Assembly: GCA_964016885.1 (NCBI GenBank)
Contig: OZ024749.1
Location: forward strand, 6,138,001-6,202,000
Reading direction: 5' to 3'
Origin: Eledone cirrhosa
Lineage: Eukaryota
DNA length: 64,000 nucleotides
Part shown: in pieces, positions 1 to 64,000 of the stretch
Position numbering within the stretch: the stretch's first letter is position 1
Layout: each line of letters opens with the position of its first letter
Position numbers and translations under genes: made by a program
Notes under the pieces: generated by a model
Told to the model about the DNA's origin: nothing
Databases searched by the model: none
The model's input: only the letters and a program-made list of their open reading frames with translations

Positions 1-2
1 CA

Positions 3-47
<45 letters not shown>

Positions 48-455
48 TAGTTATTGCTCGCACCAACCTGAGGTATCTGATTTTTAATGCGATGAAATAC
101 CAATGATGGTTGGAAAATCACTGACGAAGGACTATTTTTATCATATATGTAACCCATGTGCAAACCACGCAGTATTCTTCTTTCTTCTCATGTTTTTTAT
201 ATATATATATATATACATGCATATAATCGTCACAATTTAATGTTGCATTCTCCATGCTAGCATAGGTTAAACAAGTTGTTCCTTTGTAAGACAAGATCAG
301 GTGATTGTGTCTTGCTCATACAGAAGTAATTTTGACTTGGTTTCTACGGCTGGATGCCCTTCTTAATGGCAACCTCATTTAGGGTGAGTACTGAGTGCTT
401 ATTTTCATGTCACCTAGACAACCACTTTACAATGTGGGCTGTGTGCTTTCCAATG

Positions 456-1091
456 CAGATGGGTTCTATAGAAGTGGTTGATAGCTTCTGGTACCTAGGT
501 GATCAGAATAGCATGGGAGGGGGGGGGTCCGAGGCCATAGTATCTAGAATAAGGATGTGTTGGAAAAAATTTAGGTAGCTGCTTCCTCAGTTGACAAAGA
601 AGGGTTTCTCCCTGCATACGAAAGGACGGTTATATGATGCCTGTGTGAGATGTGCGATGCTGCATGGTAGTGAGAGTAGGGCAGCAACTGCAGAGGATAT
701 GCAATGGCTGGAGAGAAATGAAGCAAGCATGCTCCATTGTATGTGCAATGTCAATGTGCGTGAACGACCAAGCATAGACAAGTTGAGAAAGAAACTGAGT
801 ATAAGAGGGATAAGTTGTGGTGTCCAGGAGAGAAGACTGAGATGATATGGACATCTGATGCACATGGAGGATGACCGCTGGGTAAAGAAGTGTCAATAAA
901 TCCCAGTAGAAGGAAGACGCAGTAGAGGTAGACCACGAAAAACATGGGTGGAGGTGGTGAGATCTGACCTCAGATCGCTGAAACTCACGGAGGAGATAAC
1001 GAAGGACAGTGACAAGTGGAGAGATGCTGTGCTGAATAGGACCCGTCCCACCCTTGCAAGCAGGGAAAAGCAGACATAAAATGATGATGAT
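456..1091 (+). mobile_element. 5'-truncated, decayed RTE-clade LINE 3' end
   Basis: Translates to IEVVDSFWYLGD..RLYDACVRCAMLHGSE..RLR*YGHLM..GRPRKTW with stops, and ends in an (ATG)n tail. Confidence 0.9.
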
Positions 1092-1115
1092 ACATATATA
1101 TATATATATATATAT

Positions 1116-1256
1116 ATCATGTTTAATATAGAAAATGCTTCTAAAGGACTAGAACTGTTTCATTCAAAAGAAATCATCAGGAAACGCTTTCCTGATGACT
1201 TCTTTTGAATGAAACAGTGCTAGCGCTGTAGAAGCCATTTCTATATTAAACATGAT
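1116..1256. repeat. Foldback inverted repeat (~68-bp arms) carrying a hammerhead
   Basis: ATCATGTTTAATATAGAAA..TCATCAGGAAA-CGC-TTTCCTGATGA..TTTCTATATTAAACATGAT. Confidence 0.9.
1186..1236 (+). ncRNA. Type I hammerhead ribozyme motif within foldback element
   Basis: GCTTTC-CTGATGA-C-TTC-TTTT-GAA-T-GAAACAGTG-CTAG-CGCTGTA/GAAGC. All three stems can form and the site is GUA. A degraded copy lies on the opposite arm. Confidence 0.7.
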
Positions 1257-1657
1257 GTTTACACTCTACTAATATATTGAGTACCTTACGTACCAGTTTC
1301 ATGGCGTGAAGCGACTGAGAGGACAAGACTCCCCCCTCAACAGGATGCTAGTCCATCGCAGGATAAAACCCCCAGCTATTACTGGTACTCATTTTCAGCT
1401 GAGTATACTGGAACAACGTGAAATGAAGGGATTTGCTGAAAAACACATCACGCAACTCAGGAATCGAACCCACAACATTATGATCATAAGTCCAACACCC
1501 TTACTACTATGCCATTTTCCTCAACACACACACACATGCATATATATATATGGTGTTAGGAAGGGCATCCAGCTGTAGAATTCAAGCCAGAATCAGTTCC
1601 CGTCCCACCCTTGCAAGCAGGGAAAAGTGGATGTAAAATGAAATGATGATGATGATG

Positions 1658-1891
<234 letters not shown>

Positions 1892-1898
1892 ATTAATG

Positions 1899-2228
1899 GA
1901 GGCACATGGCTTAGTGGTTAGAGCATTGGCCTTGCAATCGAAAGGTTGTGAGTTCAATTCTCAGACCGGGTGATGTGTTGTTTCCTTGAGCAAGACACTT
2001 TATTTCACATTGCTCCAGTTTACTCAGCTGTAGAAATGAGATGATAGGGACTGGGGTCCATATCATTCCACTGCAAAGTGGCCGTGGAGGTGCCATGGCA
2101 AAAAAGCACCCAGCACTCACTGTAAATGAGGTTGGTGTTAGGAAGGGCATCCAGCTGTAGAAATCAAGCCAGAATCAGTTCCCATCCCACCCTTGCAAGC
2201 AGGGAAAAGCGGACGTAAAATGATGATG

Positions 2229-2229
<1 letters not shown>
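1899..2229 (+). mobile_element. tRNA-derived SINE family A (RTE-type tail)
   Basis: A box TGGCTTAGTGG, B box GAGTTCAATTC, and tail CCACCCTTGCAAGCAGGGAAAAGCGGACGTAAAA(TGA)n shared with RTE copies. Confidence 0.9.
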
Positions 2230-2274
<45 letters not shown>

Positions 2275-2319
2275 TATAAATATATATAAATATATATATA
2301 TCATCATCATCATCATCAT

Positions 2320-2912
2320 CATTTCATTTTACGTCCGTTTTTCCCTGCTTGCAAGGGTGGGACGGGAACTGATTCTGGCTTGATTTCTACAGCTGGATGC
2401 CCTTCCTAACACCAACCTCATTTACAGTGAGTGCTGGGTGCTTTTTTGCCGTGGCACCTCCACGACCACTTTACAGTGGAATGATAGGGACCCCAGTCCC
2501 TATCATCTCATTTCTACAGCTGAGTAAACTGGAGCAATGTGAAATAAAGTGTCTTGCTCACATTGCAGGGAAAATGTTGTGAGTTCAATTCTCAGACCGG
2601 TGATGTGTTGTTTCCTTGAGCAAGACACTTTATTTCACATTGCTCCAGTTTACTCAGCTGTAGAAATGAGATGAGAGGACGGGGTCCCTATCATTCCACT
2701 GCAAGGTGGTCGTGGAGGTGCCACTGCAAAAAAGCACCCAGCCCACACTGTAAAGTGGACATGTAGGTGCCACGGAAAAAAAGCACCCAGCACTCACTGT
2801 AAATGAGGTTGGTTTTAGGAAAGGGCATCCAGCTGTAGAAATCAAGCCAGAATCAGTTCCCGTCCCACCCTTGCAAGCAGGGAAAAGCGGACGTAAATTG
2901 AAATGATGATGA
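2320..2912. mobile_element. Two truncated SINE A copies, head-to-head (- 2320-2560, + 2577-2912)
   Basis: Both match 1899-2229, in opposite orientations. Confidence 0.85.
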
Positions 2913-2979
2913 TATATATATATATATATATATAAGAGAGTATTGAAGTTTGCTTGAAACATCGTGGAATAATAGGTAA

Positions 2980-3192
2980 ATATCTTTAAGTCGTTTGGAA
3001 GCCTCGACAATGCAAATGGGTAAATCTCCGGGTAACAAGATCCAGTGGTGGAGAGAGCGATGGAAGTGGGTGTAAGTTGAGATGCGTGGTGTGTATAAGA
3101 CGTGTAGAGGAATGATGTAAAGAGTATAAAGGATAAAATTAAAATAACAACACCAGAGAGAGTTGCATTGTCGAGGCTTCCAAACGACTTAA

Positions 3193-3196
<4 letters not shown>
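2980..3196. repeat. Inverted repeat, ~36-bp perfect arms, ~146-bp spacer
   Basis: ATATCTTTAAGTCGTTTGGAAGCCTCGACAATGCAA and its reverse complement. Confidence 0.9.
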
Positions 3197-3246
<50 letters not shown>

Positions 3247-3275
3247 AAATGTGTGTAATCCTTGGTACAATTAGG

Positions 3276-3548
3276 TATATTAAGACAGGGGGGAAGAAAA
3301 AATGGCTTCACTTGTGCTTTCAACAAATTTATTTTCTTCACAAAATCCCAAAAGAATTTTTTTCCGGATTAGAAAAAATTTTTTCTTAAAAAAAATTATT
3401 TTATAAATTAACTTAATTTATAAAATAATTTTTTTAAGAAAAATTTTTTTATAATCCGGAAAAAAATTCTTTTTGGATTTTGTGAAGAAAATAAATTTGT
3501 TGAAAGCACAAGTGAAGCCATTTGTTTCTTCCCCCCTGTCTTAATATA
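3276..3548. repeat. Near-perfect ~270-bp palindrome
   Basis: Centre TAAATTAA-C-TTAATTTA at about 3411. Arms start TATATTAAGACAGGGGG. Confidence 0.92.
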
Positions 3549-3797
3549 TACATATATATACACGTGCACACACCACACAAATAGGGAAAACACACTCAGT
3601 ACATGCAATGGAGTGGGTGATGTTAGGAAGGGCATCCAGCTATGGAAACAATTACCAGAATAACAAATAGAAGGAAGACACAGTAGTATCATCTGTCTAG
3701 TCTGAGAGCATGACAACCTACTTAAACTACACAAGCTTGGAGAATAGACATAAGATGATGATGATCATGATAGTTATAATGGTATATAGGTTTCTGC

Positions 3798-3840
<43 letters not shown>

Positions 3841-3884
3841 GTTTTTATGTATGTATGCATATATATAATGTTTGTATGTATGTA

Positions 3885-3930
<46 letters not shown>

Positions 3931-3947
3931 TACATTTCTATTTTATA

Positions 3948-3987
<40 letters not shown>

Positions 3988-4025
3988 GTGTATATATATA
4001 TATAATGTATGTATATATATATGTA

Positions 4026-4080
<55 letters not shown>

Positions 4081-4126
4081 GTGTGTATGAAGGCATATAT
4101 ATGTATATATATATATATATATATAC

Positions 4127-4168
<42 letters not shown>

Positions 4169-4259
4169 TATGCGTGTGTGTACCTTCTTCTCTTTATACA
4201 AATATGCGTGTGTATATATATATGTCTATATACAGATTACACACACACACACACACACA

Positions 4260-4304
<45 letters not shown>

Positions 4305-5181
4305 TGCAGGGTGAAACACTCACTGAGACATGGAGGAAACCAACAGCGTCAGTAAACATGGTTTAAATGTTCCATGAATGAGATTGATAGTTAATAGCGT
4401 ATAATATTTATCGAAAATAAAAGCAAACATGAGTAATATAACAGTATATTATGTGCTTCAATATAATGCTATGAACATAATAAAAGTGAAAAAATCACGG
4501 CTTTACCGTGATTATGGTTAAGATTATCTTCACAAAATGCATATTATAGCTAAGAAGTAATTTTAAAAGAATGCAAAATTGTTGGAAGAATTTTCACATT
4601 TTTCAGTTTTGTTTGAAATTTTTGTTTGATATTCTCTAGCACATTACTACAAAAGACTAAAACATGTACTGCCATATTCCTTCATGTCTTTTTGTTTCTT
4701 CTTCTTCTTCAATTCATTTGTTTTTTTTTTTGTTGTTTGTTGTTTTTTTGGTAATTCCAAAATGAACAACAATAAAATATGCAAACATTTTGTTAAAAGT
4801 TTTGTTTCAAAGCTCTACTTTTCTTTTATACAAAGAATATGGTAAAAAAAAAAAAAAGAATCACAACATTGGTAGATTATTTTCTTTTTAAGATAAAAGA
4901 CATTTAACATTATAAATTCGTTTATAAAGAATTTACAATTCCTATTGTTGTTTAACATCAGATGCACCATCAAATTTCTTAGATTATTTTTTTATTTTTA
5001 TTTTTATTTTTATTTTTATTTTTATTTTTATTTTTATTTTTATTTTCTCTCCCCTTCTCTCCCTTATAATAATAACAACAACAACAAAGGCAACAATAAT
5101 ACAATACTAATAATAACTGTAATGACAACAATAATAGTAATAATAATAATAATGATGATGATAATAAAAATAATGATGATG

Positions 5182-5218
<37 letters not shown>

Positions 5219-6344
5219 TAGTAACGATCGTGATGACAATGATGATAATGTTAGTAATGATGGTGATGACAATGATGATGATGATGATGATATCCGATGA
5301 AGTTTTTGCTCGCCTTAAATCTGTATTGTTCTCCGCAAGATTAAACATCAACAAGCTTTCGATGTTTTATCACCTACATAACAGTCATGATTGGCCGTAT
5401 GAACCATTTCTTAATTTAAAAAGATCATAATCATTAATGTTTAACAATACTCGAATTGCATTGAAGCATTTCATTAAATATTGTAAATGACATTAATAAA
5501 TTTTATGTTTCGATGAAATTGTGAGGAAATAAGATTCAATATCGAAATAAAATGACAAAAAAAATTACGAAAACTTGAAATAGCGTGGAAGAGAACGTTT
5601 GCATTTCAAGATTATTCACGCATGCTTTAACATATGGCATTGAGTCGCGGTCCTGTGTTCTTTGTTGGTATTTTTGTTTGTTTTTGAAATTGTTGTATGT
5701 ATTTTGATTTTGTTTTTATAGTGGAAAGCCATATAAATATCAATATTTCATCAATAATCAAACCCAATAGACACAGGCATGGCTCTGTGGTTAAGAAGGT
5801 CAAGGTCAATTTGCAGCCATCAAATCGTTCCAAGTTTGATCCTACTGTGTGGCACCTTGTTGGGTAAATGTGTCTTCTACTAACGTTTAGGGGGCCAACC
5901 AATGCTTTCGGAGTGAATTTGATAGATGGAAATTGTATAGAGGCCCAACATATATGATGATGGTTCCCTGTTGGTTACGGCAACAAGTGTTCCAGCCTTC
6001 TCGGGAAATTAACATGCAAGTGGCTGAGCATTCCACAGACGTGTGTACCCTTGACATAGTTGTCAGGGAGATTCAGTGTAACACAGAATGTGACAAGCCT
6101 GACCCTTCGAATTTACAGGTACAACTCATTTTTCCCAGCTGAGTGGACTGAAACAACATGAAATAAAGTGTCTTGCACACAGTAACAAAGAGCCACTGGT
6201 AACCGAACTCAGGACCTTACAATTGGGAGCCAAATTCCCTTCACTTATGATATATATATATCATCATCATCTACACATTTCTACAAATTTGTAGAAAAAA
6301 AAGAAATTTCTACAAATTTCATTCTTGATGACCCTATATATATA

Positions 6345-6472
6345 TCATCACCATCATCATCTCACGTCCACGTTTCCCTGCTTGCAAGGGTGGGATGGGT
6401 CCTATTCAGCACAGCATCTCTCCACTTGTCACGGTCCTTCGTCATCTCCACCGTCAACTTCAGCGATCTGAG

Positions 6473-6474
<2 letters not shown>
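6345..6474 (-). mobile_element. RTE LINE extreme 3' fragment
   Basis: Reverse complement matches 965-1090 (DLRSLKLT..WRDAVLN plus tail). Confidence 0.8.
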
Positions 6475-6568
<94 letters not shown>

Positions 6569-6853
6569 GGAAAGTAAATGGAAAGCAGCAGAACAAATGG
6601 TACAGTAGAATGCAGATATATATTAACTTAATGCTTGAAATAGTAGCAAAATAGTCTGAGCCATTTGGACATCAACAGAAAATGCGCAGTTACATATGAC
6701 ATACAGACAGCTCTATCTTTACCTCACCAGCCACATTGCTGGCAGTGCAGTTTTGTGCAATAAGGTGTTACTTCACATGTGATACCAGTTTGCACAACAA
6801 ATTGGAAAACCATAACATTTCTTCAATTTTGATAAACTGATATATCTATGTAA

Positions 6854-6917
<64 letters not shown>

Positions 6918-6921
<4 letters not shown>

Positions 6922-7170
6922 ACATGTGATGCGTATGGAGGATGACCGATGGGTGAAGAAGTGCCAGGAAATGCCAGTTGAAGGAAGACGTGGTAGAGGT
7001 AGACCACGAAAAACATGGGCGGAGGTGGTGAGAACAGACCTCAGATCATTGAAGCTCATGGTGGAGATGACGAAGGACCGTGACGAGTGGAGAGATGCTG
7101 TGCTGAATAAGACCCGTCCCACCCTTGCAAGCAGGGAAAAGTGGACGTAAAAGGATGATGATGATGATGA
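6918..7170 (+). mobile_element. RTE LINE 3' fragment
   Basis: GHVMRMEDDRWVKKC..GRPRKTWAEVVRTDLRSL, followed by an (ATG)n tail. Confidence 0.9.
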
Positions 7171-7196
7171 TATATATATATATATATAGATATATC

Positions 7197-7491
7197 ATCA
7201 AAACACGAAAAATCAGTGATGCATCTGGACTTAGTTTATTTCGTGTTACAAATGTTTCGCCGGCATGTAGCTCGAGTCATGGTCCTTGTATGGATCCGGC
7301 TGATTCTACTTCTGCGGGTTCTTTCAGACACATCTGTTATGTCCGGAGCAAATGTTATCACTGAAAGAACCCGCAGAAGTAGAATCAGCCAGATCCATAC
7401 AAGGACCATAACTCGAGCTACATGCCGGCGAAACATTTGTAACATGAAATAAACTAAGTCCAGATGCATCACTGATTTTTCGTTTTTTGAT
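7197..7491. repeat. Foldback inverted repeat, ~130-bp arms, 33-bp spacer
   Basis: Mirror ORFs 7216+ and 7472- are nearly identical, and the arms differ at only a few positions. Confidence 0.93.
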
Positions 7492-7578
7492 AATTCCTAC
7501 ACTCTACTCTGATGAATATCGAGTGGTAATTTTGGCACACCGCCTACGGAAGCACCAGAGCTACCACTATACATATAT

Positions 7579-7610
<32 letters not shown>

Positions 7611-7965
7611 GGAGGCAGATGGCTTAGTGGTTAGAACATTGGCCTTGCAATCGAAAGTTGTTTCCGTGAGCAAGACACTTTATTTCACATTGCTCCAGTT
7701 TACTCAGCTGTAGAAATGAGATGATAGGGACTGGGGTCCCTATCATTCCACTGTAGAGTGGTCGTGGAGGTGCCACGGCAAAAAAGCACCCAGCCCACAC
7801 AGTAAAGTGGACGTGTAGGCGCCACGGAAAAAAAGCACCCAGCACTCACTGTAAATGAGGTTGGTGTTAGGAAGGGCATCCAGCTGTAGAAATCAAACCA
7901 GAATCAGTTCCCGTCCCACCCTTGCAAGCAGGGAAAAAGCAGACGTAAAATGAAATAATGATGAA
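7611..7965 (+). mobile_element. SINE A (B-box region deleted, extra internal ~45-bp unit)
   Basis: Homology to 1899-2229. Confidence 0.88.
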
Positions 7966-7978
7966 ATATCATATATAC

Positions 7979-8151
7979 ATTTAAAAAAAGGAAACAAATG
8001 ACTTCACTTGTAGTTCTAAACAATTTAATTTAATTTTATAATATTATAATTTTACAATTTGTTTAAAATCAAATCGTAAAATCATAATATCATAAAATAA
8101 AATTAAATTGTTTAGAACTATAAGTGAAGTCATTCTTTTCCTTTTTTAAAT
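7979..8151. repeat. Foldback inverted repeat related to 3276-3548
   Basis: Arms AAAAAAGGAAA..ATGACTTCACTT.TAGTTCTAAACAATTTAATTT. The longer arm continues like 3250-3275. Confidence 0.8.
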
Positions 8152-8257
8152 ATATCTAACTGTACAAAGGATTTCATAAGTTTTCTGTCATGGTTGATCC
8201 TCAGATGAGATCACAGTAGGAAACTCAAATATTCAAATAGAAAAAAGTTCAGTTTTA

Positions 8258-8586
8258 ATAAATAATTGTTTCTACTATTGGCACAAGGCCAGCAATTACC
8301 CAGTACATTACTGGTACTTTATTTTATCGACCCCGTACGGATGAAAGGCAAAGTTAACCTCGGCGGGATTAACTTTGCCTTTCATCCTTTTGATAAATAA
8401 TTGTTTCTACTTTTGGCACAAGGCCAGCAATTATCCCAGTGCATTACTGGTACTTTATTTTATCGACCCCGTACGGATGAAAGGCAAAGTCAACCTCAGC
8501 GGGATTTGAACTCAGATCGTAAAGGGATGGAACTATGCTGTAAAGCATGACATCCGACCCTCTACCGATACTGCCAATTCACCGCG
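8258..8586 (-). mobile_element. SINE B with duplicated 3' half
   Basis: Homology to 15534-15724. Confidence 0.85.
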
Positions 8587-8702
8587 CTTTTGATAAATAA
8601 TAACACTAAAGTATGTATTGAGTACTTTATATCTTTTTTCATTGGTACATATCCCCATATATAATTTTATATATATATATATGATGATGTATATATATAT
8701 GA

Positions 8703-8741
<39 letters not shown>

Positions 8742-8756
8742 GAGAGAGAGAGAGAG

Positions 8757-8856
8757 AGAGTGTCTCTAAAAAATGTATACACACTTTTATTACCTGTACA
8801 GACAATATTTATTAGCATTCTGATGAAGTGTGACAACATTTTTTGGGACATCCTGT
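8757..8856. mobile_element. Possible tiny Tc1/mariner-type MITE remnant
   Basis: Imperfect terminal inverted repeat AGTGTCTCTAAAAAATGTATACACACTT / AAGTGTGACAACATTTTTTGGGACATCCTG-TA. Confidence 0.4.
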
Positions 8857-8868
8857 ATGTATATACAC

Positions 8869-9210
8869 TGGAGGCACATGGCTTAGTGGTTAGATCATTG
8901 GCCTTGCAATCGAAAGGTTGTGAGTTCAATTCTCAGACCGGGTAATGTGTTGTTTCCTTGAGCAAGACACTTTATTTCACATTGCTCCAGTTTACTCAGC
9001 TGTAGAAATAAGATGATAGGGACTGGGGTCCCTATCATTCCACTGTAAAGTGGTCGTGGAGGTGCCACAGCAAAAAACCACCCACCACTCACTGTAAATG
9101 AGGTTGGTGTTAAGAAGGGCATCCAGCTGTAGAAATCAAGCCAGAATGAGTTCCCGTCCCACCCTTGCAAGCAGGGAAAAGCGGACGTAAAATGATGACA
9201 GTGATGATGA

Positions 9211-9212
<2 letters not shown>
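8869..9212 (+). mobile_element. SINE A
   Basis: Full-length match to 1899-2229. Confidence 0.9.
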
Positions 9213-9263
<51 letters not shown>

Positions 9264-9484
9264 TCTTACTTTTACTATATATATTTATTTATTTATTCAA
9301 TTTAAATGTCTGTATAGAGCTAGTAAGCCATGACATACTAGGGAAGTATTGAGTACTTCTTACAGTTAGTAATCAAAAAGAGTTAGTGAGATAAGTAGTA
9401 AAAAGAAGAAACTAAAAACTAAAATCTAAAAAAAAAGGGGAAATAAATAAAATTAAAATGTATGGTATCTTTTTTTCTTTTTCT

Positions 9485-9745
9485 TTACCCATTTATTCGT
9501 GGAAGGGTTGTAAGAGGTGAGTCCTTAGATATGCCTTTCTGGGGGTCCTATCAGAAGCAATTGTCACCAACTGATCCAGCTAGATCCCCAAATAAGACCA
9601 AACAAGCCCATAGATGTTATCCAACAATCTTGCTTGTGGTTTACCTCTGGGTCTCCTGCCTGAAACATTTGTCCAGTGATTCTTTCCTTAGACATTCTAA
9701 CCCCATGTTCGTGGTCTCAGAACTGTGATCTCTCACAATTCTGCC
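9485..9745 (-). mobile_element. Second RTE family 3' fragment, more decayed
   Basis: Shares motifs such as GTCCTATCAGAAGCAA, TATCCAAC and TGTGATCTCTC with 49135-49390. Confidence 0.65.
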
Positions 9746-10529
9746 AAAACATTTACAGGAGTTACAATACAAGGCGGTGAATTGGCAGATACATTAGATC
9801 GTTGGATAAAATGCTTTGCGGTATTTGTTGCAGCTGTCTGTTCTCTGAGTTCAAATCCCACCGAGGTCAACTTTGCCTTTCATCCTTTTGAGGTCGATGA
9901 AAACGTACCAGTCTCTTTCTCTCTCACTTTCTATCCTTCTCTGGAAGAAATCTGCTGCATTCAGAGCTGGAGAGAAGTCGGGCGGCGCCAGGTTTATAAA
10001 AAGCCCTAGAAATGTGTCATATCAATTGGCGCCCTTGTGACTCTTTTGGCAGTTATGAGACCATACATACATACATACATACATACATACATACATACAT
10101 ACATACATACATACGAGAGTACAATAATACTCATGATTGATAAATTCTAAAAAAAAAAAAAAAAATCTACTTTTAAAACTCTTAATTTATTAATCATTTT
10201 AATAAATTTTCAAACAGATATACAAAGATAATGATTTTTGATTAATGAACTTCATAAATTATATGTATGTGAAACAACCAAAATGAAATAAAAAAAAAAG
10301 GAAAAACTATTGGAATTTAATGTAATAATGGGACTAACATAAAAAAACAAAATAATAATAATACCCACCCCCACATACGCAAACATCCCAAATAATAACA
10401 AAAAAGAAATAGCAATCCAAAAATAGCAAGTAAAAAATTATATATCATTGTATTTCAAGTAAAAAGATCAATGGAACGAGATAAACTTTCACTTTGAAAT
10501 TTTCTAGTTTCATTTCAAATTAATGTTTT

Positions 10530-11415
10530 CTAATTTAGGCACAAGCCCAGCAAAGAACACACTGCCTGATGCTCCGATGTTGATATTACAGGCACAAGCC
10601 CAGCAAAGAACACACTGCCTGATGCTCTGATGTTGACATTACAGGCACAAGGCCAGCAATGAACACTGCCTGATACTCAACTAATGTTGATCACACCATT
10701 AATGTCAAGTGAAAAATAATATTGGTTTCTGGTCTAAACACAATGCCAGCAATTTTTGGAGAAAGGGAAAGTTGATTAAATCGATCTGAGTGCATGACTG
10801 GTACTTTAATTTATTGACCCCCGAGAGGATGAAATGCAAAGCTAAGCTCGGCGGGATTTGAACATAAAGGGACGTAACTCTATGCCACGAATCATGGCAT
10901 CCGACGCTTTACCGATATTGTCAATACACTGCTGAACCCCATGGCGATGAAAGGCAAGGCTAATTTGGACAGGATTTGCCTGTAAAGGGATGTAACTCTA
11001 TGCCACAAAGCATGGTGTCTGATGCTCTACCGATGCTGCCAATCCACTGCCCTCAAATGAAAAACAATAATGGTTTCTGATTTCAGCACAAGTTTAACAA
11101 TTTGGAGGAATAGGAAAGTTGAGTATATCAAACCCCAGTATTTAACTGGTAGACTTTTTTTTTTTATCATATCAAACTTGGAGACTTTTGGAATGTAAAG
11201 AAATGTACTTGAATGCTGCAAAGCCTCCCCCGATGCTCTGCCGGACATCACATTCCATCACCATTAATTTCAAGTGAATAAAAATAATAACAATAATTGT
11301 TTCTACTTTAGGCACAAGGCCAGCAATTACCCCAGTGTATTACTGGTACTTTATTTTATCGACCCCCGTAAGGATGAAAGGCAAAGTTAACCTCGGTGGG
11401 ATTTGAACTCAGAAC
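10530..11415 (-). mobile_element. Cluster of old SINE B fragments, including a 3x ~53-bp local tandem (10538-10695)
   Basis: Repeated GGCACAAGGCCAGCAA, GATGAAAGGCAAAG and ACTGGTACTTTA motifs. Confidence 0.65.
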
Positions 11416-11487
11416 TGCCAAACAATAATAATGGTTTTCTAATTTCGGTCAAAGTTGTGGGAGGGGAGGGGAATTTTAGCAATGATG

Positions 11488-11520
11488 ATAGTAGTAGTAG
11501 TAGTGGTGGTGGTGGTGGTG

Positions 11521-11573
<53 letters not shown>

Positions 11574-11770
11574 GGTAGGGGTAGTAGTAGTAGTGGTGAT
11601 GGTGGTGGTAGTAGTAGTGGTGGTGGTGGTGGTGGTGGTAGGGGTAGTAGTAGTAGTAGTAGTGGTGATGGTGGTGGTAGTAGTAGTAGTAGTAGCAGCA
11701 GTAGTAGCAGCATCAGTAGTAGCAGCAACATCAGTAGCAGTAGCAGCAGTAGCAACATCATCATCAACAA
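11488..11770. repeat. (GTA/GTG)n tract
   Basis: Direct inspection. Confidence 0.93.
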
Positions 11771-11859
11771 TGATAACAACACTAACAAGGAGGAGTTTCT
11801 GTCAGCTAAGATAACACATTAGAATCTGAAATATGAGCAGTCTCATCTCCATATGGTGG

Positions 11860-12977
11860 GAAACTGGGAGAGGGCACTTGCCCCGGTGGTCAGGGTCACC
11901 GTGGCTTTTTTTAATGGGTTTTCTCCACGATGGCCCTCGGAAGTTTCCCACGATGGCCCTCAGAAGTCTCCCCCTATTGGGGAATTTTTCATTGTTCCAT
12001 CCTCTGTTTTTTTTGTTTTTTACACACAGAAATGACCATTTATACCATCCTGTATTGTCCTGTACTGTCCTTAATGTCTACTTTGTGTAAACCCTTGTGG
12101 TTAATAAAGAAAGCATTTCAAATTTTATTTGAAAAGGAAAATCAGGGTCGAGAGGGAAGTGCTCTCTTCCCAACTTTTTGTTGAAAGATGCGTGAGAGAG
12201 GCAAGAATGGCCCGAGTATATGCCTGTAAATTGAAGGGGGAAAACTGGGAGAGGGCTCTTGCCCTGGTGGTCAGGGTCACCATGGCTTTTTTTTAATGGG
12301 CTTTCTCCACGATGGCCCACAGAAGTCTCCCCCCTATTGGGAAATTTTTCATTGTTCCTTTTTTGTTTCATCCTCTGTTTTTTTGTTTTTTACACACAGA
12401 AATGACCATTTGTACAGACCTGTATTGTCGTGTACTGTCCTTAATGTCTACGTTGTGTAAACTCTTGTGGTTAATAAAGAAATCATTATTATTATTATTA
12501 TTACCTAGTGGATTGGCAGTATCGGTAGAGGATCGGATGCCATGCTTTGACGCATAGAGTTATGGCCCTTGCCATTCTGAGTTCAAATCTCGCCAAGGTT
12601 AACTTTGCCTTTCATCCTTACGGGGTAAATAAAATAAAGTACCAGTAATGTACTGGGTAATTGCTGGCCTTGTGCCAATAGTAGAAACAATTATTACCTA
12701 ATTAACTTTTTCAAGTTTCACTTGAAGAGGAAAGTCAGGGTGGAGAGGCAAGTGCTGCCTTCGAGCAAGTTTGTTGAAAGGTGGGTGAATGTAGCGAGAA
12801 TGGTCCGAGTGAACGGGACTGCTCTAAATATACGCTTGTAGTTTGATGAATGGAAAAATTGAGAGAGGGCGCTTGCCCTGGTGGTCAAGGTGGCCGTGGT
12901 CTTTTGTGTGGTTTTTGCCACAAGTAACCCTCGGAGGTTTTCCCCCTGTTGGGGAATTTTTCATTGTTTCAATTTTC

Positions 12978-13038
<61 letters not shown>

Positions 13039-13200
13039 TCTATGTCTTTTTTTTTCTTTTCTTATATAAATAATACAAATGTTTACACAGCCAAAACCCA
13101 CATCGTACCGTCCCGTACCGTATGTAATGTTTTTCTTGATGTCAGCCCTTGTGGCCAATAAAGAAATCAGTATTACCATTATTATTATTATTACTATTAT
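11860..13200 (+). mobile_element. Three clustered 3' ends of another non-LTR element (possibly L1/Tx1-like); a further copy at 38365-38720
   Basis: Repeated ERxVL..FVERWV..ARMxRV coding end, a GC hairpin, and CCCTTGTGG(T/C)(T/C)AATAAAGAA, often followed by (TTA)n. Copies at about 11860-12113, 12143-12503 and 12735-13200. The clade call is tentative. Confidence 0.55.
12507..12695 (+). mobile_element. SINE B
   Basis: Full match. Confidence 0.85.
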
Positions 13201-13412
13201 TTGTTATTATTACTATTGTTATTATTCCTATTATTATTTTCATTATTACTATTACCATCATCATTATTATTATTATCACCCTTAGTATTATTGTCTTTCA
13301 TCTTTTCCCCTGGAGAGAATATGAAGTGAAACTGTCGACTGTGTCTGTAGCAGCAAATTGAATGTCTATTGCAATAATTAATATTCTAATGATTAAACAT
13401 TTTCATTTTATG

Positions 13413-13473
<61 letters not shown>

Positions 13474-13562
13474 ACGTATACATATATATATATATATATG
13501 TACATATACATATATATATCTATGTATATATAACTATATATATATATATATATATATATAAC

Positions 13563-13593
<31 letters not shown>

Positions 13594-13631
13594 ATATATA
13601 TCTACGTATATATATATATGTATATATATAC

Positions 13632-13726
<95 letters not shown>

Positions 13727-13801
13727 TAGATAGATATGTATATATATGCATATATATTTATATATATATATACACACACATGAACATCTATATTCATACA
13801 T

Positions 13802-13914
<113 letters not shown>

Positions 13915-13920
13915 TATATG

Positions 13921-13965
<45 letters not shown>

Positions 13966-14039
13966 TTTTATACAAATATACAATATATCTTTTGGGCCAT
14001 TTTTATTTTACCATTAGTAACAGCAAGAATGTGGTTGAC

Positions 14040-15212
14040 AGGGTGTGTACGAGGGTGTGTCTGTCAAACTGTGTGTGTGTGTGCGTGTGTATGAGTGTGT
14101 CTGTCGTCTAACTATGTGTGTGTGTGTGTGTGTGTACGAGGGTGTGAGTGTTTGTCTACGTGTGTAAGTGTGTGCGTACTAGGGTGTGTATATGTCTGTC
14201 TACATGTGTGTGTGTGTGTACGAGGGTGTGAGTGTTTGTCTACATGTGAGTGTGTGTGTGTACGAGGGTGTGAGTGTTTGTCTACATGTGAGTGTGTGTG
14301 TGTGTACGATGGTGTGAGTGTTTGTCTACGTGTGTGTGTGTGTACGAGTGTGTATGTATGTTTATGTGTGTGTACGAGGGTGTGTATCTGTCTGTCTACA
14401 TGTGTGTGTGTATGAGGGTGTGAGTGTTTGTCTACATGTGTGTGTGTGTGTGTATACGAGGGTGGGTGTTTGTCTGTCTATGTGTGTGTGTGTGTCTGTT
14501 TGTTTACGAGGGTGTGTGTATGTGTGTGTATACGAGGGTGTGTGTATGTCTGTTTATGTGTGTGTGTGTGTGTGTACGAGTGTGTACGAGTGTGTATGTA
14601 TGTTTATGTGTGTGTGTACGAGGGTGTGTATCTGTCTGTCTATGTGTGTGTGTGTACGAGGATGCATGTATGTATCTGTGTGTGTGTACGAGGATGCGTG
14701 TATGTATGTGTGTGTGTGTGTGTACGAGGGTGTGTCAGTGTTTGTCTACATGTGTGTGTGTGTACGAGGGTGTGTGCTGTATGTTTACATGTGAGTGTGT
14801 GTACGTGTACGGGAGTGTGAATGTTTGTCTCCATTGCGTCAGTGTGCGTGTGTCTGTCTGTTTACGTGTGTGTGTGTGTGTGTGTACGAGGTGGTGTGTA
14901 TGTCTGTCTACATGTGTGTGTGTACGAGGGTGTGAATGTTTGTCTACATGTGTGTGTGTGTGTGTATACGAGGGTGGGTGTTTGTCTGTCTATGTGTGTG
15001 TGTGTGTCTGTGTACGAGGGTGTGTGTATGTGTGTGTATACGAGGGCGGGTGTCTGTCTGTCTATATGTGTGTGTGTACACTAGGGTGTGTGTGTACGAG
15101 GGTGTGTGTATGTGTGTGTCTGTCTGTCTATATGTGTGTGTGTGTGTACACTAGTGTGTGTGTATGTCTGCCTATCTACATGTGGGTGTGTGTGTTTGTG
15201 TGTGTGTGTGTG
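14040..15212. repeat. (GT)-rich cryptic minisatellite with TACGAGGG motif
   Basis: Recurring GTGTGTACGAGGGTGTG..TGTCTACATG. Confidence 0.9.
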
Positions 15213-15431
15213 GCAATATTTAAAACAAAGATGTAAAATGGAGGAAGTAATCATTAGCTGCACTATATCGCCATTTTCCAAGTGATAATTAGCTGTATTT
15301 TACTGTATAATGAATGATACGAGTGATTTTAATTTTTGCCGGTGGGTGGTGGGGGCTGTGGTGGGGGGTGGGGATGATATAAAAGAGTCATTTGTGAATA
15401 TCAATCAGATTTATTTTTAAATTCAATTTAA

Positions 15432-15835
15432 CCCTCTTGCATAATATCCGGCTAGAATTCTCTGACCTCTTTCTGTTCAAACTGGCCATAACCAGCCACT
15501 CATACTGATGTTAAGGTATTGTTCTCCAAACAAATAATTGTTTCTACTTTCGGCACAAGGCCAGCAAATACTCAGTACATTACTGGTACTTTATTTTATC
15601 GACCCCGTAAGGATGAAAGGCAAAGTAAACCTCGGCGGGATTTGAACTCAGAATGGCAAGGGCCGTAACTCAATGCGTCAAAGCATGGTGTCCGACCCTC
15701 TACCGATACTGCCAATTCACCGCCCGTTCTCCAAACAAATAATATCAAAATCTCGTAGATTCAATATTATGTGAGATAATTATGTGGTTATAAAGCCTTT
15801 ACCATGAAAATGCAATAATAAATATAAAGTAAATC
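15432..15835. mobile_element. Second, degraded copy of the piggyBac-type MITE interrupted by a SINE
   Basis: Starts TTAA-CCCTCTTGC and its body matches 42703-42900. The SINE insertion is flanked by duplicated GTTCTCCAAACAAATAAT. Confidence 0.75.
15534..15724 (-). mobile_element. tRNA-derived SINE family B with clear TSD
   Basis: GGCGGTGAATTGGCAG..GAGTTCAAATCCCGCCGAGG..CTTTGCCTTTCATCCT..GTAGAAACAAT(TAT)n. TSD at 15521-15538 and 15726-15743. Confidence 0.9.
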
Positions 15836-16419
15836 CTTCCTACTCATGTTAGTGTTGGAGATGGACGTTAAACGACGATGATGATGATATATACATGTGT
15901 GTATATATATATGTATATGTATGATATGCTAAGGGGTCATCTCTCCAGGGGTCAAGGCAGAATTCTAGGAGAAGGAAAACTCTGATATAACACCTGCAAC
16001 CCTGATGGTATCCAATGATGTTAATTTGTTCTTCTTTTTTGGTAAATATCATCTTGTTTAAGAGAGTGGGACTGGCTTTGTGCAGTGTCTTTGCTCACTA
16101 TAAAAGCTTCATGGCACAGGCAGTGCTTTATATCTGGAGATCTCTCTGCACTTGTCACATGGTGCCATGGGCCCAGCACTATGTGTCAATAATTGTCACA
16201 AGTGTAGTGTTTGTACCAGAGTTTTCATGTCGCAGGCTGGACTAAACAGTCACACTCGTTCAGCGCATCGGTAGGGGTTCTCCTACATGGATATAAAGTA
16301 GTGGCCGTACTCGAAAACGAGTTGGCAGCCACCATATGTATGATATATGTATAGATATATATATATATATATGCATATCGATATTGTATAAGTATATGCA
16401 TGCAAATATATATATATTC

Positions 16420-16552
16420 TAAGGCGGGTAAAATTCCCGAGATCCATGGACGAGTTCTCTCCAGCGGTCTCTGTCCCTCATTATCGCTGCCATGTCCTGC
16501 GTCTCCATCAGACCAGTGTCTGTCCTTAGGGCATTAACATACGTTAACCTTG
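16420..16552 (-). mobile_element. Third LINE (RTE-like) ORF C-terminal fragment
   Basis: Minus strand reads RLTYVNALRTDTGLMETQDMAAIMRDRDRWRELVHGSR, a typical RTE-type ending. Confidence 0.5.
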
Positions 16553-16747
16553 ATGTACACCTTGATTTACACTGTAAATGTGGTTGGTGTTAGGAAGGGC
16601 ATCCAACTGTAGAAAACCCGTCAGACAGTCCTATGCGAGCAAGACAACCACTCCTTGCCTCAAGTGGGAAAACTCCCGTCCAAACCCATGCAAGCATGGA
16701 ACACGGACGTTAAACGATGATGATGATGATATACATATATATATATA

Positions 16748-17395
16748 CTCGAGAGAAGACTACGTTGGTATGTCCACGTGATGCGCATGAAAGACGACAG
16801 CTGTATAAAAAAGTTCAGGGCGATCAAAATTGATGGTAGTTACGGAGTAGGTAGACCCAGAAAAACCTGGGACGATCTGATAAATTTCGACCTTACACAC
16901 TTGCACCTCTCTAAGACAATGTCACTGGACCGAGATCTTTGGCGCTACACAGTAATACAGAAGACCCGCCTTGCCTATGTACAAAGCGAAACCTACAGTC
17001 AGTAGGCACCCTTAACCAAATATACACCCCAATCCACTACCCCTACCATATCCTCCCACTCCCACCAACACCACCCGCTCTCTATAAAGTTGGTACCACA
17101 ACATCCACTCCAAATAAATGAGATAATGAGATCGAGATCGTGTAGGTCTCACGAGAAAAAACACACACAGCCCACGCTGTAATGTGGCCGTGTAGGTAAC
17201 ACGGTAAAAAGTTCCCAGTTCCACACTGTAAATGTGGTTGGTGTTAGGAAGCGCATCCAGCCATAGAAAACCTGAAAGATAGTCCTATACGAGCGAGGCA
17301 TGGTCACCCGACCAACCTTGCCTCAAGTGGGACAACTCCCGTCTAACCCATGCTAGCGTGGAAAATGGACGTTAAACAAAGATGATGATGATGAT
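16748..17395 (+). mobile_element. RTE LINE 3' fragment with long 3' UTR (subfamily of 39005-40153)
   Basis: MRMKDDSCIKK..GRPRKTWDDLINFDL. The UTR resembles 39760-40150 and there is a (GAT)n tail. Additional tail-only fragments flank it (16570-16730, 17430-17690, 17890-18100). Confidence 0.85.
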
Positions 17396-17659
17396 ATATC
17401 ATTATCATGATATATATATTATGTTTGTACCACAAAACATCCAGCCCACACTGTAAAGTGGTCGTGTAAAAGACACGGCAAAAAGTACCCAGTACCCGGT
17501 ACACACTGTAAATGTGGTTGGCGTTAGGATGGGCATCCAGCTGCAGAAAATCAGCCAGAAACAGTCCTATGTGAGTGAGACATCCTCACTTGACCCAACT
17601 TGCCTCTAAATGGGACAAACCTGTCTATCCTAAGCTCACATAGAAGATCGACATTACCC

Positions 17660-17690
<31 letters not shown>

Positions 17691-19084
17691 AGTGAGGCTT
17701 TACAATAGAGCAGTCATCTTTGTATTGTTATCACTTAACACAAATGTTTACTGTGTTACTTAGTCTCTGTCCTTATTTGATTTGTTTATCGGAAATAATT
17801 TTAGTTTATATATACACATATAAAGGCGGTACCCCAGCATGGCCTCAACCGGATGGCTGGAACAGGTAAAAGAGTATAAATATATGGCGCAACAAAAAGT
17901 GCACATCCCACACTGTAAAGTGGTTGAGGAGGATTTGAATCCACACTGTAAAAGTGGTTGGTGTTAGATAGGGCATCAAGTTCTGCGTGTGCAAGACGTG
18001 GTCATCTGACCTGGCTTGTCTCACAATGGGACAACTCATATAACTGATGCTAATGTGGAAAATGGTTGTTAAATGGTGACGATGATGATAATGATAATGG
18101 TGGTGCTGATGATATATATATATACATCAGTTAAAATTCTAGCAGTCTGATGAGGTCATAGCTGTTGCATAACAGTTATCACCCAAAAATATATAACAGC
18201 AACCATGAATAAACAAAGTTAAATTTAACCTGCTGACTTATACTTCATGTTTATATACATTGCCCATTGAGTGCGCTAAGATACAACCGGTACTGGCATT
18301 GATAAATATGCTGGGTCCGTCACCCCTTATTATTATTATATATATATAGAGAGAGATATATATAGCTTTGCTGGATAACCTTTCACTTCAACTCTTAACA
18401 CAGGCATACCTTCAAACCTACAGCAGTGAAAACCATTGGCTTCCAGGGTCCCTGAACTTCCTCCCTACTTACCGTGATCAGGTTGGTTTTGAACCCTCAC
18501 AAGAATTGCCCCCCCCCCCCTCCAATTTAGTTGTCCCTTTCAGCACATCTTTTTCATTGCCTTATAAGGTAACACAGTTGCAATTCTCCCAACTGAAAAA
18601 AAAAACGAACTATGAAGCAACAACCATCTGAAGTTTTACATTTGAAAGAGACAAAAAATGATTGAACAAAAGAATTTGACAATCTTTCATTGGTTGATTC
18701 CTGCTGTTAAAATATGTCACTATACACGACTTAATTACAAAACTGTAGTTATATACTGTAATTAACACTTTCATTGCAATATCTCTAATGAAATACGTTG
18801 CATGTGATTTCGGAATAAGTTTGAATATGTTCAATATTTTTAATGGATTTAATAATATAACTTTCTCATTATTACGTTGAAACACAACAAAACATGACAT
18901 GAAGCTATAATGGAAGGTTTTTTAGATAAATATAAACACATTAAAATAAGTAGGTTTGTAACATAAAGCAAGGACACTTCAAGTGGTTTGATACCAAAAG
19001 AGTTAATATGTATGAATCTCACTCAGAGTTCTAACTAAGGGTTACGTACAGTACATGGCAACTGACTTGTGTATTTGGTATAAT

Positions 19085-20075
19085 ACAGTATTGAGGATGT
19101 GACACAGTACTGATACTGTGACACATTATTGTGGATGTGACACAGTACTGATAATGTGACACATTATTGAGGATGTGACACAGGATTGATAATGTGACAC
19201 AGTGTTGAGGATGTGACACAGTACTGATAATGTGACACATTACTGATAGTGTGACACATCATTGAGGATGTAACACAGTACCGATATTGTGACACAAAAC
19301 TGATAGTGTGACACATTATTGAGTGCGGGACACAGTATTGAGGGTGGGACACAATATTGATGACATTACACAGTACTGATAGGGTGGCACAGAACTGATA
19401 GTGTAGCACATTATTGAGAGTGTGACACAGCACAGAGGCTGTGGCCCAGTACTGATAGTGTGACACAATATTGGGGCTGTGACACAATACTGATTGTGTG
19501 ACACAGAACTGATAGTCTGACACAGTATTGAGGATGTGACATAGTATTGAGGATGTGACACAGTGCTGATAGTGTGACACACTATTGAGAATTTGACACA
19601 ATATTGAGGATGAAACACAGTACTGATAGTGTGACACAATATTGATGGTGTGACACAGTGTTGATGGTGTGTCACAGTAGTGGTGTGATACATCATTGGG
19701 GATGTGACACTGTTCCTGGCATGATTGGTATTGGTGTGACACACTGTTGATGGAGTGACAGTTTTTATATTGTGACCCATTATCGATGGTGTGACACAGT
19801 ATATATGATGTTACACAGTATATATGATGTGGCACAGTATTGAGGGCGTGACACAGTATAGATGATGTGAAACAATACTGAGGGTGAGACACACTACTGA
19901 TGGTGTGACACATTATTGAGGGTGTGACAAAGTATTGATGATGTGACACAGTATTGATAGTGTGGCATGGTGTTGATGATGTGACACACTAGTGTGATAG
20001 TGTGACATAGTGTTGATGATGTGACACACAAGTGTGATAGTGTGACATGGTGTTGATACTACTGCTGTTACATGG
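19085..20075. repeat. ~19/38-bp TGTGACACA minisatellite
   Basis: GAGGATGTGACACAGTACTGATAGTGTGACACATTATT-like units, degenerating to about 20350. Confidence 0.9.
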
Positions 20076-20598
20076 TGACAAGTTACTCTACTATGTGACA
20101 CAACAATGATATTGTTGTTGCTATTACAACATCATGTCTGTTAGTCTGCTCTGTGACAGTAGATATTACAGCTGTTACAAGGTGACAGAGTCCTCTCAGT
20201 GTGATAATGATTTTATGATACAATACTGCCACTGTTGTAGTTACAATATGGTGACATGACATTTTACTCTGTGATACAACACTGACACTGTTGTAGTTAC
20301 AACAATATGATATGGTGACAAGTATTCTCCCCTGTGACACAGGCAATGTGTCATGACAGCTATTGCTGCTGTTACAGCACGGTCAAAGATGGATGTACAA
20401 TGTGGTAACAGATGATATTTAAAGAAACCTACATTATAAATGGCGGGATAATGAGGGCATGTCTTTGGTCACATATGGCTCAATCATATCTGTCATGTAG
20501 CTGCTACATGTAGCTAAGTAACAACTATAACAACTACACCTGTCTAACATGGACATGTATACATTATTGGGCTCTGCTGTAGTATTGAATAAATATTA

Positions 20599-21152
20599 TT
20601 GGTTTGGTGCATAATTATTGCGGCTTTTTTTCAACAAATTTTATTTAACGAAAACAATAACAATATTTAACAAAAACATCTTTAAATGGCGGTGGGGTTT
20701 TTTCTCTTTTCAGAATGCGTATCGAAAAATCATATCCACATTCGCCATATTATGCTCTACCACTTCGAGAAAGGTTGCAATGCAGCCTCAGTCATTTCGT
20801 GATCTCAATGAAGTTTTTGGTGAAGGTACAACCAGCAAAAGCCAAGTTGAAAGATGGTTCAGGAAGTTCAAATCGGGCGATACAAACCTTGCTGATGACG
20901 AAGGAAGAGGTCGACCATCAAATTTCAATGACCAGGCACTTTTGGCAGCTGTGGAAGAGGACGAAAGCTTGACAACGAGAATGTTGGGTGAAGACTTCAA
21001 TGTGGACCATTCGACCATCGTTCGTCGTCTCAAAAAGCTCAGAAAAGTATGGAAATTGGCTGGGTGGGTCCCCCACGAACTCTCTGATAACAACAAAGCC
21101 GAACGTGTCCGAATTTTTACCGATTTGCCGCAATAATTATACACCAACCCAA
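20599..21152 (+). mobile_element. Internally deleted mariner element with both TIRs
   Basis: TIRs TTGGTTTGGTGCATAATTATTGCGG and CCGCAATAATTATACACCAACCCAA are each flanked by TA. It encodes a frameshifted N-terminal HTH region through WVPHEL and has no catalytic domain. Confidence 0.93.
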
Positions 21153-21165
21153 TATTAAAGAGCAA

Positions 21166-21356
21166 GGTGGTAGATTGGCAGTATCGGTAGAGGGTTGGAC
21201 GCCATGCTTTGACGCATAGAGTTACGGCCCTTGCCATTCTGAGTTCAAATCCTGCCGAGGTTAACTTTGCCTTTCATCCTTACGGGGTCGATAAAATAAA
21301 GTACCAGTAATGCACTGGGTAATTGTTGGCCTTGCGCCAAATGTAGAAACAATTAT
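21166..21356 (+). mobile_element. SINE B
   Basis: Full match. Confidence 0.88.
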
Positions 21357-21379
21357 AAAAGAGCAAGGTAATTTTTTTC

Positions 21380-22980
21380 CTCTGTCTCTTTCTCTCTCTC
21401 TCTCATACATTACTGTCTCTCTGTCTCTCTCTCATACATTACTGTCTCTCTCTCTCTCTCATACATTACTGTCTCTCTGTCTCTCTCTCTCTCTCATACA
21501 TTACTGTCTCTCTGTCTCTTTCTCTCTCATACATGACTGTCTCTCTGTCTCTCTCTCTCATACATTACTGTCTCTCTGTCTCTCTCTCATACATTACTGT
21601 CTCTCTCTCTCTCATACATTATTGTCTCTCTGTCTCTCTCTCTCTCATACATTACTGTCTCTCTGTCTCTCTCTCTCTCATACATTACTGTCTCTCTGTC
21701 TCTCTCTCTCATACATTACTGTCTCTCTGTCTCTCTCTCTCTCTCATTCATTACTGTCTCTCTCTCTCTCATACATTACTGTCTCTCTGTCTCTTTCTCT
21801 CTCATACATGACTGTCTCTCTGTCTCTCTCTCTCATACATTACTGTCTCTCTGTCTCTCTCTCTCTCTCATTCATTACTGTCTCTCTCTCTCTCATACAT
21901 TACTGTCTCTCTGTCTCTCTCTCTCTCTCATACATTACTGTCTCTCTGTCTCTTTCTCTCTCATACATGACTGTCTCTCTGTCTCTCTCTCTCATACATT
22001 ACTGTCTCTCTGTCTCTCTCTCTCTCTCATACATTACTGTCTCTCTGTCTCTCTCTCATACATTACTGTCTCTCTGTCTCTTTCTCTCTCATACATGACT
22101 GTCTCTCTGTCTCTCATACATTACTGTCTCTCTGTCTCTTTCTCTCTCATACATTACTGTCTCTCTGTCTCTCTCTCTCATACATTACTGTCTCTCTGTC
22201 TCTTTCTCTCTCTCTCATACATTACTGTCTCTTCTGTCTCTCTCTCTCATACATTACTTTCTCTGTCTCTTTCTCTCATACATTACTTTCTCTGTCTCTT
22301 TCTCTGCTTTTTACTCATGTATTACTCTCTCTCTCTCTCACTAATATGTTGTTGTCTCTCTCTCTTTCTCTCACTAATACGTTGTTGTCTCTCTCTCTTT
22401 CTCTCACTAATATGTTGTCTCTCTCTCTCACTAATACGTTGTTGTCTCTCTCTCTCTCTCTCTCTCTCTCTTATATATTACTCTCTTTCTCTTATATATT
22501 ACTCTCTCTTTTATATATTACTCTCTCTCTCTCTCTTATGTATTACTCTCTTTCTCTCTCTCTTATATATTACTTCCACTCTCTCCTAAATTACTATCTC
22601 TCTCTCTAATATATTACTCTCTCTCTTATGTATTACTCTCTTTATCTCTCTCTCATATATTACTCTCTTTCTCTCTCTCTCATATATTACTCTATTTCTC
22701 TCTCTCTCTTATGTATTACTCTCTTTCTCTCTCTCTCATATATTACTCTCTTTCTCTCTCTCTCTTATGCATTACTCTCTTTCTCTCTCTCTTATATATT
22801 ACTTCCACTCTCTCCTAAATTACTATCTCTCTCTCTCTAATATATTACTCTCTCTCTTATGTATTACTATCTTTCTCTCTCTCTCTAATATATTACTGTC
22901 TCTCTCTCTCTCTCTTATATATTACTTCCTCTCTCTCTCTCTCTCTCACACATACATATTACACCCACTCTCTCTCTCCC
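21380..22980. repeat. CT-rich minisatellite (CTCTCATACATTACTGT, then TATATTACTCTC)
   Basis: Direct inspection. Confidence 0.92.
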
Positions 22981-23479
22981 TCACCTTATACAGCTCTATC
23001 ATTTACCTGTCCACCAGACTTCATTATTTACAGAGAAACATATCCATTTTCTCACATGACAGACAATTTACCACATTCTCACCAATTTTCTACTCTGCAA
23101 TATCTTCCAGCTCTGGCAGTAATTGGAATGGATTACCAAAGACTGCATATTCTAGCTTTTAAAAAGCACCATGCTAGATTCACATTAAATTAATAAATAC
23201 ACTAACAGAACAACTTTCTCAACATCGAATTGGAACTGGCGTCTTCGCCACATGTTTCACATTTTAGAACATGGATTGGATGGGACTAGAATGTTTTTTT
23301 ACAACACACTGATGTATACGTGTATATATGTGTGCATGTGTGTATGTGCATATGCGTAGATTATACATTTATATGTGTGAGTATATAAACACGAATGTGC
23401 AAACAGAGAATTGCCATCAACCTGAGATTGTCATGCTCTTGATACAACTGAAGAGCACTCTCTCTTTGTTAGCCTGACT

Positions 23480-23517
<38 letters not shown>

Positions 23518-23559
23518 TATTTGTGTAAGAAAAGTTAACAAGGAAGACCACTTAGCTTG

Positions 23560-24205
23560 TTGGTTACAGAAAATGTTTTATGTTTTCCACATTCCCGAAA
23601 TGATGACCCTTCAACTTCAGTTTTAAATTATCAAATTAGGGAAGTTGTAGAAATTACAGGGAGCTAGATTTGAGCTGTAGGGAGGATGTCAAAGAATGAG
23701 AGTGTTTTTCTTCACCAGAGGTTCTCTAATTGAACATGAGCAAGGCATGTTATCATGGGGCAGTGCTCAATTTCCTGCAATGTCCTTTCAGATTAACTGA
23801 ATACATTTTTTTTTTAAGTCATTCAAAGACATCTTTCTAGAAGTTGTGATTAACTGTCTGTCCTGGATTTTAAAATTCTGTGTGACAATGTGACAGTAGT
23901 TGAAAAAAATCATCATTTTTAGCCTGGATGTGCTCATACATGCTTTATTTGTATGAGGAGAATTTTTCGTATCCATCTCCTCGTGTTGCTTCTTTGTCTC
24001 GTGATTGTACTCAAACACACATGGCTCATCTGCTGTTATCACTTAATTCAAGAACTGTGGCTCAATTTTAAGTATTTCTAATAAATCCTAACAAATTTTC
24101 AACCACTTCACTTTTTGCTCCACAGACAAGTGTTTAGACAATAGTTTCTCACAAATTTTTCATGTGCAAATTGTTTGTTTAAATTCAGGGAACTGCTTTT
24201 TCTTT
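23560..24205 (-). pseudogene. Decayed mariner transposase catalytic-domain fragment
   Basis: ITADEPCVFEYNHETKKQ (ITGDETW-like), with downstream HDNM (HDNA-like) and YSSNLAP (YSPDLAP-like) motifs, plus stops and frameshifts. Confidence 0.8.
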
Positions 24206-24227
24206 TATCAAAGTTCATTTCTTCTGC

Positions 24228-25405
24228 AGGGACTAGAAAGAAAGGGTCTCAAAGTCAACATGACAAAGACTAAGGTCCTTGTAAGTAGACGAGAAAACAG
24301 AACCCAGATCCCCTCAGGGAAATGGCCTTGCTCAGTATGTAGGAAAGGTGTAGGTAGGAACTCCATTCTCTGCCCCAAATGCAAACAATGGGTACACAAG
24401 AGATGTAGCGGGATCTCAGGAAGCTTAATTAAGAATGTAGGATTCACATGCAGCAAAAAGCCACAGGAAACAAGTACCACCAATCTCTGGGAGGGCTCTG
24501 TAGAAACAGTAGACAGCTTCTGCTACCTAGGTGACCGAATTAGCAGCGGAGGTGGGTGTTCAGAAAGTACAATAACTAGGGTAAGAACGGGATGGAAGAA
24601 GTTCAGGGAACTACTGCCACTGCTAGCTGCAAAAGGCTTCTCCCTCAATATGAAAGGCAGACTGTATGATGCGTGTATCTGAACAGCAATGTTACATGGT
24701 AGTGAGACCTGGGCGCTGAAGGTGGAAGACTTACGTAGATTAGAAAGAAACGAAGCCTGAATGCTCCGATGGATGTGTAATAGTAATATACGCGAACGAC
24801 AAAGCATAAATGAATTGAGAGAGAGACTGAGCATAAGAGGAATCAAATGATGTGTGCAGGAGAGGCGATTGCATTGGTATGGACATGTGATGCGTATGAA
24901 GGATGACAGCTGCATAGAAAGGTGCAGAGCACTAGAAGTCAATAGAAACCGCGGAGTGGGAGACCCAAGGAGACATGGAATGAGGTGATAAAAGCCGACC
25001 TTACCCAATTACACCTCTCAAAGGCGATGACACACGACTGTGACATCTGGCGTCATGCAGTAATACAGAGTACCCGACCTCCCATGGGTACAAGCTGAAG
25101 CATATAGACAATATGCCCCCACACCCTCCCACTGGAAAGTGATCGTGGAGGTGCCACGGCAAAACAGCACCCAGCCCACACTGTAAAGTGGACGTGTAGG
25201 CACCACAGCAAAAAAAGCACTCAGCACTCACTGTAAATGAGGTTGGTATTAGGAAGGGCACCCAGCTGTAGAAATCAAGCCAAAATCAGTTCCTGTATGA
25301 GCAAGACAAGGTCAGCCGACCAGACACTGCCCACAACAGGACAATCCTTCTAACCCATGCTAGCATGGAAGAACGGATGTATGATGATGATGATGATGAT
25401 GATGA
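24228..25405 (+). mobile_element. Decayed RTE LINE (RT C-terminus, Cys/His-rich motif, 3' UTR)
   Basis: GLKVNMTKTKVLV..WPCSVCRKGVGRNSILCPKCKQWVHKRCSGI..DSFCYLGD..RLYDACI*, with in-frame stops and a (GAT)n tail. Confidence 0.92.
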
Positions 25406-25469
25406 ATCATTTTAACATTTAATCAGCGATCTTTTACCATCACCGATCACATCATTTCAATATTTTGTT

Positions 25470-25781
25470 CATATTGTTGTAATAATATTGCCAGAACTAA
25501 TAACAGAACACACTCACTGTTTGGTTGGTTTTTGCTTCTGCATCTTTTATATCTCCATATTTAATTCATTTGGCAATCAATGTTTATCATTGACTGATCA
25601 ATGGTCAAAAATACAGATATAAATACACATATATATAGTCTAACAAAGTTATTTTGTTGCACATCTGCAACATAATCAGTGATACTATTATCATGTTTCC
25701 TCCTATTGTGCAGAAGCGAAAACCAACCAAACAGTGAGTGTGTTCTGTTAATATTTCTGGCAATAGTATTACAACAATATG
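25470..25781. repeat. Inverted repeat, ~73-bp arms
   Basis: TAACAGAACACACTCACTGTTTGGTTGGTTTT and its reverse complement. Confidence 0.85.
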
Positions 25782-25842
25782 ACCCTCCCCAAGTATAAAA
25801 ATATTTGTTTCGACACACGATTTCATATCAAAAACCTCGCAA

Positions 25843-25878
<36 letters not shown>

Positions 25879-25960
25879 AAAGTCCAATTTAAATTGTTGG
25901 GATACAACAAGCAAATATTATTATAACTGATATAAAGCACTCGACAAATATTTGGAGTAG

Positions 25961-26236
25961 ATATACAGTATTAATAAATGGAAACTATATTTATAAAACC
26001 ATATTTATTTCATTATATATATTTCAAGGATACCAAGTTAAATCATGGTATGCCAAGATGGCCTCCAAAAACAACGGTCACCTTTTTGAAAGGGTATGTC
26101 AATTATCTATTTGTAAAACTGTTATATATTGTATTTTGTCTGATGAAGGCATACCATGATTTAACTTGGTATCCTTGAAATATATATAATGAAATAAATG
26201 TGGTTTTATAAATATAGTTTCCATTTATTAATACTG

Positions 26237-26240
<4 letters not shown>
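25961..26240. repeat. Foldback inverted repeat (~93-bp arms) overlapping a hammerhead
   Basis: Arms 25961-26054 and 26148-26240. Paralog at 37010-37625. Confidence 0.9.
26132..26196 (+). ncRNA. Type I hammerhead ribozyme motif within foldback element
   Basis: TATTTTGT-CTGATGA-AGGCATACCA..TGGTATCCTT-GAAA-TATATATA/ATGAAATA, with stem I, stem II, a palindromic short stem III and an AUA site. Confidence 0.65.
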
Positions 26241-26294
<54 letters not shown>

Positions 26295-26895
26295 AGGAGA
26301 AATATTCACACATAAGAACTGTTAACACTTGTTGAACATCACACAAGTTCCATCTACTTGTAGTTAGTTGATACTTTATAAAAACGATGTTACTAGAAAA
26401 CTTACTAAATATATTTCTTACATTCTTATTGTTTCACACACTTCATTTCAATTCAATAATCTATTATTTTATTTTTAAATTCTATTTTTAATCCACAAAT
26501 TCATTTAATTTATTTTTCTTCATCATATTATATATTTTATTTCCTCATACCAGTTTCAATTCTATTCTTCAGAATAACATGTCTCTCCATTAATATATTT
26601 CGAGGTTGTTTTTCTTTGTTTGTTGGTATGTTTGTTTATTTGATTCTTCTTCTGCTTTTTTGAGGGGTTATTTCTTTATATTGGAGTGGGGGTATACATA
26701 TATAAATAGGTAAATAAATAAACAAATAGAAAAAAAAAAGAGAGGAAAAAAATTATATTTTTGTGAAAATTGAAAAGTGGAAGAAAAATCCTACTTCATT
26801 TTAAATGTGTTTTAACAAAATAGATTTATGTTAGTCTTCTTTATTGCACTTGTTCACCTCTGTTGCCCTAAATTATCCATTCAATATTTCTCGGT

Positions 26896-26942
<47 letters not shown>

Positions 26943-26992
26943 TATACATATATGTATTAGTATATATAAATATATTAGTATATATATACATA

Positions 26993-27076
<84 letters not shown>

Positions 27077-27215
27077 TAAATATTTATTTATATATATATA
27101 TTGGTATACATACACACACACACATACATACATAAATATATATGAATATATATATATATATATATATAAACAAATGCATATGTAAATGTGTATGTATATA
27201 TATATATGTGTGTGT

Positions 27216-27276
<61 letters not shown>

Positions 27277-29125
27277 CACAAAAATTATCCACAGATATGT
27301 ATAATCATATTTGTATTCAGTTTGGTGTCTCTATCACAAACAATGAACATTATTACACACACACATACATACATACATACATACATACATACATACATAC
27401 ATACATACATACATACACACACATATATACATATATCATATATCCATGCACTACTATATATATATACACATACAAACACACATTGAAATGTACACATGAG
27501 CACATACATATACATAAACTAACACATATCTCCATACATACATACTTACGCATGCCCACACATTCATACATACAGGCATACATATACATACACATAGCTA
27601 CATACACATGCATATATATAATGAAATACATCTACCATATCAAGAACTGCAAGCATACGCACAAACAAACACATACATAGCGAAGCACAGACACACACAT
27701 ACACACACACACAACACACAGACACAAACAAACACATACATAGCGAAGCACAGACACACACCCACACACAGAGACACACACACACACACACACACAAACA
27801 AACACGTACATAGCGAAGCACAGACACACACACATACACACACACACACAAACAAACACGTACATAGTGAAGCACAGACACACACCCACACACAGAGACA
27901 CACACATACACACACAAACACGTACATAGCGAAGCACAGACACACACACATACACACAAACAAACACGTACATAGCAAAGCACACAAACACACAGACACA
28001 CACACACACATACACACACACGCACACACATACAGACACACACACCTACACGCACATACATACAGACAGACACACACATACACACACACACACAAAGTAC
28101 GGTAATACAAAACGTGAAATATGAAATTTTTTTTTAACATTTCACAACAAAACAACTATTTTGTTAATTCAAATGGTTAGAATATCTTTCCTAGACGTCA
28201 GATTGTTGTGAACTTTTGCCGTAAACCAAAGTAAAAATCGTTTATCTTTAAGATGTTGTTTTGTACATTTCAAGAATGTCTTGCTAGTGCTAATACAGTT
28301 GCTACATGGCCATGTGATTGATGAGGTAGAGTAACCATATATATATATATATATCATCATCATCATCATCAACGGTTCTTATATATTTTATATATATTTT
28401 CCTTATCGAGCCCTCTTTGGATTTTAGTCTTCAATTTTATTATTATTACTATTATTACTATATATATATATATATATATATACATACATACACACACATC
28501 ATTCTCTATTTTACCAATGGAGTCAATTTTATTACCATTATTATTAAGGCGTTAACTGCAATTGCTTCACACATGTAGATTATTAGAAATATTTTTGTTT
28601 TTCAACAACTACTCCCACACAAACACACAAGTTCTTACTACCCTGCCATCACCCTCGCCACTACTGTGTCACTATCATCATCATCATCATCATGGGACAC
28701 AGACATATTAAACCAATTCCTTGTACATCCAATTGTTTGCAATTCTACTGCAATAGGAATTCTGAAATTTCACACCTCTTAAAATCTAACATTCACCGAA
28801 CCAGTATACTCCAACCCCTCAACCCCCCCAACCCCCCACCACCACCACACTCTTTCTGACTATCCTCTGTTGGTGCCAAAATTACTATGCCTAATCCTGT
28901 GACTGTTACCAACAAATAAAATGGCAAATAGCAATTTTGAGTTACCTTTTCTGGCATGAAATTTGTGTACCTAATCACGTGACTGCCATCAACCAACCAA
29001 ATTACAATTTAAAGAAATAGCAATCCATCTCGAATTTACTTTTGAAAATCTTTAAAACTATGAAACCAGTAAAGTAAATAAATATACTTAAAAGACTCCA
29101 ATTACATTTTCAGTTTATCTTCCTT

Positions 29126-29184
<59 letters not shown>

Positions 29185-29187
29185 GAT

Positions 29188-29531
29188 GGAACCACATGGA
29201 TTAGTGGTTAGAGCATTGGCCTTGCAATCGAAAGGTTGTGAGTTCAATTCTCAGACCGGGTGATGTGTTGTTTCCTTGAGCAAGACACTTTATTTCACAT
29301 TGCTCCAGTTTACTCAGCTGTAGAAATGAGATGATAGGGGCTGGGGTCCCTATCATTCCACTGCAAAGTGGTCGTGGAGGTGCCACGGCAAAAAAGCACC
29401 CAGCACTCACTGTAAATGAGGTTGCTGTTAGGAAGGGCATCCAGCTGTAGAAATCAAGCTAGAATCAGTTCCCGTCCCACCCTTGCAAGCAGGGAAAAGC
29501 AGATGTAAAATGATGATGATGATGATGATGA
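29188..29531 (+). mobile_element. SINE A
   Basis: Full-length match. Confidence 0.9.
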
Positions 29532-29694
29532 TATATATTGTTATACTTTGGGAGGGTCATGCTGCCAATAAAAACTCATTCAAAAAACGAATTATATATA
29601 TCATCATCATCATCATCATTTTACGTCCGTGGTAAGGAACCAGGTGGACCATAATGCACCAAAGTACTCAATACTTAGGGTAGTAGAGTGGGTA

Positions 29695-30012
<318 letters not shown>

Positions 30013-30399
30013 AAGAGTGGTGTGCAGCACATATGTGGAGATGCTTTAAAATAGCTTATAAAATATGGTGAAGACCCTTCAAGACAGGTAGAGAAGAAGT
30101 TGCCATTGGGCCGCTCTGAGGAAACACACCTTGTGTCTCCCATACCTATGCATCATCATCATCATCATCATCATACTGTTATGTCTATGTTCAGGCAGCC
30201 AAGGGTTGGATGGGTTGACATACTCTGACACTAAGCAGGGGAGAGTAACATGTCATGATCCTATGTCACATTTTTGACCTGGTCTTTACAGTTGGGTAAT
30301 CTTTTTAATAATGCCAACCACTTTACTGAGTACACTGGGTACACGATGCTTTTCATGGCAACATCACTACAGAGCGCACTGGATGCATTTTATCATGGC

Positions 30400-32330
30400 A
30401 TCAATATTACCACTTTACAGAATGTACCCGGTGCATGTTATCATGGCACCAGTAATAACACTTTACATAGCATACTGTATACTTTATTATGGCACCAGTA
30501 CTAACACTTTACATAGTGTACTGTGTACTTTATCATGGCACCAGTAATAACACTTTACATAGCATACTGTATACTTTATTATGGCACCAGTACTAACACT
30601 TTACATAGTGTACTGTGTACTTTATCATTGCACCAGTACTAACACATTACATAGTGTACTGTGTACTTTATCATGACACCAGTACTAACACATTACATAG
30701 TGTACTGTGTACTTTATCATGACACCAGTACTAACACTTTACATAGTGTACTGTGTACTTTATCATTGCACCAGTACTAACACATTACATAGTGTACTGT
30801 GTACTTTATCATGGCACCAGTACTAACACATTACATAGTGTACTGTGTACTTTATCATGACACCAGTACTAACACATTACATAGTGTACTGTGTACTTTA
30901 TCATGACACCAGTACTAACACTTTACATAGTGTACTGTGTACTTTATCATGGCACCAGTACTAACACATTACATAGTGTACGGTGTACTTTATCATGACA
31001 CCAGTACTAACACTTTACATAGTGTACTGTGTACTTTATCATGGCACCAGTACTAACACATTACATAGTGTACTGTGTACTTTATCATGACACCAGTACT
31101 AACACTTTACATAGTGTACTGTGTACTTTATCATGACACCAGTACTAACACATTACATAGTGTACTGTCTACTTTATTATGGCACCAGTACTAACACTTT
31201 ACAGCTTGTACTGTGTACTTTATCATGGCACCAGTACTAACACTTTACATAGCATACTGTGTACTTTATCATGACACCAGTACTAACACCTTACATAGCG
31301 CACTGTGTACTTTATTATGGCACCAGTACTAACACATTACATAGCACACTGTGTACTTTATCATGGCACCAGTACTAACACTTTACATAGCTTACTGTGT
31401 ACTTTATTATGGCACCAGTACTAACACTTTACAGATTGCACTGTGTACTTTATCATGGCACCAGTACTAACACTTTACAGATTGCACTGTGTACTTTATT
31501 ATGGCACCAGTACTAACACTTTACATAGCTTACTGTGTACTTTATCATGGCACCAGTACTAACACTTTACAGATTGCACTGTGTACTTTATCATGGCACC
31601 AGTACTAACACTTTACAGATTGCACTGTTTACTTTATTATGGCACCAGTACTAACACTTTACATAGCTTACTGTGTACTTTATCATGGCACCAGTACTAC
31701 TAATTTAGAGGGTTTCGAAAGTGTTTCATCAGGGCAACAACACTGCTAATTTACATAGTGTACTGTGTACTTTATTGTGGCACCATCACTACCACTTTTC
31801 AGAGTGTACTGGGTGCTCTATTATGGCACGAGCACTATTCTACAGAGTGTACTAGTTATTTTATTGTGGCATCAACACTACTACTTTACAGAGTGTACTG
31901 AGTGCTTTATTAAATCACCGGCACTACTACTTTACAGAGTGTACTGGGCGTTTATTATGGCACTAGCATTACTGCTTTACAGAGTGTACTGGGCGTTTAT
32001 TATGGCACCGGCACTACCACTTTACAGAGTGTACTGGGCGTTTATTATGGCACTAGCATTACTGCTTTACAGAGTGTACTGGGTGTTTATTATGGCACCG
32101 GCACTACCACTTTACAGAGTGTACTGGGTGTTTATTATGGCACCGGCACTACCACTTTACAGAGTGTACTGGACGTTTATTATGGTACCGGTACTACTAT
32201 TTACAGAGTGTACTGGGTGTTTATTATGGCACTGGCACTACCACTTTACAGAATGTACTGGATGGTTATTATGGCACTAGCACTATGACATTACAGAGTG
32301 TATTGGGTGTCTTTTATCATAGAACCAGTG
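30400..32330. repeat. 46/45-bp minisatellite
   Basis: ATGGCACCAGTACTAACACTTTACATAGTGTACTGTGTACTTTATC with period 46 (30443, 30489...), switching to a 45-bp variant after about 31760. Confidence 0.95.
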
Positions 32331-32579
32331 CTATCACTTGATAGAGTGAGCCACACACACACACATACAAGCCCAATATCTCGCACATACACATACACAC
32401 CCCAAAACATACATGTAATTTTTTAGACTATAATTCCTGACAGATGAAGGCAAGACAGCAATAAAAGAGACAAGATGTGATAAACTATGAAGTGAAGAAA
32501 ACTGAAATATAAATGGAAGACGTCCTTCAGTTCCTGCTTCTGTCCTCCATAAACAACTGACAATATTCCTCAATGTAAC

Positions 32580-32632
<53 letters not shown>

Positions 32633-32744
32633 TAGATAGATAGATAGATATATAGATAGATATATAGATAGAGAGTGAGAGAGAGAGATACATTTATACA
32701 TATATATCTGCAGTTATATATATATATATATATATGTTTCAATT

Positions 32745-32795
<51 letters not shown>

Positions 32796-32873
32796 TATAT
32801 ATATATATCCAGAGCTAGATATCTGCTGATGATTATCATCATGATTTAAATTCCATTAAATGTGTGTGTGGGT

Positions 32874-32916
<43 letters not shown>

Positions 32917-32939
32917 GCAAACACACATATATATGTATA

Positions 32940-33018
<79 letters not shown>

Positions 33019-33154
33019 GTTGATCCTTGATGTGCATATTAATGGTAATTTAGTATTCAGAACACTTTCCAAATAGCTTCCCATGGTATTCATCATATTA
33101 AGTATTGTAACTTACATGTTTAGCAAACTGTTAATGTGTCTTAATGTTATTGCC

Positions 33155-35716
33155 CATATACACACATATACACACATACATATACATACATATACACATG
33201 CACATATACATACACACATGTACATATATATACACACATGTACATATATATACACACATGCACATATACACATATACACCTGCACATATACATACATATA
33301 CACATATACACATGCACATATACATACGTATACACACACATATACATACATATACACATGCACATATACATACACATACACATGCACATATATATATACA
33401 CATGTACATATATATACACACATGTACATATATATACAGACATGCACATATACACACATACACATGCACATATGCATACATATACACATGCACATATATA
33501 CACATATACACGTATACACCTGCACATATACATACATATACACATATACACATGCACATATGCATACGTATACACATGCACATATACATACATATACACA
33601 TGCACGTATATATATACACATGTACATATATATACACACATGCACATATACACACATACACATGCACATATGCATACATATACACATGCACATATACACA
33701 CATATACACGTATACACCTGCACATGTACATACATATACACATAAACACATGCACATATGCATACGTATACACATGCACATATACATACATATACACATG
33801 CACATATATATATATATACACATGTGCATATATATACACACATGCACAAATATACACATACACATGCACATATGCATACATATACACATATACATGTATA
33901 CACCTGCACATATACATACACATACACACATGCACATATACATACGTATACCCATGTCCATATACATACATATACACATGCATATATATATATATACACA
34001 TGCACATATACACACATACATATGCACATATGCATACATATACACGTGCACATATACACACATATACACGTATACACCTGCACATATACATACATATACA
34101 CATATACACATGCACATATACATACGTATACACATGCACATATACATACATATACACATGCACATATATATATATACACATGTACATATATATACACATG
34201 CACATATACACATACACATGCACATATGCATACGCATACACATATACACACATATACATGTATACACCTGCACATATACATACACATGCAGATATACATA
34301 CGTATACACATGCACATATACATACATATACACATGCACGTATATATATATACACATGTACATATATATACACACATGCAATATACACACATATGCATAC
34401 ATATACACATGCACATATACACACATACACGTATACACATGCACATATACATACATATACACATATACACATGCACATAGACATACGTATACACATGTAC
34501 ATATACATACATATACACATGCACATATATATATATATATACACATGTACATATATATATACACACGCACATATACACACATACACATGCACATATACAT
34601 ACATATACACATATACATACATATACATGTATACCCATGCACATACACAACATATACACATGCACTTATGCATACATATACGCATATACACATGCATATA
34701 TACATACATATACACATGCACATACACATACATATACACATGCACATATGCATACATATACACATGCACACATATATATATATACACATGTACATATATA
34801 TATACACACATGCACATGCACATATACATACATATGCACATGCATATATACACGCATATGCACATGCACATATACAGACAGATATACATATATATACACA
34901 TGCACATGTACATATACACATTCCACATATACATACATATACACATGCACATATATACACATATACACATACACACATACATACATATACACATATAAAC
35001 ACATGCACATATACATACATATACACATGCACATATACACACATACACGTATACACATGCACATATACATACATATACACATATACACATGCACATAGAC
35101 ATACGTATACACATGTACATATACATACATATACACATGCACATATATATATATATATACACATGTACATATATATATACACACGCACATATACACACAT
35201 ACACATGCACATATACATACATATACACATATACATACATATACATGTATACCCATGCACATACACAACATATACACATGCACTTATGCATACATATACG
35301 CATATACACATGCATATATACATACATATACACATGCACATACACATACATATACACATGCACATATGCATACATATACACATGCACACATATATATATA
35401 TGCACATGTACATATATATATACACACATGCACATGCACATATACATACATATGCACATGCATATATACACGCATATGCACATGCACATATACAGACAGA
35501 TATACATATATATACACATGCACATGTACATATACACATTCCACATATACATACATATACACATGCACATATATACACATATACACATACACACATACAT
35601 GCATATACACATATAAACACATGCACATATACATACATATACACATGCACATATCCATACATATACACATGCACATACATATACACATGCACATATGCAT
35701 ACATATACACATGCAC

Positions 35717-35767
<51 letters not shown>

Positions 35768-36900
35768 CACACACATGTACATATATATATATATTATATA
35801 CACCAACATGCACATATACATACATATATACATGCACATATACAAACACGTATACACATGCACATATACATACATATACACATATACACATGCACATATA
35901 CATACATATACACATGCACATATACATACATAAACACGTATACACATACATATATACATATACACATGCACATATACATACATATACACATGCACATATA
36001 CATACATACACACATATATACATGCACATATACATACATATACACATGCACATATACACATACACACGCACATACATACATATTCACATATACACATGCA
36101 CATATGCATACATATACACATGCACATATGCATACATATACACATGCACATATACATGCATATACACGTATACAAATGCACATATACACATGCACATTAT
36201 ATATATATATATTCACATGCACATGCACATATACGTACATATGCACATATACATACACATATACATACATATACACATACACAGATGCACATATACATAC
36301 ATATACACATGCACATATACATACACATATGCACATGTACAAACCCACATGTGCATATACACACACACACACATGTACATACATACACACATGCACATAC
36401 ACAAATATGCACATATGCAAGTGCACATGCACATATACATACACACATATACACACATGCATATATACACATGCATGCACATATACATATATACAAACAT
36501 ATACATACACACATACATACATACATAGACATGCACATACACACAATATACATACACACATAGATAAAAACACACTCATCCACACATGATACCTACATAT
36601 GTATATCCATACATATATATACACACATATATCCATACATACATATATATATACATACATATATATTCATACACATATATATATACCTACATATATCCAT
36701 ACATATATATATAGATACACACACGCACATACACACACACAACAATATACATACACATATATACATAGACACGCACCCACGCACAAACATGCACATATAC
36801 ACACACAATATACATGTATGCATATACACACACACACTCAGACACACACAATATGCATACATACATATATATATATGTGTGTATGTGTAATTGCACATAC
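33155..36900. repeat. Purine-pyrimidine alternating (CA/TA/TG) satellite with 618-bp higher-order duplication
   Basis: ATACACATGCACAT core. Identical landmark sequences at 34637 and 35255. Confidence 0.92.
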
Positions 36901-36944
36901 GCACCAGCTCTCACTCATACAGATGAAAGTATATATTTGTATAG

Positions 36945-37004
<60 letters not shown>

Positions 37005-37176
37005 GTTCTATTTAAATTGTTGGGATACAACAAGCAAATATTTTTATAACTGATATAAAGCACTCAACAAATTATTGTAGTAAAAATACGATATATTAAC
37101 AAATGGAAACTATATTTATAAAACCATATTTAATGGTCACATTCTTTAAGGGTATGTCAATATTTATTTATAAAAT

Positions 37177-37511
37177 GGAGGCACATGGCTTAGTGGTTAG
37201 AGCATTGGCCTTGCAATCAAAAGGTTGTGAGTTCAATTCTCAGACCGGGTGATGTGTTGTTTCCTTGAGCAAGACACTTTATTTCACATTGCTCCAGTTT
37301 ACTCAGCTGTAGAAATGACAGGGGTCCCTATCATTCCATTGCAATGTGGTCGCGGAGGTGCCACGGCAAAAAAGCACCCAGCATTCACTGTAAATGAGGT
37401 TGTTGTTAGGAAGGGTATCCAGCTGTAGAAATCAAGCCAGAATCAGTTCCCGTCCCACCCTTGCAAGCAGGAAAAAGCGGACGTAAAATGAAATGATGAT
37501 GATGAATGATG
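37177..37511 (+). mobile_element. SINE A inserted in a hammerhead foldback element
   Basis: Full-length match. The flanks align to the uninterrupted 25880-26230 paralog. Confidence 0.9.
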
Positions 37512-37528
37512 AAAACTGCTCTATATTA

Positions 37529-37593
37529 TATTTTATCTGATGAAAGCACACCATAATTTAACTTGGTGTCCTTGAAATATCCATAATGAAATA
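37529..37593 (+). ncRNA. Type I hammerhead motif, paralog of 26132-26196
   Basis: TATTTTAT-CTGATGA-AAGCACACCA..TGGTGTCCTT-GAAA-TATCCATA/ATGAAATA. Stem II has a compensatory T-A to C-G change relative to the 26 kb copy. Confidence 0.65.
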
Positions 37594-37642
37594 AATATGG
37601 TTTTATAAATATAGTTTCCATTTGTATATATATATATATATC

Positions 37643-37733
<91 letters not shown>

Positions 37734-37752
37734 TATATATATATACACACAC

Positions 37753-37844
<92 letters not shown>

Positions 37845-37911
37845 GTATATATATATGTATATATATATCACATGTGTATAAATGCGTTTGCATGAGTGAC
37901 ATTATTATTAT

Positions 37912-38343
37912 CAATAATAATTGTTTCTACTTTTGGCACAAGGCCAGCAAATTATCCTAGTGTATTACTGGTACTTTATTTTATCGACCCTGTAAGGCCA
38001 GCAATTACCCAGTACATTACTGGTACTTTATTTTATCGACCCCGTAAGGATGAAAGGCAAAGTTAACTTTGGCGGGATTTGAACTCAGACCGTAAAGGGA
38101 CGTAACTCTATGCTGGAAAGCATGTCCGACCCTCCACCAATACTGCCAGTGGTGGATTGGCAGTATCGGTAGAGGGTCAGACGCCATGCTTTGCAGCAAA
38201 GAGTTATGGCCCTTTATGGTCTGAGTTCAAATCCCGCCGAGGTTAACTTTGCCTTTCATCCTCACAGGGGTCGATAAAATAAAGTACCAGTAATACACTG
38301 GGATAATTGCTGGCCTTGTGCCAAATAGTAGAAACAAATTATT
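37912..38343. mobile_element. Two SINE B copies head-to-head (- 37912-38148, + 38149-38343)
   Basis: Opposite-orientation matches abutting at about 38148. Confidence 0.85.
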
Positions 38344-39004
38344 ATCAATATATGTATTTATCTATCAAGATGGAGAGAGAGGTGCTGTACCCCAGCAAGT
38401 TTTATGAAAGGTGGGTGAAAGTGGCGAGAATGGCCCGAGTGAATTGGCCTTCTCTCTATATCAGCCTGTAGGTGGAGGAAGAGGAGGAAGAGAGGAAAGG
38501 AGTGCTCAGTCTTCGTACTCCTGGAGATGAGGGTTGCACATTTTTTTTTCGGGGGTATGTGTCACCCATAGTTAATGTCTCACCCCACCCCTATTGGGGA
38601 AAATCGATTGTTATTCTTTAATTTTCATCTGTGATATTGTTTTACACGTTTTTATTGAATGTAAACTTCCCCCATTGTACTTGTCCCCTTCTTTTGTGCC
38701 CTTGTGGCTAATAAAGAATTATATGTATCTATCTATCTATCTATATATCCCTCTCTCTCTATATATATACATATATATATACACACTCTCTCTCTCTATA
38801 TATATATATACACACATATATATACACACACTCAAGAATTCATTTTCTTATAGATCCATGTAATAGTGTATACACCCATGTTTTCACAAACACAAATGCA
38901 GCTATACTTGTATGTATACTTGTGTGCATGTGAGTGTGTGTTTATGCGTGTATCAATATTTTCATCATAGATATATATACACACACACACACATATATAT
39001 GTAT

Positions 39005-40153
39005 AAACTCAATTGTATGTCCCAAATGCAAAGTATGGGTGCATAAAAGATGTAGTGGGATCACAGGTAAGCCAACTAAGAACATAGATTTTATATGTGG
39101 CCGGTGTTCTGGTGTAATAAGTAGCAGCAAATGCCCACAAAATACTAGCTCTTTCAATTGCGCAGAGGGTTCTATAGAAATAGTGGATAGCTTCCGTTGC
39201 CTGGGTGACAAAATCAGCAGTGGGGGAGGGTGCTCTGAAAGTTCAGTAGCTAGAGTCAGAACTGGATGGAAAAAGTTCAGAGAGCTCATACCACTATTAG
39301 CCACTAAAGGGTTCTCCCTAAAAATGAAAGGCAGGTTGTATGATGCCTGCATACGAACAGCAATGTTGCATGGCAGTGAGACCTGGGCATTGTGTGCAGA
39401 GGATATACGCAGACTAGAGAGGAATGAAGCTTGCATGCTCCACTGGATGTGTAATAGTAACATACGTGAACGGCAAAGCTTAAGCGAACTAAGGAAAAAA
39501 TTAGAAATAAGAGGGATCAGATGTTGTTTACTCGAGAGAAGGCTACATTGGTATGGTCACGTGATGCGCATGAAAGACGACAGCTGTATAACAAAGTGCA
39601 GGGCAATAAAGATAGATGGTAGCCACGGAGTAGGCAGACCCAGGAAAACCTGGGACGAGCTGATAAATTCCGACCTCACACACTTACACCTCTCCAAGAC
39701 AATGTCACTGGACCGAGACCTTTGGCGGTACTCAGTAATAGAGAAGACCCGCCTTACCTAAATACAAAGTAAAACCTACTACAGTCAGTAGGCATCTCTA
39801 ACAAAATACACCCCCGTCCCACCACCCCGACCCCATCCACACCGCCCCTTTCAATGTAAAGTTATGTTGGTGCCACAACATCCAGGCCGAAACAAATGAG
39901 ATCGTGTAGGGGTCACGACAAAAAAACACACAGTCCACGCTGTAATGTGGCCGTGTAGGCAACACGGTAAAAACCTCCCAGTCCCACACTGTAAACGTGG
40001 TTGGTGTTAGGAAGGGCATCCAGCTGTAGAAAACCAGCCAGACAGTCCTATGCGAGCAAGACAATCACTCTTGCCTCAAGTGGGAAAACCCCCGTCCAAA
40101 CCCATGCAAGCATGGAACACGGACGTTAAACGATGATGATGATGATGATGATG
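39005..40153 (+). mobile_element. 5'-truncated RTE LINE with an uninterrupted C-terminal ORF segment
   Basis: ORF 38934-39761: NSIVCPKCKVWVHKRCSGI..MLHGSETW..RRLHWYGHVMRM..GRPRKTW, then a UTR and a (GAT)n tail. Confidence 0.93.
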
Positions 40154-40162
40154 ATATATACA

Positions 40163-40505
40163 CATCATCATTCATAATCATCATTTCATTTTACGTCCGC
40201 TTTTTCCCTGCTTGCAAAGGTGGGACGGGAACTGATTCTGGCTTGATTTCTACAGCTGGATGCCCTTCCTAACACCAACCTCATTTACAGTGAGTGCTGG
40301 GTGCTTTTTTGCCGTGACACCTCCACGACCACTTTCCAGTGGAATGATAGGGACTGGGGTTTCATTTCTACAGCTGAGTAAACTGGAACAATGTGAAATA
40401 AAGTGTCTTGCTCAAGGAAACAACACATCACCCGGTCTGAGAATTGAACTCACAACCTTTCGATTGCAAGGCCAAATGCTCTAACCTCTAAGCCATGTAC
40501 CTCCA
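40163..40505 (-). mobile_element. SINE A
   Basis: Full-length reverse match. Confidence 0.9.
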
Positions 40506-40771
40506 CATATATGTATGTATGTATGTATGTATGTACTTGTATATATATGTAAGCATGCATATTTGTAAGTAATCGTAAGCATGAGCATATGTCTTAATGT
40601 ATATATGTGTCTGTGTGTGTATGTATGTGTTCAGATTTATGTGTGTGTGTGTGTGTGTGTGTATGTGTGTCTGTCTGTATGTGTGTGTGTGTGTGTGTGT
40701 ATGTTTGTGTGTGTGTGTGTGTGTCCATAAGTAAAAGTATACGTAAAACGATGATGAATGTTATAATATGA

Positions 40772-40946
40772 AACTATATGTAAGTGTGTAGAAATGAGTA
40801 TATAAATTATATTTAATAAATACTTCATAAGCTATATGTAAGTGTGTAGAAATGAGTGTATATAAATTATATTTAATAAATACTTCATAAGCTATGTGTG
40901 TATAGAATTGAGTGTATATAAATTATATTTAATAAATACTTGATAA
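40772..40946. repeat. 3x ~58-bp AT-rich tandem repeat
   Basis: TATATAAATTATATTTAATAAATACTT occurs three times. Confidence 0.85.
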
Positions 40947-41217
40947 GACGCCACCTCTATCATTAGCGAGGAACTTCTAAGAAATACACTCTAATACATT
41001 GAAATTCATTTTAAGTTTCATTTTAATTTCTCATTTCATATTATATTGCATCAGTTTTCAGAAAGCATTACTCCAACGATGGAACAAACATTGCCATATT
41101 TTCCTCACATTAACTTCAAAGACTGTTAAAGTTGTTTAGCCCTAGGTCACCAATGACTCAATACACCTATGATCAAACATGCTACATTTAAAACCTTGTT
41201 ATTTTGTTTAGTCCAAA

Positions 41218-41430
41218 GTGGTGGATTGGCAGTGTCGGTAAAGTGTCGGACAGCCTGCTTCGTGGAATAGAGTTATGGCCCTTTAAGTGTTGACTTCAAA
41301 TCCCGTTGAGTTTAGCTTTGCCTTTCATCCTTATGGGGTCAATAAATAAATCACCAGTAACATACTGGGGTTGATTTAATTGACTTTCCCCACCCGCTTC
41401 AAACAAATTTTCTGCCTAAAGTAGAAAATA
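41218..41430 (+). mobile_element. SINE B, diverged
   Basis: Homology to the family. Confidence 0.75.
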
Positions 41431-41521
41431 GTATTTTGTTTATTCCAAATATTGATTAAGCTAGTGTGGTAGACTTCACCTTTAGCGGTAAACTTAATCT
41501 TGGGTATTAGACTTAAAACCT

Positions 41522-42123
41522 TCATCATCATCATCATCATTTTACATCCGCTTTTCCCTGCTTGCAAGGGTGGGACGGGTCCTCCTCAGCGCAGCATATC
41601 TCCATTCATTACGGTCCTTTGTCATCTCCTCCATGAGTTTCAGCGATCTGAGGTCAGCTCTCACCACCTTCGCCCATGTTTTTCTTGGTCTTCCTCTACT
41701 GCGTCTTCCTTCCATTGGGATTTCTTGGCACTTCTTTACCCAGTGATCATCTTCCATGCACATCACATGTCCATACCATCTCAGTCTTCTCTCCTGCACA
41801 CCACAACTTATCCCTCTTATTCCCAGTTTCTTTCTCAACTTATCTATGCTTGGTCATTCACGCACATTGACATTGTACATCCAACGGAGCATGCTTGCTC
41901 CATTTCTTCCAGCAGTCTCATATCTTCCACAGTAGCTGCCCATGTCTCACTACCATGCAGCATCGTGCATCTCACATGGGCATCATATAACCGACCTTTC
42001 GTTCATAGATAGAAACTTTTCTTTATCAACAGAGGAAGCAGCTCCCTAAGCTTCATTCAGTCTGTCCTTATTCTAGATACTATGGCCTCAGAGCATCCCC
42101 CTCCCCTGCTAATCCGATCACCT
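41522..42123 (-). mobile_element. Decayed RTE LINE 3' end
   Basis: RKKLGIRGISCGVQERRLRWYGHVM..GRPRKTW. Homologous to 456-1091. Confidence 0.9.
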
Positions 42124-42124
42124 T

Positions 42125-42670
42125 CTTTACTCACTTTTTCCTGAGAGAGTCATGGGGGCAGAGTCCTCAAACAGTATTACTAGCGAGTCCTGTCAGAAGC
42201 AACCATCTTCAACTGATGTGGCTGGATCCCCAGGCGAGACCTGTAAATTGACAATATCTTCTTCTTCACCCACTTATTTCTTAGAGGGTCATGGGGGCAG
42301 AGTCCTTCTCAAACACTCCTTCCAGCAAGTCTGTCAGTAGCAAACATCTCTAACTGATCCAGCTGGATCCCAAAGCATGACCAGCCAAGCTTGAGGATGT
42401 TATCCAACTATCTTGCTCAGGGTCTACCCCTGGGTCTCCTGCCAGTTGGTTTTCCCCATAAAATCTCTCCAATGATTCTTTCCTGAGACATACTAACCAC
42501 ATGACCATATAATCAGAGCTGTGATCTCTCAATTCAGAGAAGTAGTGGCTCTACCTGGAGTAACTCTTAGATCTCTGAGTTACGCACTTTATCGAGTAAT
42601 GTTACTCCAAAGACCCTTCGGAGGAATCCCATTTTGGCTGTTTGTATTCGCGATTGACTTCTTTCGGCCA
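42125..42670 (-). mobile_element. Second RTE family 3' fragment(s)
   Basis: Nucleotide similarity to 49135-49508. The 3' end appears twice (about 42125-42240 and from 42270). Confidence 0.75.
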
Positions 42671-42702
42671 TTAGCCTCTGGACTGGTATGTTATTTTATT
42701 AA

Positions 42703-42908
42703 CCCTTTAGCTTTTAAACCGGCCATATCCGGCCAGAATTTTCTAACCTATTTCTGATGAAACTGGCTGTAAACAGTCACTCATACTCATGTTAAGGTAT
42801 TGTTCTCAAAATCTCGTAGATTCGATATTATGTGAGATAATTATGCGAAACAAAGTGTTTACTGTGAAAATACAATAGTATATATAGAGTAATGTAAATG
42901 CTAAAGGG
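42703..42908. mobile_element. piggyBac-type MITE
   Basis: TTAA-CCCTTTAGC..GCTAAAGGG-TTAA, about 206 bp, non-coding. Confidence 0.85.
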
Positions 42909-43435
42909 TTAAGCTCTGGACTAATGAAATGTAAATCTGACTTCAACAAGATTTGAACTCAGAAAGTAGAAACCCAGAACTAAAGACACAAGACATTCTC
43001 ACCTACTCTCAAAAGACTCTGTCAATTTACCATTTTCCTCTACCAACAAGCAAATATTCAGATATCCTCGTGTTCTACTTAACTTCTCCCTGACTATATT
43101 TCAAATGAAATACACTCTATTTCAATTAATTAATGTTGAGTGCTCTACTAAAATGATAAATAATTCCATTACTAAGATATTGGCTTAACATGGTATTCAC
43201 ATATATAATTATGTTGAAATATTTACATTTAAAGAGGAACCCTTTAGAACAAGTAGATTCTCTTCATAGAACGGGAGCTAGTTTTGATTGGTTTGGTCCA
43301 AAAGGGTTAAATTACTGTAACCCAGTAAATAAAGAATATTTAATGTATTTCTATTTGTAAAATAGCTTAAATCTCAATTTTTTTTTTTTTCTAGATTATC
43401 AATATGGCAGCCGCCTCTATTGCACCATAAGTCAG

Positions 43436-58388: not shown

Positions 58389-58544
58389 TATTTATATATA
58401 TATATATATTGGAATAAATGCTCTGAAATAGCGATATATATGTGAATATAGACATAGAATATTCGAAAATATTCTGTATGTTTATAATAAACATTTTGAA
58501 GACCTAATCGCTATAGAATAGAATACGTCACGTATTACAATTAG

Positions 58545-58634
58545 ATTCTCGATAAAAGCAAGGGAAGTAAATCTACGCGTTTCATTCTTATTAGAAATCG
58601 TCAGGACTACATATCCAGTGCTTTCATCGAGAAT
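58545..58634 (-). ncRNA. Type I hammerhead ribozyme (leftmost - strand copy; 6 copies on -)
   Basis: Reverse complement of the motif at 60390-60479. Predicted cleavage nucleotides are 58574, 58885, 59196, 59507, 59818 and 60129. Confidence 0.8.
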
Positions 58635-60389
58635 GACACAGCTAGAGACTTATAGAATACTTAGCTGTGTACAGGAACTGGTTTGAAAGAGCGGTTGCCG
58701 GTCCGGCAGAAATTAGAAATTGGAATAAATGCTCTGAAATAGCGATATATATGTGAATATAGACATAGAATATTCGAAAATATTCTGTATGTTTATAATA
58801 AACATTTTGAAGACCTAATCGCTATAGAATAGAATACGTCACGTATTACAATTAGATTCTCGATAAAAGCAAGGGAAGTAAATCTACGCGTTTCATTCTT
58901 ATTAGAAATCGTCAGGACTACATATCCAGTGCTTTCATCGAGAATGACACAGCTAGAGACTTATAGAATACTTAGCTGTGTACAGGAACTGGTTTGAAAG
59001 AGCGGTTGCCGGTCCGGCAGAAATTAGAAATTGGAATAAATGCTCTGAAATAGCGATATATATGTGAATATAGACATAGAATATTCGAAAATATTCTGTA
59101 TGTTTATAATAAACATTTTGAAGACCTAATCGCTATAGAATAGAATACGTCACGTATTACAATTAGATTCTCGATAAAAGCAAGGGAAGTAAATCTACGC
59201 GTTTCATTCTTATTAGAAATCGTCAGGACTACATATCCAGTGCTTTCATCGAGAATGACACAGCTAGAGACTTATAGAATACTTAGCTGTGTACAGGAAC
59301 TGGTTTGAAAGAGCGGTTGCCGGTCCGGCAGAAATTAGAAATTGGAATAAATGCTCTGAAATAGCGATATATATGTGAATATAGACATAGAATATTCGAA
59401 AATATTCTGTATGTTTATAATAAACATTTTGAAGACCTAATCGCTATAGAATAGAATACGTCACGTATTACAATTAGATTCTCGATAAAAGCAAGGGAAG
59501 TAAATCTACGCGTTTCATTCTTATTAGAAATCGTCAGGACTACATATCCAGTGCTTTCATCGAGAATGACACAGCTAGAGACTTATAGAATACTTAGCTG
59601 TGTACAGGAACTGGTTTGAAAGAGCGGTTGCCGGTCCGGCAGAAATTAGAAATTGGAATAAATGCTCTGAAATAGCGATATATATGTGAATATAGACATA
59701 GAATATTCGAAAATATTCTGTATGTTTATAATAAACATTTTGAAGACCTAATCGCTATAGAATAGAATACGTCACGTATTACAATTAGATTCTCGATAAA
59801 AGCAAGGGAAGTAAATCTACGCGTTTCATTCTTATTAGAAATCGTCAGGACTACATATCCAGTGCTTTCATCGAGAATGACACAGCTAGAGACTTATAGA
59901 ATACTTAGCTGTGTACAGGAACTGGTTTGAAAGAGCGGTTGCCGGTCCGGCAGAAATTAGAAATTGGAATAAATGCTCTGAAATAGCGATATATATGTGA
60001 ATATAGACATAGAATATTCGAAAATATTCTGTATGTTTATAATAAACATTTTGAAGACCTAATCGCTATAGAATAGAATACGTCACGTATTACAATTAGA
60101 TTCTCGATAAAAGCAAGGGAAGTAAATCTACGCGTTTCATTCTTATTAGAAATCGTCAGGACTACATATCCAGTGCTTTCATCGAGAATGACACAGCTAG
60201 AGACTTATAGAATACTTAGCTGTGTACAGGAACTGGTTTGAAAGAGCGGTTGCCGGTCCGGCAGAAATTAGAAATTGGAATAAATGCTCTGAAATAGCGA
60301 TATATATGTGAATATAGACATAGAATATTCGAAAATATTCTGTATGTTTATAATAAACATTTTGAAGACCTAATCGCTATAGCTGTGTC

Positions 60390-60479
60390 ATTCTCGATGA
60401 AAGCACTGGATATGTAGTCCTGACGATTTCTAATAAGAATGAAACGCGTAGATTTACTTCCCTTGCTTTTATCGAGAAT
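60390..60479 (+). ncRNA. Type I hammerhead ribozyme (first + strand copy; repeated every 311 bp, 6 copies on +)
   Basis: ATTCTCGATGAAAGCA..GTAGTC-CTGACGA-T-TTCT-AATA-AGAA-T-GAAAC-GC-GTA/GATTTAC..TGCTTTTATCGAGAAT. It has CUGANGA and GAAA cores, a 4-bp stem II, palindromic stem III ACGCGT, a GUA site (cut after 60450) and a 16-bp distal stem I. Confidence 0.8.
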
Positions 60480-62279
60480 CTAATTGTAATACGTGACGTA
60501 TTCTATTCTATAGCGATTAGGTCTTCAAAATGTTTATTATAAACATACAGAATATTTTCGAATATTCTATGTCTATATTCACATATATATCGCTATTTCA
60601 GAGCATTTATTCCAATTTCTAATTTCTGCCGGACCGGCAACCGCTCTTTCAAACCAGTTCCTGTACACAGCTAAGTATTCTATAAGTCTCTAGCTGTGTC
60701 ATTCTCGATGAAAGCACTGGATATGTAGTCCTGACGATTTCTAATAAGAATGAAACGCGTAGATTTACTTCCCTTGCTTTTATCGAGAATCTAATTGTAA
60801 TACGTGACGTATTCTATTCTATAGCGATTAGGTCTTCAAAATGTTTATTATAAACATACAGAATATTTTCGAATATTCTATGTCTATATTCACATATATA
60901 TCGCTATTTCAGAGCATTTATTCCAATTTCTAATTTCTGCCGGACCGGCAACCGCTCTTTCAAACCAGTTCCTGTACACAGCTAAGTATTCTATAAGTCT
61001 CTAGCTGTGTCATTCTCGATGAAAGCACTGGATATGTAGTCCTGACGATTTCTAATAAGAATGAAACGCGTAGATTTACTTCCCTTGCTTTTATCGAGAA
61101 TCTAATTGTAATACGTGACGTATTCTATTCTATAGCGATTAGGTCTTCAAAATGTTTATTATAAACATACAGAATATTTTCGAATATTCTATGTCTATAT
61201 TCACATATATATCGCTATTTCAGAGCATTTATTCCAATTTCTAATTTCTGCCGGACCGGCAACCGCTCTTTCAAACCAGTTCCTGTACACAGCTAAGTAT
61301 TCTATAAGTCTCTAGCTGTGTCATTCTCGATGAAAGCACTGGATATGTAGTCCTGACGATTTCTAATAAGAATGAAACGCGTAGATTTACTTCCCTTGCT
61401 TTTATCGAGAATCTAATTGTAATACGTGACGTATTCTATTCTATAGCGATTAGGTCTTCAAAATGTTTATTATAAACATACAGAATATTTTCGAATATTC
61501 TATGTCTATATTCACATATATATCGCTATTTCAGAGCATTTATTCCAATTTCTAATTTCTGCCGGACCGGCAACCGCTCTTTCAAACCAGTTCCTGTACA
61601 CAGCTAAGTATTCTATAAGTCTCTAGCTGTGTCATTCTCGATGAAAGCACTGGATATGTAGTCCTGACGATTTCTAATAAGAATGAAACGCGTAGATTTA
61701 CTTCCCTTGCTTTTATCGAGAATCTAATTGTAATACGTGACGTATTCTATTCTATAGCGATTAGGTCTTCAAAATGTTTATTATAAACATACAGAATATT
61801 TTCGAATATTCTATGTCTATATTCACATATATATCGCTATTTCAGAGCATTTATTCCAATTTCTAATTTCTGCCGGACCGGCAACCGCTCTTTCAAACCA
61901 GTTCCTGTACACAGCTAAGTATTCTATAAGTCTCTAGCTGTGTCATTCTCGATGAAAGCACTGGATATGTAGTCCTGACGATTTCTAATAAGAATGAAAC
62001 GCGTAGATTTACTTCCCTTGCTTTTATCGAGAATCTAATTGTAATACGTGACGTATTCTATTCTATAGCGATTAGGTCTTCAAAATGTTTATTATAAACA
62101 TACAGAATATTTTCGAATATTCTATGTCTATATTCATATATATATATATATATACATATACATATCTGTGTTTATCTCTCTTTTATATTCAATTATATTA
62201 CAAGGCCCGAAAACATTTCTTTCCTTGAACTATTTAATTGTGAGAGACTATTTTGAGTATCTAACTCTATATATGCCTT

Positions 62280-62328
<49 letters not shown>

Positions 62329-62474
62329 CCACACAGATATATGCATAACTCATACATTTTCATATTTAACACAATAAAACTTTAAAACACACATTTAAAC
62401 ATACACATACACTCACACAAAATATTGACATTAATACACACACTTCACTATGTGTTCCTATATCGTTACCATGC

Positions 62475-62863
62475 AGGCGCATGGCTTAGTGGTTAGAGTA
62501 TTGGGCTTGCAATCGAAAGGTTGTGAGTTCAATTCTCAGACCGGGTGATGTGTTGTTTTCTTGAGCAAGACATTTTATTTCACATTGCTCCAGTTTACTC
62601 AGCTATAGAAATGAGATGATAGGGACTGGGGTCCCTATCATTCCACTGCAAAGTGGTCGTGGAGGTGCCACGGCAAAAAAAAAAGCAATTAGAACACATG
62701 TATACTTATATCGGTGTTCATCCCTCTCATATATCCACTTATATTACATGGCTCGGAAGGATTCCTTGTGTGGAAGGGCATCCAGCTGTAGAAATCAAGC
62801 CAGAATCAGTTCCCAACCCACCCTTGCTAGCAGGGAAAAGCAGGCGTAAAATGATGATGATGA
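62475..62863 (+). mobile_element. SINE A with internal replacement (about 62687-62770)
   Basis: Head and tail match the family, and the middle is foreign sequence. Confidence 0.85.
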
Positions 62864-63078
62864 TGGCTACCTAACAGTTTGTCTTCATTATTCTTTTTAT
62901 TTTCGGTTGTTTTTTTACTTGGACTACCTTTTATTTTCTGTATCTATCTTTTGTGATCCTGTCTCTATGTCTGTACTCCTGAAGCAGGTCTAAAACCAGA
63001 CATGCTGAACTTTCTTTCCCCATTTCCATATAAAGCGTGAAACTAAGACTTTTTGTACCTCTGTTTGTTGTCTCTTTG

Positions 63079-63116
<38 letters not shown>

Positions 63117-63127
63117 GTCTAATTCAC

Positions 63128-63780
63128 CATCATTTTACGTCCACTTTTTCCCTGCTTGCAAGGGTGGGACGGGAACTGATGCTGGCTTGATTTCTACAGC
63201 TGGATGCCCTTCCTAACACCAACATCGTTTACAGTGAGTGCTGGGTGCTTTTTTGCCGTGGCACCTCCACGACCACTTTGCAGTGGAATGATAGGGACCC
63301 CAGTCCCTATCATCTTATTTCTACAGCTGAGTAAACTGGAGCAATGTGAAACAACACATCTCCCGGTCTGAGAATTGAACTCACAACCTTTCGATTGCAA
63401 GCCCAATGCTCTAACCACTAAGTCATGTGCCTGGAGCAACGTGAAATAAAGTCTATTGCTCAAGGAAACAACACATCACCCAGTTCGAGAATTGAACTCA
63501 CAACCTTTCGATTGCAAGGCCAATGCTCTAACCACTAAGTCATGTGCCTGGAGCAACGTGAAATAAAGTCTATTGCTCAAGGAAACAACACATCACCCAG
63601 TTCGAGAATTGAACTCACAACCTTTCGATTGCAAGCCCAGTGCTCTAACCACTAAGTCATGTGCCTGGAGCAACGTGAAATAAAGTCTATTGCTCAAGGA
63701 AACAACACATCACCCAGTTCGAGAATTGAACTCACAACCTTTCGATTGCAAGGCCAATGCTCTAACAATATGTGCCTCCA
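63128..63780 (-). mobile_element. SINE A with tandemly multiplied 117-bp tRNA-like head
   Basis: AGTCATGTGCCTGGAGCAACG at 63421, 63538 and 63655, giving four heads in total. Confidence 0.88.
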
Positions 63781-64000
63781 TTTAAATATATACATATGTA
63801 CCTGAGTGTGTAAGAAATCAATAAGAAATACTTATCTTTAAACTTCAAAGCAATGTTTCAACACGACAACAACAACAACCATAATGAGATAAGTGTTTCA
63901 AATGTTCTTCTGTATCATAGTAATTTAATGAGGAACTTTCAACCTGAATAATTACCCTTTCGGTTTGATTGTGTATATATTTATGTAAGTATGTATGTAT

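What the first reader, a model, noticed from the sequence alone, without database searches (positions are those of the whole stretch)
58408..62136. 311-nt tandem monomers each carrying a type I hammerhead: candidate retrozyme / circular-RNA element
Seen: an apparently invariant, non-coding 311-bp unit repeated about 12 times. Each full unit has CTGACGA, stem II (TTCT/AGAA, AATA loop), GAAAC-GC-GTA, and a bulged stem I closed by a 16-bp helix (ATTCTCGATGAAAGCA / TGCTTTTATCGAGAAT). Established: metazoan non-LTR retrozymes are tandem monomers of a few hundred bp with type I hammerheads that self-cleave to unit length and circularise, and they are thought to use Penelope-like reverse transcriptases. 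Inference: transcripts are cut after GUA (60450 + 311n on +; 58574 + 311n on -) to release 311-nt linear or circular RNAs. I do not recognise this family, but I cannot establish that it is new.
Basis: partly seen in the sequence, partly recalled or inferred. Interest (0 to 1): 0.92.

Follow-up and report, generated by a model that had tools for sequence, protein, structure and literature searches.

The report
Ribozyme repeat inserted by Penelope machinery
This is a young, non-coding mobile repeat carrying a self-cleaving RNA motif; its copies sit as back-to-back arrays whose two ends bear the signature of Penelope-like retrotransposons, which points to how such elements are copied, probably from a small RNA circle.

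Summary
In detail: 12.0 identical 311-bp units, 12 type I hammerheads, cut sites as stated. The family has an estimated 1,500-2,200 insertions. Their outer ends fall at two fixed points of the unit, 26-35 nt apart, one of each per insertion (13 of 13 loci chosen without regard to ends; 25 of 26 classifiable loci in older sister families). That is the Penelope-like element (PLE) 'tail', and autonomous Neptune-like PLEs in this genome show it too. Both arms share one haplotype (24 of 24), run through up to 27 ribozyme sites and stop at random phase. The hammerhead covaries across sister families. Best reading: a non-LTR retrozyme copied in trans by a PLE reverse transcriptase/endonuclease that primes both ends of a break at two RNA sites, probably on a circular monomer. 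Not shown: transcription, cleavage, circles, or the partner PLE, which I searched for and did not find. Trace matches in other organisms look like carry-over in the three tested. New member of a known kind, with an informative insertion record.

The parts
58408..60382 (-). Left arm: 6.35 tandem units read leftwards; outer end at unit phase 166 (long end), inner end at phase 58. Phase 1 is the base after the predicted cut.
60380..62136 (+). Right arm: 5.65 tandem units read rightwards; inner end at phase 241, outer end at phase 131 (short end)
60380..60382 (.). Inversion junction with 3-bp microhomology shared by both arms
58408..58442 (-). 35-nt 'tail' (phase 132-166) present at the left outer end and absent at the right outer end
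   Evidence: definition of the PLE tail in PMC8557442 and PMC11167929
58264..58407 (.). Left flank: (CT)n then (TA)n microsatellite, abutting the long end
62137..62154 (.). Right flank: (TA)n, abutting the short end
60451..60761 (+). One 311-nt monomer, cut site to cut site (predicted circular RNA)
   Evidence: fold z = -4.1; the RNA itself was not observed
60390..60479 (+). Type I hammerhead with extended stem I (first + copy; repeats every 311 bp; 12 copies in the window)
60420..60450 (+). Core: CUGACGA 60420-60426, U-U at 60427/60440, stem II 60428-60439, GAAA 60441-60444, palindromic stem III 60444-60449, cut after A at 60450
60548..60569 (+). Apical hairpin of the conserved module upstream of the two end sites, with compensatory changes in sister families
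60581..60621 (+). The two inferred reverse-transcription start zones in a unit: phase 131-140 (ends in an 8-nt AU tract) and phase 166-171
   Evidence: end positions; role as start sites inferred from PMC11167929

Best explanation
A young non-autonomous Penelope-like element of the non-LTR retrozyme kind. Steps: (1) an array is transcribed (inferred); (2) neighbouring hammerheads pair through the palindromic stem III, cut after GUA and release 311-nt monomers, which a host ligase closes to circles (inferred from known retrozymes); (3) a PLE reverse transcriptase/GIY-YIG endonuclease, probably a Neptune-like one acting as a dimer, binds the conserved module, cuts both strands in (TA)n, and primes one DNA end at phase 166-171 and the other at phase 131-140 (end positions shown, enzyme inferred); (4) each end is extended for a random number of turns round the template, giving two multimeric arms of one haplotype whose RNA 3' ends face outward (layout shown, circular template inferred); (5) the free inner ends are joined through short microhomology (shown as a junction pattern). 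I put PLE-type insertion at about 0.9, an active ribozyme at about 0.75, and a circular template at about 0.65.
For: Ends: 33 of 36 family loci have one short (122-140) and one long (166-171) end in (TA)n; 3 were unresolved. Thirteen of the 33 were chosen without regard to ends and all 13 are mixed. In 40 sister-family loci chosen by the long end only, the other end was short in 25, long in 1, other or cut off in 4, no inverted arm in 10. Control: autonomous RT + GIY-YIG families here show the same layout in 3 of 3 inverted pairs of family C and 3 of 3 of family G. A 30-40 bp tail at one end and an inverted 5'-truncated copy are the published PLE signature (PMC8557442, PMC3846280), and the tail equals the distance between two RT start sites of a PLE protein that cuts and extends both strands and is modelled as a dimer (PMC11167929). 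One template: both arms carry the same haplotype in 24 of 24 loci with full units in both arms, while 18 chromosome-1 loci hold 11 haplotypes. No fixed 5' end: 68 inner ends are uniform over the unit (Rayleigh p 0.62), 0 lie within 5 nt of the cut site (2.2 expected), arms reach 27 units. Microhomology of 2 nt or more at 19 of 34 junctions against 18% expected. Ribozyme under constraint: fixed differences between loci fall on tolerated positions (N7, 10.1, loop II, stem I bulge or wobble) and spare the conserved core; in 21 units from this and sister families the 3-8 pair is C-G in 6, U-A in 12, mismatched in 3; 15 of 31 stem pairs show two-sided changes, 86.8% of cells pair against 39-50% in slid controls. 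A cut linear monomer primed at phase 166 could give at most 166 nt without the ribozyme core, so it could not propagate the unit (inference).
Against: No RNA, cleavage or circle was observed. No autonomous partner with a homologous terminal repeat was found in 82 PLE-containing loci. In the one PLE tested in vitro, ribozyme cleavage was not needed and unprocessed RNA was the main substrate (PMC11167929), and 8 of 9 predicted frog retrozyme dimers did not cleave in vitro (10.64898/2026.07.22.740005). The U-U at the base of stem II and the 2-bp stem III predict a weak ribozyme; Rfam does not score it. A few variants occur twice within one array at uneven spacing, which shows some local exchange. 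Repair could trim cDNA ends and hide run-off at the cut site. Two sister RNAs from one source array would also give matching arms. One possible short/short pair (C1:22024299-22024519) was not fetched. The covariation set is 21 sequences from about four related families, and the structure was drawn from the window copy.
Confidence: 0.68

Rival explanations
1. Same PLE enzyme and same two start sites, but the template is a long linear, uncut multimeric transcript; the hammerhead is slow, protein-gated or used for another step.
For: Ribozyme mutants did not affect insertion by the anole PLE in vitro and unprocessed RNA was the main substrate (PMC11167929). Source arrays of up to 27 units exist. 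Matching arms and random inner ends are also expected from 5' truncation on one linear RNA.
Against: New haplotypes are fixed in every unit of an array (11 haplotypes in 18 loci) and no array held a variant in more than about a fifth of its units, which needs a one-unit bottleneck. No inner end sits at the cut site (0 of 68), although partly cut linear RNAs would start there. The ribozyme is conserved with covariation.
Confidence: 0.2
2. The PLE enzyme inserts only a short inverted piece, and the long arrays grow later in place by slippage or unequal crossing-over, as proposed for frog retrozymes.
For: This local-amplification route is proposed in 10.64898/2026.07.22.740005. Some variants recur within an array and a few arms have internal deletions or phase shifts.
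Against: The young family has long arms (median 1,580 nt) with 44 variants in 349 units, while older sister families are short (median span 431 nt; 1 of 40 reached 800 nt within an 870-nt fetch). Growth with age predicts the opposite. The older families might simply have been copied less processively.
Confidence: 0.08
3. Twin priming by an ordinary LINE reverse transcriptase made the inversions.
For: Outward-facing arms with microhomology at the junction are what twin priming makes (recalled, no call); LINE fragments are abundant in the window.
Against: No poly(A) or fixed 3' end; both ends start inside the unit at two fixed sites; inner ends are not tied to the second priming site (12 of 68 in phase 120-172, 11.6 expected); the layout matches the Neptune-like PLEs of this genome.
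Confidence: 0.02
4. An assembly artefact (fold-back long reads, collapsed consensus) or foreign DNA.
For: Perfect identity and palindromic layout can arise from fold-back reads; some arrays border assembly gaps (L039, L040).
Against: The arms are not mirror images: ends differ by 35 nt, inner phases differ (58 and 241) and the flanks differ. The layout recurs on many chromosomes, in diverged haplotypes and in 75-82% identical sister families. The unit is deep in separately assembled contigs of run X1, which may be the source sample.
Confidence: 0.02

Closest known systems
Metazoan non-LTR retrozymes (coral, mussel, axolotl Rtz_331 and Rtz_353; PMC7229834)
   Same: Tandem units in the 150-450 bp range, GC under 50% (34%), non-coding, one type I hammerhead per unit. 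Axolotl HHR_Amex2 also has a U-U at the base of helix II and cleaves better as a dimer.
   Different: Expression, cleavage and circles were measured there and not here. In the parts I read (results, discussion, word search) that paper does not describe inverted two-arm insertions, offset ends or microsatellite targets, and does not mention cephalopods; its supplement could not be read.
Endonuclease-bearing Penelope-like elements (Neptune, Poseidon, Naiad; PMC8557442, PMC3846280, PMC11167929)
   Same: Inverted 5'-truncated arm, 30-40 bp tail at one end only, AT-rich or (TA)n targets, hammerhead in the terminal repeat, two internal start sites.
   Different: No ORF; the whole element is the terminal repeat, copied up to 27 times per arm.
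Frog retrozymes derived from PLE terminal repeats (10.64898/2026.07.22.740005)
   Same: Non-autonomous PLE relatives with type I hammerheads in tandem units of about 300 bp.
   Different: That link rests on co-occurrence, homology and trees, and arrays are ascribed to local amplification. Here the link rests on insertion ends, no homologous parent PLE was found, and the data lean towards arrays made at insertion.
MRC1 and other non-autonomous Chlamys elements of Chlamydomonas (PMC8557442, PMC9940879)
   Same: Non-autonomous PLEs that make multicopy head-to-tail insertions.
   Different: Their clade lacks canonical hammerheads, and they resemble their autonomous partner at the 3' end; neither holds here.
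Neptune-like families C and G of the same genome
   Same: Inverted pairs in (TA)n with one short and one long end; hammerheads with U-U at the base of stem II and a palindromic stem III; family G has an internal (TA)n followed by a 32-nt tail.
   Different: No significant sequence similarity to the unit (tail alignment p = 0.11). Family C's tail is about 45-50 nt. Family G looks old: longest open frame 664 aa among 150 scored.

Membership tests
Type I hammerhead ribozyme | Conserved core CUGANGA, GAAA, UH with three helices, open at helix I | tested here: met
   12 of 12 window copies
Type I hammerhead ribozyme | Covariation of helices and of the 3-8 pair among homologs | tested here: met
   15 of 31 pairs with two-sided change; C-G in 6 and U-A in 12 of 21. 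Few independent families.
Type I hammerhead ribozyme | G10.1-C11.1 closing pair of helix II | tested here: not met
   U-U in the window, A-U in 3 of 18 chromosome-1 loci, G-C in the main sister family; U-U is tolerated in axolotl HHR_Amex2
Type I hammerhead ribozyme | Scores against an Rfam hammerhead model | tested here: not met
   No hit
Type I hammerhead ribozyme | Self-cleavage | not testable with these tools
   Needs an in vitro assay
Non-LTR retrozyme | Tandem non-coding units of 150-450 bp, GC under 50%, one type I hammerhead each, no LTR organisation | tested here: met
   311 bp, 34% GC, longest frame 59 codons; PBS and PPT were not searched for separately
Non-LTR retrozyme | Dispersed multicopy family, i.e. 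mobile | tested here: met
   501 exact cores of the window haplotype; 778 and 1,094 forward-strand end matches; arrays on many chromosomes
Non-LTR retrozyme | Expressed as unit-length linear and circular RNA | not testable with these tools
   No RNA holder was listed, which is no evidence either way
Non-autonomous PLE (endonuclease-plus type) | Inverted 5'-truncated arm beside the direct arm | tested here: met
   34 of 36 family loci gave a two-arm junction
Non-autonomous PLE (endonuclease-plus type) | 30-40 bp tail at one end only | tested here: met
   Offset 26-35 nt for the commonest ends; 13 of 13 unbiased loci, 25 of 26 classifiable sister loci
Non-autonomous PLE (endonuclease-plus type) | AT-rich or microsatellite target | tested here: met
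   All 68 resolved ends run into (TA)n; whether the tract was there before insertion is open (one partial empty-site match)
Non-autonomous PLE (endonuclease-plus type) | Target-site duplication | tested here: inconclusive
   Cannot be read inside (TA)n; no clean empty allele found
Non-autonomous PLE (endonuclease-plus type) | Terminal homology to an autonomous PLE in the same genome | tested here: inconclusive
   None in 82 PLE-containing loci of about eight families, but only 40 of 150 scored hits, out of 10,597 GIY-YIG candidates, were opened; Naiad-type elements were not searched

The most novel reading that the evidence does not exclude
Each insertion is the fossil of one PLE enzyme dimer that docked on a single 311-nt ribozyme-made RNA circle, primed the two ends of a double-strand break at two fixed sites 26-35 nt apart, and rolled round the circle from both. 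If so, this is direct genomic evidence that animal retrozyme circles are the transposition intermediate, that PLEs move them, that the PLE tail reflects an obligatory one-long-one-short pairing of the two active sites, and that satellite-like arrays of several kilobases are written in one step.
Probability: 0.5. Interest if true: 0.78.

Novelty: new member of a known kind. Interest (0 to 1): 0.6.

Why it matters
[quoted passage not shown] This family is young and numerous enough that the insertion mechanism can be read from the ends: a near-strict pairing of one long and one short end, one haplotype per insertion, and random inner ends. It offers a 311-nt substrate, two predicted start sites and a (TA)n target for an in vitro test of PLE integration and of rolling-circle reverse transcription, and over a thousand loci for a genome-wide test. 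It also shows a route by which a satellite-like array may arise in one step, and each insertion is a multi-kilobase inverted repeat that would form long double-stranded RNA if read through.

Tried and rejected
Horizontal transfer: 20 runs under 18 organism labels hold 55-90% of the unit's words. Laying four runs on one unit plus a flanking host repeat gave 0 of 12.8 million raw reads for organism F (a different sample from the indexed one), and for organisms E and O unit depths of 34 and 5 together with the host repeat (up to about 2,000 and 3), against roughly 10^5 and 10^7 in run X1. I read this as trace carry-over; 14 other labels were not tested. Expression: no RNA holder listed. Rfam: nothing. 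Exact patterns in metagenome and viral contigs: 0 matches. Partner search: GIY-YIG family scan, two protein scans, BLAST and nhmmer of the unit and of a 21-unit profile against 82 PLE-containing loci, 30 plus 40 sister-family loci checked for PLE coding sequence (only L130 had an adjacent endonuclease fragment, joined through a short inverted repeat); no homologous parent. Family G considered and set aside. Empty-site search among held loci gave one partial match (one search timed out). Periodicity of repeated within-array variants as a sign of a multimeric circle: not periodic. Long-end arm longer than short-end arm: 18 of 33, counted by hand, p = 0.73. Earlier scan findings: nothing. Dfam and Repbase were not available, so a prior library entry for this unit is not excluded. 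The 2017 paper on dimeric PLE hammerheads was not held.
Full report
Observation. The unit is exactly 311 bp and is repeated without a mismatch over 58408-60382 and 60380-62136, 12.0 units in all. The locus is not one tandem array: it is (TA)n, an array reading leftwards, a 3-bp overlap, an array reading rightwards, (TA)n. I number the unit from the base after the predicted cut (phase 1). The left outer end is at phase 166, the right outer end at phase 131, and the inner ends at 58 and 241, so the arms are not mirror images.

Host and family. The window lies in a 3.0-Gb genome. From memory its SINEs and microsatellite load look like an octopod cephalopod; I did not test this. The window haplotype's 31-nt core occurs 501 times. 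The two end motifs followed by (TA)n have 778 and 1,094 forward-strand matches; reverse counts are inflated by overlapping gap lengths. Doubling the forward counts gives roughly 1,500-2,200 insertions. With a mean of about 3.5 kb in the 20 chromosome-1 loci (worked out by hand; these loci were picked for having two ends) this is some 5-8 Mb, an extrapolation. Units differ by 1-2% between loci and by 44 variants in 349 units within loci, so the burst is recent.

The ends. I examined 36 loci: the window, 15 picked by identity to the unit and 20 picked because a long and a short end lay near each other. Thirty-three have one short end (phase 122-140, mostly 131) and one long end (166-171, mostly 166); two touch assembly gaps and one has a complex left end. 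Only the 13 resolved loci of the first two groups are unbiased, and all 13 are mixed (1 in 8,192 if ends chose independently at even odds). An independent test came from older sister families, 75-82% identical over most of the unit, with 1,825 long ends: of 40 loci chosen by the long end alone, the inverted arm ended short in 25 and long in 1; 3 ended elsewhere, 1 ran off the fetch and 10 showed no inverted arm. One possible short/short pair in the list was not fetched. An inverted 5'-truncated copy and a 30-40 bp tail at one end only are the described PLE signature (PMC8557442 and PMC3846280, passages). In the one PLE reconstituted in vitro the tail is the distance between two internal RT start sites, and the protein cuts and extends both strands of AT-rich DNA and is modelled as a dimer (PMC11167929, main text). 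As a control in this genome, autonomous families with RT and C-terminal GIY-YIG domains and a Cx4Cx2C motif before the endonuclease, which PMC8557442 assigns to Neptune and Nematis, show one short and one long end in 3 of 3 inverted pairs (family C) and 3 of 3 (family G).

The template. Both arms carry the same haplotype in 24 of 24 loci with full units in both arms. Eleven of these share the window haplotype by selection; the 13 chromosome-1 loci come from a set of 18 loci with 11 haplotypes, several private to one locus. Haplotype differences are fixed in all units of an array. Inner ends are uniform over the unit (68 ends, Rayleigh p 0.62), none within 5 nt of the cut site (2.2 expected, so this alone is weak), the two arm lengths are uncorrelated (rho 0.07), the median arm is 1,580 nt and the longest spans 27 units; 19 of 34 junctions have 2 nt or more of microhomology, 5 are blunt and 5 carry inserted bases. 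A circle explains a one-unit bottleneck, no natural 5' end and long arms together. An uncut linear multimer explains the last two and needs later homogenisation for the first. Growth in place is less likely because the young family is long and the old ones short (median span 431 nt), although a few variants repeated within an array show some local exchange.

The ribozyme. Helix I of 6 bp, helix II of 4 bp and a 2-bp helix III with a palindromic cap fit the canonical metazoan type I form that needs a dimer to cleave well (PMC4209133, passages); two stem III strands form a -9.5 kcal/mol duplex. The U-U at the base of helix II is non-canonical but occurs in an active axolotl variant (PMC7229834) and in the PLE hammerheads of this genome. 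Fixed differences between loci hit N7 (three states), position 10.1 (to A-U), loop II and stem I wobble or bulge positions; the only change seen in the invariant catalytic or stem III positions is a single-unit variant. Across 21 units from this and the sister families the 3-8 pair switches between C-G (6) and U-A (12), with 3 mismatched old copies; 15 of 31 named pairs change on both sides, and 86.8% of cells pair against 78.7% in shuffles (0 of 500) and 39-50% in slid controls. These counts rest on about four related families. Against activity: Rfam gives no hit, the predicted lowest-energy fold is not the active one, and 8 of 9 predicted frog retrozymes failed to cleave in vitro (10.64898/2026.07.22.740005).

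What was not found. No autonomous partner: none of 82 PLE-containing loci from about eight families carries a terminal repeat homologous to the unit, and all nearby matches were independent retrozyme insertions. The search covered a small share of 10,597 endonuclease candidates. No RNA run was listed. Matches in 17 other organism labels looked like carry-over in the three tested.

Comparison with print. Non-LTR retrozymes, their circles and the proposal that PLEs copy them are published (PMC7229834: parts 2-3 of 6, discussion and word search; PMC7761336: passages; PMC4209133: passages). A 2026 preprint links them to PLE terminal repeats by distribution and phylogeny (abstract to end of discussion and word search). 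Non-autonomous PLEs with multicopy head-to-tail insertions are known in Chlamydomonas. Six literature searches listed no report of this family, of a cephalopod retrozyme, or of inverted, tailed retrozyme insertions; most subscription papers are outside that library, the supplements of PMC7229834 and of the preprint could not be read, and Dfam and Repbase were not available, so either could hold this.

Verdict. A real, recently active non-LTR retrozyme family; works like a non-autonomous Neptune-type PLE, and meets the structural tests for that, with terminal homology to a partner unresolved. It is a new member of a known kind. Its value is that the insertion record turns two standing proposals, PLE mobilisation and a circular template, into specific tests. 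Interest 0.6.

Noticed in passing
L106-L135, L178-L217, L067:2440-2870, L086:332-705: At least three older sister retrozyme families (units about 313-324 bp) share the conserved module and both end sites but carry different hammerheads, many with a UUGAUAA core and a longer palindromic stem III; 1,825 long ends genome-wide.
   Followed up: yes
L098:7579-9901, L099, L168, L171, L175: Another hammerhead repeat family (about 490-bp units containing an internal (TA)n, U-U at the base of stem II in most copies, palindromic stem III), in tandem and inverted copies; only weak profile similarity to the unit (E 0.01-0.3).
   Followed up: partly
L094:7861-8010, L096, L088, L091; decayed copy beside L063: A short, nearly perfect palindromic element with a hammerhead whose stem II is almost the same as the window unit's; possibly the source of the young family's ribozyme.
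   Followed up: no
family haplotypes, unit phases 93, 260, 277, 296: Four of 11 fixed substitutions, polarised on the commonest haplotype, are A to G on the RNA strand, against 1 of 31 within-array substitutions (Fisher p 0.013). Could be A-to-I editing fixed by reverse transcription, or simply tolerance of G-U wobble; small numbers, found after looking.
   Followed up: partly
L062 junction (about 1599-1870): A 272-bp unrelated, GC-richer sequence lies between the two arms; either captured at the junction or a later insertion.
   Followed up: no
L086-L105, L136-L177: Several Neptune-like PLE families with long open frames (938, 1,096, 1,289 aa and at least eight of about 796 aa) and inverted pairs; family B has a long microsatellite-rich 3' region and no hammerhead found by my pattern.
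   Followed up: partly
window 57941-58265, 62475-62865, 63130-63797 and 55958-56506: tRNA-derived SINE copies on both sides of the array, in both orientations, including a 117-bp tandem triplication at 63348-63766.
   Followed up: no
window 20615-21136, 24092-24682, 38934-39761, 41473-42012: Fragments that look like a mariner transposase and LINE reverse transcriptases (names from recall, not scanned).
   Followed up: no
runs X4-X20: The unit is detectable in assemblies labelled as 17 other organisms; in the three tested it behaved like trace carry-over, so it may mislead word-based transfer screens.
   Followed up: partly
L060 and L061 (G000:C1:43583242-43593786): Two separate insertions of different haplotypes lie about 1.1 kb apart, and several sister-family or PLE insertions sit in one another's (TA)n tracts (L067, L130, L175), suggesting that the tracts act as repeated targets.
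   Followed up: no
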